Part shown: positions 1-64,000 of the stretch, in pieces
How the letters are laid out: each line of letters starts with the position of its first letter
Numbering within the stretch: the first letter of the stretch is position 1
Assembly: GCA_038245295.1 (NCBI GenBank)
Contig: JBBRSP010000001.1
Location: 128,001 to 192,000, forward strand
Length of the DNA: 64,000 bases
Reading direction: 5' to 3'
Origin: Candidatus Binatia bacterium
GTDB taxonomy: Bacteria; Desulfobacterota; Binatia; HRBIN30
Notes under the pieces: model-generated
The model's database searches: none
Told to the model about the DNA's origin: nothing
Seen by the model: the letters and a program-made list of their open reading frames with translations, nothing else
Made by a program: the position numbers and the translations under genes

Positions 1-50
1 TCTCTTGATCATGTGGCCGTGAGCTGGCGTGATCGCGAGGAGACAAAAAC

Positions 51-1190
51 ATGGGTGAAGCGTACATCATCGATGCGGTGCGGACACCGCGTGGCCGTCG
101 TAAGGGCAGTCTGTCCGAAGTCCATCCGATGGACCTCTTCGGCGTGCCGCTCAAGGCGATCGTGGAACGGAACAAGATCGATCCGGCGCATGTCGACGAT
201 GTCGTCGTCGGCTGTGTCACCGAGACCGGCGAGCAGGGCACCAACATCGCGCGCGGCGCCGTGCTGGCGGCTGGCTGGCCTGTCGAAGTCCCCGGTGTGA
301 CGCTCAACCGCTTCTGCGGTTCGGGGCAACAAGCGGTCAACTTCGCGGCGCAGGCGGTGCGCTCGGGTGCGCAGGATCTCGTCGTCGCCGGCGGCGTGGA
401 AAGCATGACACGCGTGCCAATGGGCGCCGACATGGGGCCGCTACCGATGAGCCTCATGGAGCGATTCAATCTGGTGCCGCAGGGTTTGTCGGCGGAGATG
501 ATCGCCGAGAAGTGGAACTACACCCGCGAGCAGATCGACGAGTTCGCCCTGCATAGCCAGCAGAAAGCCTGGGCGGCGATCCAGGCCGGCTACTTCAAGA
601 AGAGCATTCTCTCGATGAAGGTCATGCACAACGGCGAGTTGCGCGTGTTCGACACCGACGAACATGTGCGGCCGCAGTCGACCAAAGAAGGGCTGGCGGC
701 GCTGACCGCATCATTCAAGCCAGGCGGCACCATCACGGCCGGCAACTCGAGCGGCATCGTCGACGGCGCAGCGACGGTCCTCTTGGCGTCCGAGAGCAAG
801 GTCAAGGAGCTCAACCTCAAGCCGCGCGCCCGCATCGTCGATCAGGTGATCGTTGGCTCCGAGCCGGTGATCATGCTGACCGGCCCGATCCCGGCAACCC
901 AGAAAATTCTCAAGCGTACGGGCCTCAAGATCGACGATATCGATCTGATCGAGATCAACGAGGCCTTCGCGCCGGTGCCACTGTGCACCATGCAAGAAAT
1001 CGGCATGGACCCGGAGAAGGTCAACGTGAACGGCGGCGCCATCGCTCTGGGGCACCCCCTCGGTGCCACCGGCGCGATGCTGATCGGCACCCTCGTCGAC
1101 GAGCTCGAACGCCGCAACAAACGCTACGGCCTGGCGACCATGTGTATCGGCATCGGCATGGGTATCGCCACCATCGTCGAGCGCCTCTAA
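51..1190 (+). CDS. Acetyl-CoA C-acyltransferase (thiolase)
   Basis: Thiolase motifs [26 protein letters not shown] and [17 protein letters not shown] upstream. Confidence 0.95.
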
Positions 1191-1212
1191 GCGGCTCTAG
1201 GATTCCACGAGC

Positions 1213-1280
1213 CGCAAGCTCAAGCTTGCGCCTACCAATGCGCGACATCGCGAGATGGTAGGCGCAGGCTTTAGCCTGCG
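1213..1280. repeat. Inverted pair of GTAG-type REP-like palindromes between convergent genes
   Basis: CGCAAGCTCAAGCTTGCGCCTACC (1213-1236) and GGTAGGCGCAGGCTTTAGCCTGCG (1257-1280); near-identical copy at 43832-43855. Confidence 0.7.
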
Positions 1281-1336
1281 CTCGGCGCCATGGACGGTAG
1301 CGCTTCATCCGAGCGCAGCGCGCCGTGTCGTCCGGG

Positions 1337-2119
1337 CTAGTCGTTCAACGCCCAGTCGTAATCGAGAAACTCGATCTCCACGCCGGACGCCGCGGCGCGT
1401 GGATCCTCCAAATAGCCTGCGACGAAAGCCGGCAACGAACCTGCCGCCGCTTCGAAGTCACCGCGAAACCATTTGAAAATCGACGACAGGTAGAGCCGAT
1501 GCTGCGCCGCATCGAAACGATTCTTGGCCGTATCGCGCAAGAAGGTGCGACCTTGATCGTCGAGTTGTCGATCGAGATTGTCGGCCCGGTAGGCTTCGCT
1601 GCGTAGCGGCGGACAACTGCGTGCCGCGCACACCAGCGCAAAGTGGATGCGCGGTTCCTGGAAGTCGCGGCGCAATGTCGCGTGTTCGATGTCGTCGAGC
1701 GAGATGCTGCCGCCCTTCAAATTGGGCATCGGAATGAACGAGTTGCGAAATGCCGCTCCCGGCAACCAGCCGATCTTGCGCACCGACGTGATCGGATAGT
1801 GGTCGAGGATCTGCCGCACGCTGAAGGCGTTGTACACATTGAGCCAGAAGGCAATGCGCTCGGGAGTGCTCCAGGTCTCATAGTCCTTGGCGCAGGTGCC
1901 CGACAACGTGCTGAGATAGGCATCGAGCGCGGCGTTGCCGTCGCTCTTGAGGCCGGCGTAGTCGACCCGCCCCTTATGCACCCAGCGCGCAACGATCGAT
2001 GTCCAAGCAGCATGTGTGTGGTCAACGGTCGCGCAGGCGGCATGCGCGGCACTGGTGCCAGACAGGATGGCGAAAAAGACGAGCACTACAGCGTGCGGCG
2101 AACGATGGTGACGGCTCAT
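1337..2119 (-). CDS. DUF547-family secreted protein
   Basis: Signal peptide; VDYAGLK, AFWLNVYN, SLDDIEH, EPRIHFALVCAARSCPPL, LSSIFKWF and YDWALND motifs; start moved to ATG 2119. Confidence 0.85.
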   Translation of the reverse strand: MSRHHRSPHAVVLVFFAILSGTSAAHAACATVDHTHAAWTSIVARWVHKGRVDYAGLKSDGNAALDAYLSTLSGTCAKDYETWSTPERIAFWLNVYNAFSVRQILDHYPITSVRKIGWLPGAAFRNSFIPMPNLKGGSISLDDIEHATLRRDFQEPRIHFALVCAARSCPPLRSEAYRADNLDRQLDDQGRTFLRDTAKNRFDAAQHRLYLSSIFKWFRGDFEAAAGSLPAFVAGYLEDPRAAASGVEIEFLDYDWALND

Positions 2120-2204
2120 GGTGCGAACATCTCTAGCGTCAACGCATTGTGAACTGAAATCGCCTCGGGGCAGTCGGGGGCGGGCCATGGCGGGTTGCGG
2201 GAAG

Positions 2205-2831
2205 TTAGGAAGGGCCGTGGTCGTGGCCACCGAAGGTGGTGACACCGGCGTAGATGCGCGCAGCGGCGGTGATCCAACACATCACTGCATAGATCACGGC
2301 GATGGTGCCGAACCATTTCGGGAACAGGCACATGAGAACGAAGGCGCCGATGGTCTCGCTGCCTTCGGTGAGACCGCCAAGATAGTAGAGGGACTTCTGC
2401 CCACGGATCTCGGTCGTGATGTTGTGCTTGGCGGCGAAGATGGCGTAGGCGAGGAAGGTGGAAGCCGGCCCCATGAAGCTCGTCGTCAGGATCGCCGCCG
2501 GTAAGGCGTTGGCCGGTGGGTCCGCTAGAGCAAATGCCAGCACGACGGTGGCGTAAAAGATGAAGTCGAGGGTGATGTCGAGAAAGCCCCCAACGTCGGA
2601 CGGATGTGTCTCGCGCGCGATGGCGCCGTCGAGGCCGTCGCACAGCCGACTCAGCAAGAGCACGACGAGGCCCGCCGAATAGGAGCGCGTAGCGATGAGA
2701 CCGGCTGATCCCATCCCGAGAGCGAAACCGCTGACGGTCACCTGGTTGGCGGTGATACCGAGCTTGACGACGCGGCGGGCGAGCATCGCCAGCGGTGGAT
2801 TCAGATACGGACGAAGGGCGGCGTCGAACAT
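2205..2831 (-). CDS. CDP-alcohol phosphatidyltransferase family protein (YnjF-like)
   Basis: DGLDGAIAR...GGFLDITLD signature; GGLTEGSET. Confidence 0.85.
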   Translation of the reverse strand: MFDAALRPYLNPPLAMLARRVVKLGITANQVTVSGFALGMGSAGLIATRSYSAGLVVLLLSRLCDGLDGAIARETHPSDVGGFLDITLDFIFYATVVLAFALADPPANALPAAILTTSFMGPASTFLAYAIFAAKHNITTEIRGQKSLYYLGGLTEGSETIGAFVLMCLFPKWFGTIAVIYAVMCWITAAARIYAGVTTFGGHDHGPS

Positions 2832-2929
2832 AGGGTCTACCTATGCTGGGCCACCCGCTGCGGTCAATTGGCCGAGCGGCGCGTTTCGGATTGCTCACAT
2901 TCGCGACGATACGATATGCGCACGACACC

Positions 2930-3373
2930 ATGTCTTCCCTGCTGACGTTGTGCGGTGGCTTCCTGATGGCCGTCCTGTGGTTCGATCTCATGTTCGATGT
3001 GCAGGTGCTGCGCATGTCACGCGTCGAACCATCCGAAGAGATCCTCGCGTCGATCGCCGCCTACTATGCGCGCGTCACCGGATCACCGATGGGCCGCCTG
3101 GTTGGTGTGGTCATGTTGATCGCCTTGAGTGGCACGCTGTATCAGCTCATCAGCGGAGCAATTCCACGAGGAATTGCGGCGTTGGCTCTGGCGACCACCG
3201 CCGCCCCAGTGTTGTTGGCGGCGCTGCGAGTGCTGCCGAATGCGGTGCGCCTTGGGACGCGTGCCGATCCGATCGACGGTCAAGCCTGCCTGGCACACTC
3301 GATCTATCGCGAGCATCTCGCTTGCCTGGTGTCGATCCTGACCTTCAGCGCTCTCGAGTTGCTAGGTGGCTGA
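2930..3373 (+). CDS. Hypothetical membrane protein
   Basis: Four hydrophobic segments; GFLMAVLWFDLMFDVQV N-terminus; start moved to ATG 2930. Confidence 0.65.
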   Translation: MSSLLTLCGGFLMAVLWFDLMFDVQVLRMSRVEPSEEILASIAAYYARVTGSPMGRLVGVVMLIALSGTLYQLISGAIPRGIAALALATTAAPVLLAALRVLPNAVRLGTRADPIDGQACLAHSIYREHLACLVSILTFSALELLGG

Positions 3374-3579
3374 TCAGATCCCGATGTCCTCAAACGAGAA
3401 GCCCAGAAATTCCTTGACTGGATGGCCGACAGTCGGTTGAGTTGGCCGTCATGTTGAAGGCACGCGCTGCAACTCCCGACGCCTTCATCGGCCGCGACAA
3501 GGAGATGGCTGTTCTCGATGGAGCCCACGTTGTGTCCAAGGGTGGTTGCGCCTTGATCATGGCGGTGCGGCCGGATTGC

Positions 3580-3888
3580 TCAGTGCGGGTCATATTTCTG
3601 CCCGCGCACGACGACAACGTCTGTTACCCAAGCCGCAACCGCGTAGTTGGGAAAATATTGGGCGGCCAATACTTCAAGGATCTGTTCCGCGAGCGTTGGG
3701 CTGACGAGGACTTCGATCTTCTGGTTGTCGCCGGGTACCTCGCCGACTCGTCGGCCGCGCGAGCCTTCCCCGCGTGCCTCGGTAACCGTATGGCCCGTGA
3801 CGCCGAGACGCTTGAGCGTGGCGAGGAGTTGTTCAGTCAGTACAGCCTCCGTGACAATCGTAACCAGACGGATTGACTCTGTGTGCAT
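3580..3888 (-). CDS. sbtB: PII-like regulator SbtB
   Basis: 102-aa PII fold (LVTIVTE, GVTGHT, ARGEGSRG, KIEVLV) directly downstream of sbtA. Confidence 0.85.
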   Translation of the reverse strand: MHTESIRLVTIVTEAVLTEQLLATLKRLGVTGHTVTEARGEGSRGRRVGEVPGDNQKIEVLVSPTLAEQILEVLAAQYFPNYAVAAWVTDVVVVRGQKYDPH

Positions 3889-3899
3889 GCGTATTCCCT

Positions 3900-4868
3900 T
3901 CAGCTTCCGTGAAGCAATTGGGCGATTCGGTAATAGATCGGAATTCCGAGCGTCACATTGAACGGAAATGTGATCGCCAGGGAGGCGGTCAAATAGTAGG
4001 TCGGGTTGGCAGTCGGTAGGCTCATTCGTGCAGCCGGCGGCGCAGCGATGTACGACGCACTCGCTGCCATGGCTGCCAACATGGTGCTGCCGCCAATGGA
4101 GAGCCCAGACAGGCTGGCGAGGGTGGCACCAAGGGCTCCGTGTGCGATTGGCATGACGACGCCGAACGCGAGTAGAAACGCACCGACCTTGCGCAGGTCC
4201 CCCAGGCGTTCGGCAGCAACGATGCCCATCTCAAGAAGGAAGAGGGTAAGTGCCCCTTTGAAGCCGCTCTCGAAGAACGGTTGGACCGCATGCCAACCGT
4301 CTTCTCCCATCAGGTACCCGACCACCAGGCCCCCTACCAGAAGGACCATGGTTCGCCCGGTTAGGATCTCGTGGAGGGTGTCGCTGACCGGGCGCTCACC
4401 GCTCACTTTGAGCGCGCCAATAGCGAGCGCGATGTGGATGCCCGGGCTCTCCATCAACGTGAGCAAGGTCGGCATGAATCCTTCCGGTGCCTCGCCCATG
4501 GATGTAACGAAGGTCTGTGCCGCGATGAAGGTCACTGCCGACACGGATCCGTAGTGCGCTGCGATGGCGGCGGAGTCTGCGTCATCAAAACGCCCAAGGT
4601 ACCGCAGCACCAGGTACGACGTAATCGGCGTGATGCATCCGAGGACTATTGTAGCGATCCCCGGTCCGATGATCGTCGAATAGGACGCGTGACTCAGCTC
4701 AACTCCGCCCTTCAGGCCAAGGGCAAACAGCAAATAGATAGAGAGCGAGGTGTAGAGGTCTTTCGGCAGCCGAAGCTCGCTGCGCATCAGTCGCGCTGCA
4801 ATCCCGAGCGCGAACGCCAGCACAATCGGCGAGAGCAGGTTGGTTTTTAGAATCGCGAGTAGTGTCAT
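3900..4868 (-). CDS. sbtA: Sodium-dependent bicarbonate transporter SbtA family permease
   Basis: LSIYLLFALGLKGG, AIAAHYGSVSAVTF, FLLEMG, ASASYIAAP and ITFPFN motifs; ~10 TM segments. Confidence 0.92.
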   Translation of the reverse strand: MTLLAILKTNLLSPIVLAFALGIAARLMRSELRLPKDLYTSLSIYLLFALGLKGGVELSHASYSTIIGPGIATIVLGCITPITSYLVLRYLGRFDDADSAAIAAHYGSVSAVTFIAAQTFVTSMGEAPEGFMPTLLTLMESPGIHIALAIGALKVSGERPVSDTLHEILTGRTMVLLVGGLVVGYLMGEDGWHAVQPFFESGFKGALTLFLLEMGIVAAERLGDLRKVGAFLLAFGVVMPIAHGALGATLASLSGLSIGGSTMLAAMAASASYIAAPPAARMSLPTANPTYYLTASLAITFPFNVTLGIPIYYRIAQLLHGS

Positions 4869-5518
4869 GGCTTTTGTCCTGCCGCATCGACGATTTGGAC
4901 CATTCCGGTGTCTAGGTCGTACACGGCGCCCACAACCAGCAAGGTCCCGTCGCGCACCATCGGCCCCAGGACCGGTTCGGATATTCGCAGTTGGCGGGCG
5001 ACGGCCTGTGCCTGGTCGCGGACGGCGTTATCGAGCGCGTTGCCGGGTGCGGCCGAGGATTGGGCAATGGCTGGCTTGATGGCATCCACAATGCGACCGA
5101 TGTGCCCCGGCACGGTTCCGCCCGTAAGGGCGGCGTCGACGGCTCCGCAGCGTTCATGGCCGAGAACTACAATCAGTCGTGCCCCCAATTTGGCGACGGC
5201 AAACTCGATGCTGCCGAGGGCCTGATCGTCGACGACTTCTCCGGCAACTCGCACGACGAAGAGGTCTCCGAGTCCCTGATCGAAGATGACCTCTGGTGGA
5301 ACTCGGGAGTCGGCGCAGCCGACAATGATTGCGAAGGGCTTCTGTCCCGTCGCCACGTCACCGCGATGCGCCGAGCCTTGGTTCGGGTGCGTCGGTTGCG
5401 AAGCGGCGAAGCGGCGATTCCCTTCGAGCAGCTGACTCAATGAAGCGGGCTCTGCCTGGGCTGCAGCCCAACCAAAGAGCAGAGCTGATCCGGTGATGAA
5501 CATCATCAATCTTGTCAT
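4865..5518 (-). CDS. Beta-class carbonic anhydrase with N-terminal signal peptide
   Basis: CADSRV and HERCGAV zinc ligands; GDLFVVRVAG; AQA signal cleavage site; 4-bp overlap with sbtA. Confidence 0.92.
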   Translation of the reverse strand: MTRLMMFITGSALLFGWAAAQAEPASLSQLLEGNRRFAASQPTHPNQGSAHRGDVATGQKPFAIIVGCADSRVPPEVIFDQGLGDLFVVRVAGEVVDDQALGSIEFAVAKLGARLIVVLGHERCGAVDAALTGGTVPGHIGRIVDAIKPAIAQSSAAPGNALDNAVRDQAQAVARQLRISEPVLGPMVRDGTLLVVGAVYDLDTGMVQIVDAAGQKP

Positions 5519-5622
5519 TGGCGCTTTCCTCCTGCGTTAGTGTTGGAACCCCAGTGGGACGCTTGATCCCGGTGTCTTTGGCGGTCGAGGTCGCGATCCA
5601 GCGCCGCTGGATCGCCAATTTG

Positions 5623-6396
5623 TCAGGCCACAATGTGCCGGCCTCCGTCGACAAAGATGGTGTCTCCCGTCATGGCTCGGGCCGCGTCGCTGACGAGGAA
5701 GGCTGCGGCATGACCGACGTCCTCGATCGTTACCAGTTTGCGTTGCGGCGTCCGTGCTTCCGCGTCGGCGATCAACCGGTCGAAGTTGTCGATCCCACCA
5801 GCGGCGCGGGTTTTCAGGGGACCAGCCGAAACAGCGTGCACCCGAATTCCTTTCGCCCCGAGCTCGCATGCCAATGATCGCACGGTGCTTTGCAGCGCCG
5901 CTTTGACCGGCCCCATGATGTTGTAGTGCTCAACCACCTTATCAGCGCCGTAGAAGCTCATCGTCAGGAGAGTCCCCTCGGTCATCAACGGCTCGGCTAA
6001 TCGCGCCATCTCTAACAGTGAGTAACAGGAGACATGCATGGCCCGCTGAAAACCCGCGAGAGAACAATCAATGACGCGCCCATGGAGGTCGCCCATCGGG
6101 GCAAAGGCGATTGAGTGGACGATGAAATCCAACGTGCCCCATTGCTGCTCTAGTGTGCGGAATACCTGCGCCAATTGGCCCGGCACCTCGACGTCGAGAG
6201 GCAGGATGATCGACGCGTCGAGTTCCTCGGCCAATGGCCGCACGTGTGGCTCCGCCTTGGCGTTCAAGTACGTGATGGCCAGATCTGCCCCCGCTTGTCG
6301 CATGACGGTCGCGCAGCCGTAAGCAATACTGTCGGTATTGGCGATACCGACGATGAGCCCCCGCTTGTTCCTCAAATCCAACACTGAACGTTGCAT
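5623..6396 (-). CDS. fabI: Enoyl-ACP reductase FabI family
   Basis: GIANTDSIAYG, VHSIAFAP, YNIMGPVKAAL (YxxMxxxK). Confidence 0.85.
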   Translation of the reverse strand: MQRSVLDLRNKRGLIVGIANTDSIAYGCATVMRQAGADLAITYLNAKAEPHVRPLAEELDASIILPLDVEVPGQLAQVFRTLEQQWGTLDFIVHSIAFAPMGDLHGRVIDCSLAGFQRAMHVSCYSLLEMARLAEPLMTEGTLLTMSFYGADKVVEHYNIMGPVKAALQSTVRSLACELGAKGIRVHAVSAGPLKTRAAGGIDNFDRLIADAEARTPQRKLVTIEDVGHAAAFLVSDAARAMTGDTIFVDGGRHIVA

Positions 6397-6457
6397 TGGT
6401 CGTCCCTGACTCCTTCCCGCCGACGGGTCTGGCGATTCGTCGCCGGCCGCGTTAAAC

Positions 6458-6503
6458 TACGACAATTAATATGCGAAGTCAATATCGTATGTTAGGAGTC
6501 GTG
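6458..6503. promoter_or_regulatory. Imperfect inverted repeat in an AT-rich divergent promoter, candidate operator
   Basis: TACGACAATTAATATGCGA (6458-6476) matches the reverse complement of 6485-6503 (CACGACTCCTAACATACGA) at 13/19 positions. Confidence 0.45.
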
Positions 6504-6510
6504 AATTATA

Positions 6511-6855
6511 ATGCGTAAGAAAACTGTTCGTGTATCGTCCAGGGCTGAGCCGCAGGCTCAGGAGACACGTGCTGCCTGGACATTCCTGACGAACCACGCC
6601 CACGTGCTGCTGTGCATCGCCAACGATCCCGCTGTGCGGATGCGCGACGTGGCGCAGTTGGTTGGAGTGACCGAGCGCGCTGTCCAGCGTATCGTTAGCG
6701 ACTTGGAAGAGGCGGGGTACCTGACCCGCGAGCGCGACGGCCGTCAGAACCGTTACGAAATCTGCTCAACGCTACCGTTACGACATCCGATCGAGCGCGA
6801 TTGCGAGGTGTCGGCGCTCATCAAAATGGTACTAGGATCCGCCTGGCGAAGCTGA
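6511..6855 (+). CDS. Winged helix-turn-helix regulator (WTFLTNHAHVL family)
   Basis: RMRDVAQLVGVTERAVQRIVSDL HTH, GRQNRY wing, PLRHP. Confidence 0.85.
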   Translation: MRKKTVRVSSRAEPQAQETRAAWTFLTNHAHVLLCIANDPAVRMRDVAQLVGVTERAVQRIVSDLEEAGYLTRERDGRQNRYEICSTLPLRHPIERDCEVSALIKMVLGSAWRS

Positions 6856-6921
6856 TCTGTTTCCTTCCCCTCTCGGCCGGACGCCAACCGAGGGCGTTGG
6901 ACGGATGCGCTCGCAAGAGCG

Positions 6922-7821
6922 TCAAGTGAATAGCTTGTCGCGCGCGGCGGCGGAAATGGCAATCAATGCCGGATTCTTCAGGCGGCGCTCGACGCTGATC
7001 GCGTAGAAGCGCTCTTTAACCGCGTCGGCCCGGCCCACGACCTCGACTCCGTATTGGCGGCGGATCTCCGCTTCGATGACGGTTGGTGCCGCGAAAATCC
7101 CAACACCAGCCTGCCCGAATACTTTGAGAAGGGCCGTGTCCTCAAACTCACTCACAACCTGGGGGCGGATGGTCTGTGACTCGAACCAACGGTCCAGCGA
7201 TCGTCGCAACGCTGTGTTTTCCGTCGGCAAGAGGAGCGGGGCATTGTCGAGCGATCGCGGAAAGGCTCGCCGGTGTTTTGTCGCCAGGCGCGGCACTGCG
7301 AAGAACGTGACGCCACTTTCGCCGAGCAGGTGATTGTAGGCGCGCACCTTCACCGTAGCACCAACCGGTGCGTCGCTGATTACGAGATCGAGTGCCTGCA
7401 CGGACAGCTGCGCGAGGAGTCGCTCGGAGTGGTCTTCCCTGCAAACGAGGTGCACCTTCTCCGGAAGATGCAGCGCGGGCTCTAGAAGCCGATAGGCAAC
7501 CAACTTGGGGACTACGTCCGCGACGCCGACCAGCAGTCTTACGGGGCGCCCGGTAGACCGGCCGCGCACCACGTCCATCAGTTCGCGTCCGAGTGAGAAG
7601 ATCTCATCCGCATAACGGTACACTTCGCGACCAACGTCGGTGAGCACCATGCGCCGTCCGCTGCGCTGGAAGAGTTTCTCCTCCAGACTCTCCTCGAGGG
7701 CGCGCAACTGGGTGCTGATGGTCGGTTGTGCCAGACGTAACTCGGCCGCTGCGGCCGACACGCTACCCTGGCGGACGATCGTCCAGAAATACAAAAGGTG
7801 ATGGTAGTTGAGCCACTCCAT
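6922..7821 (-). CDS. nhaR: LysR-family activator NhaR
   Basis: MEWLNYHHLLYFW N-terminus, VGVADVVPK, EFEDTALLKVFGQ, FYAISVERR. Confidence 0.85.
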   Translation of the reverse strand: MEWLNYHHLLYFWTIVRQGSVSAAAAELRLAQPTISTQLRALEESLEEKLFQRSGRRMVLTDVGREVYRYADEIFSLGRELMDVVRGRSTGRPVRLLVGVADVVPKLVAYRLLEPALHLPEKVHLVCREDHSERLLAQLSVQALDLVISDAPVGATVKVRAYNHLLGESGVTFFAVPRLATKHRRAFPRSLDNAPLLLPTENTALRRSLDRWFESQTIRPQVVSEFEDTALLKVFGQAGVGIFAAPTVIEAEIRRQYGVEVVGRADAVKERFYAISVERRLKNPALIAISAAARDKLFT

Positions 7822-7944
7822 AGACCGAACCTATCTATAGGTTTTTCCACGTAATGGCGACTGAATTATCTATTTGTCGATGACCCCCGCGCGCCGTATT
7901 CAATCCCCGACATGGATGACGCAACTCAACAGAAGGAGGATGTC

Positions 7945-8289
7945 ATGAAGATCGAAGTCCGGGGGCGGGAAGTCTTGGTAACGGATGGCCTACGTGAACA
8001 CGTCGAACGACGCGTACGTTTCGCGTTCGCCCGGTTTGCGCCGCGTGTGCGTAGCGCGACGGTGCGCCTTGGTGACGCCAATGGCCCGCGAGGGGGTGCC
8101 GACAAGACGTGTCGAATCCCTGTCAAGCTGCCACCGTTCCAACCGATCGTGATCGAAGATGCCTACAACAATCTGCACGTGGCGATCGACCGCGCCGCGG
8201 CGCGGGCCGGCCGAGCGTCGGGGCGCGAGCTGTCTCGTCGCGGCGGACGGCTCTCGGCCGCCGCCGACAGCAACGGGGGGCTGCGATGA
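7945..8289 (+). CDS. HPF/RaiA-family ribosome-associated protein
   Basis: LREHVERRVRFA, DANGPRGGADKTC, AIDRAA; AAGGAGGA RBS before ATG 7945. Confidence 0.8.
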   Translation: MKIEVRGREVLVTDGLREHVERRVRFAFARFAPRVRSATVRLGDANGPRGGADKTCRIPVKLPPFQPIVIEDAYNNLHVAIDRAAARAGRASGRELSRRGGRLSAAADSNGGLR

Positions 8290-8594
8290 CTACCCCGGCA
8301 GTGGTGGGAAATACGGGTATGGATTGCGAGCAGCCCTTGCTGCCCGCGGTAGTCGGCGCTGGCGATTCCGGCATGAGTTCGTCGACGCTGGTGTGCCCGC
8401 GCTGTGAGAGGCCGGCCCTGTGCGAGCGCCAGCTGGCTGGTGTGATCATCGATCTGTGCGGCGACTGCGGGGGAATCTGGTTGGACCAAGGCGAACTGGA
8501 ACGATTGTTGGTCCGCTTGCGAGGCGGCCCGACTGTGGGTCGCATGCGCGTCCCGTCAGCTGCCATCCCTTGGCGCAGAAACCTCGCCGATTGA
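8286..8594 (+). CDS. zf-TFIIB zinc-ribbon protein
   Basis: CPRC...IDLCGDCGGIWLDQGELERL; ATGA overlap with the upstream gene. Confidence 0.7.
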   Translation: MTTPAVVGNTGMDCEQPLLPAVVGAGDSGMSSSTLVCPRCERPALCERQLAGVIIDLCGDCGGIWLDQGELERLLVRLRGGPTVGRMRVPSAAIPWRRNLAD

Positions 8595-8635
8595 CCGACG
8601 AGCAGGAGTCAGGACGGGCGAAGAGGGAATTGAGT

Positions 8636-9316
8636 ATGAACAGAAAAGGGTTCGGCAAACCAACGAAAGAGCCCGACTTCGGGGTCGTTCACCGGCAGCA
8701 GGCTGCGTTGTTGGGGCAATTGCGCGCCGAGGAGGAACGGCGGATTGCGCGCGAGGCGATTGCGAGCGCATCGCACCTAAGGGACGAGGCGCTGTTAGAT
8801 GAACTGGTGGGCCTCGGCATCAACGCTGACACGTTGACCGCCCTTTCGCTTGTGCCTCTCGTCGAGATCGCCTGGGTCGACGGCACAATGGACGACAGCG
8901 AGCGTCGTACGATCCTCGCGGTGGCAAGAAGGGTTGGCCTCACCGAGCGCAGCACCGGCTACCGGTTGATCGAGGGCTGCTTGTCGGACAAACCGCCGTC
9001 ACATCTTCGGTCGCTGTGGGTTCACTACGTCGAGAGCCTGTGCTCCACACTCTCTGATGCGGAGAGGGAGACGTTTAGACTTGAGCTGTTGCAGCGAGCC
9101 CTCCGCGTGGCCGAAGCGGCAGGCGCGTTCACGACCCCAGGCTCCAACGTCTCATCCGAGGAACAGGCCCTCCTTGGCGAAATCGCTCGCGTGTTTGACG
9201 ATCGACCGACAAAGGTAGCGTTCGCGGGCGATGTCGCTCCGGTCCCCGGTGGCGGCGCGCAGGACCTTGCGCATCAATCCGCGACGCCGCGAAAAAAGTT
9301 CCTGCCGAGCGTGTAG
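8636..9316 (+). CDS. Hypothetical protein, TerB-like helical fold suspected
   Basis: LSLVPLVEIAWVDG...ERRTIL and VAEAAG...VSSEEQALL resemble TerB-type motifs; start moved to ATG 8636. Confidence 0.6.
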   Translation: MNRKGFGKPTKEPDFGVVHRQQAALLGQLRAEEERRIAREAIASASHLRDEALLDELVGLGINADTLTALSLVPLVEIAWVDGTMDDSERRTILAVARRVGLTERSTGYRLIEGCLSDKPPSHLRSLWVHYVESLCSTLSDAERETFRLELLQRALRVAEAAGAFTTPGSNVSSEEQALLGEIARVFDDRPTKVAFAGDVAPVPGGGAQDLAHQSATPRKKFLPSV

Positions 9317-9693
9317 ACCAAGAGGCCGATCGGCCCGAGCATCAGGGTCAGGAACAAGACTGGCAAGAGCCGGTAGCCTCCTTTGGGCGCATCATTCATG
9401 ATCCAGCGTCCGACGAAGGAATCGAAACAGAGGTAGTGGATCCAGCCCGTCAGGGCGCCCCACGGGCTGTCGAATAGTCGCATTACGCCCGCGAGGCTGG
9501 AGAAATCACCGCCTGTCGGTCCGCCGGTGAGCGTAATCCCGAGCGCCACGAGATAGATCAAGGCCAATGCTTGCCAAGGCCACAACGCGTTGGCGAGCCA
9601 GCGCGCTACCGCGGAGCGCGGAGCGACCATCCAGATGGCCCAGATTGGTAGCGGGAGCAGGTTGGCGATTTGAAAGGCACTGGCAGCTGTCAT
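9274..9693 (-). CDS. ABA4/DUF4281-like membrane protein
   Basis: FSSLAGVMRLF, GWIHYLCFDSFVGRW, TLMLGPIGLL; GGAGGT RBS before ATG 9693. Confidence 0.8.
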   Translation of the reverse strand: MTAASAFQIANLLPLPIWAIWMVAPRSAVARWLANALWPWQALALIYLVALGITLTGGPTGGDFSSLAGVMRLFDSPWGALTGWIHYLCFDSFVGRWIMNDAPKGGYRLLPVLFLTLMLGPIGLLVYTLGRNFFRGVAD

Positions 9694-9945
9694 CGTGTCG
9701 ACCTCCCGGCTGTAGGCGCAGCGAACCAACCAAAGGACCCGCGACAAGTAAAGGGATCTTCTCAGAAGGACGATGTCCTGCGCCGCGACTTCCGACGTAT
9801 GGGAACGGAATGCTCGAAGAAACCCTGCCCATCGCCGAGAATCCGTGGCATAGGCGTTGCTGTTCTGTCTCGTAGGACCCCGCGAACGACAAGCGAGGCG
9901 TGAGCCCGCAGATTCGGTGCGTTCGCGGCGTGGGTGAGGAGTTCG

Positions 9946-11730
9946 ATGAGTGATCTCGTAATTGGCATGGCAGGAGCGGGAGGCGACGGCATTATTGCCG
10001 CCGGCGAATCTCTCACAGTTGGTGCAACCCTGGACGGCTATCACGTCATCATGACCAAGAGCTTCGGCTCGCAGATACGCGGTGGCGAGTCATCGTGCCG
10101 CGTCCGCGTGTCGGCGACGCCAATCTTCAATCAGGGTGGAGTGCTCGATGTCGCGGTCGCCCTGAACTGGAGCGACTTTCTCAAGTTCGGGGCCGAGCTC
10201 CCGGTCGGGCCGCGGACGATTGTTCTCTACGACAGCGAAAGCCACCTCGATCCGGCGGTCCTGCCGGTCGAGGGTTACTCGGAAGACCGTGCCTTCTCGG
10301 TGCCGATTACCGAGATGGCGCGCAAGAGCGGCGGCGGCGATCGTGTGAAGAACATGGTTGTCGTTGGCTTGCTCACAGGTTGGTTGCAGCTGGCCGAGGG
10401 GCCGACTCGTAAAGGTATCCGCAAGCGTTTTGGTGCGAAGGACCCCGCCGTCTTAGCGGCCGCCGAGAAGGCGTTCGACGATGGACGAGCCTACGCCGCG
10501 GCCAACCCGATTGCGGCGTTGCCGGGGCTCGGGGCGTCTGGTGGCGCAGCCGGCACGAATATGTTGACCGACGGCAACGAAATGTGTGCCTCGGCCGCTC
10601 TCTTCAGCGGCTGCACCTTCTTCGGTGGCTATCCGATTACGCCTTCCACCGAGATCATGCAGTTCCTCAGCCGCGAGATCTGGAAGTACGGCGGCTCGCT
10701 GCTGCAGGCGGAAGACGAAATCGCCGGCATCGGCGCGGCGGTTGGCGCGTCGTTCGCCGGGAAGAAATCGATGACCGCCACGTCGGGGCCGGGCCTCTCG
10801 TTGAAGACCGAAGTCCTCGGTCTTGCCTCGATCGCCGAGCTGCCGCTGGTCGTGGTGAATGTGCAGCGCGGCGGTCCGTCCACCGGCATGCCGACAAAAA
10901 CGGAGCAAGCCGATCTCTACCAATCCGTGTTCTCGTCGCATGGCGACGTCTTGCGGCCAGTGCTGGCTCCGACCAGTGTGGCCGACATCTTTGGGGTGAC
11001 GGTGCATGCCTTCAACATCGCCGAGGAGTATCAGACCCCGGTCATCCTGCTGTCCGATCAGGAAATCGCTCAGCGTAAAGAGTCGGTCGAACCTTTCGAC
11101 TTGTCGCAGTTCCCCATCGTCTCCCGGCGCGAGCCAACCGCGGAGGAGCTGGAACACTACCAGCGATTTCGCCTAACCGAATCATCGATCAGCCCGATCA
11201 GTCACCCCGGCATGGCCGGCGGCAGCTATCAGGGTGCCGGCATCGAGCACAATGAAGCGGGCTCGCCGACCGCCAGTGGTGTCATGCACGCCCGCATGAA
11301 CGAGAAACGCTTTCACAAGTTTGCGCCACTGTACGAGCGCCGTGACCTCTTCCTGATCGAGGGTGACCCGCAGGCGCCGCTGGCGTTGGTGAGTTGGGGC
11401 AGTACGGCCGGCGTCTGTCGTGAAGCGCTGCGTCTCGCTGAGGACGAAGGCTTGCCCGTGAAGCTTCTCGTGCCGTACCTGCTCTATCCGGTCGCGGAAA
11501 AAGTCTACCAGGAGTTCTTCCGCGGTGTCAGCGCCGGCCTGCTCGTCGAGCAGTCCTATCAAGGCCAGCTGTACCGTATTCTTCGCATGGTGCTGGATCT
11601 GCCGTCGGGTTTCGAGTCGTGTGCGCACAGCGGCGCGATTCCCTTCCAGCCGAGCGAGGTGGTCGACCACCTGCGAGGGCAGGCCGAAAAATTAGGGCTT
11701 CTGGAGCCTGCGGCAGCCGCCGCGTCGTAG
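9946..11730 (+). CDS. korA: 2-oxoacid:ferredoxin oxidoreductase alpha subunit (gamma-alpha fusion)
   Basis: GAGGDG, SQIRGGES, GYPITPSTE, QAEDEIA, TATSGPG, QRGGPSTGMPT. Confidence 0.9.
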   Translation: MSDLVIGMAGAGGDGIIAAGESLTVGATLDGYHVIMTKSFGSQIRGGESSCRVRVSATPIFNQGGVLDVAVALNWSDFLKFGAELPVGPRTIVLYDSESHLDPAVLPVEGYSEDRAFSVPITEMARKSGGGDRVKNMVVVGLLTGWLQLAEGPTRKGIRKRFGAKDPAVLAAAEKAFDDGRAYAAANPIAALPGLGASGGAAGTNMLTDGNEMCASAALFSGCTFFGGYPITPSTEIMQFLSREIWKYGGSLLQAEDEIAGIGAAVGASFAGKKSMTATSGPGLSLKTEVLGLASIAELPLVVVNVQRGGPSTGMPTKTEQADLYQSVFSSHGDVLRPVLAPTSVADIFGVTVHAFNIAEEYQTPVILLSDQEIAQRKESVEPFDLSQFPIVSRREPTAEELEHYQRFRLTESSISPISHPGMAGGSYQGAGIEHNEAGSPTASGVMHARMNEKRFHKFAPLYERRDLFLIEGDPQAPLALVSWGSTAGVCREALRLAEDEGLPVKLLVPYLLYPVAEKVYQEFFRGVSAGLLVEQSYQGQLYRILRMVLDLPSGFESCAHSGAIPFQPSEVVDHLRGQAEKLGLLEPAAAAAS

Positions 11731-11740
11731 TGAGGCAATC

Positions 11741-12628
11741 ATGACTACCAACGCATCCCAATGTTCGAGTTTTCAAATCAACGACTATCGCAGCGATCTG
11801 AAGCCGATCTGGTGTCCTGGTTGCGGCGACTACGGGGTTGTCACCTCGTTGTATCGCGCCCTGGCACACATCGGCCGCCCGCCGCATGAGATCGCTTTCG
11901 TCTCCGGCATCGGCTGCTCGAGCCGCATCCCCGGCTACACCACGGCTTACGGCTTCAACAGTGTCCACGGCCGCGCTCTGCCAATTGCCCAAGGCATCAA
12001 GCTCGCCAATCCCGAGCTGCTGGTGCTCGTCGCCGGCGGCGACGGTGACGGCTTCTCGATCGGCGGCGGTCATCTGCCGCACGCCGTACGACGCAACATG
12101 GATCTCACGTACGTCGTCATGGACAATCAGATCTACGGGCTGACCAAGGGGCAACTATCGCCGACCTCGCATCGTGGCGTGCACACGGTGACGTCGCCGG
12201 AAGGGAGCCTCGAGGAGCCCGTCAATCCTTTACTCTACGTCCTGGCCTATGGCGCGAACTTCGTGGCGCAAGGGACCCCCGCTGACATGCCGGGCTTGTC
12301 GGCGATGATCGAAGAAGCAATCCGTTATCCCGGATTTGCGTTCGTCAATGTGCAGTCTCCGTGCGTGACCTTCGGCCCACCCGAGCAGCAGCTGCGCGCC
12401 CACAAGGAAGGCATGAAGAGCCTGGTCTCACTGGGACATGACCCAACCAATCGTGTGCAAGCGATGAGTATGGCGCAAGCGTACGGACACGAGCTGTACA
12501 CCGGAGTCTTCTATCGCCACCCGGATCCGCCCCCATCGTACGAGAAGCTCGTTGCCGAGCGCCAGGATCACATGAAGGCAACCGCTGTACCTCGCGAACG
12601 CCTGCTCGATCGTTTCGTGCAGCACTGA
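11741..12628 (+). CDS. korB: 2-oxoacid:ferredoxin oxidoreductase beta subunit
   Basis: WCPGCGD, SGIGCS, HGRALP, GGDGDG (TPP), YGLTKGQ, SPCVTF. Confidence 0.92.
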   Translation: MTTNASQCSSFQINDYRSDLKPIWCPGCGDYGVVTSLYRALAHIGRPPHEIAFVSGIGCSSRIPGYTTAYGFNSVHGRALPIAQGIKLANPELLVLVAGGDGDGFSIGGGHLPHAVRRNMDLTYVVMDNQIYGLTKGQLSPTSHRGVHTVTSPEGSLEEPVNPLLYVLAYGANFVAQGTPADMPGLSAMIEEAIRYPGFAFVNVQSPCVTFGPPEQQLRAHKEGMKSLVSLGHDPTNRVQAMSMAQAYGHELYTGVFYRHPDPPPSYEKLVAERQDHMKATAVPRERLLDRFVQH

Positions 12629-12863
12629 TCTGCGTCATCTCGGTTGGTCGTGGGCGTTGGACTTCGGCGCCTAGTGACGCAGCAGTGCTGACGTCGGAGG
12701 CAGTTCGCTCAACTAGAATCCCTCACCGCTGCCTGCTTGTGCGTCGTGGACCGGCGACGGCACGCCCTTTGGATCTACCGGCCAGTCGGACGGCCGCGGC
12801 AGGGTGACGTGACCTGAACGTCGCCCGATCGGTCCGCTGGTTCGATGAAAGAGGGGAGCACGT

Positions 12864-14723
12864 GTGAGCGCGGCGAACGACGGTGGTCTGGTGTCACCAA
12901 TCCAAAGCTACCTGGACCGATTGCACGCCAAGTATGCCGATTTGAATGACGGCGCGGTGGCTACCTACATCCCGGAGTTGGCCAAAGCCGACCCCAGTTG
13001 GTTCGGCATCTGCATCGCGACCGCGGATGGCCATCTCTACGAGGCCGGTGATACCCGGCAACCGTTCACCATCCAGTCGATCTCCAAACCGTTCGTCTAC
13101 GGGCTAGGAATTGAGGATCGCGGGCGGGATGCGGTGCTGCGGAAGATCGGCGTCGAGCCGACGGGTGATGCGTTCAATTCGATCAGCCTTGCCCCGGGCA
13201 CGGGCTGCCCGCTCAATCCGATGATCAACGCGGGCGCGATTGCGGCGACCTCCCTGGTCGCCGGTGATTCGGCGCCCGATAAACTGTATCGCTTGCTGGC
13301 GGTGCTCGGTTTGTACGCCGGACGCCAGTTGTCGGTCGATCATCCCGTCTATGTTTCGGAGAAGGCAACTGGGCATCGCAATCGAGCCATCGGTCATATG
13401 TTACGCAATTTCGAGATCCTGACGGAAGATCCGGAGCCGGCGCTCGATCTGTATTTTCAGCAGTGTTCGATCTCGGTCGACTGTCGCGACCTGAGTCTGA
13501 TGGGCGCTACTCTTGCCAATGGCGGTGTTAATCCACGAACCGGCGAACGCGCCGTGCGCGACGATATCGTCGACAAGATGCTGAGCGTCATGACCACGTG
13601 TGGCATGTACGACTATGCCGGCGAGTGGGTCTACTGGGTGGGCATGCCGGCGAAGAGTGGCGTGGCGGGTGGGATCGTAGCCGTACTGCCTGGGCAGTTC
13701 GGCATCGGCGTATTCTCGCCGCGCCTCGACGCTCGCGGCAACAGCGTGCGCGGTGTGCAGGTGTGCAAGGATCTGTCGCACGACTTCAACCTGCACAGCC
13801 TGCGTGTACCGCCGACCCTTCATTCGGCGATCCGTGGGCAGTTCGACCTGACGGAGATCAGCTCGAAACATCAACGCAGCGATACCGAGCGCCGACGGCT
13901 CGACAAAGTCGGCAAACGGGCCCTCGTGTTTGCCCTCCAGGGGGAGCTTGGGTTCGCCTCTCTGGAGGGGGTGGTGCGGCGTTTGGTTGCGGCAAGCGAG
14001 AACATCGACTGCGCCATTCTGGACTGGCGGCGTGTTGTGTTGATCGACCCGTCGTGTACGACCTTATTGGTCGAGATCGCGCACAACATGGGCGCCGCGG
14101 GGAAGAGGCTGGCGTTCTCCAGCACCGGCGGACATACGAAGATCATCCGGCTGTTGCAGGAGCAGATCCTTACGTCACACTTCGCCAAGTTGTGGCGCGT
14201 CTTTCCCGATATCGATCACGCCATCGAATGGTGCGAGGACGTGTTGCTCGACAAGGCCGCCATGGTGCTAACCGTTGAGAAGGACGTTGCCCTCGCGGAA
14301 CATCAGATTTGCACCGGCATGTCACCCGATCGCGTTGCGCAGTTGGCACCGCTCCTGCAGCCGGAAGAATTTGTGCGCGGCGAATTGATCGTGCGCCGCG
14401 GCGAAGTCGCTGACAAGCTCTACTTGTTGATGCGCGGCGCCGTCAGCGTGGCAATCGCCCTGCCCAATGGAGAGCAGCGACGCTTGTCGACGATCGAAGC
14501 GGGGATGAGCTTCGGTGAGCTTGCCTTCGTTGACGGCTCGGTGCGCACCGCCGACGTCCGCGCCCAGAGAGCAACTCGTTGTTGCGTGTTGACGCGTGAC
14601 GCGTTTCTGCACCTGGGGACCTCTCATCCGGACATCAAAGTTGCCCTGTTGGAAAATCTCTTCCGCAATGCGGCGCGTATGGTGGGACGGCTCAACCAGG
14701 AAGTGACGACGCTGCACGAGTGA
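12864..14723 (+). CDS. glsA: Glutaminase A fused to STAS-like and cyclic-nucleotide-binding domains
   Basis: YIPELA, QSISKPF, NPMINAGAI, GMYD, PAKSGVAGG, GNSVRG; C-terminal FGELAF...RTADV cNMP motif. Confidence 0.9.
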   Translation: MSAANDGGLVSPIQSYLDRLHAKYADLNDGAVATYIPELAKADPSWFGICIATADGHLYEAGDTRQPFTIQSISKPFVYGLGIEDRGRDAVLRKIGVEPTGDAFNSISLAPGTGCPLNPMINAGAIAATSLVAGDSAPDKLYRLLAVLGLYAGRQLSVDHPVYVSEKATGHRNRAIGHMLRNFEILTEDPEPALDLYFQQCSISVDCRDLSLMGATLANGGVNPRTGERAVRDDIVDKMLSVMTTCGMYDYAGEWVYWVGMPAKSGVAGGIVAVLPGQFGIGVFSPRLDARGNSVRGVQVCKDLSHDFNLHSLRVPPTLHSAIRGQFDLTEISSKHQRSDTERRRLDKVGKRALVFALQGELGFASLEGVVRRLVAASENIDCAILDWRRVVLIDPSCTTLLVEIAHNMGAAGKRLAFSSTGGHTKIIRLLQEQILTSHFAKLWRVFPDIDHAIEWCEDVLLDKAAMVLTVEKDVALAEHQICTGMSPDRVAQLAPLLQPEEFVRGELIVRRGEVADKLYLLMRGAVSVAIALPNGEQRRLSTIEAGMSFGELAFVDGSVRTADVRAQRATRCCVLTRDAFLHLGTSHPDIKVALLENLFRNAARMVGRLNQEVTTLHE

Positions 14724-14757
14724 TGCAACCGACGCGGCTCGCTTCGCGCCGCCTCTG

Positions 14758-15297
14758 TCAGCCGGCGACAAGGGCGTCGACGGCACTCCGCACGAAGGCC
14801 GCGGTGGCTGGGTCGGAGATGTTGCCCTCGGCGTCAAGGTAGTGACGCGTCAGGGCCAGGGATCGATTGAAGACAAGCTTGCCGCCCATCACCTCCAAGG
14901 TCGGCGTGAGTGCCGCGCGCGCATAGCCGGCGCCGCTCGCCGAGGCGGCGATGAGCGCGACGGGTTTGTCGGTGAGCTCGCCGCTGGAGACAATCCAATC
15001 GAGCCCATTCTTGAAGGCGCCCGGCACACCATGGGCGTACTCGGGACAACAGATTAGGACGGCATCCGCTGCGGCGAGCAAGCGCCGAAACTCGGCCACG
15101 GCGGATGGTGCGACGGTGCCGTCTTCATCAAGGTCGGGACTGAAGAGGGGGAGGGTACCGATCTGCTGATCGTAAAATGTAAACTGAACCCCAGCCGGCG
15201 CGAGCTTGGCGGCGGCGCGTAACAGTCGAGCGTTGGAGGATTCGGAGCGGATACTCCCTGACATCGCCAAGATTTGCATGTTCGTGTTCACCGCCAA
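14758..15297 (-). CDS. NAD(P)H-dependent FMN reductase
   Basis: SGSIRSESSN, PEYAHGVPGAFKNGLDW. Confidence 0.88.
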   Translation of the reverse strand: MAVNTNMQILAMSGSIRSESSNARLLRAAAKLAPAGVQFTFYDQQIGTLPLFSPDLDEDGTVAPSAVAEFRRLLAAADAVLICCPEYAHGVPGAFKNGLDWIVSSGELTDKPVALIAASASGAGYARAALTPTLEVMGGKLVFNRSLALTRHYLDAEGNISDPATAAFVRSAVDALVAG

Positions 15298-15347
15298 CTA
15301 AAACAATTGAATCATGCACGTGTTGATCGCGCCACTCCGTGGTGCCG

Positions 15348-15887
15348 TCAGCGATTCCACGTTCGACGCGAAGTTGCCGGCCGGGGCGGCGAACGTCGCA
15401 GCGATGCAGCTTGGATGAGGACGCCGATTACCGCAATGCCGCCGAGTACCAGGGGTGCGACATTGACAGGCGCATGAATCGCTGTGGCGATCAGCGTCGC
15501 CCCAATTCCTGCCGACAACAAGATCAACGCCCAGTCGAAGACCAGCAGAACGAACCCAGCACCGACGACGCCGCCGACAAGAAAGGCGATGGGGGCGAAT
15601 CCTTGGGTGCCGGGCATCAGGCTGGCAGCAATCAACACGGCGACGCGCCCGCCGATCAGGAAGCCGGCAGTGGCCACCGCCGCCCACTCGAGGAAATAGG
15701 CGAATAACGCCCCCAATAATCCCGCCGCCAAGCCGATCAGCCAGAGCACTTCAGGCGGCTGCGCCGGGAACAGAAGCGGCGCGAAGTCCATCCCATAAAC
15801 GAAGCCGACAGCGGCGACGAAGATCCAAAAGAGGCGCCGCCCCATCGTCAGGATCAGCAGCCCGATCAACACTTGCACCCAGATCAT
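15348..15887 (-). CDS. DUF4203-like membrane protein
   Basis: Six hydrophobic Gly-rich helices; GRRLFW motif. Confidence 0.7.
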   Translation of the reverse strand: MIWVQVLIGLLILTMGRRLFWIFVAAVGFVYGMDFAPLLFPAQPPEVLWLIGLAAGLLGALFAYFLEWAAVATAGFLIGGRVAVLIAASLMPGTQGFAPIAFLVGGVVGAGFVLLVFDWALILLSAGIGATLIATAIHAPVNVAPLVLGGIAVIGVLIQAASLRRSPPRPATSRRTWNR

Positions 15888-16000
15888 CTCTGCTGTCCGT
15901 TCCTTTGGCAGACCAAGGCGTTTGGATTCCTGTGGCGGTCCCGCGCCTACCGCCTCCGGCGCTTCAGGGTGGTAGCCGCAGGCCTTTCAGCCTTCCGCCC

Positions 16001-17344
16001 TCACGCGACGCTCAGGTTGCGCCGCGGCACTTCGTCGGTGAGCACGCTGGACGATTCTTCTTCACCTTCCTCTTGGATGCGCTCGACGCCGGCGTGAATC
16101 TTCTTGCGGGTCATGGTGATCCCGTAACTCTCGAGGATCTGCTTGAGCAGGTCGTAGTTGTGCTCGATCGACTTGGTGACCGAGATGTAGCCGTGGTTGG
16201 CGGCGGCGATACGTTGCCAATAGGCGAGGGCGCTGAGTTGGAAGAACTGGAAGTCGGATTCGTGTGGTTCGATGACGACGATGTCGCCGTGAAAGTTCGG
16301 ATCATCTTGGTACTGGCGTAGGCCGTACTGCAGTCGTGAGTGCAACAACGTCCGGAACACCTGGTTGATCACCGTGAGAATGCCGTGGTCGGCGAGTGGC
16401 TTGCCCTCGAAACGCACCTTGCCGTTCTTTTCGACGCGGCGAATGCGATTAGAAAACGGCCGGAACGGATTGTAACAAATGATCAGGTCGGCGCCGTGTT
16501 CGACGGCGACGTCGAGGTTCGCCGTGCGCCGCACGCCGCCGTCGACATAATCGATGCCGCGCAGGCGCGCCGGCTTGTAGAAGCCCGGTAGCGCCGTGGA
16601 GGCTTGGACCGCCTCGGAAATCGTCAGCGAGTTGTCTTCGTCGTGACCGAATACAGCGCGCTCGGCCGTGTCGAGATTCATGGCGCTGATGTAAAGCTCG
16701 CGTTTTGTGCGCCGGTACATGCGCAGGAAGTCATTGGGCACTCCGGCGGCTTCGAAGTTCTTGCGCAAATAGGTCTCGATACTGGAGTTGTCGAAGAGGC
16801 CGGCCGGTAGAAAGTCGAGCGGTGATGGAAGAGTGCGGACCTTGCCGATCGCCTCGCCAATCGGCTCGAGGATGGCGCGCAGGTGATTTACCGTTGGTCG
16901 CTGCCAGGCTTGTTCCACCGGCCCTTGCAGCGTCGACGCCAGCTGCGGGACCTCGCGCAGTATGTCGCCGATGACGCCGGGCAGGAAGTTGATCGTCTCC
17001 ATCGCATAGCGAGCCGGCCCGCTGAGGTAGTCGCGCAGATTCAGCGAATAGAAATCGGAACTTTGGAGTTGAGAGAACTGCGTTGATTCTCCGGCCAGGC
17101 TCTTCACCATCTCCGCCGGGGTGACACCGGCCGCCAACGGCGCGGCAAGGACGGCGCCGGCGCTGAGGCCAACGTAGGTGTCGAATTCCGTCGTCTTGCG
17201 ATTTACCAGCAGGTCGTCGAGGGCCTTGAGGCCACCCAATTTGAAACCGCCACCGGTGACGGCGCCGCCGGCAAGCACAAGTGCAATCTTCGCGTCGCGC
17301 TTGCGGACGCTCAAATCGCTCTTCTGAACGATGGTGATGCCCAT
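16001..17344 (-). CDS. Patatin-like phospholipase
   Basis: LAGGAVTGG oxyanion loop, GLSAG nucleophile, DGG motif. Confidence 0.9.
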   Translation of the reverse strand: MGITIVQKSDLSVRKRDAKIALVLAGGAVTGGGFKLGGLKALDDLLVNRKTTEFDTYVGLSAGAVLAAPLAAGVTPAEMVKSLAGESTQFSQLQSSDFYSLNLRDYLSGPARYAMETINFLPGVIGDILREVPQLASTLQGPVEQAWQRPTVNHLRAILEPIGEAIGKVRTLPSPLDFLPAGLFDNSSIETYLRKNFEAAGVPNDFLRMYRRTKRELYISAMNLDTAERAVFGHDEDNSLTISEAVQASTALPGFYKPARLRGIDYVDGGVRRTANLDVAVEHGADLIICYNPFRPFSNRIRRVEKNGKVRFEGKPLADHGILTVINQVFRTLLHSRLQYGLRQYQDDPNFHGDIVVIEPHESDFQFFQLSALAYWQRIAAANHGYISVTKSIEHNYDLLKQILESYGITMTRKKIHAGVERIQEEGEEESSSVLTDEVPRRNLSVA

Positions 17345-17475
17345 GTCGCTCCTAACTCGATCAATGTAGCAACGATGACTACGCCATTACAGTTGAATGA
17401 CGCAGCTTGTCAACGTGAATCGGCAGCGACACTGCCTCAAATGGTCGACGGTTCGGAGAGTTGAGAGGGCAGGCG

Positions 17476-18087
17476 TCACTTCCCCGGATTCGGCACGACG
17501 TCGCCGCGATCCTTCTCAAAGCGCGGCGATACCTTGGAGTAGAACTCGCGAAACACGGCGAAGTCGGCGTTGATGTCGCCTGTCGTCACAAAGGCCGGTC
17601 CGAGTCCGGCGATCTTGCGCCCGTAATCCAGGTACCCGAGGACGGTCGGCACACCGGCGCCGTGGGCGATGTGATAGAAGCCTGTCTTCCAATACGGCGA
17701 GTGTTTGCGTGTGCCTTCGGGGGGGACGGCGAGAATGAATTCCTGGCGCTCGTTGAACTGCTCGATTGCCGCACCCACCATGTTGGTGCGCTTGCTACGG
17801 TCGATCGGTACCCCGCCGAAGGCGCGGATCAGAATACCGAGAGGGAAGAAAAATGCTTCTTTCTTGACGTACCAGGCGATCTTCATTCGGAAGATCTGCG
17901 CCGCAACGACCATGAGGATTCCGTCCCAATTCGAGGTGTGCGGAGCGGCGATCACAACAAACTTGCGTTGCGCGGGGAGGCCGCCTTCGGTCTTCCAGCC
18001 AGCGAGGCGAAACAGGAGCTTCGCCGTCGCCGTCAGGAAGGGGCTGACGTAAAAAGGACTACTCTTCGACTCAGACATGGGCGCCAC
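17476..18087 (-). CDS. Lysophospholipid acyltransferase (PlsC family)
   Basis: PHTSNWD (HxxxxD), PIDR, PEGTR, WKTGFY. Confidence 0.9.
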   Translation of the reverse strand: MAPMSESKSSPFYVSPFLTATAKLLFRLAGWKTEGGLPAQRKFVVIAAPHTSNWDGILMVVAAQIFRMKIAWYVKKEAFFFPLGILIRAFGGVPIDRSKRTNMVGAAIEQFNERQEFILAVPPEGTRKHSPYWKTGFYHIAHGAGVPTVLGYLDYGRKIAGLGPAFVTTGDINADFAVFREFYSKVSPRFEKDRGDVVPNPGK

Positions 18088-18132
18088 TTAGCCGATGTGC
18101 CGACCACGGGATAGATCCCCGGAACGCTTCGC

Positions 18133-18164
18133 GGCTTAGGCTCAGGCTTGGGCTTAGGCTTGGG
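18133..18164. repeat. Short GGCTYR hexamer tandem repeat
   Basis: GGCTTA GGCTCA GGCTTG GGCTTA GGCTTG spanning the murU stop. Confidence 0.55.
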
Positions 18165-18900
18165 TGCCGGACTGTGAACTGTTGAGCTTCAAGTTGGCGA
18201 TTTCCTGGCGGCCGGCTTCGAGGTCTTCGTGGGTGTCGAGGACGCGCCAGTAACCCTCGTGCAGAAAGCCGGCGATTGGTTCGTTGCGATCGAGAAGGTC
18301 GGGGAACGTGTCGCGTGTGATGCTGAAGACACCGTCCGGCAGAAGGGTGAAGATCCTCGGATCGAAGACCATGACGCCGGGGTACAGGCAACGCTGAAGG
18401 GGCCTCTCGGTCGTGCTCGTGGCGCCGTGGCCACGGATGCGTCGCACATACCCCGACGCATCCAGACCGATGTCGTCCTGGCGCAGCGCCCGCGGGTCGG
18501 GTCGCAGCACCATTGTCACCAAAGGACGTCGGGAGCGATGATAGTCGATCACGTCGCCCAGACGGATGTCGATGAACGTGTCGGCGTTGAGCAGGACGAA
18601 GTCATCGTCTTCGAGAAAGGGACGTGCTGCGGCAATGCCGCCACCGGAATCGAGGATTGGATCTTCGGGTGAATACGAAATCGCTACGCCGTACCGGCGG
18701 CCATCACCGAGAGCATTGCGAATCTGCTCACCTTTGTGGTGCAAGTTGATGACGACGTCGCGAATTCCGGCTTCGCGCAGTAAGCGCAGCGGAAAGGCGA
18801 TCATCGGCTCGCCGGCGACGTCGATAAGCGGCTTTGGTGTGTGATCGGTCAATGGCCGCAGCCGCGTGCCGAATCCTGCGGCAAGGATCATCGCCCGCAT
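18154..18900 (-). CDS. murU: Nucleotidyltransferase, MurU-like
   Basis: MRAMILAAGFGTRLRPLT..PKPL; directly downstream of an AmgK-like kinase. Confidence 0.75.
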   Translation of the reverse strand: MRAMILAAGFGTRLRPLTDHTPKPLIDVAGEPMIAFPLRLLREAGIRDVVINLHHKGEQIRNALGDGRRYGVAISYSPEDPILDSGGGIAAARPFLEDDDFVLLNADTFIDIRLGDVIDYHRSRRPLVTMVLRPDPRALRQDDIGLDASGYVRRIRGHGATSTTERPLQRCLYPGVMVFDPRIFTLLPDGVFSITRDTFPDLLDRNEPIAGFLHEGYWRVLDTHEDLEAGRQEIANLKLNSSQSGTQA

Positions 18901-18903
18901 GTT

Positions 18904-19971
18904 CTACTCCGGCAGGTAGCGCACCAGCACCTCGGCCATGTCGCGATGCTCGGCGAAGCGCGGTAGGATGCGCTTGATCTGCCGCACCGTTGACGGGACG
19001 TAGCGCATGTAGCCCGGCTTTCCCTTGACCATATCGAGAAAGTAAAAGCGCCCAACGACCTTCAATGCCTTTTGTAGGGCACACAGGAAGTACACTTCCT
19101 CGAAGTTGGCGCGATCCAGCGGCGTGCCGCTGCGGCGTTGCCAGGCGGCGCGATAGTCGTCGAGCAACTGCGCTTCGACCTCCGGACGAATCACCTGCGG
19201 CGTGTCGCGATCACCGAGTAGCGTCGCGAGGTCGTAGGGGCCGGCGGCGAGCAGCGCGTCCTGGAAGTCGATGACCCGGATGCGTCCCTTGTGCACATAG
19301 AGATTCCAGCTGTGATAGTCGCGATGGTTGATGACACGTGGCTCGGCGTCGAGACGTTTGGCAATCGCCGTGAAATGGCTGCGCAGCAGGGCTGCCTCGC
19401 GCTCCGGCAATGCCATCTTCAGACGCTTTTCGACGCCGTATTCGATGAAGTGCTCGAACTCCCACAGGTACAGACGTTCGTCGAACGACTGCTGAAAGGC
19501 CAGACACGACGAGTCGTCGACCCGCGTGCCGTCGATCTGGAGGCGCAGCAGCTCCTCGATTGCTTCGCGATAGCGCGTCAAGACATATTCCGGCGATTTC
19601 CCTTGCACATCATCCCACAGGGGGGTGTCGCCAATGTCTTCGAGCAGCAAGATGCCGCGTTCGGAGGCATCGAGATAGATCTCCGGGATCGGCGAACCGA
19701 TACGTTCCAGCAGGCGCTGCACGTTGACGTAGGGCAGCTCCTTCGGCGTTTCCTTGAATACGGCAAGCTCGTCCGACGACATGGCAATGCCACGGTCGGC
19801 GAGAATCATCGCGACGGTGGTCGGCGGCGCCGAGTTGCCCGACAACCACAGGCGCGCATAGCGGCGCGTTGACGCATCTCCCGCCAGCGGTTCTGCGCGA
19901 ACCAGGCTCGTGGCCGGCCCAAAATGCTCACCAACGAGTTCGGTGAATAGCTGCTCGAGTTGTTGCTCCAC
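18904..19971 (-). CDS. amgK: Anomeric MurNAc/GlcNAc kinase AmgK-like phosphotransferase
   Basis: LAGDASTRRY, LLEDIGD, HRDYHSWNL, IDFQDA, YDLATLL. Confidence 0.8.
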   Translation of the reverse strand: MEQQLEQLFTELVGEHFGPATSLVRAEPLAGDASTRRYARLWLSGNSAPPTTVAMILADRGIAMSSDELAVFKETPKELPYVNVQRLLERIGSPIPEIYLDASERGILLLEDIGDTPLWDDVQGKSPEYVLTRYREAIEELLRLQIDGTRVDDSSCLAFQQSFDERLYLWEFEHFIEYGVEKRLKMALPEREAALLRSHFTAIAKRLDAEPRVINHRDYHSWNLYVHKGRIRVIDFQDALLAAGPYDLATLLGDRDTPQVIRPEVEAQLLDDYRAAWQRRSGTPLDRANFEEVYFLCALQKALKVVGRFYFLDMVKGKPGYMRYVPSTVRQIKRILPRFAEHRDMAEVLVRYLPE

Positions 19972-20170
19972 GTGGTGCGACTACCAACCGCATCTGATGA
20001 TGTCAAAATTCAGTAGTGTCGCAGTTTGACCTGTTGGCGGCTGGCGGTGGTGGATCCCATCGCCGAGCGCGCCACTCCGATTAGAGAACCTCGGCGGGCG
20101 TCGATCCCAAATCGAGACACTACCCAAAATTCGAAACGGCATCGGCGTCATCCAACGCCGGCTCGCCCCT

Positions 20171-20839
20171 TCAAGTCAGAGCCGCAAACAGGCCGCACAC
20201 GAGCAGCTCGATGCCTTGTGCATTCATCCGCAGCAACTTCCACGAGACCCCCGTGCCCAGACGGTGCGCCAGCAAGCGAACCACCAGCACGACGGCACCG
20301 GCACAGGCAAAAAGAACAATGCCGAATGCCTGGGCCAGTGTGAACATGACTCCTGCGGTCGCCACACTGGCGATGGCGAACTCCTGGAAGTTGATGCGCG
20401 CATTGAACTTGCGCTCGGGGGCGGCCGCATTGCGCGTGCCGGTGGCAACAACGACGATCGACCAGGTTCCGAGCAATGGTGCAAATAGAAAAGCGCCTGC
20501 AGCGGAGTGGCTGATGTGAAGGAGAGCGAAAAGCTTGAGTCCCAGCTGCGCCAAGAACCATGGCAAGGGAACGTCGCGCCAGTCCGCCGCCAATCCGAGC
20601 CAGACGAGTAACGTCAGCGGCAGCACCAAGATCGTCGGCAGCGTGATGTTCGCGAGATGATAGGTGCCTAGGTTGAGAACACCGATCACCAGACCGATGA
20701 GGGGGAAAAAGATGCTGGCCCGGGCGAACTCACCGCTGTGCGGGCCAGGCGCTTCAATCGGTAGCGGCATCAGCCGCGCCGCGGCGTTCAGCGCATCACG
20801 CGGCGAGGGCAGGGGGGTGGAAGAGGCTGACTCAGGCAT
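20171..20839 (-). CDS. Divergent CobS-like membrane protein
   Basis: N-terminus (FARASIFFPLIGLVIG) resembles cobalamin synthase, but the H-x-D-G-x-x-D-x-x-D motif is absent. Confidence 0.5.
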   Translation of the reverse strand: MPESASSTPLPSPRDALNAAARLMPLPIEAPGPHSGEFARASIFFPLIGLVIGVLNLGTYHLANITLPTILVLPLTLLVWLGLAADWRDVPLPWFLAQLGLKLFALLHISHSAAGAFLFAPLLGTWSIVVVATGTRNAAAPERKFNARINFQEFAIASVATAGVMFTLAQAFGIVLFACAGAVVLVVRLLAHRLGTGVSWKLLRMNAQGIELLVCGLFAALT

Positions 20840-20933
20840 TGAAGAGGAGGGCCTACTGTATTTCCCAGCCTCACGCCATCGGTGCTAAGACGCGACGGAC
20901 TTCGGAGTCGAGGCAGAGACAGGGGAGAACGAG

Positions 20934-21806
20934 ATGTCGGACAGGGCGAATCTGAGGGGACGTATCTGCGTGATCACCGGCGCCACGTCGGGGATCGGCA
21001 AAGCAACCGCCGCGGCGTTGGCGTCGATGGGCGCGCGCCTGTTCCTCGTGGCGCGCAACCGCGCCAAGGCCGATGAAGCGGCCGCGGAGATTCGCGCCAA
21101 GACACCAAGCTGCGAGATCGAGATCTTCATCGCCGACCTGGCTTCACAAGAGGAAATCCGTCGCGTTGCGGGTGAGATCCTGGCGACGGGACAGCCGATC
21201 CACCTGCTCGTCAACAACGCCGGTGTCGTCAATCTGCAGCGCAAGCTGACGGTCGACGGCATCGAGGAAGTGTTCGCCGTGAATCATCTCGGTTATTTCC
21301 TGTTCACACTCTTGCTGCTGGATCGGATCAAGGCGAGCGCCCCGGCGCGCATCGTCAACGTCGCTTCGGAGGCGCACAAATTTTCCGGCATCAACTTCGA
21401 TGATCTCGGCGGCGAGCGCGCCTACAAGTCGATGCGCATCTACGGTCAATCGAAGATGGCCAACATCATGTTCACCTACGAGCTGGCGCGGCGCCTCGAA
21501 GGGAGCGGCGTGACGGTGAACTGTCTCCACCCCGGCGCCGTTTCGACCGGTCTTGGCGTGAACAACGGCGCCTTCGCGAAAGTCCTCATTGGCTTCCTGC
21601 AGCTGTTCTTCAAAACACCGGAGCAGGGCGCCGCGACCTCGATCTACCTGGCGTCTTCCCCGGCAGTCGAAGGAGTAAGTGGCAAGTACTTCGACAAGTG
21701 CCGCGAGCGCCGTTCCTCGAAGGCATCCTATGACGAAGCGGTGCAGAAGCGCCTGTGGGAGCTCAGCGCGAAGATGACCGGGGTTGGGGGTACTCCGGTT
21801 GGCTAG
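20934..21806 (+). CDS. SDR oxidoreductase (retinol dehydrogenase-like)
   Basis: TGATSGIG, NNAG, VNHLG, YGQSK, HPGAV. Confidence 0.9.
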   Translation: MSDRANLRGRICVITGATSGIGKATAAALASMGARLFLVARNRAKADEAAAEIRAKTPSCEIEIFIADLASQEEIRRVAGEILATGQPIHLLVNNAGVVNLQRKLTVDGIEEVFAVNHLGYFLFTLLLLDRIKASAPARIVNVASEAHKFSGINFDDLGGERAYKSMRIYGQSKMANIMFTYELARRLEGSGVTVNCLHPGAVSTGLGVNNGAFAKVLIGFLQLFFKTPEQGAATSIYLASSPAVEGVSGKYFDKCRERRSSKASYDEAVQKRLWELSAKMTGVGGTPVG

Positions 21807-21928
21807 GGCGTGGCGCGTCGGTGGTAGGGCGTTGGTTCACAGCGTCGGGAAGAGTTCTTCGACACGCAGCGGCTTTGTAGGGGCTCCCCGCCCGCCCCGT
21901 TATGCCCGACCCCCTACCTGATCAGGTG

Positions 21929-24124
21929 TTACTTCCCGTGTCGTTCATCCTCGGCACGTTGCTCCAAATACGAGAGGATCGCGTCGGCGTCATTGCCATC
22001 AAGCCACTTGCCGAAGCCGGGCATGCCCTTCGCCTTGGTCAACGCGCCCTCGAGCACGATCGCTTTGAAGCCGCCGCGTACTTCCGGTGAGATGTGCCGC
22101 AGATCAGGCAATACACCGCCTCCGACGGCTCCGGCGCCGTGGCAGGTCTGGCAGTGACGGCTGTAGAGATTCTCGCCGTGCGCAATCACCGCCTTGGGCG
22201 CGGTGGGCGCTTCCAGGGCGACGGCCGGCGTCGGGCGTGCGGGCGGTGCGGGTGGTAGTTGCGCCGTGCCGCCGAGCTTGAAGGTCAGCAGACGACCGAC
22301 GTTCCGTACGTTGTTGGCCGCCGCCGCGTCACCACCGTAGAGGCCGAAGACGCCGCCCCAGCCGGCCATCACCGACACGTACTGCTCGCCATCCACGGTG
22401 TAGGTCACCGGTGCCGCCACCACACCTGTCCCCGCCGGAGCTTCCCACAACTTCGTGCCGTCGGTGGCCCGATAGGCGACGAAGCGACCGTCCGCCGTTC
22501 CCTGGAAGACAAGATTACCCGCCGTGCTCAGCGTGCCGCCGTTCCATGGGCCGGCGTAGTCGACGCGCCAGGCTTCCTTTTGCTTGATCGGATCCCAAGC
22601 GAGAAGATGTCCCTTGGCGAGCGCACGCGGGAATTCCTTGATCAGGGTCAGGTCTGTGCCGGTGTTCCAATCGCCGGGGCGATAGTGCCACTTCTTGTCG
22701 AGGGCAAACGGAGCGGCAATGTCCTGGGCCGGAATGTACACCAACCCGGTCTGCGGATTGAAAGACATCGGCTGCCAGTTGTGCCCGCCGAGCTGCGACG
22801 GTTTCACCACCGTCATCTTGGTCTTGTAGTTGGTGATCTTGTTTTCGACGGGCCTGCCGGTCTTCATGTCGATGCGATCCGCCCACGTTGCTTCGACGTA
22901 CTTCTCGGCCGACAGCAGCTCGCCGGTGGTGCGATCGATCACATAGAAGAAGCCATTCTTCGGGGCGTGCAAAATGACCTTGCGAGTCTGTCCCTTGATT
23001 GGCAGCTCGGCGAGGATGATGTGCTGCGTCGCCGTGTAGTCCCACGTGTCGCCGGGCGTCTCCTGGTAATACCAGACCAACTCGCCGGTTTCCGGTCGCA
23101 GGGCCAGAATCGACGAGAGATACAAATTGTCGCCGCCTCCGGGGCTGCGCACATAACGGCTCCACGGCGATCCGTTGCCGGTGCCGATGTAGAGCAGGTT
23201 GAGGTCGGGGTCGTAGGCCATGCTGTCCCAAACCGTCCCGCCACCGCCGACCTCCCACCATTTACCGCCCTTCCAGGTCTTGGCGGCACGCTCGAGTGCC
23301 GGCGACTCGAATGGCTTCGATGGATCACCAGGCACCGTGTAGAAGCGCCACGCCAGCTTGCCGCTGTCCGTATCGTATGCCGATACGTAGCCGCGCACGC
23401 CGAGCTCGGCGCCGCCGTTGCCGATGATGACCTTACCGGCGACGACGCGCGGTGCGCCGGTGATGGTGTAGGGCCGAGTTTGATCGACAGTCACCGTCTC
23501 CCACACCAGGCTCCCGGTCGCCGCATCGAGGGCAATGAGGCGGCCGTCGAGGGTTCCGGAGAAGACACGGCCCTTGTAAACCGCGACGCCTCGATTGACG
23601 ACGTCGCAACAAGCCTTCGGCCCGGCCTCACGCGGGACCTTGGGATCGTAGGTCCAGATCTCTTTACCGGTGCGTGCATCCACGGCGAACACAACGCTCC
23701 AGGAGCCGGTCGTATAGATGACACCGTCGACCACCAGTGGTGTTGCTTCGAGGCCGCGGTCGGTATGGGTGTCGAAGCTCCAGGCCAAGCCGAGCTGGCC
23801 GACGTTGTCGGCGCTGATCTGGTTGAGTGTGCTGAAACGCTGCTCGGCGTAGCTGCCGCCGTGCGTCAGCCAATTCTTCGGCTCCTGGGCGGCACCGTTG
23901 AGGCGCGCGCCGTCGACGGCGTTGACGGCCTGGCGCCGCTGCGTCGTTGCCGCATCCTTGGCGCTCTCCGGTAAATCAGGGGTGGAGCGAGTCAAGCGAT
24001 CGCAGGCGATCAAGCCGCTCATGCAGACACAAACCAACAGCGTCGAACGTGACAGTTTCATCGGCCGAGTCCTTTCCGAATCAGGGTGCGGCGGCATTAA
24101 CCGCAGGTTTGGCGGCGGAGTCAA
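21929..24124 (-). CDS. PQQ-dependent quinohaemoprotein alcohol dehydrogenase (type II)
   Basis: ACCDVVNRG vicinal disulfide, Trp-docking repeats, WDYT, C-terminal CQTCH haem c; true start may be further downstream (MKLSRS). Confidence 0.92.
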
Positions 24125-24267
24125 TGCAGGTCGCGAGGCGACATGGACCCGGACCGAGTCGGGCTGCCCTCAGCCCGCGGTCGGCTGACCCGCGGCGGGC
24201 AACGTGAGGGCCATCCTTCGCGCCGAGCGCTCCGGACGGGAGCCACGCCGACTCCATGGCGACAATG

Positions 24268-26361
24268 TTATGCGGGCGCGCTGATCAACGGGCGGATGAT
24301 CGGCGACGGTGTGCCGACGCTGGTCACCCACAACTGATGCACGGCACGCGTGGCGCCGACGTGCAGCAGGCGGCGCGCCGCCGGGTTATCCGGAAAGTGA
24401 CTGCTGCTGGCCTCGACCAGGACCACGTAGTCGAATTCGAGCCCCTTCACCTGATCGATCTCGGTAATCTCGATCCCGGGTGCGAAGGTGAAATCCTGGT
24501 CCTCGACATGATGTAGCCGCGGAACATCGGACGTCTGCAGGCCGCGGAAGTAGAGGCCGCTGACGTCGCCATTGGGTGTCAGCAAGACAATCGATGCGTA
24601 GGGCTCTTTGGCGACGAGATCTTTGAGGGCATCGCCCAGGAAGGCGACGCAGGCACCGTGATCGGTGAAGCGGAAGAACTCGACCGGCGGGCCCGAGCGC
24701 GTCGTAGTCGGTGGCGCCTGGTCTTCGCGTAAGTCGCCGAGCAAGGCGACGGCGAACTCAGCGATCTCGCGCGAACAGCGATAACTGATCTCCAGGGTGC
24801 TGACTTCCGTCCCTCGCAAACCGAGGTGCTTGAAGAAGTCGCTCCACGACGTGAAGCCGCCGTTCTGCACGACGTGTTGCTGCGTGTCGCCGGCTAGTGT
24901 GATGCTGCGTTCCTCGGTCAAACAATCGAGCAGAACCTGGACTTCCATCGGCGCGAAGTCCTGCACCTCATCGATGGCGATATGTTTGTAACGCACCGGC
25001 CTCTCGCCTGGTCCCAGAAGAGGGCCGATGCGCAATTGCCAGGCGCGCAACAGAATGGCGTCATCTTCGGCATCGATCTCGGCCTCGGAGGACAGGTCTC
25101 CTTCGACCCATGACAACACGGCGCGTGCCTGGTCGCGATTGTGGGACGTGGCGCGCACCAGCTCGTCCGTCGTGAAGGCGTCGGGGGCAAGCTCGGAGAA
25201 GATCTCTTCGAGCAGCGGCGCTGAGGTCAGTACGCTAGCCCAATCGTCGATCACCTGCGCCGGCGTCTTGCGGCCCGGCGTTCGCTGAATGTAGCGCTCC
25301 AACGCGATAAGCAGCGCCGGATGTAGCTTGAGCCGATGTACGACGCCGGGCGTGCTCTGGCGCAGCGTGCGCGGCATCTTCGGGAGCATGCGTTTTGACT
25401 GCTCGGTGGCCCATTCGAAGAACGTGCGTACCTGCACGTGATGCACGCCGAGCGCCGGCAGCACGTGGCCGACGTAGTCGCGCAGGGCGCGCGAGAAAAC
25501 GACGACCATGGTTTGCGACGAGTCGACGCTGGGATCCTCGAACGCCAGGTAGGCAATGCGATGCAGGGCGACCGTCGTCTTGCCCGAGCCGGCGGTGCCG
25601 CGAACGACGAGGAATCCGGTTCCCGGACGGGTGATCAAATCGAACTGTGTGGGATCAATCAGCCCGGCGATGTCGGGAAGATGCTTGTCGACCCGTCGCC
25701 GGGTGCCTTCCATGTCGGTGCCGAGCCGGCGGGCCGTGCCTTCTCCCGAGGGATGGGCGCGTAAAGCGGCCCCCTGTCCGCCGGCCAGGCGGGACGCTTC
25801 CTTCTGGGTCTCGCGCCAGCCGTCCGGGGCGTTCGAGTCGGCCGTAAAGATGCCTTCCGGCGCATCGATCCGCTGCATCTTCTTGCTGCGAATGGTCACG
25901 GTGCGGCGGGCCACCACTTCACCGCTCATGGTGCGGCCGGCGATTTCTTCTTCGTAATCATCGCCCTGTTGGTAGCGGTAGAAGATCTTCGAGATCGGCG
26001 CATTGCGCCAATCGACAATGCGGACACCGCGCTGCAGGCGCGTCGCTTTGCCGATGAGAATGTCGCGCTCTTGTTTGTTCTCGCGCAGGCGCAGGTGTGC
26101 GAAGTAGGGCGATTCGACGTCAACCTGTGGCGCCTGACGCGCGGCGCGCAGCTGCTGCAACAACGCGGACTGACGATCCCATTGTTGAATGAGCGCCGGC
26201 TGGTCCTCCGTCTTGACGCCGTCGTTCATCATTTCACGCAGGCGTTCGAGCTCGGCGACCAGCGAAACTTCCGATGGGCCGGATTCGGTTGGCTGCGCGT
26301 CCAGGAGCGAATTGACCTGGTTCAACAGCTCGAGCTCTTCTTTGACGATCTTTTGCGGCAC
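24268..26361 (-). CDS. HelD-like SF1 ATPase/helicase
   Basis: SPYFAHL...IVDWRNAP N-domain; GTAGSGKTTVALHRIAYL, IDEVQD, AGDTQQ, SYRC, KGLEFD, VGATRA. Confidence 0.8.
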   Translation of the reverse strand: MPQKIVKEELELLNQVNSLLDAQPTESGPSEVSLVAELERLREMMNDGVKTEDQPALIQQWDRQSALLQQLRAARQAPQVDVESPYFAHLRLRENKQERDILIGKATRLQRGVRIVDWRNAPISKIFYRYQQGDDYEEEIAGRTMSGEVVARRTVTIRSKKMQRIDAPEGIFTADSNAPDGWRETQKEASRLAGGQGAALRAHPSGEGTARRLGTDMEGTRRRVDKHLPDIAGLIDPTQFDLITRPGTGFLVVRGTAGSGKTTVALHRIAYLAFEDPSVDSSQTMVVVFSRALRDYVGHVLPALGVHHVQVRTFFEWATEQSKRMLPKMPRTLRQSTPGVVHRLKLHPALLIALERYIQRTPGRKTPAQVIDDWASVLTSAPLLEEIFSELAPDAFTTDELVRATSHNRDQARAVLSWVEGDLSSEAEIDAEDDAILLRAWQLRIGPLLGPGERPVRYKHIAIDEVQDFAPMEVQVLLDCLTEERSITLAGDTQQHVVQNGGFTSWSDFFKHLGLRGTEVSTLEISYRCSREIAEFAVALLGDLREDQAPPTTTRSGPPVEFFRFTDHGACVAFLGDALKDLVAKEPYASIVLLTPNGDVSGLYFRGLQTSDVPRLHHVEDQDFTFAPGIEITEIDQVKGLEFDYVVLVEASSSHFPDNPAARRLLHVGATRAVHQLWVTSVGTPSPIIRPLISAPA

Positions 26362-26446
26362 GGCGACCGGCTATCTAACGCCATTCGGCCACGTGGCACA
26401 ATAGGAGAATGAATCCAGCGGGTGCGGCATGGCGAGGACGCAGAGT

Positions 26447-26797
26447 TTAGCCAGCGACCTTGGCGCGCAGCAGTTTGAGCGACGGGAAGCCGAGCAGAAA
26501 CGTCTGTGCCGCCCAGCCGGCGGCGCTATGGAGCAGGTTGTTTTGGCGCGCCAGGCGAAACGCGTAGGCGGCCTCGGCGATATGTACGGCGACGGTCGCG
26601 TTGAAAGCGATAGCGAAGAACCCTTGGCGCAGCGCGCCGGTGATGTGTTGCTCCCACCACGTATAGGCAGTGTCAGAGTAACCGACGACGGCCAGACTCC
26701 CAATTCCCAAGACAATGGATATCCACCAGGCGGCCGCCGGCCGTTCGACGCGATCTGTCATTAAGGAGGAGTACAACTTAGATCGTTCCGCAGGCAA
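26447..26797 (-). CDS. TMEM254/DUF4499-like small membrane protein
   Basis: HIAEAAYA...WAAQTFLLGFPSL. Confidence 0.65.
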   Translation of the reverse strand: MPAERSKLYSSLMTDRVERPAAAWWISIVLGIGSLAVVGYSDTAYTWWEQHITGALRQGFFAIAFNATVAVHIAEAAYAFRLARQNNLLHSAAGWAAQTFLLGFPSLKLLRAKVAG

Positions 26798-26836
26798 GGG
26801 CTTGGGGTGACGATGCCGTTCCGGTAGTTTGAGGCC

Positions 26837-27568
26837 ATGATCGATGCACAGGCGCAGCGCGCCGTGGAGCGGGTGAGCACCGAGGCGCGTGAGTTGTTCG
26901 GCGCGGATCTGGTCAGCCTGATCCTCTACGGTAGCGCGGCGGGACAGGATTTCGTTCCTGATCAGTCGGATGTCAACATTGCCATTGTCCTCAATCGTGT
27001 CGACACGACGCAGTTGCGAAAACTACACGGCCGCCTGCGCGACTGGCGTGTCTTGCGCATCGCTGTGCCCCTGTTGATCGATCGCGAGTTCTTGCGCCGC
27101 GCCTGTGACGTGTTCCCGATGGAGCTGTTCGACATTCAGGGTCAGCATCGCATCCTGTTCGGGGAAGACGTCATCGCCCCGTTGCGAATCGAGGCGCGCT
27201 ATCTGCGCTACCAGGCCGAACACGAAGCGCGCAGCAAGCTGTTGCGGTTGCGGGCAATCTACGCCGAGGTCGGCGACGATCTGCCGCGGTTGCGCGCTTT
27301 GCTGTGTGACTCGGTGAAGACCTTTGCCCTGCTAATGCGCAACCTTCTGCATCTGCGCACGGGGGAGCACCTCATCTCTTCCGACGAGGCGATGCGGCGA
27401 TTCGAGGAAGTTTTCGGACGCCAGTTCCCGGCGTTGCACCAGGTACAGCTTCTGAAGAGGCAGGTGGCCGCTTGGCCGGGCGACGTACACGATTTGTTTG
27501 CGGCGTATGTCGACGACGTCGAAGCGCTTGTTCGCCTCGTCGATCGTTTGCCGGTGGAGAACGCTTGA
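26837..27568 (+). CDS. Pol-beta-superfamily nucleotidyltransferase-like protein
   Basis: LYGSAA..DF....SDVNI; DVFPMELFDI; C-terminal helical region. Confidence 0.8.
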   Translation: MIDAQAQRAVERVSTEARELFGADLVSLILYGSAAGQDFVPDQSDVNIAIVLNRVDTTQLRKLHGRLRDWRVLRIAVPLLIDREFLRRACDVFPMELFDIQGQHRILFGEDVIAPLRIEARYLRYQAEHEARSKLLRLRAIYAEVGDDLPRLRALLCDSVKTFALLMRNLLHLRTGEHLISSDEAMRRFEEVFGRQFPALHQVQLLKRQVAAWPGDVHDLFAAYVDDVEALVRLVDRLPVENA

Positions 27569-28344
27569 AGGCGTACAGCTCTCTCAAAGCCTTCCTTTTG
27601 GTCTTGCTGGTGTTGGCATCCCAGCAGGCTCTGGCGCAGCCCGAGCCGACGGTGCCGACGACGCGCGGTTATGTGTCGGACTACGTCGGCGTCATCGACG
27701 CGGCGACGACAAAGCGGCTCGACGACATAATCACCGAGCTCAAAGACAAGACCGGTGGCGAGATCGCCGTGGTGGTGGTTCGCAGTACCAAGCCGCTCGA
27801 GCCGTTCGATTACGCCATGAAGATCGCCGAAGCGTGGAAGCCCGGCGATCGTAAGAAAGAAAACGGCGTCGTCTTCCTGATCGCCATCGACGACCGCTCG
27901 ATGTACATCCTGACCGGCTACGGCGTGGAGGGTGTGCTGCCCGACGGCCGCGTCGGCGAGATTCGCGACCGCATCGTTGTGCCGGCCTTCCGGCGTGGCG
28001 AGTACAGTGGTGGAATTCGCGAGGCGACGGAGACGATCGCGGCGCTGATCGCGCAGGATGCCGGCGTGCAACTGACTGGTGTGCGGCCGCCGGCGAAGCC
28101 GCAGCAGGCGTCGCCGTTACAAGCCGTGTTGTTGATTGTCGGCGTGATTTTCGTCCTATGGCTGATGAGCCGTGGCGGCTTTCCCATGATGATGGGTGGA
28201 GGGCCCGGTTTTCCAGGCAGCTTTGGCGGCGGTGGTGGTGGAGGCTTCGGCGGGGGCGGATTTGGCGGTGGCGGTGGCGGTGGCGGCTTTGGTGGCTTCG
28301 GCGGCGGTGATTTCGGCGGCGGCGGGGCCGGTGGCAAGTGGTGA
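27565..28344 (+). CDS. TPM (TLP18.3/Psb32/MOLO-1) domain protein with Gly-rich tail
   Basis: YVSDYVGVI, NGVVFLIAIDDR, GYGVEGVLPD, FGGGDFGGGGAGGKW; TTG start overlapping the upstream stop. Confidence 0.88.
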   Translation: MKAYSSLKAFLLVLLVLASQQALAQPEPTVPTTRGYVSDYVGVIDAATTKRLDDIITELKDKTGGEIAVVVVRSTKPLEPFDYAMKIAEAWKPGDRKKENGVVFLIAIDDRSMYILTGYGVEGVLPDGRVGEIRDRIVVPAFRRGEYSGGIREATETIAALIAQDAGVQLTGVRPPAKPQQASPLQAVLLIVGVIFVLWLMSRGGFPMMMGGGPGFPGSFGGGGGGGFGGGGFGGGGGGGGFGGFGGGDFGGGGAGGKW

Positions 28345-28372
28345 GCAACGTGATGCAGACAAGGAGACGACA

Positions 28373-28921
28373 ATGAAACGGCGCGTGCTGTTGATTCTCA
28401 TGGCGGCGATGACGGTGTTTTCGGGGTGCGGCTACAACAACATGGTCACACTCAAGGAGAAGATCGACGAAGCGTGGTCGCAGGTGGAGAACCAACTGCA
28501 ACGGCGCAACGATCTGATTCCCAATCTGATCGAGACGACCAAGGGCTACGCCAAACACGAGAACGAGATCTTCACCAATATCGCCAACGCGCGAGCCCGC
28601 ATGCTCAGCGCCGGATCACGCGACGAGAAGATCGATGCCGCCAATGACCTCGGCGGCGCGTTGTCGCGCTTGCTGGTGTTGGGGGAACGTTATCCCGACC
28701 TGAAGGCGGACGCACAGTTTGCACGCTTGTCGGACGAGCTTGCCGGAACCGAAAATCGCCTGGCAACCGAGCGTAAGCGCTTCAACGAAGCGGTGCGCGA
28801 CTACAATACCTTCATCAAGAAGCTGCCGCAGAATTTCACGGCGCGTATCGCCGGATTCACCGAGCAGAAATACTTCGAGGCACCCAAGGAAGCCCAGCAG
28901 GTGCCAAAGGTGCAGTTCTAG
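28373..28921 (+). CDS. lemA: LemA family protein (lipobox FSGC)
   Basis: WSQVENQLQRRNDLIPNL, ERYPDLKA, ELAGTENRLA; AAGGAG RBS. Confidence 0.92.
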   Translation: MKRRVLLILMAAMTVFSGCGYNNMVTLKEKIDEAWSQVENQLQRRNDLIPNLIETTKGYAKHENEIFTNIANARARMLSAGSRDEKIDAANDLGGALSRLLVLGERYPDLKADAQFARLSDELAGTENRLATERKRFNEAVRDYNTFIKKLPQNFTARIAGFTEQKYFEAPKEAQQVPKVQF

Positions 28922-29016
28922 TCCGACCCTTGCCCTTGCCCGCTCCCTGGTTGAACCCAGGCAAGGGCAAGGTTTTAGGGTTCCAAAGGGGGGCAGCGAT
29001 GATAGAGGACAGAGCC

Positions 29017-30045
29017 ATGAGGCGCTTACTCACGGCTGCGATCTTTGGACTGTCACTTTTGCCCGCCTGCGGTGGAGGCGGCGGTGGTTCCACCACTGTC
29101 GCCGGACCGCCGCCGCCCAATCCTCTCTATGTGCGAACCAACGGTAACGATCTGAACAGTGGCGAGAGCCCTGATCGGGCTTTGCGCACCATCAGCAAGG
29201 CGGCGCAGATCGCTCGTAGCACCTATACGATCCGGGTGGGGTCTGGGGTTTACCGTGAATCCGTCACAACCTCGTCCAACGGTAAGACCCCGCAGGGGCT
29301 GACGTTCATGGTCGAGCCGGGGCAGCTGGCCGTCGTGGATGCGACCGGCATCGCCCGCGGTGCCGGATTCAGCTTCGCCAACTCGCCCGGAACCATGGTG
29401 GACGGCTTCCGGATCGTTGGCGCTGCCGACGCCGGGATCCTGATCCGCAGCGGCAGTGAGAATTTCCAGGTGCGCAACTGCGAGATCCTCAGCAACAACG
29501 GCGACGGCATTCGCGTGCAGGATACCGCCAACGTCCTCGTCTTCAACAACCTGGTGGTCAATAACGGCGGCATCGGCATCCGCATCGGCGGCACCATCGC
29601 CGGCTCCTCCGGCGCCCACCTCATCAACAACACCGTGTACGGCAATCGCAGCCGCGGCATCGAGATCGGTACGACCCAGGCGCCTTCGCCGGCGGCATTT
29701 GTCACCAACAACATCGTGCAGGACAACTCGCGGACCCTCGAAGCCATCAAGGTCGAGACCAATCCGCGCAGCGATCGCGACTACCAGGGTAACTTCAATC
29801 TCGTGTACCCCGCCTCGTATGTTCCCTTGGCAATCCAGGGCCGCAACGACGTCAACCGTGACGCACAGTTCCTCAGCGCCGGCGGCGGCAATTTCCGTCT
29901 GGCGACGACCAGTTTCGCCATCAACTCCGGCTACGCCCTGGCCGATTCGCTGTCGTCACTGCGCGACTTCCTGCACACCCGCACGACGACGGGTCTGGAT
30001 GCCGATAACGGGCCTCTGGATATCGGGTATCACTACCCGCTTTAG
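29017..30045 (+). CDS. Lipoprotein with right-handed parallel beta-helix (DUF1565-like)
   Basis: Lipobox LPAC; YVRTNGNDLNSG..ALRTISKA; repeated NN/GI beta-helix rungs. Confidence 0.8.
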   Translation: MRRLLTAAIFGLSLLPACGGGGGGSTTVAGPPPPNPLYVRTNGNDLNSGESPDRALRTISKAAQIARSTYTIRVGSGVYRESVTTSSNGKTPQGLTFMVEPGQLAVVDATGIARGAGFSFANSPGTMVDGFRIVGAADAGILIRSGSENFQVRNCEILSNNGDGIRVQDTANVLVFNNLVVNNGGIGIRIGGTIAGSSGAHLINNTVYGNRSRGIEIGTTQAPSPAAFVTNNIVQDNSRTLEAIKVETNPRSDRDYQGNFNLVYPASYVPLAIQGRNDVNRDAQFLSAGGGNFRLATTSFAINSGYALADSLSSLRDFLHTRTTTGLDADNGPLDIGYHYPL

Positions 30046-30210
30046 AGTCCGCGTGTCCGCGGCGATGAATGCCGCATCCGAGCGGGAGGAATCGTCTTGA
30101 ATTGACCCGTCACCGGGAAAAGACGACGGCGCCTTCAAATTCCATTGACGAAGGGTTCCACTTGCGGATACCTTTCCACCATCTTGCGCCTAATAAGGGA
30201 GGGTAACTTA

Positions 30211-30822
30211 GTGCAAACGAAAGCAATCCGTCGGTCGATTCTAGTGGCCGCTGTTGGAATCTTGATGCCTCTTGGCAACCTGGCGCGTGCTGGTGACGTC
30301 TACCAGTGCAGCGTCCTCGAAGAGAGCAGCAACGCGTCGGACTTCCATCTTTTGAAGGCCGGCAAGCTGAAGATCTCCACGGCCCCGGCAAGCAAGCCCG
30401 GAACTGGCCTGGCGATGCAGCTCATCCTGGCAAACGTCGATTGTGTCGCCGAGGGCAACGATCTCGGCAAGCCAAATAAGTGCGGTGTGGCAGCTCACGG
30501 CCCGTCACCAGCAGCCCCCGTGTCGGCCGTCGTCGGCTTGAGTGTGCACATCGGTGGTGTCGATCTGGCCAATGTGTTCGGCATTCCGATTCAGTTCTCG
30601 AAGGGTACCGCGACCTTCGTGGGTACCGGCAAAAACAAGATTGACGGTTCGGCGTTCGGCGCTTTGATCATGAGTGTGTTGGGTCAGAAGATGGGCTTCA
30701 ATACGACGTCCATCCGTCTCCCTGGATCTGTTCCCGCTGATTGTGGCAACGTGCCGATTGCCGGCCCTGGTTGTCTGGACGGTACGGCGTTCGCCTTCAC
30801 CGGTTTGACACTCGGTCTGTAA
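30211..30822 (+). CDS. Secreted hypothetical protein
   Basis: GGGAGGG RBS before GTG, signal peptide, several Cys, terminator downstream. Confidence 0.65.
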   Translation: MQTKAIRRSILVAAVGILMPLGNLARAGDVYQCSVLEESSNASDFHLLKAGKLKISTAPASKPGTGLAMQLILANVDCVAEGNDLGKPNKCGVAAHGPSPAAPVSAVVGLSVHIGGVDLANVFGIPIQFSKGTATFVGTGKNKIDGSAFGALIMSVLGQKMGFNTTSIRLPGSVPADCGNVPIAGPGCLDGTAFAFTGLTLGL

Positions 30823-30843
30823 GTCAGTTTGCGGCCGATGCGG

Positions 30844-30877
30844 CAAAGGGGCGCGACGTCAACGCCGCGCCCCTTTG
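30844..30877. terminator. Probable bidirectional intrinsic terminator
   Basis: CAAAGGGGCGCG-N10-CGCGCCCCTTTG between convergent genes. Confidence 0.75.
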
Positions 30878-30892
30878 TTGTTTCAGCTCCGG

Positions 30893-32137
30893 TCAGTGCG
30901 TCAGCGGCTGATCGAACTTCTTGCCCTTGAACTGACCGACGGCCTCCGCAGCGGCCTTGTCGCCGTCTTGCGCAAATCGTTGCAAAGAGTTGTAGGCCAT
31001 CGCCGCGATAGCCTCTTCGCCGTCCGCCAACGCTCCAAGGAGTACCGGGACCGCACGTGGGTCACCGAGCTCGCCCAATTGGCGCATCGCCATCAATCGA
31101 ACGAGGGTAGGTTGCCCGTTGACAGCAGGGATGAGGACCGGCACAGCGCGTCGATCCCCGAGGTCGGCCAGAACGAACGCCGCGTTCAGACTGCGCGCCG
31201 GATCGCCAAGAGCTTCTTGCGCGGACGAGCTCATTTGCTCCGACAAGCCGGTGCGTGGCGCCTGAGCCTTGCGGAAACTGCCGAGCAAGCGGCGAGCCAG
31301 GACGCTGGTCTGAAAGTCTCCCTCAACCGCCTGTTTGATCAGGACGGCCTGGCCGCTGGGTGTGTCGAGCGCGCTCTCGCAGGCGACAAGTGTGTGCGCC
31401 CGTACTTCCGGGTTCGGGTCCCGCACCAGATCTATCGCGCGAGTCTTCGCCTGCGATGCACCCATCGCACAGAGGGCATGCATGGCCCATAATCGGGTCG
31501 TCGGTTCGCCGGATTCTGTCGCCGCTATTAGCGTCGGAATCGCCGCCGGATCGCCGATCGCGCCAAGGGCGGCAAGGTAATCGTTGCGTACAGTAGTCTC
31601 ATTTTCCTTAGCGTACTGACGCAGCAGTGCCGGCACGGCGCGGCGATCGCGCAACACCGTCAGCGACTCCGCCACACGAAAACGGACGCGGATGCTGTCA
31701 TCATCGAGTGCGCTTACCAGGGCTCGAACGGCACTGTCACCCGGCTGCGACCGCAACGCATCGGCAGCCGCAACGCGGATCTCTTCGCTCGGATCCTGTA
31801 GTGCCTTTACCAGGGCGGGCATCGCGCCCGGACCAAGGGCGGCAAGCGCCGCGCGTTTTGGGGCTAACTCTTCTTCGTCGTCGACCGACTCAGCGGCCGA
31901 TTGCAAGAGACGCCGGACCGCGGTGCCGATCACATCCGTCTCGCCAGGTGGGGCAGGCGGCGTGCGCTGTTCACTCTTTGGTTTGGCCGAAGACTGACAC
32001 GGGACAACGAGGGCCAGGCAACAAGCGGCCAGGGTGAGCCAAGTGCAGGAGAAGGCTGCCCATTGGCTTTGGCGGGCCGCGGCGCGCTGCGGAGCACGCG
32101 CGCCACAGGCATTCGCGGCGCATCGTAAGATAGCCAT
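30893..32137 (-). CDS. HEAT/PBS-lyase repeat protein, probably exported
   Basis: Repeated ALGAIGDPAAIPTLI / LGELGDPRAVPVLL units; hydrophobic N-terminal segment; start uncertain. Confidence 0.8.
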   Translation of the reverse strand: MAILRCAANACGARAPQRAAARQSQWAAFSCTWLTLAACCLALVVPCQSSAKPKSEQRTPPAPPGETDVIGTAVRRLLQSAAESVDDEEELAPKRAALAALGPGAMPALVKALQDPSEEIRVAAADALRSQPGDSAVRALVSALDDDSIRVRFRVAESLTVLRDRRAVPALLRQYAKENETTVRNDYLAALGAIGDPAAIPTLIAATESGEPTTRLWAMHALCAMGASQAKTRAIDLVRDPNPEVRAHTLVACESALDTPSGQAVLIKQAVEGDFQTSVLARRLLGSFRKAQAPRTGLSEQMSSSAQEALGDPARSLNAAFVLADLGDRRAVPVLIPAVNGQPTLVRLMAMRQLGELGDPRAVPVLLGALADGEEAIAAMAYNSLQRFAQDGDKAAAEAVGQFKGKKFDQPLTH

Positions 32138-32145
32138 CCGGACGT

Positions 32146-33228
32146 CTAGCTCTTTATCGCCTGCTGCCGTAACCAATGGTCGGCGAGCACCAGGCAGGCC
32201 ATCGCTTCGATCATCGGGACGGCGCGTGGCAAGACACATGGATCGTGGCGGCCTTTGGCGGCGAGCATGACGGCATTCCCCTCACGATCCACCGTTTGTT
32301 GGGCCTGCGAGATAGTGGCAGTGGGCTTGAAGGCGACCCGGAAGACGATGTCTTCGCCATTGCTGATGCCCCCTTGTACTCCGCCCGAGCGATTACTCGT
32401 TGTACGCACGCGACCGGCGGCATCGGTGATGAAAGGGTCATTGTGTTGAATGCCGCTGAGCTCGATGCCGCCGAAGCCACTGCCGATCTCGAAACCCTTC
32501 GATGCTGGCAGCGACATCATTGCCTTGGCAAGGTCGGCTTCAAGACGATCGAACACTGGCTCGCCGAGACCGGGGGGGACGTTGCGGCAGACGCATTCGA
32601 CGATGCCACCCAGTGAATCACCGGCGCGGCGCGCCGTGTCGATCCGCGCAATCATCTGCTCGGCGATCTCCGCATCGGGACAGCGTACGATATTCGCCTC
32701 CACCGCGGCGAGGGTGACCGCCTGGGTATCGATGGTCGTCGCGATCGTCTGCACCTGCTTCACGTAGGAGAGAACTTCGACGCCGCAGGTCGATGCCAAC
32801 ATCTTGCGTGCGATGGCGCCGGCGGCAACGCGTCCGATCGTCTCCCGCGCCGACGCCCGCCCACCACCCTGCCAATTGCGGATGCCGTACTTCGCTTCAT
32901 ACGTATAGTCGGCGTGCGACGGGCGGTAGGTATCTTTGAAGTCGGCGTAGGCCGACGGTCGCGCATCCGTGTTGCGAACGAGAACGGCGATGGGCGTCCC
33001 CAGGGTTTTTCCCTCGAAGATACCGGAGAGGATCTCGGCGCGGTCGGGTTCGTCGCGTGGTGTGGTGATCTTGCTTTGCCCGGGGCGCCGCCGGTCGAGA
33101 TCACGCTGGATCTCCTCGACGCTCAGCGGCAAGCGTGGTGGACAGCCGTCAACGACGACGCCAACGCCACCGCCATGCGATTCACCGAAAGTACTAATGC
33201 GGAAAAGCTGCCCGAGGGTGGAGCCCAT
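32146..33228 (-). CDS. aroC: Chorismate synthase
   Basis: [31 protein letters not shown]. Confidence 0.97.
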
Positions 33229-33242
33229 GCCGGGGGCGAATA

Positions 33243-33303
33243 GCAGACGGTGGACGGTAGACGGTAGTCGATAGATTCGATTTTCTACCGACTACCATCC
33301 ACC
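33243..33303. repeat. Degenerate heptamer repeats with inverted counterparts
   Basis: GACGGTG GACGGTA GACGGTA followed by CTACCGA CTACCAT CCACC. Confidence 0.5.
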
Positions 33304-33309
33304 GGGCCG

Positions 33310-35472
33310 TTAATCATCGTAGCGGATCACTGTAGCGAGATCGCCCACACCGAAGGTCTGGCCGATCGCTGAGCCGAAATCGACATCCAGCTCGGCCAGC
33401 GGGATGACCAGGCGTGCGCCGCTGTTGGTCGTCCAGTTGCTGCAATTGAAGTTGGTGCCGCTCAGGGTCACGGTGTAGGGCGAATTCGAACAAGTTCCGG
33501 TAAGGCCGTTGCCCCCCGGGCACTTGCGGGCATTGTTGATGGTTGTGGTGGCAGTGCCGGTTACCGCCCACGTTGTAGCACCGGCAATGGCAGTCCAACT
33601 GGAATCCGCAGGGCCAGGGCAGGCCGCGGTGGTGGATTGAGATTTCAATAAGATCGGAATAGCTGCTGCGCCGTTGCCCGTATTGGTCGCTGGGTTTGCA
33701 GGGTAGGTCAGCCAGGTGTTGTCCCAGGTCGGCGCCGGTGGGGCGCTCGTCGTGTGGCTGTCGACGACAACCGTGGCGTCGGCGTTGGTTCCACCGTTAC
33801 AGTCGATCGAGCCAACTCCATTCGCCTCCAGTCGTGTGCACACGTGATCGTTGCTGGCGGCACTCGGCTGCTGCGCATCAATGACCACTGCCGAGGCGAG
33901 GCTCAGCGTTGCAACACCATTTCCGTCCGGAGCTCCACCGGTCAAAACGATCGGTCCCGAGGTGAAGTTGCCGCGCGTGGCACTGCAGACCGCGCCGGCA
34001 AAGCCACCCGTTGGTGGGCCTTTGATCTTTTGCCACGACGTGGTCGCGGTGTCGGCCGGACAGACCGAGGTGTCACCGGTAGCGACGGTGAAATTGAGAG
34101 TGCCCAGGACGGTGGTCACCGGGGTTGCCGTCGGCGTCAGGCTGCTGGTCGCCGTTGGGCTCGGTGTCGATGTCGCCGTCACGGTCGGCGTGTCGGTTAC
34201 CGTCGGAGTATTCGTCGGGGTCGCCGTGACCGTTGGGGTATTGGTTGAAGTGCTCGTTGGCGAGGGCGTGCTGGTGGCCGTCTGCGTGTTCGTAGGGGTG
34301 CGCGTTTTCGACGGCGTTTGTGTCGGTGTGTCGGTTGGTGTTCCGGTGATCGTCGGTGTGTCGGTCGGTGTTTCGGACGGGGTAGGGGTGTAGGTCGGGA
34401 CGCCCACTTCCAGAGTCGCCGACGGCGTCGCCGTTCGGGTCACCGTCGGCGTGCGGGTGATCGTCGGTGTATTCGTCGGTGTTTGGGTAGGTGTGCCGGT
34501 GCGTGTTGGCGTGTCGGTCGCTGTATCGGTCGCGGTCGGAGTCGGCGTTGATGTGCGGGTCGGGGTGTCGGTTGGTGTGTCGGTGGCGGTGTTGGTGACC
34601 GACGGCGTTGGCGTGACGGTTGCCGTGTTGGTCACCGTTGGTGTTACCGTCAGTTGGCGCGGCTCATACACGTTGATGAACGTATCGTTGGCGAAGGTTT
34701 CGGTACCGGCGTTAATACACGCGACTTCCGCGGTCTCGGTTGCGGCGCAACTGGCCAGACCGCCGAGGATGGCGTCGTTGCACTTGTTCTCGATCACCGT
34801 GTCGGCGCCAAGGCGCGCCTTCTGGATCTTCATGGCGCTGTCGTCGGTCATACAATCGAGCGGCCCGAGCTTACCGATGTCTTCCTTGTACTGGCAGGCC
34901 TGCTGCAAGCGCGATAGCGCCGTGAAGTATTTGCGCATGCCCGTGCCGACGCCGTCCTGACAGGTCAGCTTGAGGGTTGGGCCGCCCTGGACCGGTGGGT
35001 CGGGTAGTGTGCCGTAGGCCGTGGTGGCGGCGGCGGTGGAGTCGACCCGAGCTTGGCAGGCCAGGCAAGCCGCGACGCTGGTGTAGCTCGAGGTGATCGA
35101 GGTCGATTCACAGGGCGCCAAGCAGACATTGTACCCGAGGGCGTGGGGCAACGATGCGCCGGCGCCATCACACTTCTTGGTGGCGATGGTGGTGAGTTTG
35201 GTTTCCTTAGCGACGATACCCACAAGCGCCTTGCCGGGCAGCGTGCTGATATTGTTGCAGTCGAGCGAGGCTGGATACGTCGGATTGGTGCCTGTCATGC
35301 GGAGTTTCTGGCACTTGATCTGTTCTCTCAGGATCTTGATCGCTAAGACGCGTGTGCCGGCGCCGAGTGCCTTGCGGCATTTTGCATCAGCGGTGGTCAG
35401 CGCTTGCACCTGCGCACTGCCGACAACCGTCGTGACCAATACCGCGACCAGCAACCTCAGGTGGTGCCGCAT
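33310..35472 (-). CDS. Secreted Cys-rich protein with long Thr/Pro linker and conserved C-terminal domain
   Basis: Signal peptide from ATG 35472; Cys-rich N-domain; ~180-aa TPT linker; ~265-aa C-domain shared with the upstream gene. Confidence 0.8.
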
Positions 35473-35608
35473 AAGTAGACTCCCCGTTCTTCTGCCAGAA
35501 ACCCTAATGAATTGACTGGCGCGACCGTACCGCACGGGCGCGGCCCCAGTCAAATATATTCTACCCCGGTGCCGTAGGATGGCCGCGGCGCGACTACTTT
35601 TGTCCTCA

Positions 35609-38425
35609 TCAGTCGTTGAAACGGGCCACGGTGGCCAGGTCTCCGACGCCAAACGTTGCACCTGCCGCCGAACCGAAGTCGGTATCGAGATCCGCCTTCG
35701 GGATGACGATGCGGCCGCCGCTGTCACTGTTCCAATTGCTGCAATTGAAGTTGGTGCCGCTCAGCGTCACCGTGTACGGTGCGTTCGGGCATGTCCCTGT
35801 CAGACCGTTGCCGCCCGGACACTTACGCGCCGAGTTGATCGTCGTGGTCGCGCTGCCGGTGACGGCGACCGTCGTAATGGCGCTGACGCTGTTCCAACTC
35901 GCATCACTTGGTGCCGGACAAGCGCCCGATGTCGTTTGCGCCTTGATGGAAACTGGAATGACAGCGGCGCCGCTCCCCGAGTTGGTGGCCGGGTTCGCCG
36001 GGTAGGTCAGCCAGGTGTTGTCCCACAGCGGTGCCGGCGGGGCGCTGCTGCCGTTGCTGTTCACCGTGACGCGCGCATCAGCATTGCTGCCGCCGTCGCA
36101 ATCGATGCTCCCATTCCCATTCCCCTGGAGGCGCCAGCAGACGTGATTGTTGCTCGCTTGCGAAGGTTGCTGCGCGTCGATGACGACGGCCGACGCTACC
36201 GCCAGGGTGGCGATACCGTTGGCGTCGGGACTGCCTCCACTCAACACGATTGGCCCCGAGGTGAAGTTGCCGCGCGTTGCATTGCACACGGTTCCGGCGA
36301 AGCCACCGGTGGGAGGTCCTTGAATCTTCATGAAGGAGCCCGCCGCCGAGTCGGCCGGGCAGAGGCTGTTGTTGCCGGTCGTAATCGTGAAGTTCAGGGT
36401 GCCAAGCGGCGTTCGAGTATTGGTGGCCGTCGGTGGCGGTGTTGCGGTGCGGGTGGTTGTCGCCGCCGGCGTGTCGGTGACGGTCGGCGTCATCGTTCCG
36501 GTAGCCGTGTCTGTCGGCGTCTGGGTCGGCGTGCCCGTTTGGGTCACGGTTGGTGTCAATGTTGGTGTGTCGGTCGGTGGCACCACCCCCGTGGGTGTTT
36601 GGGTAGAGGTGCCGGTGATCGTCGGCGTATTGGTGACCGTCCGCGTCGGAGTCCGTGTGGCACTCGGCGGGAGAGTACCGGTGGTCGTCCGGGTATTGGT
36701 CGGTGACGATGTCGGTGTCTCCGTCTTCGACGCCGTCGGCGTTACCGTGGCGGTGTTCGTCACCGTCGCTGTAATCGTTGCTGTCGCGGTCCGTGTCGGT
36801 GAGCCGGTGGGGGCGCGGGTGTTCGTTGGCGTCGGGGTGGGCGCGCCCTGGACGATCATCTGCAAGCGCAACGCCGTGGCGATGTCGAAGTTCTGATTGA
36901 GGATCGGCGCGTCGAAATCCACGGCGTAGCCTGGAACGACCACGCTGGTGGCTGGCGCACTGAGAGTGTTCCAGGTTGCGCAATCGAACGGCGTGCCGCC
37001 GAGGGCCACGGTGGTATTGACGCCGTAGGCATATTCATCGCGTTCGTGTTGGAGCGTGTTGAAGACGCTGGCGCTGCCGTCGCTGGTGGTGAGGGCAGTG
37101 TGCAGGATCGGCGCTTGCGAGTAGTCGGCGTCGGCACATTCGGCTTCGTTGTCCGGCGTCTTGGTGAGTTGCAGCAGCACCGGGATCACCGCAGCGCCCG
37201 GACCGGAGTCGGCGCCGCCGGCGCCGATGCTGAGCGTCGGCGCGCCGGCGGCGGCGCTGCCATGGCTATCGATGGTCGTTGTGACGTCGGCGTTGCTGCC
37301 ACCGTCGCAATCAACCCAGCCCGTCGTCATCGGATCCGGTTGAAGCTTGACGCAAACCCGTCCGACTTCGCCGACCGCCTGAGCGAGGTTGGGCAACAAG
37401 CCGCCGAGGTAGGCGGTGGTCGCCAAAGAGAGAGGCGCGATGCCGTTCATGTCGGCAGCACCCTTTTGGACGATCACCGGGCCCGGGTTGAGTTTGCCGT
37501 CGGTGGCGTTTTCGACCAGGCCGTTGCCGGTGATGTCGGTCAAGCGGAACCACGAGGCGCCACCATCGTCGATCGGCACAATCGCTGTCACGCCGCGCAA
37601 GACATTATAGACGGCGCAGTCGAATCCCGGTGCGCAGGGAAACGGTGTTGGGGTGGCCGTGGGTGTCGGTGTCGGGCCTTCGATCTGGCAGCCCTGGTCG
37701 CAGCCGTCGTGATTGAGCCGATTGCCGTCGTCACAGGTTTCGTGGTCGGACTCGATGATGTGGTTGCCGCAGGTGCTTGGGCGGCACTGTAGGGAGAGAG
37801 CGTCACTGTCGAGTCCCGACAGGGATGTGGCGCTGCGTAACTTGAACCGTCGCGTCGCCGGCTTCGCAACGCCTTGGGCGGTGAGGCGCAGGGGAACCTT
37901 CAGGCCGAACTCTTCGGAGCACTTGTTCTGTGCCTGGTTCGGAATTCCGAGGAAGTAGACGTAGCCGAAACGCGCCGTGATGACGCCGAGACCGCCCTCG
38001 CCGATCTGGCTTTCCAGGGCGCCGACGTTGGCAATGTCGGTTGCTTCGAGGCTGTTCGGGTTCGGCCTCTGAATTTCGATGGTGTTGACGTCGCTCGGCG
38101 TGCAGGTTGTCAGGCGCGGATCATGGTTGTTGATGCAGACCGTGGTGTTGACCGTGCAGCTGTTGTTGTTGAGATCCGGGTCGGCGTCACACCGCGGGTC
38201 GCCTTCCCAGCAGCGCAGCGAGTTGCGCGGGATACCGGTCTTCTTGATCGGCGGCACGCCGGTGGTGACCCACTCGACGTAGCAGTCGGTGCGCTTCGGG
38301 CCGCTGCTCGGGATACAGTGATTGTTGGGGGCCGTCTGGGTGCAAGGTTGAGCCTCCACAATAGAGACGAGAGACCCAATCAGGATCCCGAGTAAGCCGA
38401 TTCGCATGTGGTGCCGTCCCCGCAT
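35609..38425 (-). CDS. Secreted multidomain protein: Myxococcus-type Cys-rich repeat, Thr/Pro linkers, two copies of the shared domain
   Basis: Signal peptide; [27 protein letters not shown]; two [14 protein letters not shown] domains. Confidence 0.8.
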
Positions 38426-38587
38426 TCGTCATTCCCTCGCCGCGATGGCACCAACGCAGGCTGCCCTCTGCCCAAACAGTTGTTTGATGGGCAACCTAGC
38501 ATGGCTTCAGAGGCCTAGGTCAAGAAAGAAATCGCTGCGGCACCAGAGCCCGCGCCGAAGCCTGGAACCTGCGTTCGCCGGGTTTCG

Positions 38588-39433
38588 TCAATCGGTGGAG
38601 CCCAGGCGGTGTCCTCGCGCGGCGCGCTGGCGCGCGCGTTCGACAATCTCAGGGGGGACCGGATCACTCTGCGCCATCCCGAACCGCAGGAGGCCCGGCG
38701 CTACCAGGCGTAGGAAACGCGCCGTCATCAGCATGAGGCTGTGCTTTGGAATCGTCATCTCGAAGCGTTTCTTTTCGATGGCTTCGAAGATGGCATCGGC
38801 AATCATCTGCGGCGGAAACTTCTTGCCTTTGTAGGCGACGGGTTCGTCTTCCTTGTCCCAGATCTCCGTATCGATCGGTCCGGGATTGATGATGGCGGCA
38901 TGGATGTTCGAGCCGGCGAGGTCATTCCACAGAGCTTCGGTGAACGAGTTCATCGCCGCCTTCGAGGCGGCATACATGGCCTCGCGTGGTGGTGAGACCT
39001 TGGCGGCGAAGGACGAGATGTTGACGATGGTGCCGCCGCCTTGTTTGAGCATCGGCGGGATCGCCGCCAGTGTCGTCCACACGCATGACTGGAAGTTGAC
39101 GCGCATGACGAAGTCCGCCTCGTCGGCCGACATGTGGTAGATCTGTTTGTGTTTGGAGACCGCCGCGTTGTTGATCAGGACATCGAGTCGGCCGAAGCGC
39201 GCCACGGTGTCGTCGATGACTTTCTCGGCGAAGGGCCGCTCGCCGAGATCGCCGGCAAGGTAGATCGTCGCCGGGCTCCGTGGGCGACACTCGTCGACGA
39301 GCTTCTGCAGCAGCGCTTCGCGCCGCGCCACGGCAACCACCGTGGCGCCACGCTCGGCGAAGGCCTTGGCAGTCACGTAGCCGATGCCGGAGGATGCTCC
39401 GGTGATGACGACGACGCTTCCCTTGTAGTTCAT
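38588..39433 (-). CDS. SDR oxidoreductase
   Basis: TGASSGIG, NNAA, YAASK. Confidence 0.9.
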   Translation of the reverse strand: MNYKGSVVVITGASSGIGYVTAKAFAERGATVVAVARREALLQKLVDECRPRSPATIYLAGDLGERPFAEKVIDDTVARFGRLDVLINNAAVSKHKQIYHMSADEADFVMRVNFQSCVWTTLAAIPPMLKQGGGTIVNISSFAAKVSPPREAMYAASKAAMNSFTEALWNDLAGSNIHAAIINPGPIDTEIWDKEDEPVAYKGKKFPPQMIADAIFEAIEKKRFEMTIPKHSLMLMTARFLRLVAPGLLRFGMAQSDPVPPEIVERARQRAARGHRLGSTD

Positions 39434-39437
39434 GCTC

Positions 39438-40613
39438 TCAGCCGAACAGCACCGGCAACTGATTGGGCGAGCGGAACGCCACTCCCTGGATCCAGCTTTC
39501 CTGACTGGGATCGAGGCGCAGATTGGGCAATCGATCGAGGAGCGCGTTCACCGCCGTTGTTACTTCCAGACGGGCGAGGTGGTAGCCGAGGCAGAAGTGT
39601 TTGCCCAAGCCGAACGACAGGTGATCGTCGGCGTGGCGATTCAAATCGAAGCGATCCGGATCCTTGTAGTGGTTCTCATCACGATTGGCGGGGCCGACCA
39701 TGACCGAAACATACGAGTTCGCTGGAATGTCGACACCCCCGACGGTTACATCGCGTTCGGTCATCCGCGCTGTGCCGGGCAGCGGCGTTTCCCAACGCAG
39801 CGTTTCCTCCAGAGCCCAGTGCAATTGCTTGCGATCGCTGCGTACCGTTTCCAGCGCCTCGGGGTGCGCCAGCAGCGAGTAGAGGACATTGCCGAGCAGT
39901 CGGAACGTCGTCTCGGCGCCGGCCGGCAGCAGCAGAAGGAGAAAGCCGAAAATGTCGTCGTCGGTTAGGTGCTGGCCTTCGACTTCGGCGGCGACGAGCT
40001 CGCTGATCAAGTCGTCTTGCGGCGACTCGCGCCGCGCCGCGACTACCGGTCGGAGAATGTCTTTCAATTCGCGCGACGCGGCGAGGCCGGCCTCGGGTGC
40101 CGTCGATTTGTAGCCGATCAAGTCGAGCGACAGTTTCTGGAAATGCGCGTAGTTGTCGATCGGCACGCCGAGAAGTTTGGCGATGACGATGAGCGGGTAG
40201 TCGGTTGTCAATTGGCGCACCAGCTCGGCGCGTCCGTTGCCGCGGCAAATCTCGGTGACGAGCTCGTCTACCAATGGTTCGACCAGCTTGACGCGGTAGC
40301 GTTCGATCGACTGCGGGCGAAAGGCGTTCGACACCAGGCCGCGATGCGTGGTGTGGGCGCGACCGTCCATCTCGAGGATCGTCCGACCCATCACCGGCCC
40401 CATGACCTGGTGCATGATGCGCGAGGAAAAGATGTCCGAGTTCTTCAAGGCGAAAGAGACGTCGTCGTAGGAGAGCAGAAGGTAGAAGGTCCGACCCTGC
40501 ACATCCACGGCGGGTATGCGCTGCGTCTGCCGCATCATCGCGAACATCGGATACGGATCGCGCACGTCCGAAAGGATCGAGCCGTCAAACATGCCGGGAG
40601 CATCTTCAGCCAT
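39438..40613 (-). CDS. Cytochrome P450
   Basis: AGAETT I-helix, EETLR, FGLGKHFCLG haem ligand. Confidence 0.95.
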   Translation of the reverse strand: MAEDAPGMFDGSILSDVRDPYPMFAMMRQTQRIPAVDVQGRTFYLLLSYDDVSFALKNSDIFSSRIMHQVMGPVMGRTILEMDGRAHTTHRGLVSNAFRPQSIERYRVKLVEPLVDELVTEICRGNGRAELVRQLTTDYPLIVIAKLLGVPIDNYAHFQKLSLDLIGYKSTAPEAGLAASRELKDILRPVVAARRESPQDDLISELVAAEVEGQHLTDDDIFGFLLLLLPAGAETTFRLLGNVLYSLLAHPEALETVRSDRKQLHWALEETLRWETPLPGTARMTERDVTVGGVDIPANSYVSVMVGPANRDENHYKDPDRFDLNRHADDHLSFGLGKHFCLGYHLARLEVTTAVNALLDRLPNLRLDPSQESWIQGVAFRSPNQLPVLFG

Positions 40614-40680
40614 GACTACCTCCGGCGCCAGCGCTTAACCTAACGACTGTTAGGGATCAATCGAAATTCTCGCTCAGGGG

Positions 40681-40761
40681 CTCACGCAGACCCGCGAAGG
40701 CGCAGGGAGAACGGGAAAAATACCCGGCGTTCTCTTCGCGGCTTTGCGGCTCTGCGTGAGA
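40681..40761. repeat. Imperfect inverted repeat of the CGCAGAG/CTCTGCG class
   Basis: CTCACGCAGACCCGCGAAGGCGCAGGGAGAA pairs imperfectly with TTCTCTTCGCGGCTTTGCGGCTCTGCGTGAG; related element at 53439-53515. Confidence 0.55.
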
Positions 40762-40816
40762 CTTGCCGTGTGTTGGCAGGCGAAAGCAGCGCCTGATGTG
40801 GATCAGCGGCTCAAAC

Positions 40817-40856
40817 AACAGCGGCCTGCCTCGGGGTTCCAAGGCAGGCCGCTGTT
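40817..40856 (-). terminator. Intrinsic terminator after the SGNH gene
   Basis: 15-bp perfect stem AACAGCGGCCTGCCT/AGGCAGGCCGCTGTT with a T-rich tail on the minus strand. Confidence 0.7.
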
Positions 40857-40879
40857 TCGGAGCTTGTGGAAAGGGTCGG

Positions 40880-41929
40880 TTACGGTAGTAGGAGGTAGGT
40901 CTGGTACCCCATGCGCGTATGACCTTGCTGGTTGGTTGCCGGTGGAACAGCCTGGGCGCTCGACCCCGAACAGGTCCCACCCGGGATGATCCCGAAGCCG
41001 CATGTCGTCGAGCCATAGTACGTCGGGTGGGTGTCATCGCTTTGGATGTAGTCGTAACTGCTGGTGGCCGTCACGAGCTTGAAGTTGGCATCGCGCAGCG
41101 TCGACTTGAGCGTGCTGGTGATGCGGGTGACGTAGGCTGCTTCGGTCTCGCCGGGAATGAACTTGAGAGCCGCGGAGTCTACCTGGCCGTCACCGTTCGA
41201 ATCGTAATCAGCGCCCATGAAGGCAGCGAAGGAGTCGGTGCAGGTGAATCCCTTCTGCGAGGCGAGGTTGCATGCGCGATAGTTGCTCTTGGCCATGTAC
41301 GGCAGGAAAAAGTCGCGACGGTTGACCTTCACCCCATTCACAGTGCAGCCGGTCAACACATTGTCGGCGTTGTACCCGGGGTAGAAGAGATTCGCGATGT
41401 TCTTCGTGACCACGTTCGCGCCCTTGTTGGCGTTGATGTAGTCCATCGCCGCACCCATGTAGTACGTGCAGTTGGAGAGGGCCGTGTTGAGTCCGCTGAG
41501 GTCACACACACCGCTCTGGCCGGCGAACGCACTGCGGGCCTGGAGATAATCGTTACCGCACATCTCGAAGGTGACGATCTTTGCGTTCGAGCTCTGCATA
41601 TAGGAGCGCTCGCCGACGATCTTGTCGTTGTAGATCGAGTCGGCCTTCGCTCCCGACGTCGTGCGGCGAACGATTTCCATGTCGGCGTTCCACCAGGAAG
41701 CCTGGTACTCGCCGGCAATTTCCGGCGCCGCCGTCTTCGCCACCGACCAGATCGAGCCGTGGTAGCCGGCGTAGATCGAATCGCCGTACGCCGTGATGCG
41801 ATACTTCGTCGTGGTGCCGGCGCGGTCGATGGTCCACGTCGAGTTCTGGGTGAGTGTGGATGCGCCGGCAACCGCACTCGTAGCCAGAATCGCTACCGCC
41901 ATAGCGAAACTTCCAATCGTTTTGCTCAC
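40880..41929 (-). CDS. Secreted SGNH/GDSL hydrolase
   Basis: Signal peptide; YGDSI (block I), SGA, CGND (block III), DDTHP (block V). Confidence 0.85.
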   Translation of the reverse strand: MSKTIGSFAMAVAILATSAVAGASTLTQNSTWTIDRAGTTTKYRITAYGDSIYAGYHGSIWSVAKTAAPEIAGEYQASWWNADMEIVRRTTSGAKADSIYNDKIVGERSYMQSSNAKIVTFEMCGNDYLQARSAFAGQSGVCDLSGLNTALSNCTYYMGAAMDYINANKGANVVTKNIANLFYPGYNADNVLTGCTVNGVKVNRRDFFLPYMAKSNYRACNLASQKGFTCTDSFAAFMGADYDSNGDGQVDSAALKFIPGETEAAYVTRITSTLKSTLRDANFKLVTATSSYDYIQSDDTHPTYYGSTTCGFGIIPGGTCSGSSAQAVPPATNQQGHTRMGYQTYLLLP

Positions 41930-42059
41930 TATACCCCTCCCCGGTTAAAGTTTGATCCTCGCGCCATACGGCAAAATGGAGAGAACCACAAGAAAAATTG
42001 GCGACTGACGACACTTTCGCTAATGAGAGGGCGGTGCAATCAGCAGGAAGGGGCCGCGT

Positions 42060-42917
42060 GTGAGCGGCGAGATTCCGGGGCAAGTGCCGGTGAAAGTTTA
42101 TCCCTGGCCGGTGCGCCTTCTCGTCGGTGGGCTCGTCGCCCTTAGCGGTCTGGGTCTGCCGGCCAGCCTGGTGATTCTGACGACGTACCCCCGACTTCTG
42201 CTGCCGCTTGCACGCGCGTTGTTCGAAGCCAGACTGATCTTGGTGCTGAGCGTCGCTCCGTTGCTCGTGGCGCGTGCCCTGCAGTGGCTGTGCACCGCAC
42301 GAATCAGCTGCGACGAGGAAACCGTCCACGTGATCGGACGCGCGCTCCGGATCGACATCCCGCGCGCGTCGATCGACCGCCTCGCGCCTTGGGTTGTACC
42401 GTTGCCTGCGGCCGGCTTCGGTTTCGTCATGCGCTCCGGGAAACGCCTGCGCTACGGAGTGGAGGCGCGCGACCTGGGAAAGGTGCAGGCCAAGATCGGG
42501 GTGCCCTCGGCACCGTTGTTCCTTGAGCACCCGAGCGCGGCCTATGCGGTGGCGCGACAGAGAGTGGTTTGGCGTTGGTATCATCTGGCCTTCAAGTTCG
42601 CGCTGTTTCCGTTGTTGCCGGGTCTGCTCATCTTCCGCCTACACCAATTCATCACGTTCGGCGGCGCGTTCGGCGAGTACTACTTGTCTGGGCTGCGGCC
42701 ATACCTCACGACGTTGACCATCTACGTGGCGATGACTTGTATGGACTGTCTCCTTTGGGCGAGCCTGTGGCGCACCGTCGGCGAAATCGGCGCCTTCGCC
42801 GCCACCCAGGTGCGGCCGTCGGCCAGCGTTGCGATACGGCGGGCGATCGAGGTCTTGTGCAGCCTCCTATACTACGGCGGCATTGCGGCGATGATCTTGT
42901 ATGCCTTCCTGCGTTGA
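42060..42917 (+). CDS. Hypothetical polytopic membrane protein
   Basis: About five TM segments; FRLHQFITFGGAFGEYY loop. Confidence 0.7.
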   Translation: MSGEIPGQVPVKVYPWPVRLLVGGLVALSGLGLPASLVILTTYPRLLLPLARALFEARLILVLSVAPLLVARALQWLCTARISCDEETVHVIGRALRIDIPRASIDRLAPWVVPLPAAGFGFVMRSGKRLRYGVEARDLGKVQAKIGVPSAPLFLEHPSAAYAVARQRVVWRWYHLAFKFALFPLLPGLLIFRLHQFITFGGAFGEYYLSGLRPYLTTLTIYVAMTCMDCLLWASLWRTVGEIGAFAATQVRPSASVAIRRAIEVLCSLLYYGGIAAMILYAFLR

Positions 42918-42992
42918 ATTGGGTCATCGGGATGATCCACCCCGCTCATTGTGCGCCCATCCCGTGGCGCGTATTCTGGGGGCGGAGGGGTA

Positions 42993-43793
42993 ATGATCGA
43001 TTCGGATGGTGTGCGCGTCGAGAACAGGCGCCGCTGGTGGCTGGTAGTTGTGGCACTCGGCGTGGCGGCGGTCATCGCCCTGGTGATCATGATGCGCCGT
43101 GGTGACGAGTCCACCTCGACGCCGCCACCGCAGGAGCCGCGGGCGACAGTCCCGACGCCCGCGCCGACCGTTGCCCGGATGCGCTTGATCGCGGCAGCGC
43201 GTGTTGCCTCACCTTCCCCCCAGGGCGACACCGCGACTCCGACAGCGGCGATCTCCGACGCTCCGACTCCGCTGCCGAAGGATCCGCGCCCGCAACCGGT
43301 GGCGCAAAGCGAAACACCAGCCGCGGATGCAGAGATGGCTCCCACTCCGCCGCCCTCCGACTACGGCTGGAAGGGCGAGACGGGAATCGCGCTGTTTCCA
43401 CCACCCGGTACCAATCCCCCGAAGCCCGGGATCATCGTTCCCGACGAGTTCGAGCTGCCGCAGGGGTACGTGCGCTACCACCAGACCACCGACGACGGGA
43501 AGGATCTGGCGCCCATTCTGGCATTCCATCCGGACTATCAGTTCGTCGACGAGAACGGCCAGCCGGTGCAGCTGCCCCAAGACCTCATCGTTACCCCGGA
43601 ACTGGCCCCGCCGGGCATCCCGATCGAGATCCTCAAAGTCCCCGAGACGATCTATCCGCAGGGACCATCACAGGAAGAGGTCGATAAACTCCTGAACGAA
43701 CACCCGGAGCTACTGCAGGACGGCTTGTCGCCGGAAGAGGCCGAGAGAATCATTCGGGAGCATCAGGATTTGCGCACCGGTGGTGGCAAGTAG
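42993..43793 (+). CDS. Membrane-anchored Pro-rich protein, paralogue of 45502-46023
   Basis: N-terminal TM, Pro/Thr linker, GIALFPPPGTNPPKPGIIVP...GYVRYHQTTDDG...FHPDY domain. Confidence 0.75.
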   Translation: MIDSDGVRVENRRRWWLVVVALGVAAVIALVIMMRRGDESTSTPPPQEPRATVPTPAPTVARMRLIAAARVASPSPQGDTATPTAAISDAPTPLPKDPRPQPVAQSETPAADAEMAPTPPPSDYGWKGETGIALFPPPGTNPPKPGIIVPDEFELPQGYVRYHQTTDDGKDLAPILAFHPDYQFVDENGQPVQLPQDLIVTPELAPPGIPIEILKVPETIYPQGPSQEEVDKLLNEHPELLQDGLSPEEAERIIREHQDLRTGGGK

Positions 43794-43831
43794 GCCTGCT
43801 GATCCCGAGTGCTCGCCGCTGCGCGTCTCGT

Positions 43832-43855
43832 CGCAAGCTGAAGCTTGCGCCTACC
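43832..43855. repeat. GTAG-type REP-like palindrome
   Basis: CGCAAGCTGAAGCTTGCGCCTACC, one mismatch to 1213-1236; overlaps the lnt stop. Confidence 0.7.
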
Positions 43856-45491
43856 GGGACGGGCGTTTCTGCGGAACTCCAGCGAGCCAGGGCACGAACA
43901 GCAGAAGACCGCACCCGACCAGTGCTGTTGGTGGCAGCCAGTTTCCCCAACGTAACATGATGGTGCCCGCATCGGCCGTCAACGCTACCGGCGCGATGAG
44001 AACACCTGTCTCACCGACCGCCAGGGTGTCGGTGATGTCGCCGGTGGCGGTGATAGCCGCTGAGATACCAGTATTGGTCGATCGGACTTGAGACAGGTGG
44101 GTCTCGATGCTGCGAAAGGCCGCCATGATCAAGTGCAGCCGCGGCGCGATGCCGGCGGCGAACCACGAGTCGTTGGACAAGGTGACGATCATGTCCGCAC
44201 CTTTGCGGGCGGAGGTGAGAGCGAGGTCGGGATCGAGTGCGTCGTAACAAATCATCGGCGCCACATGCACCTTGCGGCCATCCGCCAGCGTGACCGCAAC
44301 CGGCTCGGGCGGCGGCCCCGGCGTCCAGGTTCCCATCCACGGAAACAATTTGCGCACGAGCGGCGTGTCGAAGAGTGCGGGGACTCGCTCGGTGAACGGA
44401 AAGAGGAGCGCCTTGCGATACATGTCGAAGCCGATCTTTCCGCCGGCGTCGGCAGCCAGGAACACGGCCGCGTTGTACTGCTTGCCAGCCTCGGCATCGT
44501 ACGATCCGAAAATGAACGGCCGTCCCGATGCGGCGACGAAGTGGGCAATCTCCTGATCGAAGGCGGCACCGTCGGCGCTCTTGGGTGTGCCGAACGTCGT
44601 CGGGTAAACGGTTTCCGGCCACACGATCAGGTCGGGGTTGGAGTCCGTGATGGCTTGCGACGACAGGCGATAGTGAGCCTCGAGGATGTAGCGCACGCCG
44701 TCGAAGGTTCCGAGCTGTTTGGCGATCTGCTCGTAGTTGCTGATGTTGGCCTGGACCGCCGCGACCTTCACGGTTGTCGCATGCGCCGCTAGGTCGTCGA
44801 TCTGGCGGCAGCGGAGGACGCCGTAGCCGAGGAGTGCGAGTGGGAGCACTATGACCGCCAGTGCGGAGGGTAGGGCCTGCCGCAGCCGTAACGCCAACGG
44901 TTGGCTTTGGGCCAGCGTGCGCCAGGAGGCGAGCACACACTCGTTGACGATCAGGATGACGAAGGTGAGGCCGGCACTGCCGGTGATGTCGGCGGCTTGT
45001 CGCATCAGCCTGGAGCCGTAGAGTCCGTACCCGAAGGTGACGGTGAACAGTTTGGGTAGCGCCCACTCGGCTGCCACGTACGAGCAGGCTGCCGTGACGG
45101 TCACGTACCAGAAGCGCGTCGCCGTGCTGCCTGCCCGATGCGCCGCGAGGTTGCGCGCCAGATGCCGCACGGCGGCGAAGATGAAGAATTGCGGCTCGAG
45201 AATGGGGGCAAGCAGGACGATCGCGAGGAACGCCATCGCCCGCGACACGCCCGTGTAGATCTGGATCGTATCGGCGAACCAGCCGAACAGAATGGTCACG
45301 AAGGCGAGGTTCATCACGAGAGCTCGCACCAGGGCACCGCGCCACGAGCGGGCCTCGTCCAGTGCGGCCAGCCACGGCACCAGCGCTACCCAGCCAAACC
45401 AGCACCACGGCGAGTCGATGCGCGAATAAAGACTGATGAGCAGCAGGCTGCCGGCGACGCCGCCCAGAGTAGTGAGGATCGCCCGCTTCAC
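43851..45491 (-). CDS. lnt: Apolipoprotein N-acyltransferase
   Basis: TM N-domain; VQANI, WPET (Glu), YRK (Lys), PFTE, ICYD (Cys), SNDSWF, RSTNTGIS. Confidence 0.9.
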   Translation of the reverse strand: MKRAILTTLGGVAGSLLLISLYSRIDSPWCWFGWVALVPWLAALDEARSWRGALVRALVMNLAFVTILFGWFADTIQIYTGVSRAMAFLAIVLLAPILEPQFFIFAAVRHLARNLAAHRAGSTATRFWYVTVTAACSYVAAEWALPKLFTVTFGYGLYGSRLMRQAADITGSAGLTFVILIVNECVLASWRTLAQSQPLALRLRQALPSALAVIVLPLALLGYGVLRCRQIDDLAAHATTVKVAAVQANISNYEQIAKQLGTFDGVRYILEAHYRLSSQAITDSNPDLIVWPETVYPTTFGTPKSADGAAFDQEIAHFVAASGRPFIFGSYDAEAGKQYNAAVFLAADAGGKIGFDMYRKALLFPFTERVPALFDTPLVRKLFPWMGTWTPGPPPEPVAVTLADGRKVHVAPMICYDALDPDLALTSARKGADMIVTLSNDSWFAAGIAPRLHLIMAAFRSIETHLSQVRSTNTGISAAITATGDITDTLAVGETGVLIAPVALTADAGTIMLRWGNWLPPTALVGCGLLLFVPWLAGVPQKRPSR

Positions 45492-45501
45492 GGCTGTCTG
45501 C

Positions 45502-46023
45502 TCACGGCAGACCCTTTGTAGGAGGCGTTGGATAGCCGACTGTCGGTACGACGAGCCTTTCGATCGGCAAGCCCGGCGGCGCCATCGCGGCGGGAACGAC
45601 GCGATCTTCGGGGATCACGATCGGAGTGCCGTGCTCGTCGACGACGTCGTAGTCAGGGTGGAACATGAGGATGGCGCGCAGCGACTGACCGTCGTCCGTG
45701 GTCTGGTAGTGACGCACATATCCCGCCGGTAGCTCGAAGTCTTCCGGGACAACGATGCCTGGTTTGGGCGGGTTGGTCCCGGGGGGCGGAAACAGGTGGA
45801 TACCGCTGCCGACCGGAGGATTTGCGCCTTGCGGTTTTGCCGATGCCGGTCCGGCCGCCTCACCTGCGGGTTGCTGTTCTGTCGGGGGCGACTTGATCAC
45901 GAGGCGCGGATGACGCGTGTTGTCGGTCGCCGGCTGCTGTGCGTCGTCGGCGTGCACGCCCGGGACGGTCAGCACGCTGGCCAGCAGCGTGAGGATCATC
46001 GGCCAACGGCTCGTCTTTGCCAT
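45502..46023 (-). CDS. Secreted Pro-rich protein, paralogue of 42993-43793
   Basis: Signal peptide; GIHLFPPPGTNPPKPGIVVP...GYVRHYQTTDDG...FHPDY. Confidence 0.75.
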   Translation of the reverse strand: MAKTSRWPMILTLLASVLTVPGVHADDAQQPATDNTRHPRLVIKSPPTEQQPAGEAAGPASAKPQGANPPVGSGIHLFPPPGTNPPKPGIVVPEDFELPAGYVRHYQTTDDGQSLRAILMFHPDYDVVDEHGTPIVIPEDRVVPAAMAPPGLPIERLVVPTVGYPTPPTKGLP

Positions 46024-46419
46024 GTTCCTTCGGTTCGCATCAACGATTGCTCGTTTCAATCTATCCCGCGCTGAACTTTAGCTCGGCCCGCAGGCGCGCG
46101 TCGGGAGCTGAGCTTCCACCACGATCAAAGGAACGAGAGTCGAGACAATCTTTTGGTGGGTGACGCCGCCCACAGAGCAATGCCTGGCTTGGCTGGAAGA
46201 GATGATGGATCTGGCGGCCCATCGCCGTCCCGGAAAGAGTACAACCGATCTCGACAAGGCCCGCTGACCGCCAAATCGGGCGTTTATCCGGCTTACCAAC
46301 AGGGGCAGCAGTGGTACGCGCACGGCGCGATATGAAGCTCGCGCGCCGCGCCCCGCCGATCACCCGGCAAGCCGGGCGACACTCGCAGGTCGACGACGAT
46401 TCGGGTAGGGATCGGCGGT

Positions 46420-47088
46420 GTGCCAACCAAGGTGACACGGAAGTCAAAAGCGCCGAACGCCTCGATGCCTGCGCCGCGGCGCGGCAAGCGCGATGGTGCG
46501 GCGCGTGATCGTCTGCTGCGTCTGGCGCAGGGCCAGTTCGCGCGCCGCGGGTATGGCGCGACGTCGATGCGCCAGGTCGCCGCCGCGGCGGGCATCCAGG
46601 CGGCGAGTCTGTATCATCACTGGCCCTCGAAGGAGGCGCTGTACGCGGCTGTCGTCGAAGATGTGAACGCGCAACTACGCGTCATCGTGCGCGATGCGCT
46701 GGCGGTCGACGCGCCTCTCGAGGAGCAGCTGCGCGGCGCCGTTTCTAAGGTGTTTGGCTTCTTTCTCGATCAGCCCAACGCCGCGCGCCTCAACTTGCGA
46801 ACCATCCTTGGTGACGAACAACGGGATCGCCGCACCGCGCCAAAGAGTGATGGACGTTGGCTCGGCCTGGTCGAAGGTTTCCTGCAGCCGTTGGTGGCCC
46901 GGCGGCAGATCAAGCAGATCGATCTGACGCGCTTCCTTATTTCCGCATCAGCCGTCATCACCGTGCACGCGGTGGCGTTCCACGACGCGCAGAGCGTTTA
47001 TGGCCGCGAGATTTCCGGACCGAAGAGTGCCAAGGAGACTACCGATCACGTCGCCGAGGTGATCCTGCGTATCCTTGGGCTCGGATAG
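46420..47088 (+). CDS. TetR/AcrR-family regulator
   Basis: FARRGYGATSMRQVAAAAGIQAASLYHHWPSKEALY. Confidence 0.9.
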   Translation: MPTKVTRKSKAPNASMPAPRRGKRDGAARDRLLRLAQGQFARRGYGATSMRQVAAAAGIQAASLYHHWPSKEALYAAVVEDVNAQLRVIVRDALAVDAPLEEQLRGAVSKVFGFFLDQPNAARLNLRTILGDEQRDRRTAPKSDGRWLGLVEGFLQPLVARRQIKQIDLTRFLISASAVITVHAVAFHDAQSVYGREISGPKSAKETTDHVAEVILRILGLG

Positions 47089-47124
47089 CGCCGGCTGGTT
47101 ACCCCGATCGCGACGCATCATGAC

Positions 47125-47220
47125 GATCGACCAGGGCGGCTGCGCCCGGTATTGGTGAACCTGATCGGTAAGGCGATCAAGTTCACGGCCGCCGGGGAGG
47201 TAACCCTCGAGGCGGAGCCT
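47125..47220 (+). pseudogene. Relic of a histidine-kinase HATPase N-box
   Basis: Translates as DRPGRLRPVLVNLIGKAIKFTAAGEVTLEAE (compare D..RLRQVLxNLxGNAIKFT..GEV); no start and no rest of gene. Confidence 0.6.
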
Positions 47221-47419
47221 TCCCAATCGAGGCGAATGGGATTGGTCGACTTCGGCAGGAATGGGAATTCGCGGAGATCGTTGGGTGGCATGCGACCCAG
47301 GCCAAGTCAGGCACAGCCGTTGCTGTAACGAGGGATGGGAGAAAGGGACCCGAAGGGTCCTGTCGAGAAGGCGGACTGCGCCATCGACCGTGCAACCGAA
47401 TAATAAAGGAGGTGTGATC

Positions 47420-47608
47420 ATGGCCACTGGGAGAGCAAAGAAACTGAAGGGTCGCGTGAAGGAAGCCGCCGGGGCTTTGACCGGCGACAAGAAGTTGAAA
47501 CAGGAAGGGATCGCCGATCAGTTCATCGGCGGCATCAAACAGCTGTTCGAAGGCATCATCGAGATGGTGGAGAACGCCTTCGACTGGGTCAAAGGACTGC
47601 TCGCGTAG
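47420..47608 (+). CDS. csbD: CsbD-family stress protein
   Basis: KGRVKEAAGALTGDKKLKQEG.ADQ; AAAGGAGGTG RBS. Confidence 0.85.
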   Translation: MATGRAKKLKGRVKEAAGALTGDKKLKQEGIADQFIGGIKQLFEGIIEMVENAFDWVKGLLA

Positions 47609-47647
47609 CGGGTGATCCGGCACACCCTAATCCGGGCGAGGAGAGCC

Positions 47648-48046
47648 GTGACAGATCCAGACGCATCCGCAACTCATTTCGACAGCACTGACAAGCCAGG
47701 AGCCAGCGCCGAGCCGTCTGTAACGTCGTCGCTCGAGCGTTTGGTGGCCGGTAGCCAGGGCGTGATCGCCAAGCAGATCGACCTGGCACTCCTCGAAGGG
47801 CAAGAGATGATGTCGCGCACTCTGCAACGCGCGGCACTGGTTGCTGCGGCCACGCTCCTCGCCGTGGTCGCATGGCTTGCCGCGGCGGTTAGCTTGGTAG
47901 AGCTCGCCGCCGCGGATGCCAGTGTGGTCACCCGTTTGGCACTGTTCGCTTTGCTCAACGGAGGCGCGGCGATCGGGCTCGTTCTGCTTGCCAGGCGCGC
48001 ACAACTCGAGCTCGAGGCACCTGCAAACACAACCAAAGAATCGTGA
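47648..48046 (+). CDS. Phage-holin-like (YqjE-type) two-TM protein
   Basis: VIAKQIDLALLE followed by two TM helices; context with CsbD and YtxH. Confidence 0.6.
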   Translation: MTDPDASATHFDSTDKPGASAEPSVTSSLERLVAGSQGVIAKQIDLALLEGQEMMSRTLQRAALVAAATLLAVVAWLAAAVSLVELAAADASVVTRLALFALLNGGAAIGLVLLARRAQLELEAPANTTKES

Positions 48047-48294
48047 CGAAAGCAGCCGCCATGGAAACGTTCGCCGAACAACGTGAGCATCTCCTGCAGT
48101 CGATCGAGGACTGCCAGAATGAAGTCAGCGTCGCCATGCACGAGCTGACCGGGATCGCTGAAGCAAAACTCGACCTGGGCGCGCAGGCCCGCGCCCTGAT
48201 TCGACAGCGACCGGTGGTTGCGGTCTTGGCGGCCGTGGGTGTCGGGTATCTCCTCGGCCATCTGGTGTCGCGCGCCTCGAGGAGAGCAACATGA
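48043..48294 (+). CDS. Small tail-anchored protein (DUF3618/DUF883-like)
   Basis: Coiled N-terminus, IRQRPVVAVLAAVGVGYLLG tail; 4-bp overlaps on both sides. Confidence 0.6.
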   Translation: MTKAAAMETFAEQREHLLQSIEDCQNEVSVAMHELTGIAEAKLDLGAQARALIRQRPVVAVLAAVGVGYLLGHLVSRASRRAT

Positions 48295-48665
48295 TCCACT
48301 CCGGCAATTCATCGCCACCGCACGCCGCGCCGCGGTCGATGGGGGATCATGGTCGAGAGATCTACGACGATGCGCAAGCCCTGAGGAATGCGGTGGGCAC
48401 TGCGGCCGATGACTTGAAATACTACCTCACCGATCAAGCGAGCCGACGGCCGTACCGTACGCTGGGGGTCGCGGCGGGGGTTGGGTTCGTTCTCGGCGGC
48501 GGACTGCGTTCGCGGTTGACCTCGGTGTTTCTGGGCGCGGCGACGAAAGTGGCCGTGAGCATGGCGGCACGCGAGATTGCGGCTCGGTTGTTGTCCGAAG
48601 CCTCCACGCCCGTTCTGGGCAGAAGCCCTGAGACCGTCTCGGGGCCAGGAAAGGAACGATCATGA
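48291..48665 (+). CDS. ElaB/YqjD-like protein
   Basis: RRPYRTLGVAAGVGFVLGG. Confidence 0.55.
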   Translation: MIHSGNSSPPHAAPRSMGDHGREIYDDAQALRNAVGTAADDLKYYLTDQASRRPYRTLGVAAGVGFVLGGGLRSRLTSVFLGAATKVAVSMAAREIAARLLSEASTPVLGRSPETVSGPGKERS

Positions 48666-48952
48666 AACTCGAGGACATTCTGCAGGCACTGCCTTCGAAA
48701 GAAGAGCTCGCCAGTGCGGTCGGTCTCCAGGCGCGTACCTCGGCGACGGGGGAAGTCCTCCCGGCCTTGGCCATCTTCGGTACCGGGATCATCCTGGGCG
48801 CTGGGCTGGCTCTGTTGTTCGCGCCGAAAGCCGGTCGCGAGATGCGCCAGGACATTGCGGAGAAAGTCGGGGAGCTTGGCGAACACCTAGGAGCCCAGGC
48901 GGCGCCACGGCCGGCGGCTCCGGCCGCTCAGGCTGAGCTAAAGCAAGCGTGA
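48662..48952 (+). CDS. YtxH-domain protein
   Basis: GIILGAGLALLFAPKAGREMRQDI. Confidence 0.8.
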   Translation: MKLEDILQALPSKEELASAVGLQARTSATGEVLPALAIFGTGIILGAGLALLFAPKAGREMRQDIAEKVGELGEHLGAQAAPRPAAPAAQAELKQA

Positions 48953-48980
48953 ACTACGGGCCCGCCTGAACTTTGACTTG

Positions 48981-49010
48981 GCCCCGTTGCAAAACCCCTT
49001 ATTTTTCAAG
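48981..49010. mobile_element. Possible orphan IS terminal inverted-repeat remnant
   Basis: GCCCCGTTGCAAAACCCC resembles IS5/IS1182-type ends; no transposase or partner end seen. Confidence 0.25.
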
Positions 49011-49163
49011 CACCGGGTCGCAAAAAGGCCGAGAAACGTTGAGTTTCGGTGGCTAGGTAGGCCTACCCCAGCCCGAGATCGCGCCTCCTGGGGCTTCCTA
49101 GCGCGTCATTTTGGGGATTTCGGTGTGACGGAGCCGGATCTTGGGGCCGATAACGCGAGCCCC

Positions 49164-50624
49164 CTAGCCGTTCATTAGATACTGCAGCAGTGTCCGCACC
49201 CCGAAGCCGGTGGCGCCACGCGGGTGGCAGGGTAGGGGTTTGTCGCTCACGACGGTTGACGAGAAGTCGATGTGGGCCCACGGCACCTTGCCGACGAACT
49301 CCTTGAGGAACAAACCGCCGATGATCGTCCCGGCGCTGCCCTCGCCGGTGTTCTTGATGTCGGCGACGCTGCTGACGATATCGCTGCGGTATTCCTCGAC
49401 GAGCGGCAACTCCCACAGGTTCTCGCCGCACTCGCGTCCGGCGCCGATGAGATCCTGAACCAGCGTCGCATTGGTTCCCATGATCGCCGCATAACGCGGC
49501 CCGAGGGCGGCGCGCACGGCGGCGGTGAGTGTGGCGAGGTCGATCATGACATCGGGCTTGCCGGCGGCGGCGAACGACAAGGCGTCGGCGAGCACCAGCC
49601 GACCCTCGGCGTCGGTGTTGAGGACCTCGATCGTCTTGCCGTTGTAGGCACGCAAGACATCGCCCGGCTTGATGGCCAGCCCGTCGGGCATGTTCTCCGT
49701 GGCCGGCACGTATCCACGTACTTCGACTCCGACATTGAGGGCGCGCAGGGCGCTCATGACGGCCAACACCACACCGCCGCCGGCCATGTCGCGCTTTTGC
49801 GACTGCATGCTTTCGGCCGGCTTCAGGGACAAGCCGCCGCTGTCGAACGTGATGCCCTTACCGCATAACGCCACCACACGCGTGGCTTTGGACTTTGGTT
49901 GGTATACGAGCTCGATGAATCGCGCCGGCTGCGAGCTGCCCATCGCGACTCCGGCCAGCGCGCCCATGCCGGCCCGCTTGATGGCGGCACCGTCGAGGAT
50001 ACGCGCCTTGAGACCACCGCTGCGCGCCAAACGGCGTGCTTCCTGGGCGAGATACGTCGGTGTGACATGACCCGCCGGGAGATTGATCAAGTCACGCGCG
50101 TAACATGTCGCCGTACCGATGGTGTCGCCACGGCTGACGGCGCGGCGTGCCTCGGCCGATGCGGGAGCCAGCAGAGCAACGCTGTGCAGGCGGACGCGTC
50201 GGCTGTCCGGTGAGCTCTTGAGTTGATCAAACGAGTAGCTGCTCAAGCGCAACGCTTCGGCGAGCGTCTGTAGGTTGGCCGGTTTGATGGTCGGACCACA
50301 GACGATCGCTGCGGAAGTGGCGCGCAGTTCCTGCGCGCGCGTTACCACGGCTTGCGCCGCCCGCTGCCACGCGGCGACTCCTTGCGTATTGCCGACGCCA
50401 ACGAGGAGCACGTTCCGCGCCCGCAACGCGCCGTGTGTCTGGTACACCGCGACGTCTCCTTCGTTGCCGTGAAAGCCCTGCTGTGTCGTGGTGGCGATCA
50501 GCGTGCCTTTGAGCAGACGGTCGAGCCGCGCGATTTCGTCCGCCTTCCAGTGCGGCGGCAGGGTGAAGACCAGAAGGTCGGCGCCGCTGGCGGTCGCGGC
50601 TTGCGGACTCAGGGTGATCTTCAT
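49164..50624 (-). CDS. pepA: Leucyl aminopeptidase (M17)
   Basis: GKGITFDSGGLSLK, DMAGG, NTDAEGRL, ATLT, WAHID. Confidence 0.93.
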   Translation of the reverse strand: MKITLSPQAATASGADLLVFTLPPHWKADEIARLDRLLKGTLIATTTQQGFHGNEGDVAVYQTHGALRARNVLLVGVGNTQGVAAWQRAAQAVVTRAQELRATSAAIVCGPTIKPANLQTLAEALRLSSYSFDQLKSSPDSRRVRLHSVALLAPASAEARRAVSRGDTIGTATCYARDLINLPAGHVTPTYLAQEARRLARSGGLKARILDGAAIKRAGMGALAGVAMGSSQPARFIELVYQPKSKATRVVALCGKGITFDSGGLSLKPAESMQSQKRDMAGGGVVLAVMSALRALNVGVEVRGYVPATENMPDGLAIKPGDVLRAYNGKTIEVLNTDAEGRLVLADALSFAAAGKPDVMIDLATLTAAVRAALGPRYAAIMGTNATLVQDLIGAGRECGENLWELPLVEEYRSDIVSSVADIKNTGEGSAGTIIGGLFLKEFVGKVPWAHIDFSSTVVSDKPLPCHPRGATGFGVRTLLQYLMNG

Positions 50625-50650
50625 GCTCGTCCCTCCTCGGCGTTGTCCTG

Positions 50651-50923
50651 TCAGCCGGCGTAGCGCTGCAGATATTCCAGCAACATCGTCTGCTCTTCGG
50701 CGCTCAGCGGCGGGACACCGCGGCGAGCCATCTCACCCTGCATCGCCGCAACCTTGACCTTCCACATCTCGAATTTCAGCACACTCGGCGCATACACCCG
50801 GTGACAACCGTTGCAGCGCGCGGCGTAGAGTTTGGCAGCCGGCGATTCCGGCTCAGGCAACTTGGTGGTGCAGGCGGCAAGACCGCCTACGATGAGTGCC
50901 AGAGCCAACTCTCGCCAATGCAT
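50651..50923 (-). CDS. Monohaem cytochrome c lipoprotein
   Basis: Lipobox LAAC; CNGCH; distal Met. Confidence 0.8.
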   Translation of the reverse strand: MHWRELALALIVGGLAACTTKLPEPESPAAKLYAARCNGCHRVYAPSVLKFEMWKVKVAAMQGEMARRGVPPLSAEEQTMLLEYLQRYAG

Positions 50924-51411
50924 CAGAACGTCTCGCGGCAGAAAGCGGCCTGTCCCGGCGTCTCTTCAACGCCAACTTGCATGGCGGTCAGTCCGCGTAC
51001 GCCGTCGGTTTCGAGCTCGAGCCGAATCTCGCCGAGAAGGTACTGCGCCAACTCCTCTGCCGACGTATGGACGATCGGCAGATAGAGCGTATCGGTCTTG
51101 GGAAACCGGAACTCATCGGCCTCATAGTTGACGACGACCTGCACACCTTCCTCGCGCACCCGCAGGCAGTCGCTGTGGATCGGTACCAGCGTCTTTTCGT
51201 CGAGGCGTTTGCAGACGCGCCGCGCCACCTCTTTGACGATGCCGAAGTCGAGTACGTAACCCTGGGCTCCGAGTTGGCCTTCAACTTCCACGGAGACGCG
51301 GTAGTTGTGGCCGTGTAGTGCTTCACGAAAACCAGGATAGGCGATGAAATGGGCGGCGTTGAATTTGAGGTAGTCCTTGGTGACGTGGACTCGGAAAGCG
51401 CGGCTGCCCAT
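50923..51411 (-). CDS. 6-pyruvoyl-tetrahydropterin synthase family protein (PTPS-III-type motif)
   Basis: FNAAHF, EALHGHNY, LDFG, TSAEELA, VEETPG; start moved to ATG 51411. Confidence 0.85.
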   Translation of the reverse strand: MGSRAFRVHVTKDYLKFNAAHFIAYPGFREALHGHNYRVSVEVEGQLGAQGYVLDFGIVKEVARRVCKRLDEKTLVPIHSDCLRVREEGVQVVVNYEADEFRFPKTDTLYLPIVHTSAEELAQYLLGEIRLELETDGVRGLTAMQVGVEETPGQAAFCRETF

Positions 51412-51489
51412 GACCGCGCAGCCACTAGCGTTGGCATCAGCGATTGCCAAGCACTGAAGCGTGAAGAGTGAAGAGGGAGAAGGCTTGGG

Positions 51490-51807
51490 CTAGTGGAATG
51501 CGGCGGTGACTTCGAAGAACACGACGTCATCGCGGTCACAGTCATTACAAATGAGGCGTACGATACGGAAGCGGCGCTCGCCGACGTTGCGCGAGGTCTC
51601 GCCGGATTCTTTGACGGCACCCTCGCAGACCCAGCAGCGGCGCAAGGCGATTTCGGCATCGATCTCATCGAAGCGCGATACAGCGATCGGATTGTAGATG
51701 CTGGCGCCGGTGCGGGTCTCGCGGCGCTGTCGCTGGCGCCAGCGTTTGCCGGCCAGCACGGCGACGGCGGCAAGAATGGCAGCCACAAGGATGAGATTGA
51801 TGACCAT
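51490..51807 (-). CDS. Membrane-anchored zinc-ribbon hypothetical protein
   Basis: N-terminal TM; CWVC...CNDC. Confidence 0.6.
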   Translation of the reverse strand: MVINLILVAAILAAVAVLAGKRWRQRQRRETRTGASIYNPIAVSRFDEIDAEIALRRCWVCEGAVKESGETSRNVGERRFRIVRLICNDCDRDDVVFFEVTAAFH

Positions 51808-51816
51808 CGCGGTTCA

Positions 51817-52908
51817 CTACGCAGCGTCGCTGCCGATCGCTTGACGGATATGCGACAAGCCCTGGCGCTCGACCAGTTGCCCGAGATCCTGATTGATATG
51901 ACGCGGCAGTGCCGGGCCGCCATAGATGAGGCTGGTATAGATCTGTACCAGTGAAGCGCCGGCGCGGATCTTCTCGTAGGCCTCGGCGGCACTGGCCACG
52001 CCGCCCACACCAATGATCGGCAAGCGCTCGGCGCAGCGCTTGTACAACGTGCGGATCACCTGCGTTGACAAGGTGCGCAGCGGCCTCCCACTCAAGCCGC
52101 CGGCCTCGTCGCAGGCGACGGTCAACCCGTCGCGCCGCAGCGTCGTGTTGGTAGCGATGATACCGCTGGCGCGTTCTTCCAAGGCGACGTCGACCGCGGC
52201 GGCGAGGCCGTCCTCCGACAGGTCGGGCGCCAGCTTGATCAGGATCGGACGCGGCGAGACCTCGTGGGTTCGCGCCAGTCGCTCATTCTCCTCCCGCAGC
52301 GGACCCAGCAGGGCGCGCAGCTGCGACTCGCCCTGCAAGTCGCGCAGCCCCGGTGTGTTCGGCGAGCTGACGTTGACGACGATATAGTCGGCGTGGCGGA
52401 AGAGTTTGTTGAGACTGACCAGGTAGTCGTCGACGGCGACCTCAATGGGTGTGACGCGCGACTTGCCGAGATTGAGCCCGATCGGCACCGGCGGGCGACC
52501 GGCGGCGAAGGACGTTGTCAAACGCGCGGCGACGGCGGCGGCTCCCTCGTTGTTGAATCCCATGCGATTGATGAGAGCGCCATCGGCGGGCAGCCGAAAG
52601 AGGCGCGGCCGCGGATTGCCGGGTTGCGCGTGAGCGGTGATCGTCCCGAGCTCGACGAAGCCGAAACCCAGGCGCGGCCACACATGTGGCGCGATGGCAT
52701 TCTTGTCGAGTCCGGCGGCGAGGCCCAGCGGGTTCGGAAACGACAGGCCCCAGAGCGACTGTGCCAGAGTCGGCACTGGTTTCTCTGCCCGTGTGGTGCG
52801 CTGCGCCAATCGTTGCGCCTGGCGTAGTGCTGCGAAGGCAAGGTTGTGAGCCGACTCGGCATCCAATCGGAAGAGCAGCGGACGGACGAGACGATACCAG
52901 TTGATCAC
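51817..52908 (-). CDS. pyrD: Quinone-dependent dihydroorotate dehydrogenase
   Basis: NPLGLAAGLDKN, QPGNPRPRLFRL, INRMGFNN, NVSSPNTPGLR, KLAPD, GGLSG. Confidence 0.95.
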   Translation of the reverse strand: MINWYRLVRPLLFRLDAESAHNLAFAALRQAQRLAQRTTRAEKPVPTLAQSLWGLSFPNPLGLAAGLDKNAIAPHVWPRLGFGFVELGTITAHAQPGNPRPRLFRLPADGALINRMGFNNEGAAAVAARLTTSFAAGRPPVPIGLNLGKSRVTPIEVAVDDYLVSLNKLFRHADYIVVNVSSPNTPGLRDLQGESQLRALLGPLREENERLARTHEVSPRPILIKLAPDLSEDGLAAAVDVALEERASGIIATNTTLRRDGLTVACDEAGGLSGRPLRTLSTQVIRTLYKRCAERLPIIGVGGVASAAEAYEKIRAGASLVQIYTSLIYGGPALPRHINQDLGQLVERQGLSHIRQAIGSDAA

Positions 52909-53357
52909 GCCCCCAGCCTCCGCCGCGCTTCGGCCCGCAGGCTGGCGAGCTCGGCGTCGTCGATGTTGCGGACGACGTAACGATCCCCCGAGCTCAGGTT
53001 GGCGACGACATGTGCTTCGATGTCGACGCGCAGGCGGTCGCCGTGTTTGATGGCGCCGGTTTCCTCGATGATCAGCGCCGGCAGGCCAAGCTGCAGTGCC
53101 TGGCGCAGGAACTGCACGCCGAAGCTCCTGGCGATCACAGCGGCGATGTGGCGGGTGTTCAACGCGGCGATGGCGCGGCGCTGCTCGGCATCGGTGGCAA
53201 ACGAAAGTCCGGCCACCAGGAAGTCACCAACCGCGATATCGCTGGCGAACGAAGGCTGAAGAATCTCATCGCTGCCGATGTTGTCGCCGCAGCAACAGGC
53301 GCGACCATTCATTGCCAGCAGAGAGTCCTCGTCGGCGCGCAGATCTTCGTACTTCAT
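52905..53357 (-). CDS. Degenerate aconitase swivel / LeuD-like protein
   Basis: GRA..GDNI.SDEI, GDFLVAG..F, AVIARSF, GLP; lacks GSSRE. Confidence 0.65.
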   Translation of the reverse strand: MKYEDLRADEDSLLAMNGRACCCGDNIGSDEILQPSFASDIAVGDFLVAGLSFATDAEQRRAIAALNTRHIAAVIARSFGVQFLRQALQLGLPALIIEETGAIKHGDRLRVDIEAHVVANLSSGDRYVVRNIDDAELASLRAEARRRLGA

Positions 53358-53438
53358 CGCTGCTGCTGACTAGTTCAGGCGGCAGGCTGGGGACAAGGGG
53401 CGCGCGTCGCAGCAGGACGATTCGCGAATCGCGTCCAT

Positions 53439-53515
53439 CACGGCAGAGGCGCCGACAGCGCGGCGCTGCGAAAACCATTGACCGAGTTCTCTGCGACCTC
53501 GGCGTCTCTGCGGTG
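53439..53515. repeat. Imperfect inverted repeat of the CGCAGAG/CTCTGCG class
   Basis: CACGGCAGAGGCGCCGACAGCGCGGCG versus the reverse complement of CTCTGCGACCTCGGCGTCTCTGCGGTG. Confidence 0.55.
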
Positions 53516-53591
53516 CTCCCGCCCGCTGCCGCCGCGGTGCACCGAAGAATCGACGGATCGCGGCCGAGTCGCGTCGCAAAAAATTCTCGAC

Positions 53592-53612
53592 GATTATCGT
53601 ATTACGATAATC
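53592..53612. promoter_or_regulatory. Perfect AT-rich palindrome, candidate operator
   Basis: GATTATCGTA-T-TACGATAATC. Confidence 0.55.
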
Positions 53613-53814
53613 TTTCTTCTGGCCACATTAAAAAAAACGTGATACGGGATTTCTCGATTGGTTCGAGGTCGACACAGGCCTCCTGGCCGCAGACAGCTTA
53701 ATGGTAGGCTGCCAGTGGTGAACCAAGCTGGATGCCGGCAGTCGGCGGCCGGTGTCTGGTGGTGGGTTGGGGCCCGCCCTCGGTTTCGGCGCCGAGAAAG
53801 GAGGTGGTCCAGCG

Positions 53815-53856
53815 ATGATGATCCCTACGGCGAGCTGTGAGGTGGTGACCCCTTAG
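53815..53856 (+). CDS. Candidate 13-aa small ORF MMIPTASCEVVTP
   Basis: ATG 10 nt after GGAGG of an exceptionally long SD; stop codon in a TGACC/GGTCA hairpin. Confidence 0.4.
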   Translation: MMIPTASCEVVTP

Positions 53857-54034
53857 GTCAGTACATTGGGCGACGAGTTTCGCGCTCCATCGTGCCGGCA
53901 GGCGACCGCTGCCTTGCGGTTCCGGTCAACGCCTGTGCTGGTGACACGAGTGACGAATCCTCAGACGAGGTGAGAGAAATCCACTAACCGTCAATCGTAC
54001 CGATGTTTCGCCTGGGGAACCCAGGCGCCATCGC

Positions 54035-54101
54035 CCCCAGGAGCTTCCCGCGATATCGCCCGCGGGGCGGCCAAGCCGTAAACAGCTCCTGGGGATTTTT
54101 T
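54035..54101 (+). terminator. Terminator-like branched stem plus U tract
   Basis: CCCCAGGAGCT (54035-54045) pairs with AGCTCCTGGGG (54084-54094), encloses two small hairpins and is followed by ATTTTTT. Confidence 0.6.
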
Positions 54102-54253
54102 ATCTCCGCCCGTGCCCCCGCCCATGCCCGCTCTCCCATCCGGCTCTGAGCAAAACCGAGCGGCTCGACGAACCTCCAAACGTCCGCCACATGGTCCCCA
54201 TGAATTGAACCAACGCGGGCGTCTGCTTATAAGGAGCGCCCCGGAGGAGAGTT

Positions 54254-55414
54254 ATGCCCAAAGCGTATGCCATTACCGCGGCGGCGATCGCCGCGGAGCG
54301 TAAGCGTGTAAATGACGACCTGGAAAAGGTCGACGTCTCGCGCATCATCCACTTGGACGACGTGCAATTGCGGCCGCTCGGTAAGAGCGACGTTCATATG
54401 CGTGTTCTGGCGGTATCCGCCGAGCACAATATCGAGCACGCGGCGCTGGCCGATACGGTGAACATCGCCGAAGCGCGCGGCGGCAAGATGTACCCGGGCA
54501 ACAGCGCCCTGGGCGAAGTGTTGGCGGTGGGTGAATCGGTCAAGCGCTTCAAGGCCGGCGACATTGTCATCACCCATTGCAACGGCGAGCCCGATCGTTT
54601 CGGTTACCCGATGCGCATTTGGGCCTACGACCAGCCCGACTCGATCGGCTGGTACGGCGAGGAGGCGGTTGTCGGTGACTGGCAACTCATCCCCGCGCCC
54701 CTGAAGTGCGGCCTGAACTTGTGGGAGATCGCCGCGCTGCCGCTACGCGCCCCGACGGCCTATCATCTGTGGCGCCGCGCCCACGGCATCTATCGGCTCA
54801 AGGTCTCGCTGGAGCGTCAGGCGCGTCTCAACGTGCTCGGTTTCGGCGGCGGCGTCTCGGAGCTCTTCCTGATGCTCGCCAAGGCCGAAGGCCACCAGGC
54901 GTTCTTTTGCTCGGGCAGCCCGGAGCGTCGCGATTTCCTGGCCAAGCAGGGCATCACGCCGATCGACCAGAAGAAGTTCAATCGCTTCGCCAAGAGCGAC
55001 GACGTGCGTGCCTTCAGCAAGGAGATCAAAAAGCTTACGAACGGCGAAGGCATGCACCTGGTGTGCGACATGTTGCGCGGGCCGGTGTTTGAGGCCGGCG
55101 TAACCGCCCTCGGCCGCCAGGGTGTCAACGTCAGCGCCGGTTGGCAGCTGGCGCGTGAGTGTACCTACAACTCGGCCGGCTTGTCGGTGAAGCAGATCAC
55201 CCTCGACCATACGCATTACGACACCGTCGATGGCGCCAACGCGTGCACCGATCTCTACGGTAACGTCTTCAAGCCGACGATCCATAAAGAGATCTACGCC
55301 TTCGCCGACCTGCCGCGCTGCTTCGACGAGATGCAGCGCAACACGCAGACCGGAATTCCGATCGTGCGCGTCGCCGAGCGTATGCCGGCGGCTGTCGAGG
55401 CGCTTTGTTCCTAG
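54254..55414 (+). CDS. Zinc-independent MDR oxidoreductase, divergent crotonyl-CoA reductase/carboxylase-like
   Basis: GEVLAVGESVKRFKAGDIVITHCN, RIWAYDQPD, PTAYHLW, VLGFGGGV; GGAGGAG RBS. Confidence 0.75.
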   Translation: MPKAYAITAAAIAAERKRVNDDLEKVDVSRIIHLDDVQLRPLGKSDVHMRVLAVSAEHNIEHAALADTVNIAEARGGKMYPGNSALGEVLAVGESVKRFKAGDIVITHCNGEPDRFGYPMRIWAYDQPDSIGWYGEEAVVGDWQLIPAPLKCGLNLWEIAALPLRAPTAYHLWRRAHGIYRLKVSLERQARLNVLGFGGGVSELFLMLAKAEGHQAFFCSGSPERRDFLAKQGITPIDQKKFNRFAKSDDVRAFSKEIKKLTNGEGMHLVCDMLRGPVFEAGVTALGRQGVNVSAGWQLARECTYNSAGLSVKQITLDHTHYDTVDGANACTDLYGNVFKPTIHKEIYAFADLPRCFDEMQRNTQTGIPIVRVAERMPAAVEALCS

Positions 55415-55539
55415 CGTGACGTGAGTCCCCGGAGCGGAAGTGCAAAGGGGGAGGGTGACGCAGCTTTTGCACGTACCTTGGCATTGGCACGCCGCTTCAG
55501 CCTGCGCCGTGCAGTGGCGAATAATTTATGCGCAAAGCA

Positions 55540-55593
55540 CCCTCACCCCAACCCTCTCCCAGGGTCGCACGCTCCGGGCGATGTGGGAGAGGG
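55540..55593. repeat. BoxC-like palindromic repeat
   Basis: CCCTCACCCCAACCCTCTCCC...GGGAGAGGG. Confidence 0.6.
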
Positions 55594-55696
55594 ACTGTCA
55601 GCGCTTCACCGTGCCCCGTGGAAAACGAGCAAAATCAGCCCATCATTCGAATACATCGCGTTTCGAGTCGTCGGGAGGGCACCGTGCGGGGCAAGA

Positions 55697-57060
55697 TGAA
55701 GTCAATTCCGGGGCTATACCGGCAGCCGATGCTGCGCTTTGCTCGCCGTGGCGGCCAGGTTCTGCTGTTGGTGATGGCCGCCTCCATTTGCCTAAACCCT
55801 GCCTGGGCCGGAGATGCCCTGGCGCCGCAGGCCTACAACGATGACGCTATGCTGGCGCACCTTCTGTGGACCCATTCTACCGCCGTCTTGAATGCGCGGG
55901 CGGCTGCCGCCACCGCTGAAAGCGAGGCGTTGCGTGCCGGGCTGTATCCGAACCCGGAATTGGACACCGCCTGGTCCTCGATTCCCGTTGGTCGCAGCAA
56001 CCCGCCGGGCCTTTCTCACCCCTTGAGCAACGTACCCAATTACAGTGCCGCCCTGTCGGAATTGGTCGAGATCGGCAAACGTGGTCCGCGTCAGGCTGCC
56101 ACCAAAGCGGACGTCGAGCGCGCCGCTGCGGAAGCCCAGGCTGCACTCGGGGATCGCTTCTTTGCCCTGCTCGATCGTATCGGGGCGATGGCCTCGAGCC
56201 AACAGCGCGCCGGGGTTCTGGATGAGCAGGTGCGTGACAGTCAGGAGTTGCTGAACCTGTACCGCTTGCGGGCCAGCAAAGGCGAGATCGCCGTCCTCGA
56301 CGCCGACGTGGTCGAGGTCGAACACGCGCAGGCCATCGTGACACGCGATGCCGTCTTGAGCGAGTTGTCGGCGGCTCAGGCCGAGTGCGCCGGTATTCTG
56401 TCCCTGCCGTGTCCACTGTTTGCCTCGAGCGACTCGGCGCAAGCTTTCCTCGAATCGGCCGCTGCACCGACTCTGCCGACGCAGTGGTCGGAGGACGCCG
56501 AGCAACGGCGCCCTGACCTGGCGGCGCTGGCGGCGGCGACCAATGCTGCCGACCAACGACTGGTTCTGGCCAATCGAAAAATCATTCCTGACGTGACCGT
56601 GCGCCTGGGCTATACGTACGACGAGTTCATCGTTTCGGGAAATCAGCGCAACAGCTTGGCCGTCGGTCTACAGATCCCCTTGCCTGTGCTTGATCGTGGT
56701 CAGGCCGACAAAGCTGCGGCGGCGGCGGAAGCGGAGCGTAGTCGGCGAATTCGACAAGCAACGTTGGCGGTGGCGCCCGGTATTGTTGAGAACGCCGTGC
56801 GCCGACGCGAATTGCTGCGTCGCCGTTTGGAGCACCTCGATTCGGCGATCGAGAAGGCGCGGTCGGTGCGTGAGTCGCTGGCGGCGGCCTTACGCGCCGG
56901 CGGAACGTCCCTCATCGAAGTATTGGTGGCGCGGCGTTCGTATCAGGACCTGGTGCGCGAACGCGTCGACCTCGACGCCGAAGGATTCAATACGGCGCTG
57001 GCGGTACGCCAAGCCCTTGCTCTGTTTCCCCGCCCTGAAGGATCGGAAAACGACCTATGA
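55697..57060 (+). CDS. TolC/CzcC-family outer membrane factor
   Basis: YPNPEL, EIGKRGPR, RRPDL, PDVTV, IPLPVLDRGQ; start moved downstream of the repeat and uncertain. Confidence 0.85.
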
Positions 57061-58247
57061 GTGACTTGACTCTTGAACGCAGCAAACCCGGTCCGGCGGG
57101 CACAGCTTTCCCTGGCCGCGTCGTCGGAATGGTATTGGCGGCCGTCGTCGTCGCTGGTCTGGCCTTCTACTACTTGCAACCCCATCTGATCGAGCGTCCC
57201 GCCGAGCCTCCTTTCAAGGTGGAGGGGCAACACGTCGAGATTCAGAAGGACTCTCCCACCTGGGGTTACATCGAAGTCGGTGAAGCCAAACTCCAGGCCG
57301 CCTTGGCCGCCGAACCCGTCCCGGGGCGAGTCGCGTTTGACGAAGCCTTTGCCGTACCGATCGTGGCTCCGCTGGCCGGGCGCGTCGACACGGTGAGCGT
57401 CCGCATTGGCGATCCGATCGTCGCCGGGGCGCGGCTGCTCACGGTGCGCTCACCTGCGTTTGTTGATCTACGCCAGCAGATCGAAGTTCTGCGCGCCAGC
57501 GAGGCGGCGCGGCGCAAGACGCTGGAACGCGTGCGGTCTCTCGTCGAGCTCAAGGCCGCTCCTGAGAAGGATCAGTTGGCAGCCGAGTTGGAGCTCAATC
57601 AAGTTCGACTCGAGCGCGAAGGCGCTGAGCTCAAGTTGCGCAGCAGCCCGATCGAAGATGGCGGCAATGGTTCCTACTGGTTGGTGTCGCCCCGCGACGG
57701 TGCCGTGGTGGAACGCAAAGTCCTTGTGGGTGAGGAAGTTGGTCCCGAGCGTAGCGAGCCGCTGTTGGTCGTGGCGCAGCTCGACGAAGTGATCATCGCG
57801 GCCGACGTGCCGGAGCATGATGTCGCTTGGATCCACGTCGGTGACACGGCGCAGGTCTTCTCGCCGGCGACGCCGGAAGACACCATTCAGGGCAAGGTGG
57901 AATACGTCAGCGAAGTCGTCGATCCGGTGCGGCGCATGGTCAATGTCCGTGTCCGCGTCGCCAACCCAGGCCATCGTCTGCGGCCTAATGCGTATGTGCA
58001 AGCCTCATTTTCCCCGGGTGATCGTCAATCGTTGGTCGTGCCGGCGCAGGCCGTTGTGACCGACGATCAGCACGCCTTCGTTTTCGTCGAGGCGAGCAAC
58101 AATCCGCGCCGCCTGGAGCGTCGGATGGTGGCGGTCGGCCGCCAACGTGAAGGACAGGTTGAGATCGTTCAGGGGCTAAAACCGGGGGAGCGCATCGTCA
58201 CACAAGGCGCCATCCTTTTACTGAATGCGGTTAGCCTCGCTGAGTAG
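57057..58247 (+). CDS. RND periplasmic adaptor (CzcB-like)
   Basis: N-terminal TM, APLAGRV, SPRDGAVVER, VDPVRR, LRPNAY, GLKPGERIV. Confidence 0.9.
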   Translation: MSDLTLERSKPGPAGTAFPGRVVGMVLAAVVVAGLAFYYLQPHLIERPAEPPFKVEGQHVEIQKDSPTWGYIEVGEAKLQAALAAEPVPGRVAFDEAFAVPIVAPLAGRVDTVSVRIGDPIVAGARLLTVRSPAFVDLRQQIEVLRASEAARRKTLERVRSLVELKAAPEKDQLAAELELNQVRLEREGAELKLRSSPIEDGGNGSYWLVSPRDGAVVERKVLVGEEVGPERSEPLLVVAQLDEVIIAADVPEHDVAWIHVGDTAQVFSPATPEDTIQGKVEYVSEVVDPVRRMVNVRVRVANPGHRLRPNAYVQASFSPGDRQSLVVPAQAVVTDDQHAFVFVEASNNPRRLERRMVAVGRQREGQVEIVQGLKPGERIVTQGAILLLNAVSLAE

Positions 58248-58253
58248 TGTTCG

Positions 58254-61200
58254 ATGGTCGAGCGGCTCGTCCAACTGGCGCTGCAGAATCGCACCGCGGT
58301 TCTGTTCTTCACGCTCGTCGTCATCATTGCGGGTGTGTTTGCCTTTCGCGGCCTGACGATTGAGGCGTTTCCCGATCCCACAGACACCCAGGTCAATGTC
58401 ATCACCCTGTTCGCCGGTCAGCCGGCCGAGGAAGTCGAGCGCCAGATCGGCTTGCCGCTCGAGCGTGCCTTGAATGGCACGCCCGGGCTGACGCGCCTGC
58501 GCAATCTGTCGCTGTTCGGGCTGTCGTACGTCACCCTGACCTTTGCCGATGGCGTCGAACCGTTATTCGCGCGCTCCCAGGTCCTCGAACGTCTACGCGA
58601 CGCCAGCTTGCCCCAGGATGTCGTGCCCGAGCTTGGTCCGATGGCGACGCCGATTGGGGAGATCTATCGCTACACGCTCGGTGGCGGTGGCGACGACCCG
58701 ATGCGGCTGCGAACGCTGCAAGAGTGGGTCGTCGGTCCGCGCTTGCGGCGCGCCGCCGGTGTTGCCGACGTCGTCAACTACGGTGGCCTGGTGCGTGAGG
58801 TGCACGTGCAACCGTCGCCGGCGCGGCTGGCCGCCTACGGGTTGACTCTCGAGGATCTCGAAACTGCTTTGAAGCGAGGCTCGTTCAACGCCAGCGGTGG
58901 CATCCTCGAACGCGGTTCCGAACATCTGGTGATCCGCAGCCAGGGCTTGTTTCGCAATCTCGACGACATCGGCGAGGTTCATGTCGCCACCCGCGATGGC
59001 ACCCCGGTGCGCATCCGCGACATTGCTTCGGTCAACGACGGCTGGGCCCAGCGCCAGGGCGTTGTCAGCCGCGGCCCGCAGAGCGACGTTGTCGAAGGTA
59101 TCGTCCTGATGCGTCGCGGCGAGAATCCGTCGGCGGTTCTCGATCGCGTGCGCGAGGCGGTAGAAGAGCTCAATACGCATATCTTGCCGGATGGGGTTCA
59201 GGTGCGGCCCTTCTATGATCGTACCGATCTGGTCAGCACGACGCTGCACACGGTCGGGCACAACCTGCTCGAAGGGGCGGTGTTGGTCGTTCTGGTGCTT
59301 TACGCTTTTTTGCTCGATCTGCCGGCGGCGCTGATCGTTGCGTCGTTGATTCCGTTGTCCCTGATGTCGGCGTTCATCTACCTCAAGATGCGTGGCATGA
59401 GCGCCAACCTCCTGAGCATGGGCGCCGTCGACTTCGGTATCATTGTCGACGGTGCCGTGGTGATCATCGAGAGCATCGTGCAGCGACTTGCCAGCCGCCA
59501 CGGCGAGGAGTCGGGCGGGCAAAGGGTTGCGCCCGACATCTTGCTCGCGCGCATTCGTCTGGCCGTCAACGATGTCGTACGACCCACCGTGTTCTCCCTG
59601 ATGATCATCATCGCCGCCTACCTGCCGATCTTCCTGCTGGAGCGCGTCGAGGGACGCATCTTCGCACCGATGTCGAACACCGTGGTGGCGGCGCTGATCG
59701 GTGCCTTGTTCTTTTCCGTCACGCTGGTGCCGATCCTGGCCGCGTTGGTGTATCGCCGGCCATTGAAACACCGGACCTCGCCGATCCTCGTCTTCGCGCA
59801 ACGACTGTATGATCCTTCGCTTGCCTGGGCCCTGCGCCGGCCTGTGTGGGTGCTCGGCGGTAGTGTCGTGGCGCTCGTCGGTGCGGTTGTCCTGCTCGGA
59901 ACACAAGGCTCGGAGTTTTTGCCCGAGCTGAACGAGGGGTCGCTCTATTTGACCTTCACCCTGCCGTCGAACATCAGCCTGAACGAGGGCCGCCGCCTGG
60001 TGCCGCAGATCACGCGCATCCTGCGCCAGTACCCGGAAGTCAAAGAGGTGTTGTCGCAGCTCGGTCGGCCGGAGGACGGCACAGATCCGACGTTGTCCAA
60101 CAACCTCGAGTATTTCGTTCGTCTCAATCCGCCGGAGGAGTGGCCGCCGAAACTGCGCACGCTGTCGGACGTGATCGAAGATCTCGACCGTGGCCTGCGT
60201 GAAATTCCCGGACTGGAGGTGAACTTTTCGCAACCGATCCGCGACAACGTCAATGAGAATATCTCGGGACAGTTTGGTCAGATCGCCCTCAAGATCTACG
60301 GCGACGATCTGAAGGTACTCCAGGATCTCGCCGAGAAGACCCAGGGCGTCGTGGCCGACGTCGCCGGCGTTGCCGACCTCGGCATCGTCAAGAGCAGCGA
60401 GATTCCGCAATTGCAGATCGAGCCAAACCGCGCCGCGCTTGGACGGTACGGTCTCGACATGGAGAGCTTCCAGCACGTCTTGCAGGCCGCGCTGGGGGGG
60501 CAACCGGTGGAAGTTCTGTGGTCGGGCGAGGCCCGCTTCGACATCGTCATGCGCTACCCGGCAACGGCGCGGGCCGACATCGAAAAGATCCGTAAGTTGC
60601 GGGTGCCGGTGCAAGGCGGAATCACCGTGCCGATGGAGACGTTGGCACAGATCGACGTCGGCCGCGGCCGCGCCGCCATCAGTCGCGAGAACGGCCATCG
60701 CTACGTCGGCATCCGTATGAACGTGCGTGGTCGCGACATGGGTTCGTTCGTCGATGAGGCACGCGCCAGCGTAGCCGCCAAGGTGCCGCTGCCGCAGGGC
60801 TTCTCTATGGAGTGGGGCGGCGAGTTCGAGAGTAAGGAACGCGCCATGCGACGTCTGACCCTGGTCGTGCCGCTGGCCCTGCTCATCACGCTGGCCCTGC
60901 TGTTCAATGCCTTCGGTAAGTTCGCGCCGGCGGTTCTGGTGCTGCTCAATGTGCCGTTTGCTCTCGTCGGCGGCGTGGCGGCGCTGGCCCTGGTGGGCAT
61001 GCCGCTGTCGGTGTCGGCGGCGGTCGGGTTCATCGCGCTGATCGGCCAGGCGTCGCTGAACGGCGTGCTCGTGCTGTCGGCCATCCTGGAACGCGAGGCA
61101 GAGGGCAAGCCGCTGCTGGAGGCGATTCGCCAGGGTTGTCGCGAGCGCCTGCGCCCGGTCTTGATGACCGCCGTTCTTGCGGCGCTCGGTCTGGTGCCGG

Positions 61201-61412
61201 CGGCCATGAGCCGCGCCATCGGCAGCGAGGTGCAACGGCCGATCGCCGTGGTGATCGTCGGTGGGACGGTGAGCGCGTGTTTGCTGACTCTGTTGGTGTT
61301 GCCGGCAATGTACCGTCTGTGGAGCGAAACGCGCGATCGTTTTTTTACGGGTTTCAATTTCAGTGACTGGCGCCTGGGTGGGGAAGGAGCAGGGCCTGAC
61401 GTCACGGCGTAG
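58254..61412 (+). CDS. CusA/CzcA-family RND permease, copy 1
   Basis: IEAFPD, SLFGLS, AVDFGIIVDGAVVIIE, EFLPELNEG, RLRPVLMTA. Confidence 0.95.
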   Translation: MVERLVQLALQNRTAVLFFTLVVIIAGVFAFRGLTIEAFPDPTDTQVNVITLFAGQPAEEVERQIGLPLERALNGTPGLTRLRNLSLFGLSYVTLTFADGVEPLFARSQVLERLRDASLPQDVVPELGPMATPIGEIYRYTLGGGGDDPMRLRTLQEWVVGPRLRRAAGVADVVNYGGLVREVHVQPSPARLAAYGLTLEDLETALKRGSFNASGGILERGSEHLVIRSQGLFRNLDDIGEVHVATRDGTPVRIRDIASVNDGWAQRQGVVSRGPQSDVVEGIVLMRRGENPSAVLDRVREAVEELNTHILPDGVQVRPFYDRTDLVSTTLHTVGHNLLEGAVLVVLVLYAFLLDLPAALIVASLIPLSLMSAFIYLKMRGMSANLLSMGAVDFGIIVDGAVVIIESIVQRLASRHGEESGGQRVAPDILLARIRLAVNDVVRPTVFSLMIIIAAYLPIFLLERVEGRIFAPMSNTVVAALIGALFFSVTLVPILAALVYRRPLKHRTSPILVFAQRLYDPSLAWALRRPVWVLGGSVVALVGAVVLLGTQGSEFLPELNEGSLYLTFTLPSNISLNEGRRLVPQITRILRQYPEVKEVLSQLGRPEDGTDPTLSNNLEYFVRLNPPEEWPPKLRTLSDVIEDLDRGLREIPGLEVNFSQPIRDNVNENISGQFGQIALKIYGDDLKVLQDLAEKTQGVVADVAGVADLGIVKSSEIPQLQIEPNRAALGRYGLDMESFQHVLQAALGGQPVEVLWSGEARFDIVMRYPATARADIEKIRKLRVPVQGGITVPMETLAQIDVGRGRAAISRENGHRYVGIRMNVRGRDMGSFVDEARASVAAKVPLPQGFSMEWGGEFESKERAMRRLTLVVPLALLITLALLFNAFGKFAPAVLVLLNVPFALVGGVAALALVGMPLSVSAAVGFIALIGQASLNGVLVLSAILEREAEGKPLLEAIRQGCRERLRPVLMTAVLAALGLVPAAMSRAIGSEVQRPIAVVIVGGTVSACLLTLLVLPAMYRLWSETRDRFFTGFNFSDWRLGGEGAGPDVTA

Positions 61413-61418
61413 GGAGTC

Positions 61419-64000
61419 ATGTTCGATCATCTAGTTCGTTTTGCCATTCGCAATCGTAGCGCTGTTCTCTTCTTTACGTTGGTCGTGATCATCGGCGGCT
61501 GGTCTTCGTTTCGTCAACTGACGATCGAGGCGTTCCCCGACCCGACGGATACACAGGTCAACGTCATCACCTTGTTCCCCGGCCAGGCGGCCGAGGAAGT
61601 CGAACGCCAGCTCGGCCTGCCTGTCGAGCGGGCGCTCAACGGTACGCCGGGCCTGACCCGACTGCGCAATCTGTCGCTATTCGGATTGTCGTTCGTGACA
61701 CTGACGTTTGACGACGGCATCGATCCGCTTTTTGCGCGCGCCCAGGTGCTGGAGCGGTTGCGTGACGCCGACCTGCCCGACGGAATTGCTCCGGAGCTCG
61801 GGCCACTCGCGACGCCTATCGGGGAGATCTACCGCTACACCTTGTCGGGCGCCGATCCGATGAAGCTGCGCACCCTTCAAGACTGGGTCGTGCGGCCACG
61901 ACTGTTGCGCGCCGCCGGTGTTGCCGACGTAGTCAGTTACGGCGGCTTGGTGCGCGAAATCCACGTCCAGCCGGCCCCGGCGCGTCTGGCTGCCTACGGC
62001 CTGACGATGGAGGATCTCGAAACGGCTCTAAAAAAGTCGTCGCAGAATGCCAGCGGTGGCATCCTCGAACGCGGTGACGAGCAGATCGTCATTCGCAGTG
62101 AGGGGTTGTTCAGCTCGATGGACGATATCGCCGCGGTCAACGTGGCAACCCACGAGGGCACGCCGGTTCTGGTGCGCGACGTGGCGGCGGTGACGGATGG
62201 TTGGACACCCCGTCAGGGCGTCGTGGCGCGCAACGGCGAGAACGACACGGTCGAAGGCATCGTATTGATGCGGCGTGGCGAGAATCCGTCGGTGGTCTTG
62301 CCCAAGCTGCGTGCGGCAGTCGCCGAGTTGAGTGATCGATCGCTTCCCGATACTGTGAAACTGACGCCGTTCTACGATCGTACCGAGTTGGTCGACACCA
62401 CCCTGCACACGGTCGGCCACAACCTGCTGGAGGGCGCCTTCCTGGTGACCTTCGTGTTGTTCATCTTCCTGCTCGATCTGCGCGCGGCGCTCATCGTGGC
62501 CGTGTTGATCCCGCTCTCGCTGCTCAGCGCATTCATCTACCTGCGCGTGCGCGGCATGAGCGCCAACCTGCTCAGCATGGGCGCGGTCGACTTCGGCATT
62601 ATTGTCGACGGCGCCGTGGTCATCATCGAAAACATCGTTCATAGGCTCAGCCAGGCTGAGGACGGCGAGACCTTGGTCGAGCTTTCCGGACGCGTCGAGC
62701 GGGCGGTGACGGACGTCGTGCGGCCGACCGTCTTTTCCCTGCTCATCATCATCGCCGCCTACCTGCCGATCTTTCTCCTCGAGCGCGTCGAAGGGCGCAT
62801 CTTCGCGCCGATGGCCAATACCGTCGTCGCGGCGCTTCTCGGTGCCTTGTTGTTTTCGGTGACCCTGGTCCCGGTGTTGGCGACCATGGTCTATCGCAAG
62901 CCGATTCGACATCGCGAATCGCCGATTCTGCGTTGGGTGCAGGTCTTCTACGAGCCGACGCTCGACTGGGTGTTGCGCCACTCGGGCATCGTTCTCGGCC
63001 TCAGCCTCGCCGCGCTCGTGGCGGTGGGGGCCAGCGTCGGTCAGCTCGGTTCCGAGTTCTTGCCGGCGCTCAACGAAGGCTCGCTGTGGGTGACGTTCGC
63101 GCTGCCGGCCAACGTCAGCCTGACGCGAGGGCGCAAGCTCATGCCCGAGTTACTTGGTATCCTGCGGCGTTCACCGGCGGTCGACGAGGTCATGGGTCAG
63201 CTCGGTCGTCCGGAAGATGGCACGGACCCGTCGCTGCCGAACAACCTCGAGGTGTTCGTCAAGCTCAAGCCGATGGAGCGATGGCCGGCGCACCTTCCGA
63301 CGATCGACTCGATCGTCGACGACCTGTCGGCTCAGATCGCCATGGTGCCTGGTGTCGAGGTGAACTTCTCACAACCGATCCGTGACAACGTGAACGACAG
63401 CATCTCCGGTCAGAAGGGGCAGATCGCCCTGAAGATTTACGGCGACGACTTGCGTGTCGTGCAAGAGATAGCCGACAACGCGAAGGATGCGATCGCCAAG
63501 GTTACTGGGGTGGCTGATCTCGGCATCGTCAAGAGCAACGAGATTCCACAGCTGCGCGTCCGCCCCGATCGTACGGCGCTGGCACGCTACGGCCTCGACG
63601 TCGACGACTTTCAGCACGCGTTGCAGGCGGCCCTGGGGGGACAGCAGGTGGGTGTGTTCTGGGACGGCGAAGCGCGCCACGACATCGTGTTGCGTTACCC
63701 GAGTGCGGCGCGCGACGACGATGAGAAGATTCGCAAGCTGCGCCTTGCCGTGCCGGGGGCGGCGACGGTGAGCCTCGACATGATGGCGAATGTCTCGATC
63801 ACCCACGGACGAGCGGCGATCAGCCGCGAGAATGGTCACCGCTACATAGGCCTGCGCATGAATGTGCGCGGTCGTGACCTCGGTAGCTTCGTGGACGAGG
63901 CGCGTGCCGCGGTCGACAAGGCCGTGCATCTGCCGAAGGGCGTTGGCCTCGAGTGGGGCGGTGAGTTCGAGAGCAAGGAGCGGGCGATGCACCGTCTGGA
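61419..64000 (+). CDS. CusA/CzcA-family RND permease, copy 2 (runs off the window end)
   Basis: Not in the ORF track; GGGAG RBS then MFDHLVRFAIRNRSAVLFF...IEAFPDPTDTQVNVITLF; colinear with copy 1 to the window end (EWGGEFESKERAM). Confidence 0.92.
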   Translation, partial: MFDHLVRFAIRNRSAVLFFTLVVIIGGWSSFRQLTIEAFPDPTDTQVNVITLFPGQAAEEVERQLGLPVERALNGTPGLTRLRNLSLFGLSFVTLTFDDGIDPLFARAQVLERLRDADLPDGIAPELGPLATPIGEIYRYTLSGADPMKLRTLQDWVVRPRLLRAAGVADVVSYGGLVREIHVQPAPARLAAYGLTMEDLETALKKSSQNASGGILERGDEQIVIRSEGLFSSMDDIAAVNVATHEGTPVLVRDVAAVTDGWTPRQGVVARNGENDTVEGIVLMRRGENPSVVLPKLRAAVAELSDRSLPDTVKLTPFYDRTELVDTTLHTVGHNLLEGAFLVTFVLFIFLLDLRAALIVAVLIPLSLLSAFIYLRVRGMSANLLSMGAVDFGIIVDGAVVIIENIVHRLSQAEDGETLVELSGRVERAVTDVVRPTVFSLLIIIAAYLPIFLLERVEGRIFAPMANTVVAALLGALLFSVTLVPVLATMVYRKPIRHRESPILRWVQVFYEPTLDWVLRHSGIVLGLSLAALVAVGASVGQLGSEFLPALNEGSLWVTFALPANVSLTRGRKLMPELLGILRRSPAVDEVMGQLGRPEDGTDPSLPNNLEVFVKLKPMERWPAHLPTIDSIVDDLSAQIAMVPGVEVNFSQPIRDNVNDSISGQKGQIALKIYGDDLRVVQEIADNAKDAIAKVTGVADLGIVKSNEIPQLRVRPDRTALARYGLDVDDFQHALQAALGGQQVGVFWDGEARHDIVLRYPSAARDDDEKIRKLRLAVPGAATVSLDMMANVSITHGRAAISRENGHRYIGLRMNVRGRDLGSFVDEARAAVDKAVHLPKGVGLEWGGEFESKERAMHRL

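What the first reader, a model, noticed from the sequence alone, without database searches (positions are those of the whole stretch)
53717..54101. Candidate structured RNA complementary to several conserved segments of 16S rRNA
Seen in sequence, compared with the consensus 16S sequence from memory (reverse complement of the 3' end: AGAAAGGAGGTGATCCAGC-CGCAGGTTC-CCCTACGGC-TACCTTGTTACGACTTCACCCC). Positions 53795-53813 read AGAAAGGAGGTGGTCCAGC, an 18/19 match whose single difference still pairs as G:U. Nine unmatched nt follow (GATGATGAT), then CCCTACGGC (53823-53831) in exact register, then a weaker match ending ACCCC. Further downstream, in colinear order: TTGCGG (53914-53919), GACACGAG-TGACGA (53943-53956; 14/15 with one gap against the complement of 16S ~1060-1075, helix 34/35) and CCGTCAAT (53988-53995; 16S ~919-926, not significant alone). 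Three consecutive hairpins (53728-53759, 53761-53778, 53779-53796) contain seven G:U pairs that form only on the plus strand. An extended -10-like motif precedes the segment and a stem plus U6 ends it. Inference: this is a ~390-nt plus-strand RNA able to pair with 16S far beyond an ordinary Shine-Dalgarno. The duplex would compete with helix 45 and leave the KsgA-methylated A1518/A1519 stretch unpaired opposite the AUGAUG. Possible roles are 30S sequestration, a 30S maturation chaperone or sensor, or a ribosome-protected stable RNA. I cannot assign it to a family I know (no tmRNA, RNase P, SRP or 6S hallmarks).
Basis: partly seen in the sequence, partly recalled or inferred. Interest (0 to 1): 0.9.

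Follow-up and report, generated by a model that had tools for sequence, protein, structure and literature searches.

The report
Ribosome-docking mini-mRNA with giant Shine-Dalgarno
This is a real, separately made and intricately folded RNA of about 440 bases whose core pairs with the whole tail of the ribosome's 16S RNA and carries a 13-codon reading frame; it is an enlarged relative of small RNAs already catalogued in other bacteria, whose job is still unknown.

Summary
The core observation holds. Window 53795-53813 is the longest complement to the 16S 3' tail in the whole 6.6-Mb genome, at 19 pairs. CCCTACGGC at 53823-53831 lies in register with the reverse complement of 16S. The three matches further downstream are chance.

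An ATG 2 nt after the complement opens a 13-codon frame, which is kept in every relative examined (85 of 85 and 27 of 27). The element also belongs to a known kind. Actinobacterial homologues score above the cut-off of Rfam RF02471 (Ms_IGR-5), and intermediates from other phyla score 24-35 bits. A profile of 27 Ms_IGR-5 hits finds only this site in the window (E 3.8e-6). The window itself does not reach the Rfam model.

The closest studied analogues are the alphaproteobacterial rreB/rreR mini-mRNAs, which bind 30S and have no known function (PMC5711450).

This copy, from a Binatia-like genome, is an enlarged form with a covarying 5' domain, a variable insert and a branched terminator. It also has a second 16S-complementary block that remains unexplained.

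Earlier notes of this scan report the same kind on other DNA more than ten times.

The parts
53619..53648 (+). Likely promoter: an A/T-rich run, a -35-like CTGGCC (53619-53624) and a -10-like TACGGG (53643-53648), 18 nt apart
   Evidence: The upstream regions of 19 relatives show the same layout, (C/G)TGGAC-like then TAnnnn. The consensus scan found no sigma-70 site, so this part is inferred.
53655..54101 (+). The whole transcript, about 440 nt; the 5' end is approximate (+/- 5)
   Evidence: Conservation and covariation start at 53658. The terminator T-run ends at 54101. Contigs in RNA libraries of two studies span 53667-54043 and 53892-54100 (weak hint only).
53658..53760 (+). 5' domain: helices P1 (53658-64 with 53720-26), P2 (53686-98 with 53707-19) and P3 (53727-39 with 53748-60)
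   Evidence: Pairs with changes on both sides: 4 of 7 in P1, 8 of 11 in P2 and 11 of 11 in P3. This domain is absent from the actinobacterial members.
53790..53832 (+). Closing helix CGCCG (53790-94) with CGGCG (53828-32), enclosing the Shine-Dalgarno and the start codon in a 33-nt loop
   Evidence: RNAalifold. 98.9% of cells are paired, but there are only one-sided changes (G-C 10, G-U 9), so it is compatible and not proven.
53795..53813 (+). SD1: a 19-nt complement of the 16S 3' tail (AGAAAGGAGGTGGTCCAGC)
   Evidence: The core GGAGGTGRTCC is present in all 19 aligned relatives and in every family member examined.
53815..53856 (+). Micro-ORF of 13 codons plus TAG (MMIPTASCEVVTP)
   Evidence: An in-frame start and stop are kept in 85 of 85 unique motif- or BLAST-found cores and in 27 of 27 covariance-model-found actinobacterial loci.
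53823..53831 (+). Second 16S-complementary block, CCCTACGGC (complement of the helix 45 5' strand); it is also codons 3-6 and partly the closing-helix strand
   Evidence: No conserved partner within the RNA was found.
53839..53846 (+). SD2: GAGGTGGT, an exact repeat of 53801-53808. Its last G lies 5-6 nt before the last sense codon.
   Evidence: GAGGTG is unchanged in all 19 aligned relatives and in 27 of 27 model-found loci. The stop codon is always 15 nt after its first G.
53847..53859 (+). Small hairpin GACC-CCTTA-GGTC with the stop codon TAG in its loop
   Evidence: One pair covaries: A-U in 10 sequences, G-C in 9.
53860..54009 (+). Variable middle domain, a lineage-specific insert.
   Evidence: Poorly conserved in alignment A1. 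Similarity to 16S is at chance level.
54010..54031 (+). Hairpin H3 (GCCTGGG/CCCAGGC), followed by GCCAT, which is predicted to pair with GTGGT of SD2 (53842-46)
   Evidence: H3 is nearly invariant. The long-range helix is 100% paired, but with one-sided changes only. A naive partner search did not discriminate.
54035..54101 (+). Branched intrinsic terminator: outer stem 54035-45 with 54084-94, inner hairpins Pa (54046-52 with 54061-66) and Pb (54067-71 with 54075-79), T-run 54096-54101
   Evidence: The outer stem has 5 of 11 pairs with changes on both sides. The Rfam Ms_IGR-5 consensus has the same layout.

Best explanation
The element is a stand-alone gene for a small, highly structured, mRNA-like RNA of the 'ribosome-docking mini-mRNA' kind. 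It is an enlarged, distant homologue of the Ms_IGR-5 sRNA family (Rfam RF02471), found here in a Binatia-like genome, and it works like the rreB/rreR small mRNAs of Alphaproteobacteria.

Shown here:
- It carries the strongest possible Shine-Dalgarno: 19 nt that pair with the whole free 3' tail of 16S rRNA and about 3 nt into helix 45.
- A start codon follows 2 nt later, and a 13-codon frame whose start, frame and stop are kept across at least five phyla.
- A second Shine-Dalgarno-like GAGGUGG sits 5-6 nt before the last sense codon, and the stop codon sits in a hairpin loop.
- An ..CCA(U/C) element and a branched terminator follow.

Inferred mechanism:
1. A 30S subunit docks very tightly on SD1, which is exposed in a large loop.
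2. The ribosome translates the short frame, slowly or rarely. Doing so melts the closing helix and the predicted long-range helix between SD2 and the element next to the terminator.
3. At the stop codon, the ribosome's anti-SD can re-pair with SD2 at start-like spacing, which holds it there.

The RNA would thus be a ribosome-gated switch or sensor. Its peptide is probably unimportant, and its downstream output is unknown. My confidence is about 0.85 for the identity and about 0.3 for the mechanistic steps.
For: Family membership:
- Actinobacterial homologues found with my motif score 64.6-79.6 bits with RF02471 (cut-off 45).
- Copies from Methylomirabilales, Thermodesulfobacteriota, Nitrospirae and a 'delta proteobacterium' MAG score 35.0, 34.7, 29.5 and 23.7 bits (E 8.5e-5 to 0.075).
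- An nhmmer profile of 27 model-found actinobacterial members hits the window only at 53793-53845 (E 3.8e-6).

Conservation:
- BLASTN finds the RNA in 22 of 40 relatives, in 3 of 4 families of the order.
Hits were named Binatia, Methylomirabilota, Nitrospirota, Myxococcales and Actinomycetota.

Structure: 72 pairs, 95.1% of cells paired, 30 pairs changed on both sides. 0 of 500 shuffles reach this, and slid controls give 33-46% paired.

Reading frame:
- 85 of 85 unique cores have an in-frame ATG (51), GTG (31) or TTG (3) 1-6 nt after SD1.
- All 85 have a stop (TAG 60, TGA 15, TAA 10) exactly 15 nt after GAG. Frames are 12-15 codons long.
- In 27 loci found by the Rfam model rather than my motif, the stop rule holds in 27 of 27. 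The start is canonical in 17, CTG in 9 and ATA in 1.

Stand-alone gene: Pfam on the flanks of 95 ORFs shows no neighbour shared across phyla, and the downstream gene is often convergent.

Strength of SD1.

Literature:
- Ms_IGR-5 is a validated but uncharacterised sRNA (10.1101/2021.12.14.472595, passages).
- Its homologues give significant ribosome-protected reads in two mycobacteria (PMC4974804, passage).
- rreB co-sediments with 30S, is weakly translated and is destabilised by its start codon (PMC5711450, abstract and sections 13, 18, 19).
Against: - The window and its genome give no match to RF02471 even at E<=10. Membership therefore rests on intermediates and on a sequence profile that is dominated by the two SD-like motifs.
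- The closing helix, the long-range SD2 helix, H3 and Pa have no compensatory changes.
- A naive search for an SD2 partner was as successful with a reversed probe: 92 against 98 of 122.
- 10 of 27 actinobacterial members have only CTG or ATA at the start position, so translation may be weak or dispensable there.
- GAG and GTG never change to synonymous codons, so that part is constrained as RNA and not as peptide.
- No data on translation, 30S binding or phenotype exist for this organism. The RNA-library evidence is contigs only, which cannot show strand, ends or level.
- The role of SD2 at termination is my inference from spacing alone.
Confidence: 0.8

Rival explanations
1. A bipartite antisense RNA to the last 37 nt or so of 16S rRNA. 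SD1 pairs with the tail, and the second block pairs with the 5' strand of helix 45 (and, in relatives, its GGAA loop). Only the 3' strand of helix 45 is left unpaired, opposite the start codon. The RNA would act on subunits whose helix 45 is open or not yet dimethylated, as an assembly checkpoint or chaperone, or would sequester such particles.
For: - The block is in exact register here.
- Its pairing energy beats 200 of 200 shuffles.
- Several Binatia relatives carry a 12-nt TTCCCCTACGGT. This complements the 16S stretch GCCGTAGGGGAA, so only 6 of 37 positions differ from the reverse complement of 16S.
- CTACGG occurs in 22 of 90 unique inter-SD segments. By their record titles these come from at least two phyla, Binatia and Nitrospirota.
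- No partner for the block within the RNA was found.
Against: - The block is absent from 68 of 90 segments, including all Actinomycetota and Methylomirabilota members, so it is not a family feature.
- Four of its nine letters (CGGC) are also the closing-helix strand, and the rest encode Pro-Thr.
- In Nitrospirota the block is displaced by one codon.
- In a canonical initiation complex these codons lie in the mRNA channel, far from helix 45. I say this from recalled knowledge of ribosome structure.
- Helix 45 is a stable GC-rich hairpin, and its two adenines are dimethylated in mature subunits, which blocks pairing (recalled).
- 16S is invariant at these positions, so co-variation with the host rRNA cannot be tested.
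Confidence: 0.1
2. The 13-residue peptide is the functional product, and the RNA features only serve to express it.
For: The frame, start and stop are conserved. The C-terminal part reads ..(C/S/R)-E-V-(V/A)-(A/T)-x in all members.
Against: - The conserved residues coincide with SD2 and the stop hairpin.
- Their codons never vary synonymously (GAG and GTG in 19 of 19 and 27 of 27).
- The one T/A residue change is compensated in the hairpin.
- The N-terminal half is free to vary.
- 10 of 27 actinobacterial copies have non-canonical starts.
- No modifying or exporting gene is a conserved neighbour.
- RreB and RreR peptides share no similarity and are unstructured (PMC5711450, section 18).
Confidence: 0.07
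3. A cis-acting leader or attenuator of the downstream zinc-dependent dehydrogenase gene (54254-55414).
For: The gene lies on the same strand, about 150 nt after the terminator in this window. The layout of leader peptide plus terminator recalls attenuators.
Against: In relatives the dehydrogenase gene is on the opposite strand (L004, L005, L006, L017, L019) or absent, and across phyla the downstream gene differs and is mostly convergent.
Confidence: 0.02
4. A decayed, inverted fragment of a 16S rRNA gene.
For: 34 of 60 in-register identities to the reverse complement of the 16S 3' end.
Against: Similarity is confined to the SD-ORF segment; the other three segments are at chance level. The element is under strong purifying selection, has its own covarying structure, and has been present in single copy across phyla. 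An ancient origin from antisense rDNA cannot be excluded, but that differs from a pseudogene.
Confidence: 0.01

Closest known systems
Ms_IGR-5 (Rfam RF02471, 'Actinobacteria sRNA'). That it was first reported in Mycobacterium smegmatis by Li et al. 2013 I know only from citations in other papers; the paper itself is not held.
   Same: - The same core in the same order: extended SD GGAGGUGRUCC, a start codon 1-6 nt later, a 12-15 codon frame, GAGGUGR with the stop 15 nt after its first G in a hairpin loop, a ..CACC element, then a branched terminator.
- Single copy and stand-alone.
- The profile of its members finds the window.
   Different: - The window does not reach the Rfam model at all.
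- It has a covarying 5' domain of about 140 nt, where actinobacterial members start about 10 nt before the SD.
- It has a variable insert of about 150 nt and a second 16S-complementary block.
- Different phylum.
rreB / rreR 'ribosome-regulated expression' small mRNAs of Alphaproteobacteria (Hahn et al. 2016, RNA Biol 14:1353, PMC5711450; I read the abstract and sections 13, 18 and 19, and ran term searches)
   Same: A stand-alone small mRNA. It has 16-17 nt of perfect complementarity to the 16S 3' end that reaches or touches the start codon, an sORF of 14-18 codons and a conserved RNA structure. The function is unknown. This is the only studied example of the kind (30S co-sedimentation, weak translation).
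   Different: - rreB is 165 nt; this RNA is about 440 nt.
- Sequence homology was not tested here, because I held no rreB sequence.
- The Rfam consensus of the Caulobacter sRNA CC2171 carries the same extended SD plus GUG but no GAGGUGG second motif. The alphaproteobacterial forms may therefore be a separate family of the same kind.
- The paper's text holds none of the terms helix 45, Actinobacteria, Mycobacterium or internal.
CC2171 (Rfam RF01867, Caulobacter sRNA)
   Same: Its consensus begins with ..GAAAGGAGGUGAUCCAGUG, an extended SD running into a GUG start. A Myxococcales member of the present family hits it weakly (25.2 bits, cut-off 75).
   Different: No SD2 and no stop rule are visible in the consensus. 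The window does not match it.
tmRNA
   Same: A structured RNA of similar size with a short internal reading frame. That the stop codon of tmRNA lies in a hairpin loop is recalled knowledge.
   Different: No tRNA-like domain: ARAGORN and Rfam find nothing here. The frame has its own SD and start codon. The genome has tmRNA genes elsewhere.

Membership tests
Ms_IGR-5 (Rfam RF02471) | Scores at or above the curated cut-off (45 bits) with the family's covariance model | tested here: not met
   There is no match at E<=10 in window 53300-54400 or in the whole genome. Actinobacterial homologues score 64.6-79.6 bits, and other phyla 23.7-35.0 bits.
Ms_IGR-5 (Rfam RF02471) | Extended SD GGAGGUGRUCC, with a start codon 1-6 nt downstream | tested here: met
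   Window 53801-53811, ATG at 53815. The same holds in 85 of 85 and 27 of 27 relatives; among the 27, 10 have CTG or ATA as the start.
Ms_IGR-5 (Rfam RF02471) | Second motif GAGGUGR, with a stop codon 15 nt after its first G, in the loop of a small hairpin | tested here: met
   Window 53839-53859. 85 of 85 and 27 of 27. The hairpin covaries.
Ms_IGR-5 (Rfam RF02471) | Sequence-profile homology to bona fide members | tested here: met
   An nhmmer profile of 27 model-found members gives one hit in the 64-kb window, at 53793-53845, with E 3.8e-6. It covers only the SD1-SD2 module.
Ms_IGR-5 (Rfam RF02471) | 3' module: a ..CACC/CCAY element directly before a branched intrinsic terminator | tested here: met
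   Window 54027-54101. The Rfam consensus has cAGuCACCC followed by a terminator with an inner hairpin.
Ms_IGR-5 (Rfam RF02471) | Short form: the transcript starts about 10 nt before the SD, total about 180-210 nt | tested here: not met
   A 5' domain of about 140 nt and an insert of about 150 nt; total about 440 nt.
rre small mRNAs (Hahn et al. 2016) | At least 16 nt of complementarity to the 16S 3' end directly upstream of an sORF | tested here: met
   19 contiguous pairs including one G:U, with the ATG 2 nt later. The 16S sequence is taken from relatives; the genome's own 3' end is not assembled.
rre small mRNAs (Hahn et al. 2016) | Physical binding to 30S subunits, with weak translation | not testable with these tools
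   Shown only for rreB (PMC5711450). For Ms_IGR-5 homologues, ribosome-protected reads are reported (PMC4974804).
rre small mRNAs (Hahn et al. 2016) | Sequence homology to rreB or rreR | not tested
   I held no rreB or rreR sequence. The CC2171 consensus shares only the SD.
tmRNA | tRNA-like domain; match to ARAGORN or Rfam RF00023 | tested here: not met
   Searches find nothing in the window. tmRNA matches lie on contigs C97 and C6.
Leader-peptide transcription attenuator | A conserved regulated gene downstream on the same strand | tested here: not met
   the neighbours differ across phyla, and the downstream ORF is mostly on the opposite strand.
rRNA pseudogene or fragment | Similarity to rRNA along its length | tested here: not met
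   Only 53791-53865 is similar (0 of 300 shuffles reach it). The other segments are reached by 271, 30 and 143 of 300 shuffles.

The most novel reading that the evidence does not exclude
In Binatia and Nitrospirota this RNA has kept, or evolved, near-complete antisense identity to the last 37 nt of 16S rRNA. That covers the tail plus the 5' strand and GGAA loop of helix 45, and the identity is interrupted only where the start codon sits. The RNA would then do more than dock on the free tail. It could invade helix 45 of subunits in which that helix is open or not yet dimethylated, and so read out or assist the last step of 30S maturation. Alternatively, the family descends from an antisense transcript of the rRNA operon. 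Either reading would be a new kind of RNA-rRNA interaction.
Probability: 0.1. Interest if true: 0.85.

Novelty: new variant of a known kind. Interest (0 to 1): 0.45.

Why it matters
Mini-mRNAs with a full-length Shine-Dalgarno are among the most conserved small transcripts of unknown function. They are catalogued piecemeal: Ms_IGR-5 in Actinobacteria, CC2171 in Caulobacter and rreB/rreR in other Alphaproteobacteria. I found no paper that links them, within the limits of the library searches.

This window shows three things:
- The Ms_IGR-5 architecture reaches Binatia, Nitrospirota, Methylomirabilota and Myxococcota, beyond the reach of the Rfam model.
- Its invariant parts are two anti-SD-binding sites placed one ribosome-length apart around a frame whose peptide hardly matters.
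- Some lineages add complementarity to helix 45.

Together these give concrete, testable designs for what the ribosome does on these RNAs. The copy itself is not a new class, and the scan has met the kind repeatedly.

Tried and rejected
- Rfam at gathering threshold on the whole window and at E<=10 on 53300-54400: only chance C/D-box hits at E 1.5-7.3, caused by GATGATGA.
- ARAGORN: no tRNA or tmRNA.
- Consensus promoter scan: no sigma-70 site. The terminator scan missed the branched terminator.
- Laying RNA-library contigs: no contig covers 53200-53666 or 54101-54600. Contigs cannot show ends, strand or level, and no DNA run was laid, so this lack of cover is not used as evidence.
- Phylum-wide motif scan: 12 of 401 genomes match. 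Only 5 of them (G000, G078, G149, G182, G330, all the window's class) show the ORF layout by eye. The reversed control pattern hit 9 genomes, so the other 7 are at background level.
- Viral contigs: 2 hits among IMG/VR contigs, neither with the family's layout. There is no link to phages.
- Search for a partner of the CCCTACGG block within the RNA: none is conserved.
- Search for the SD2 partner by simple complementarity: not discriminating, 98 against 92 of 122 with a reversed probe.
- Test for co-variation with the host 16S: impossible, because the 16S 3' end is identical in the relatives read.
- Literature: the motif and peptide strings occur in no relevant paper. Li et al. 2013 is not held. 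No later bacterial rreB paper is in the library.
- Earlier-findings look-ups by sequence found nothing relevant.
Full report
WHAT IS THERE. Window 53655-54101 (+) is a discrete, structured RNA gene.

The plus strand folds better than shuffles (z -3.18, 0 of 100 shuffles as good). The minus strand does not (z -1.34). BLASTN with 53640-54110 finds one copy in the genome and homologues in 22 of 40 relatives: family f1 10 of 24, f2 4 of 5, f3 0 of 3, f4 8 of 8.

I aligned 19 of these sequences (A1) and tested a consensus structure of 72 pairs.
- 95.1% of cells are paired.
- 30 pairs have changes on both sides.
- 0 of 500 column shuffles reach this.
- Only 33-46% of cells pair when the partners are slid by 1-3 columns.

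Compensatory changes support the three helices of a 5' domain (53658-53760), the small hairpin that holds the stop codon, and the outer stem of a branched terminator (54035-54094, T-run 54096-54101). Four helices are kept but vary on one side at most, so they are compatible and not proven:
- the closing helix around the Shine-Dalgarno loop (53790-94 with 53828-32);
- a predicted long-range helix (53842-46 with 54027-31);
- hairpin H3;
- the inner hairpin Pa.

THE 16S COMPLEMENT. The genome's own 16S is assembled only to about position 641, and no 3' end is present. I therefore used the 3' ends of three relatives from three families of the order, which are identical to each other.

- Window 53795-53813 pairs with the last 19 nt, with one G:U. 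It is the longest such site on both strands of the 6.63-Mb genome. Counts of sites with at least 15, 17 and 19 contiguous pairs are 7, 2 and 1.
- The duplex energy is -37.4 kcal/mol, against -23.6 +/- 2.4 for shuffles (0 of 200).
It is significant on its own: -22.7 against -14.8 +/- 2.2 kcal/mol (0 of 200).
- Everything else is chance. The 5' domain, middle domain and 3' domain align to the reverse complement of 16S no better than 271, 30 and 143 of 300 shuffles.

It is therefore not a decayed rRNA fragment. The claimed contacts with 16S around 1060-1075 and 919-926 fall in a segment that is not even conserved among close relatives.

Two nucleotides after the complement, an ATG (53815) opens a 13-codon frame (MMIPTASCEVVTP) that ends in TAG at 53854-53856.

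I examined 100 loci: 20 found by BLAST and 80 found by a motif scan of one genome per species.
- They collapse to 85 unique cores.
- 85 of 85 have an in-frame ATG (51), GTG (31) or TTG (3) 1-6 nt after GGAGGTGRTCC.
- 85 of 85 have a stop codon (TAG 60, TGA 15, TAA 10) exactly 15 nt after the G of GAGGTGG.
- Frames are 12-15 codons long, although the distance between the two motifs varies.

The motif scan fixed both motifs, so I repeated the test on loci found another way. The Rfam model RF02471 was run over 151 Actinomycetota genomes. It gave 44 matches at E<=0.001 and 20 over the cut-off. Four of the matching genomes are flagged unpublished. Without them the figures are 40 of 147 and 19 of 147, and I analysed no sequence from them.

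In the 27 published loci taken, both motifs are present and the stop rule holds in 27 of 27. The start is canonical in 17, CTG in 9 and ATA in 1.

Three different stop codons at one fixed place, and a start that follows the frame through length changes, argue that ribosomes read this frame. The conserved C-terminal residues are a different matter. They coincide with the second SD-like motif and the stop hairpin. Their codons never change synonymously, and the one Thr/Ala change is compensated in the hairpin. The constraint there is on the RNA, not on the peptide.

IT IS STAND-ALONE. Pfam on 95 flanking ORFs shows dihydroorotate dehydrogenase and a zinc dehydrogenase next to it only within the window's family. 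In several relatives the dehydrogenase is on the other strand. Other phyla have aconitase, Maf, HNH, DeoR, photolyase and others as neighbours. That rules out a leader or attenuator.

Upstream regions of the relatives share an A/T-rich run, a -35-like (C/G)TGGAC and a TAnnnn -10.

Contigs from four RNA libraries of two studies lie on 53667-54043, 53667-53944, 53667-53877 plus 53852-54033, and 53668-53858 plus 53892-54100. Three of these libraries hold only 24-28 million letters. Contigs cannot show strand, ends or level, so I count this as a weak hint of an abundant discrete transcript.

WHAT IT IS. Rfam has nothing for the window, nor RF02471 for the genome. The same search on homologues from other phyla gave a different result.
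- The actinobacterial loci found by my motif (Kribbella, Microlunatus, Cellulosimicrobium and others) hit RF02471, Ms_IGR-5, at 64.6-79.6 bits (cut-off 45).
- Non-actinobacterial loci hit it below the cut-off but significantly. Methylomirabilales scores 35.0 bits (E 8.5e-5), a Thermodesulfobacteriota MAG 34.7, Nitrospirae 29.5 (E 0.0022) and a 'delta proteobacterium' MAG 23.7 (E 0.075).

The Rfam consensus shows the same order of parts as here: extended SD, start, GUGAGGUGG, stop in a hairpin loop..CACCC, and a terminator with an inner hairpin. An nhmmer profile of the 27 model-found members hits the window once, at 53793-53845, with E 3.8e-6.

What the papers say about Ms_IGR-5:
- It is a 'validated but yet uncharacterized' sRNA of M. 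smegmatis, lying between MSMEG_5794 and MSMEG_5795, and is reported as NAD-capped (10.1101/2021.12.14.472595, passages).
- It is RNA-seq-validated in Streptomyces lividans (PMC8079986, passage).
- It is detected as a transcription unit in S. avermitilis (PMC8780764, passage).
- It gives significant ribosome-protected reads in M. abscessus and M. smegmatis (PMC4974804, passage).

After I had reached this point, the scan's earlier notes showed that the same kind had been met more than ten times in other phyla. They also pointed to Hahn et al. 2016 (PMC5711450), which I then read (abstract, sections 13, 18 and 19, and term searches). That paper reports the following about rreB:
- It is a 165-nt mRNA with a 17-nt complement to the 16S 3' end and a 14-codon frame.
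- It sits in the ribosome pellet and co-sediments with 30S.
- It is translated weakly, and is stabilised when its start codon is replaced.
- Its function is unknown.
- Analogues occur in four alphaproteobacterial orders.

The Rfam consensus of the Caulobacter sRNA CC2171 starts with the same extended SD running into GUG, but shows no second GAGGUGG. The alphaproteobacterial forms may therefore be a separate family of the same kind.

HOW IT PROBABLY WORKS.

Shown here:
- SD1 is maximal and lies in a 33-nt loop together with the start codon.
- An exact 8-nt repeat of its core (GAGGTGGT, 53801-08 and 53839-46) lies inside the frame.
- The distance from the second copy to the stop codon is invariant.

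Inferred:
- A 30S subunit docks on SD1 far more tightly than on any other site in the genome.
- Translating the frame must open the closing helix and the helix between SD2 and the CCAY element beside the terminator.
- With the last sense codon in the P site, SD2 ends 5-6 nt upstream. That spacing is typical between an SD and a start codon (recalled knowledge), so the terminating ribosome can re-pair with it.
- The start and the last sense codon are 12 codons apart, which leaves room for one initiating and one terminating ribosome.

I therefore read the RNA as a ribosome-gated switch or sensor whose peptide is a by-product. What it controls is unknown. The rreB authors saw no growth effect of overexpression and argued against simple titration of ribosomes (PMC5711450, section 19).

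WHAT REMAINS ODD. The second block is not a family feature. CTACGG occurs in 22 of 90 unique inter-SD segments, all from Binatia-like or Nitrospirota records (taxa from the record titles), and 15 of 90 beat their shuffles at p<=0.05.

Where it occurs it can be striking. Several relatives read TTCCCCTACGGT, the complement (with one G:U) of GCCGTAGGGGAA in 16S, and it is in register. Only the six letters that hold the start codon then differ from the reverse complement of the last 37 nt of 16S. Part of the block (CGGC) is also the closing-helix strand. I found no other partner for it within the RNA.

This could be functional pairing with an open helix 45, a relic of an origin from antisense rDNA, or lineage-specific chance on top of codon and helix constraints. 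I cannot decide between these and put the first two together at about 0.1.

VERDICT. The element is an enlarged, distant variant, outside the reach of the Rfam model, of a known but unexplained kind of RNA.

Noticed in passing
window 53592-53612: A perfect 10-bp inverted repeat (GATTATCGTA-T-TACGATAATC) followed by a T-rich run lies about 10 nt upstream of the RNA's putative -35. The terminator scan flagged it. It could be a terminator, or an operator for the RNA gene or for the divergent gene. It is not seen in the upstream regions of relatives.
   Followed up: partly
genome contigs C97:1-373 and C6:171886-172263: Two full-length tmRNA matches (179.2 and 154.1 bits), plus a partial one on C128. 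This means either two ssrA genes or a trace of the 3.35% contamination of this assembly.
   Followed up: no
genome contig C30:78204-78861: The only 16S rRNA match stops at about model position 641, at a contig end. No 16S 3' end exists in the assembly, so all pairing tests used relatives' 16S.
   Followed up: yes
L071 (Myxococcales MAG) 611-759 and the Rfam RF01867 consensus: The Caulobacter sRNA family CC2171 begins with an extended SD (..GAAAGGAGGUGAUCCAGUG) and looks like the Caulobacterales rre-type mini-mRNA. Rfam thus seems to hold at least two unlinked families of this kind.
   Followed up: partly
Read-laying run X4, record 6 (window 53829-53858): One RNA-library contig matches only the last 30 nt of the frame. 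Upstream it continues with a different extended SD followed by GTG. This is a second family member, from another organism in the same sample (table 7).
   Followed up: no
L168, L170-L172, L175-L178, L180 (Actinomycetota): Nine of 27 actinobacterial members have CTG, and one (L181) has ATA, exactly where the others have ATG, GTG or TTG. Either these are non-canonical starts driven by the maximal SD, or translation is dispensable in those lineages.
   Followed up: partly
window 53658-53668: The start of helix P1 reads GGTTCGAGG. It is conserved as GG(T/C)(T/C)CGA(G/A) in relatives and resembles a tRNA T-loop motif. The resemblance is recalled knowledge and was not tested.
   Followed up: no
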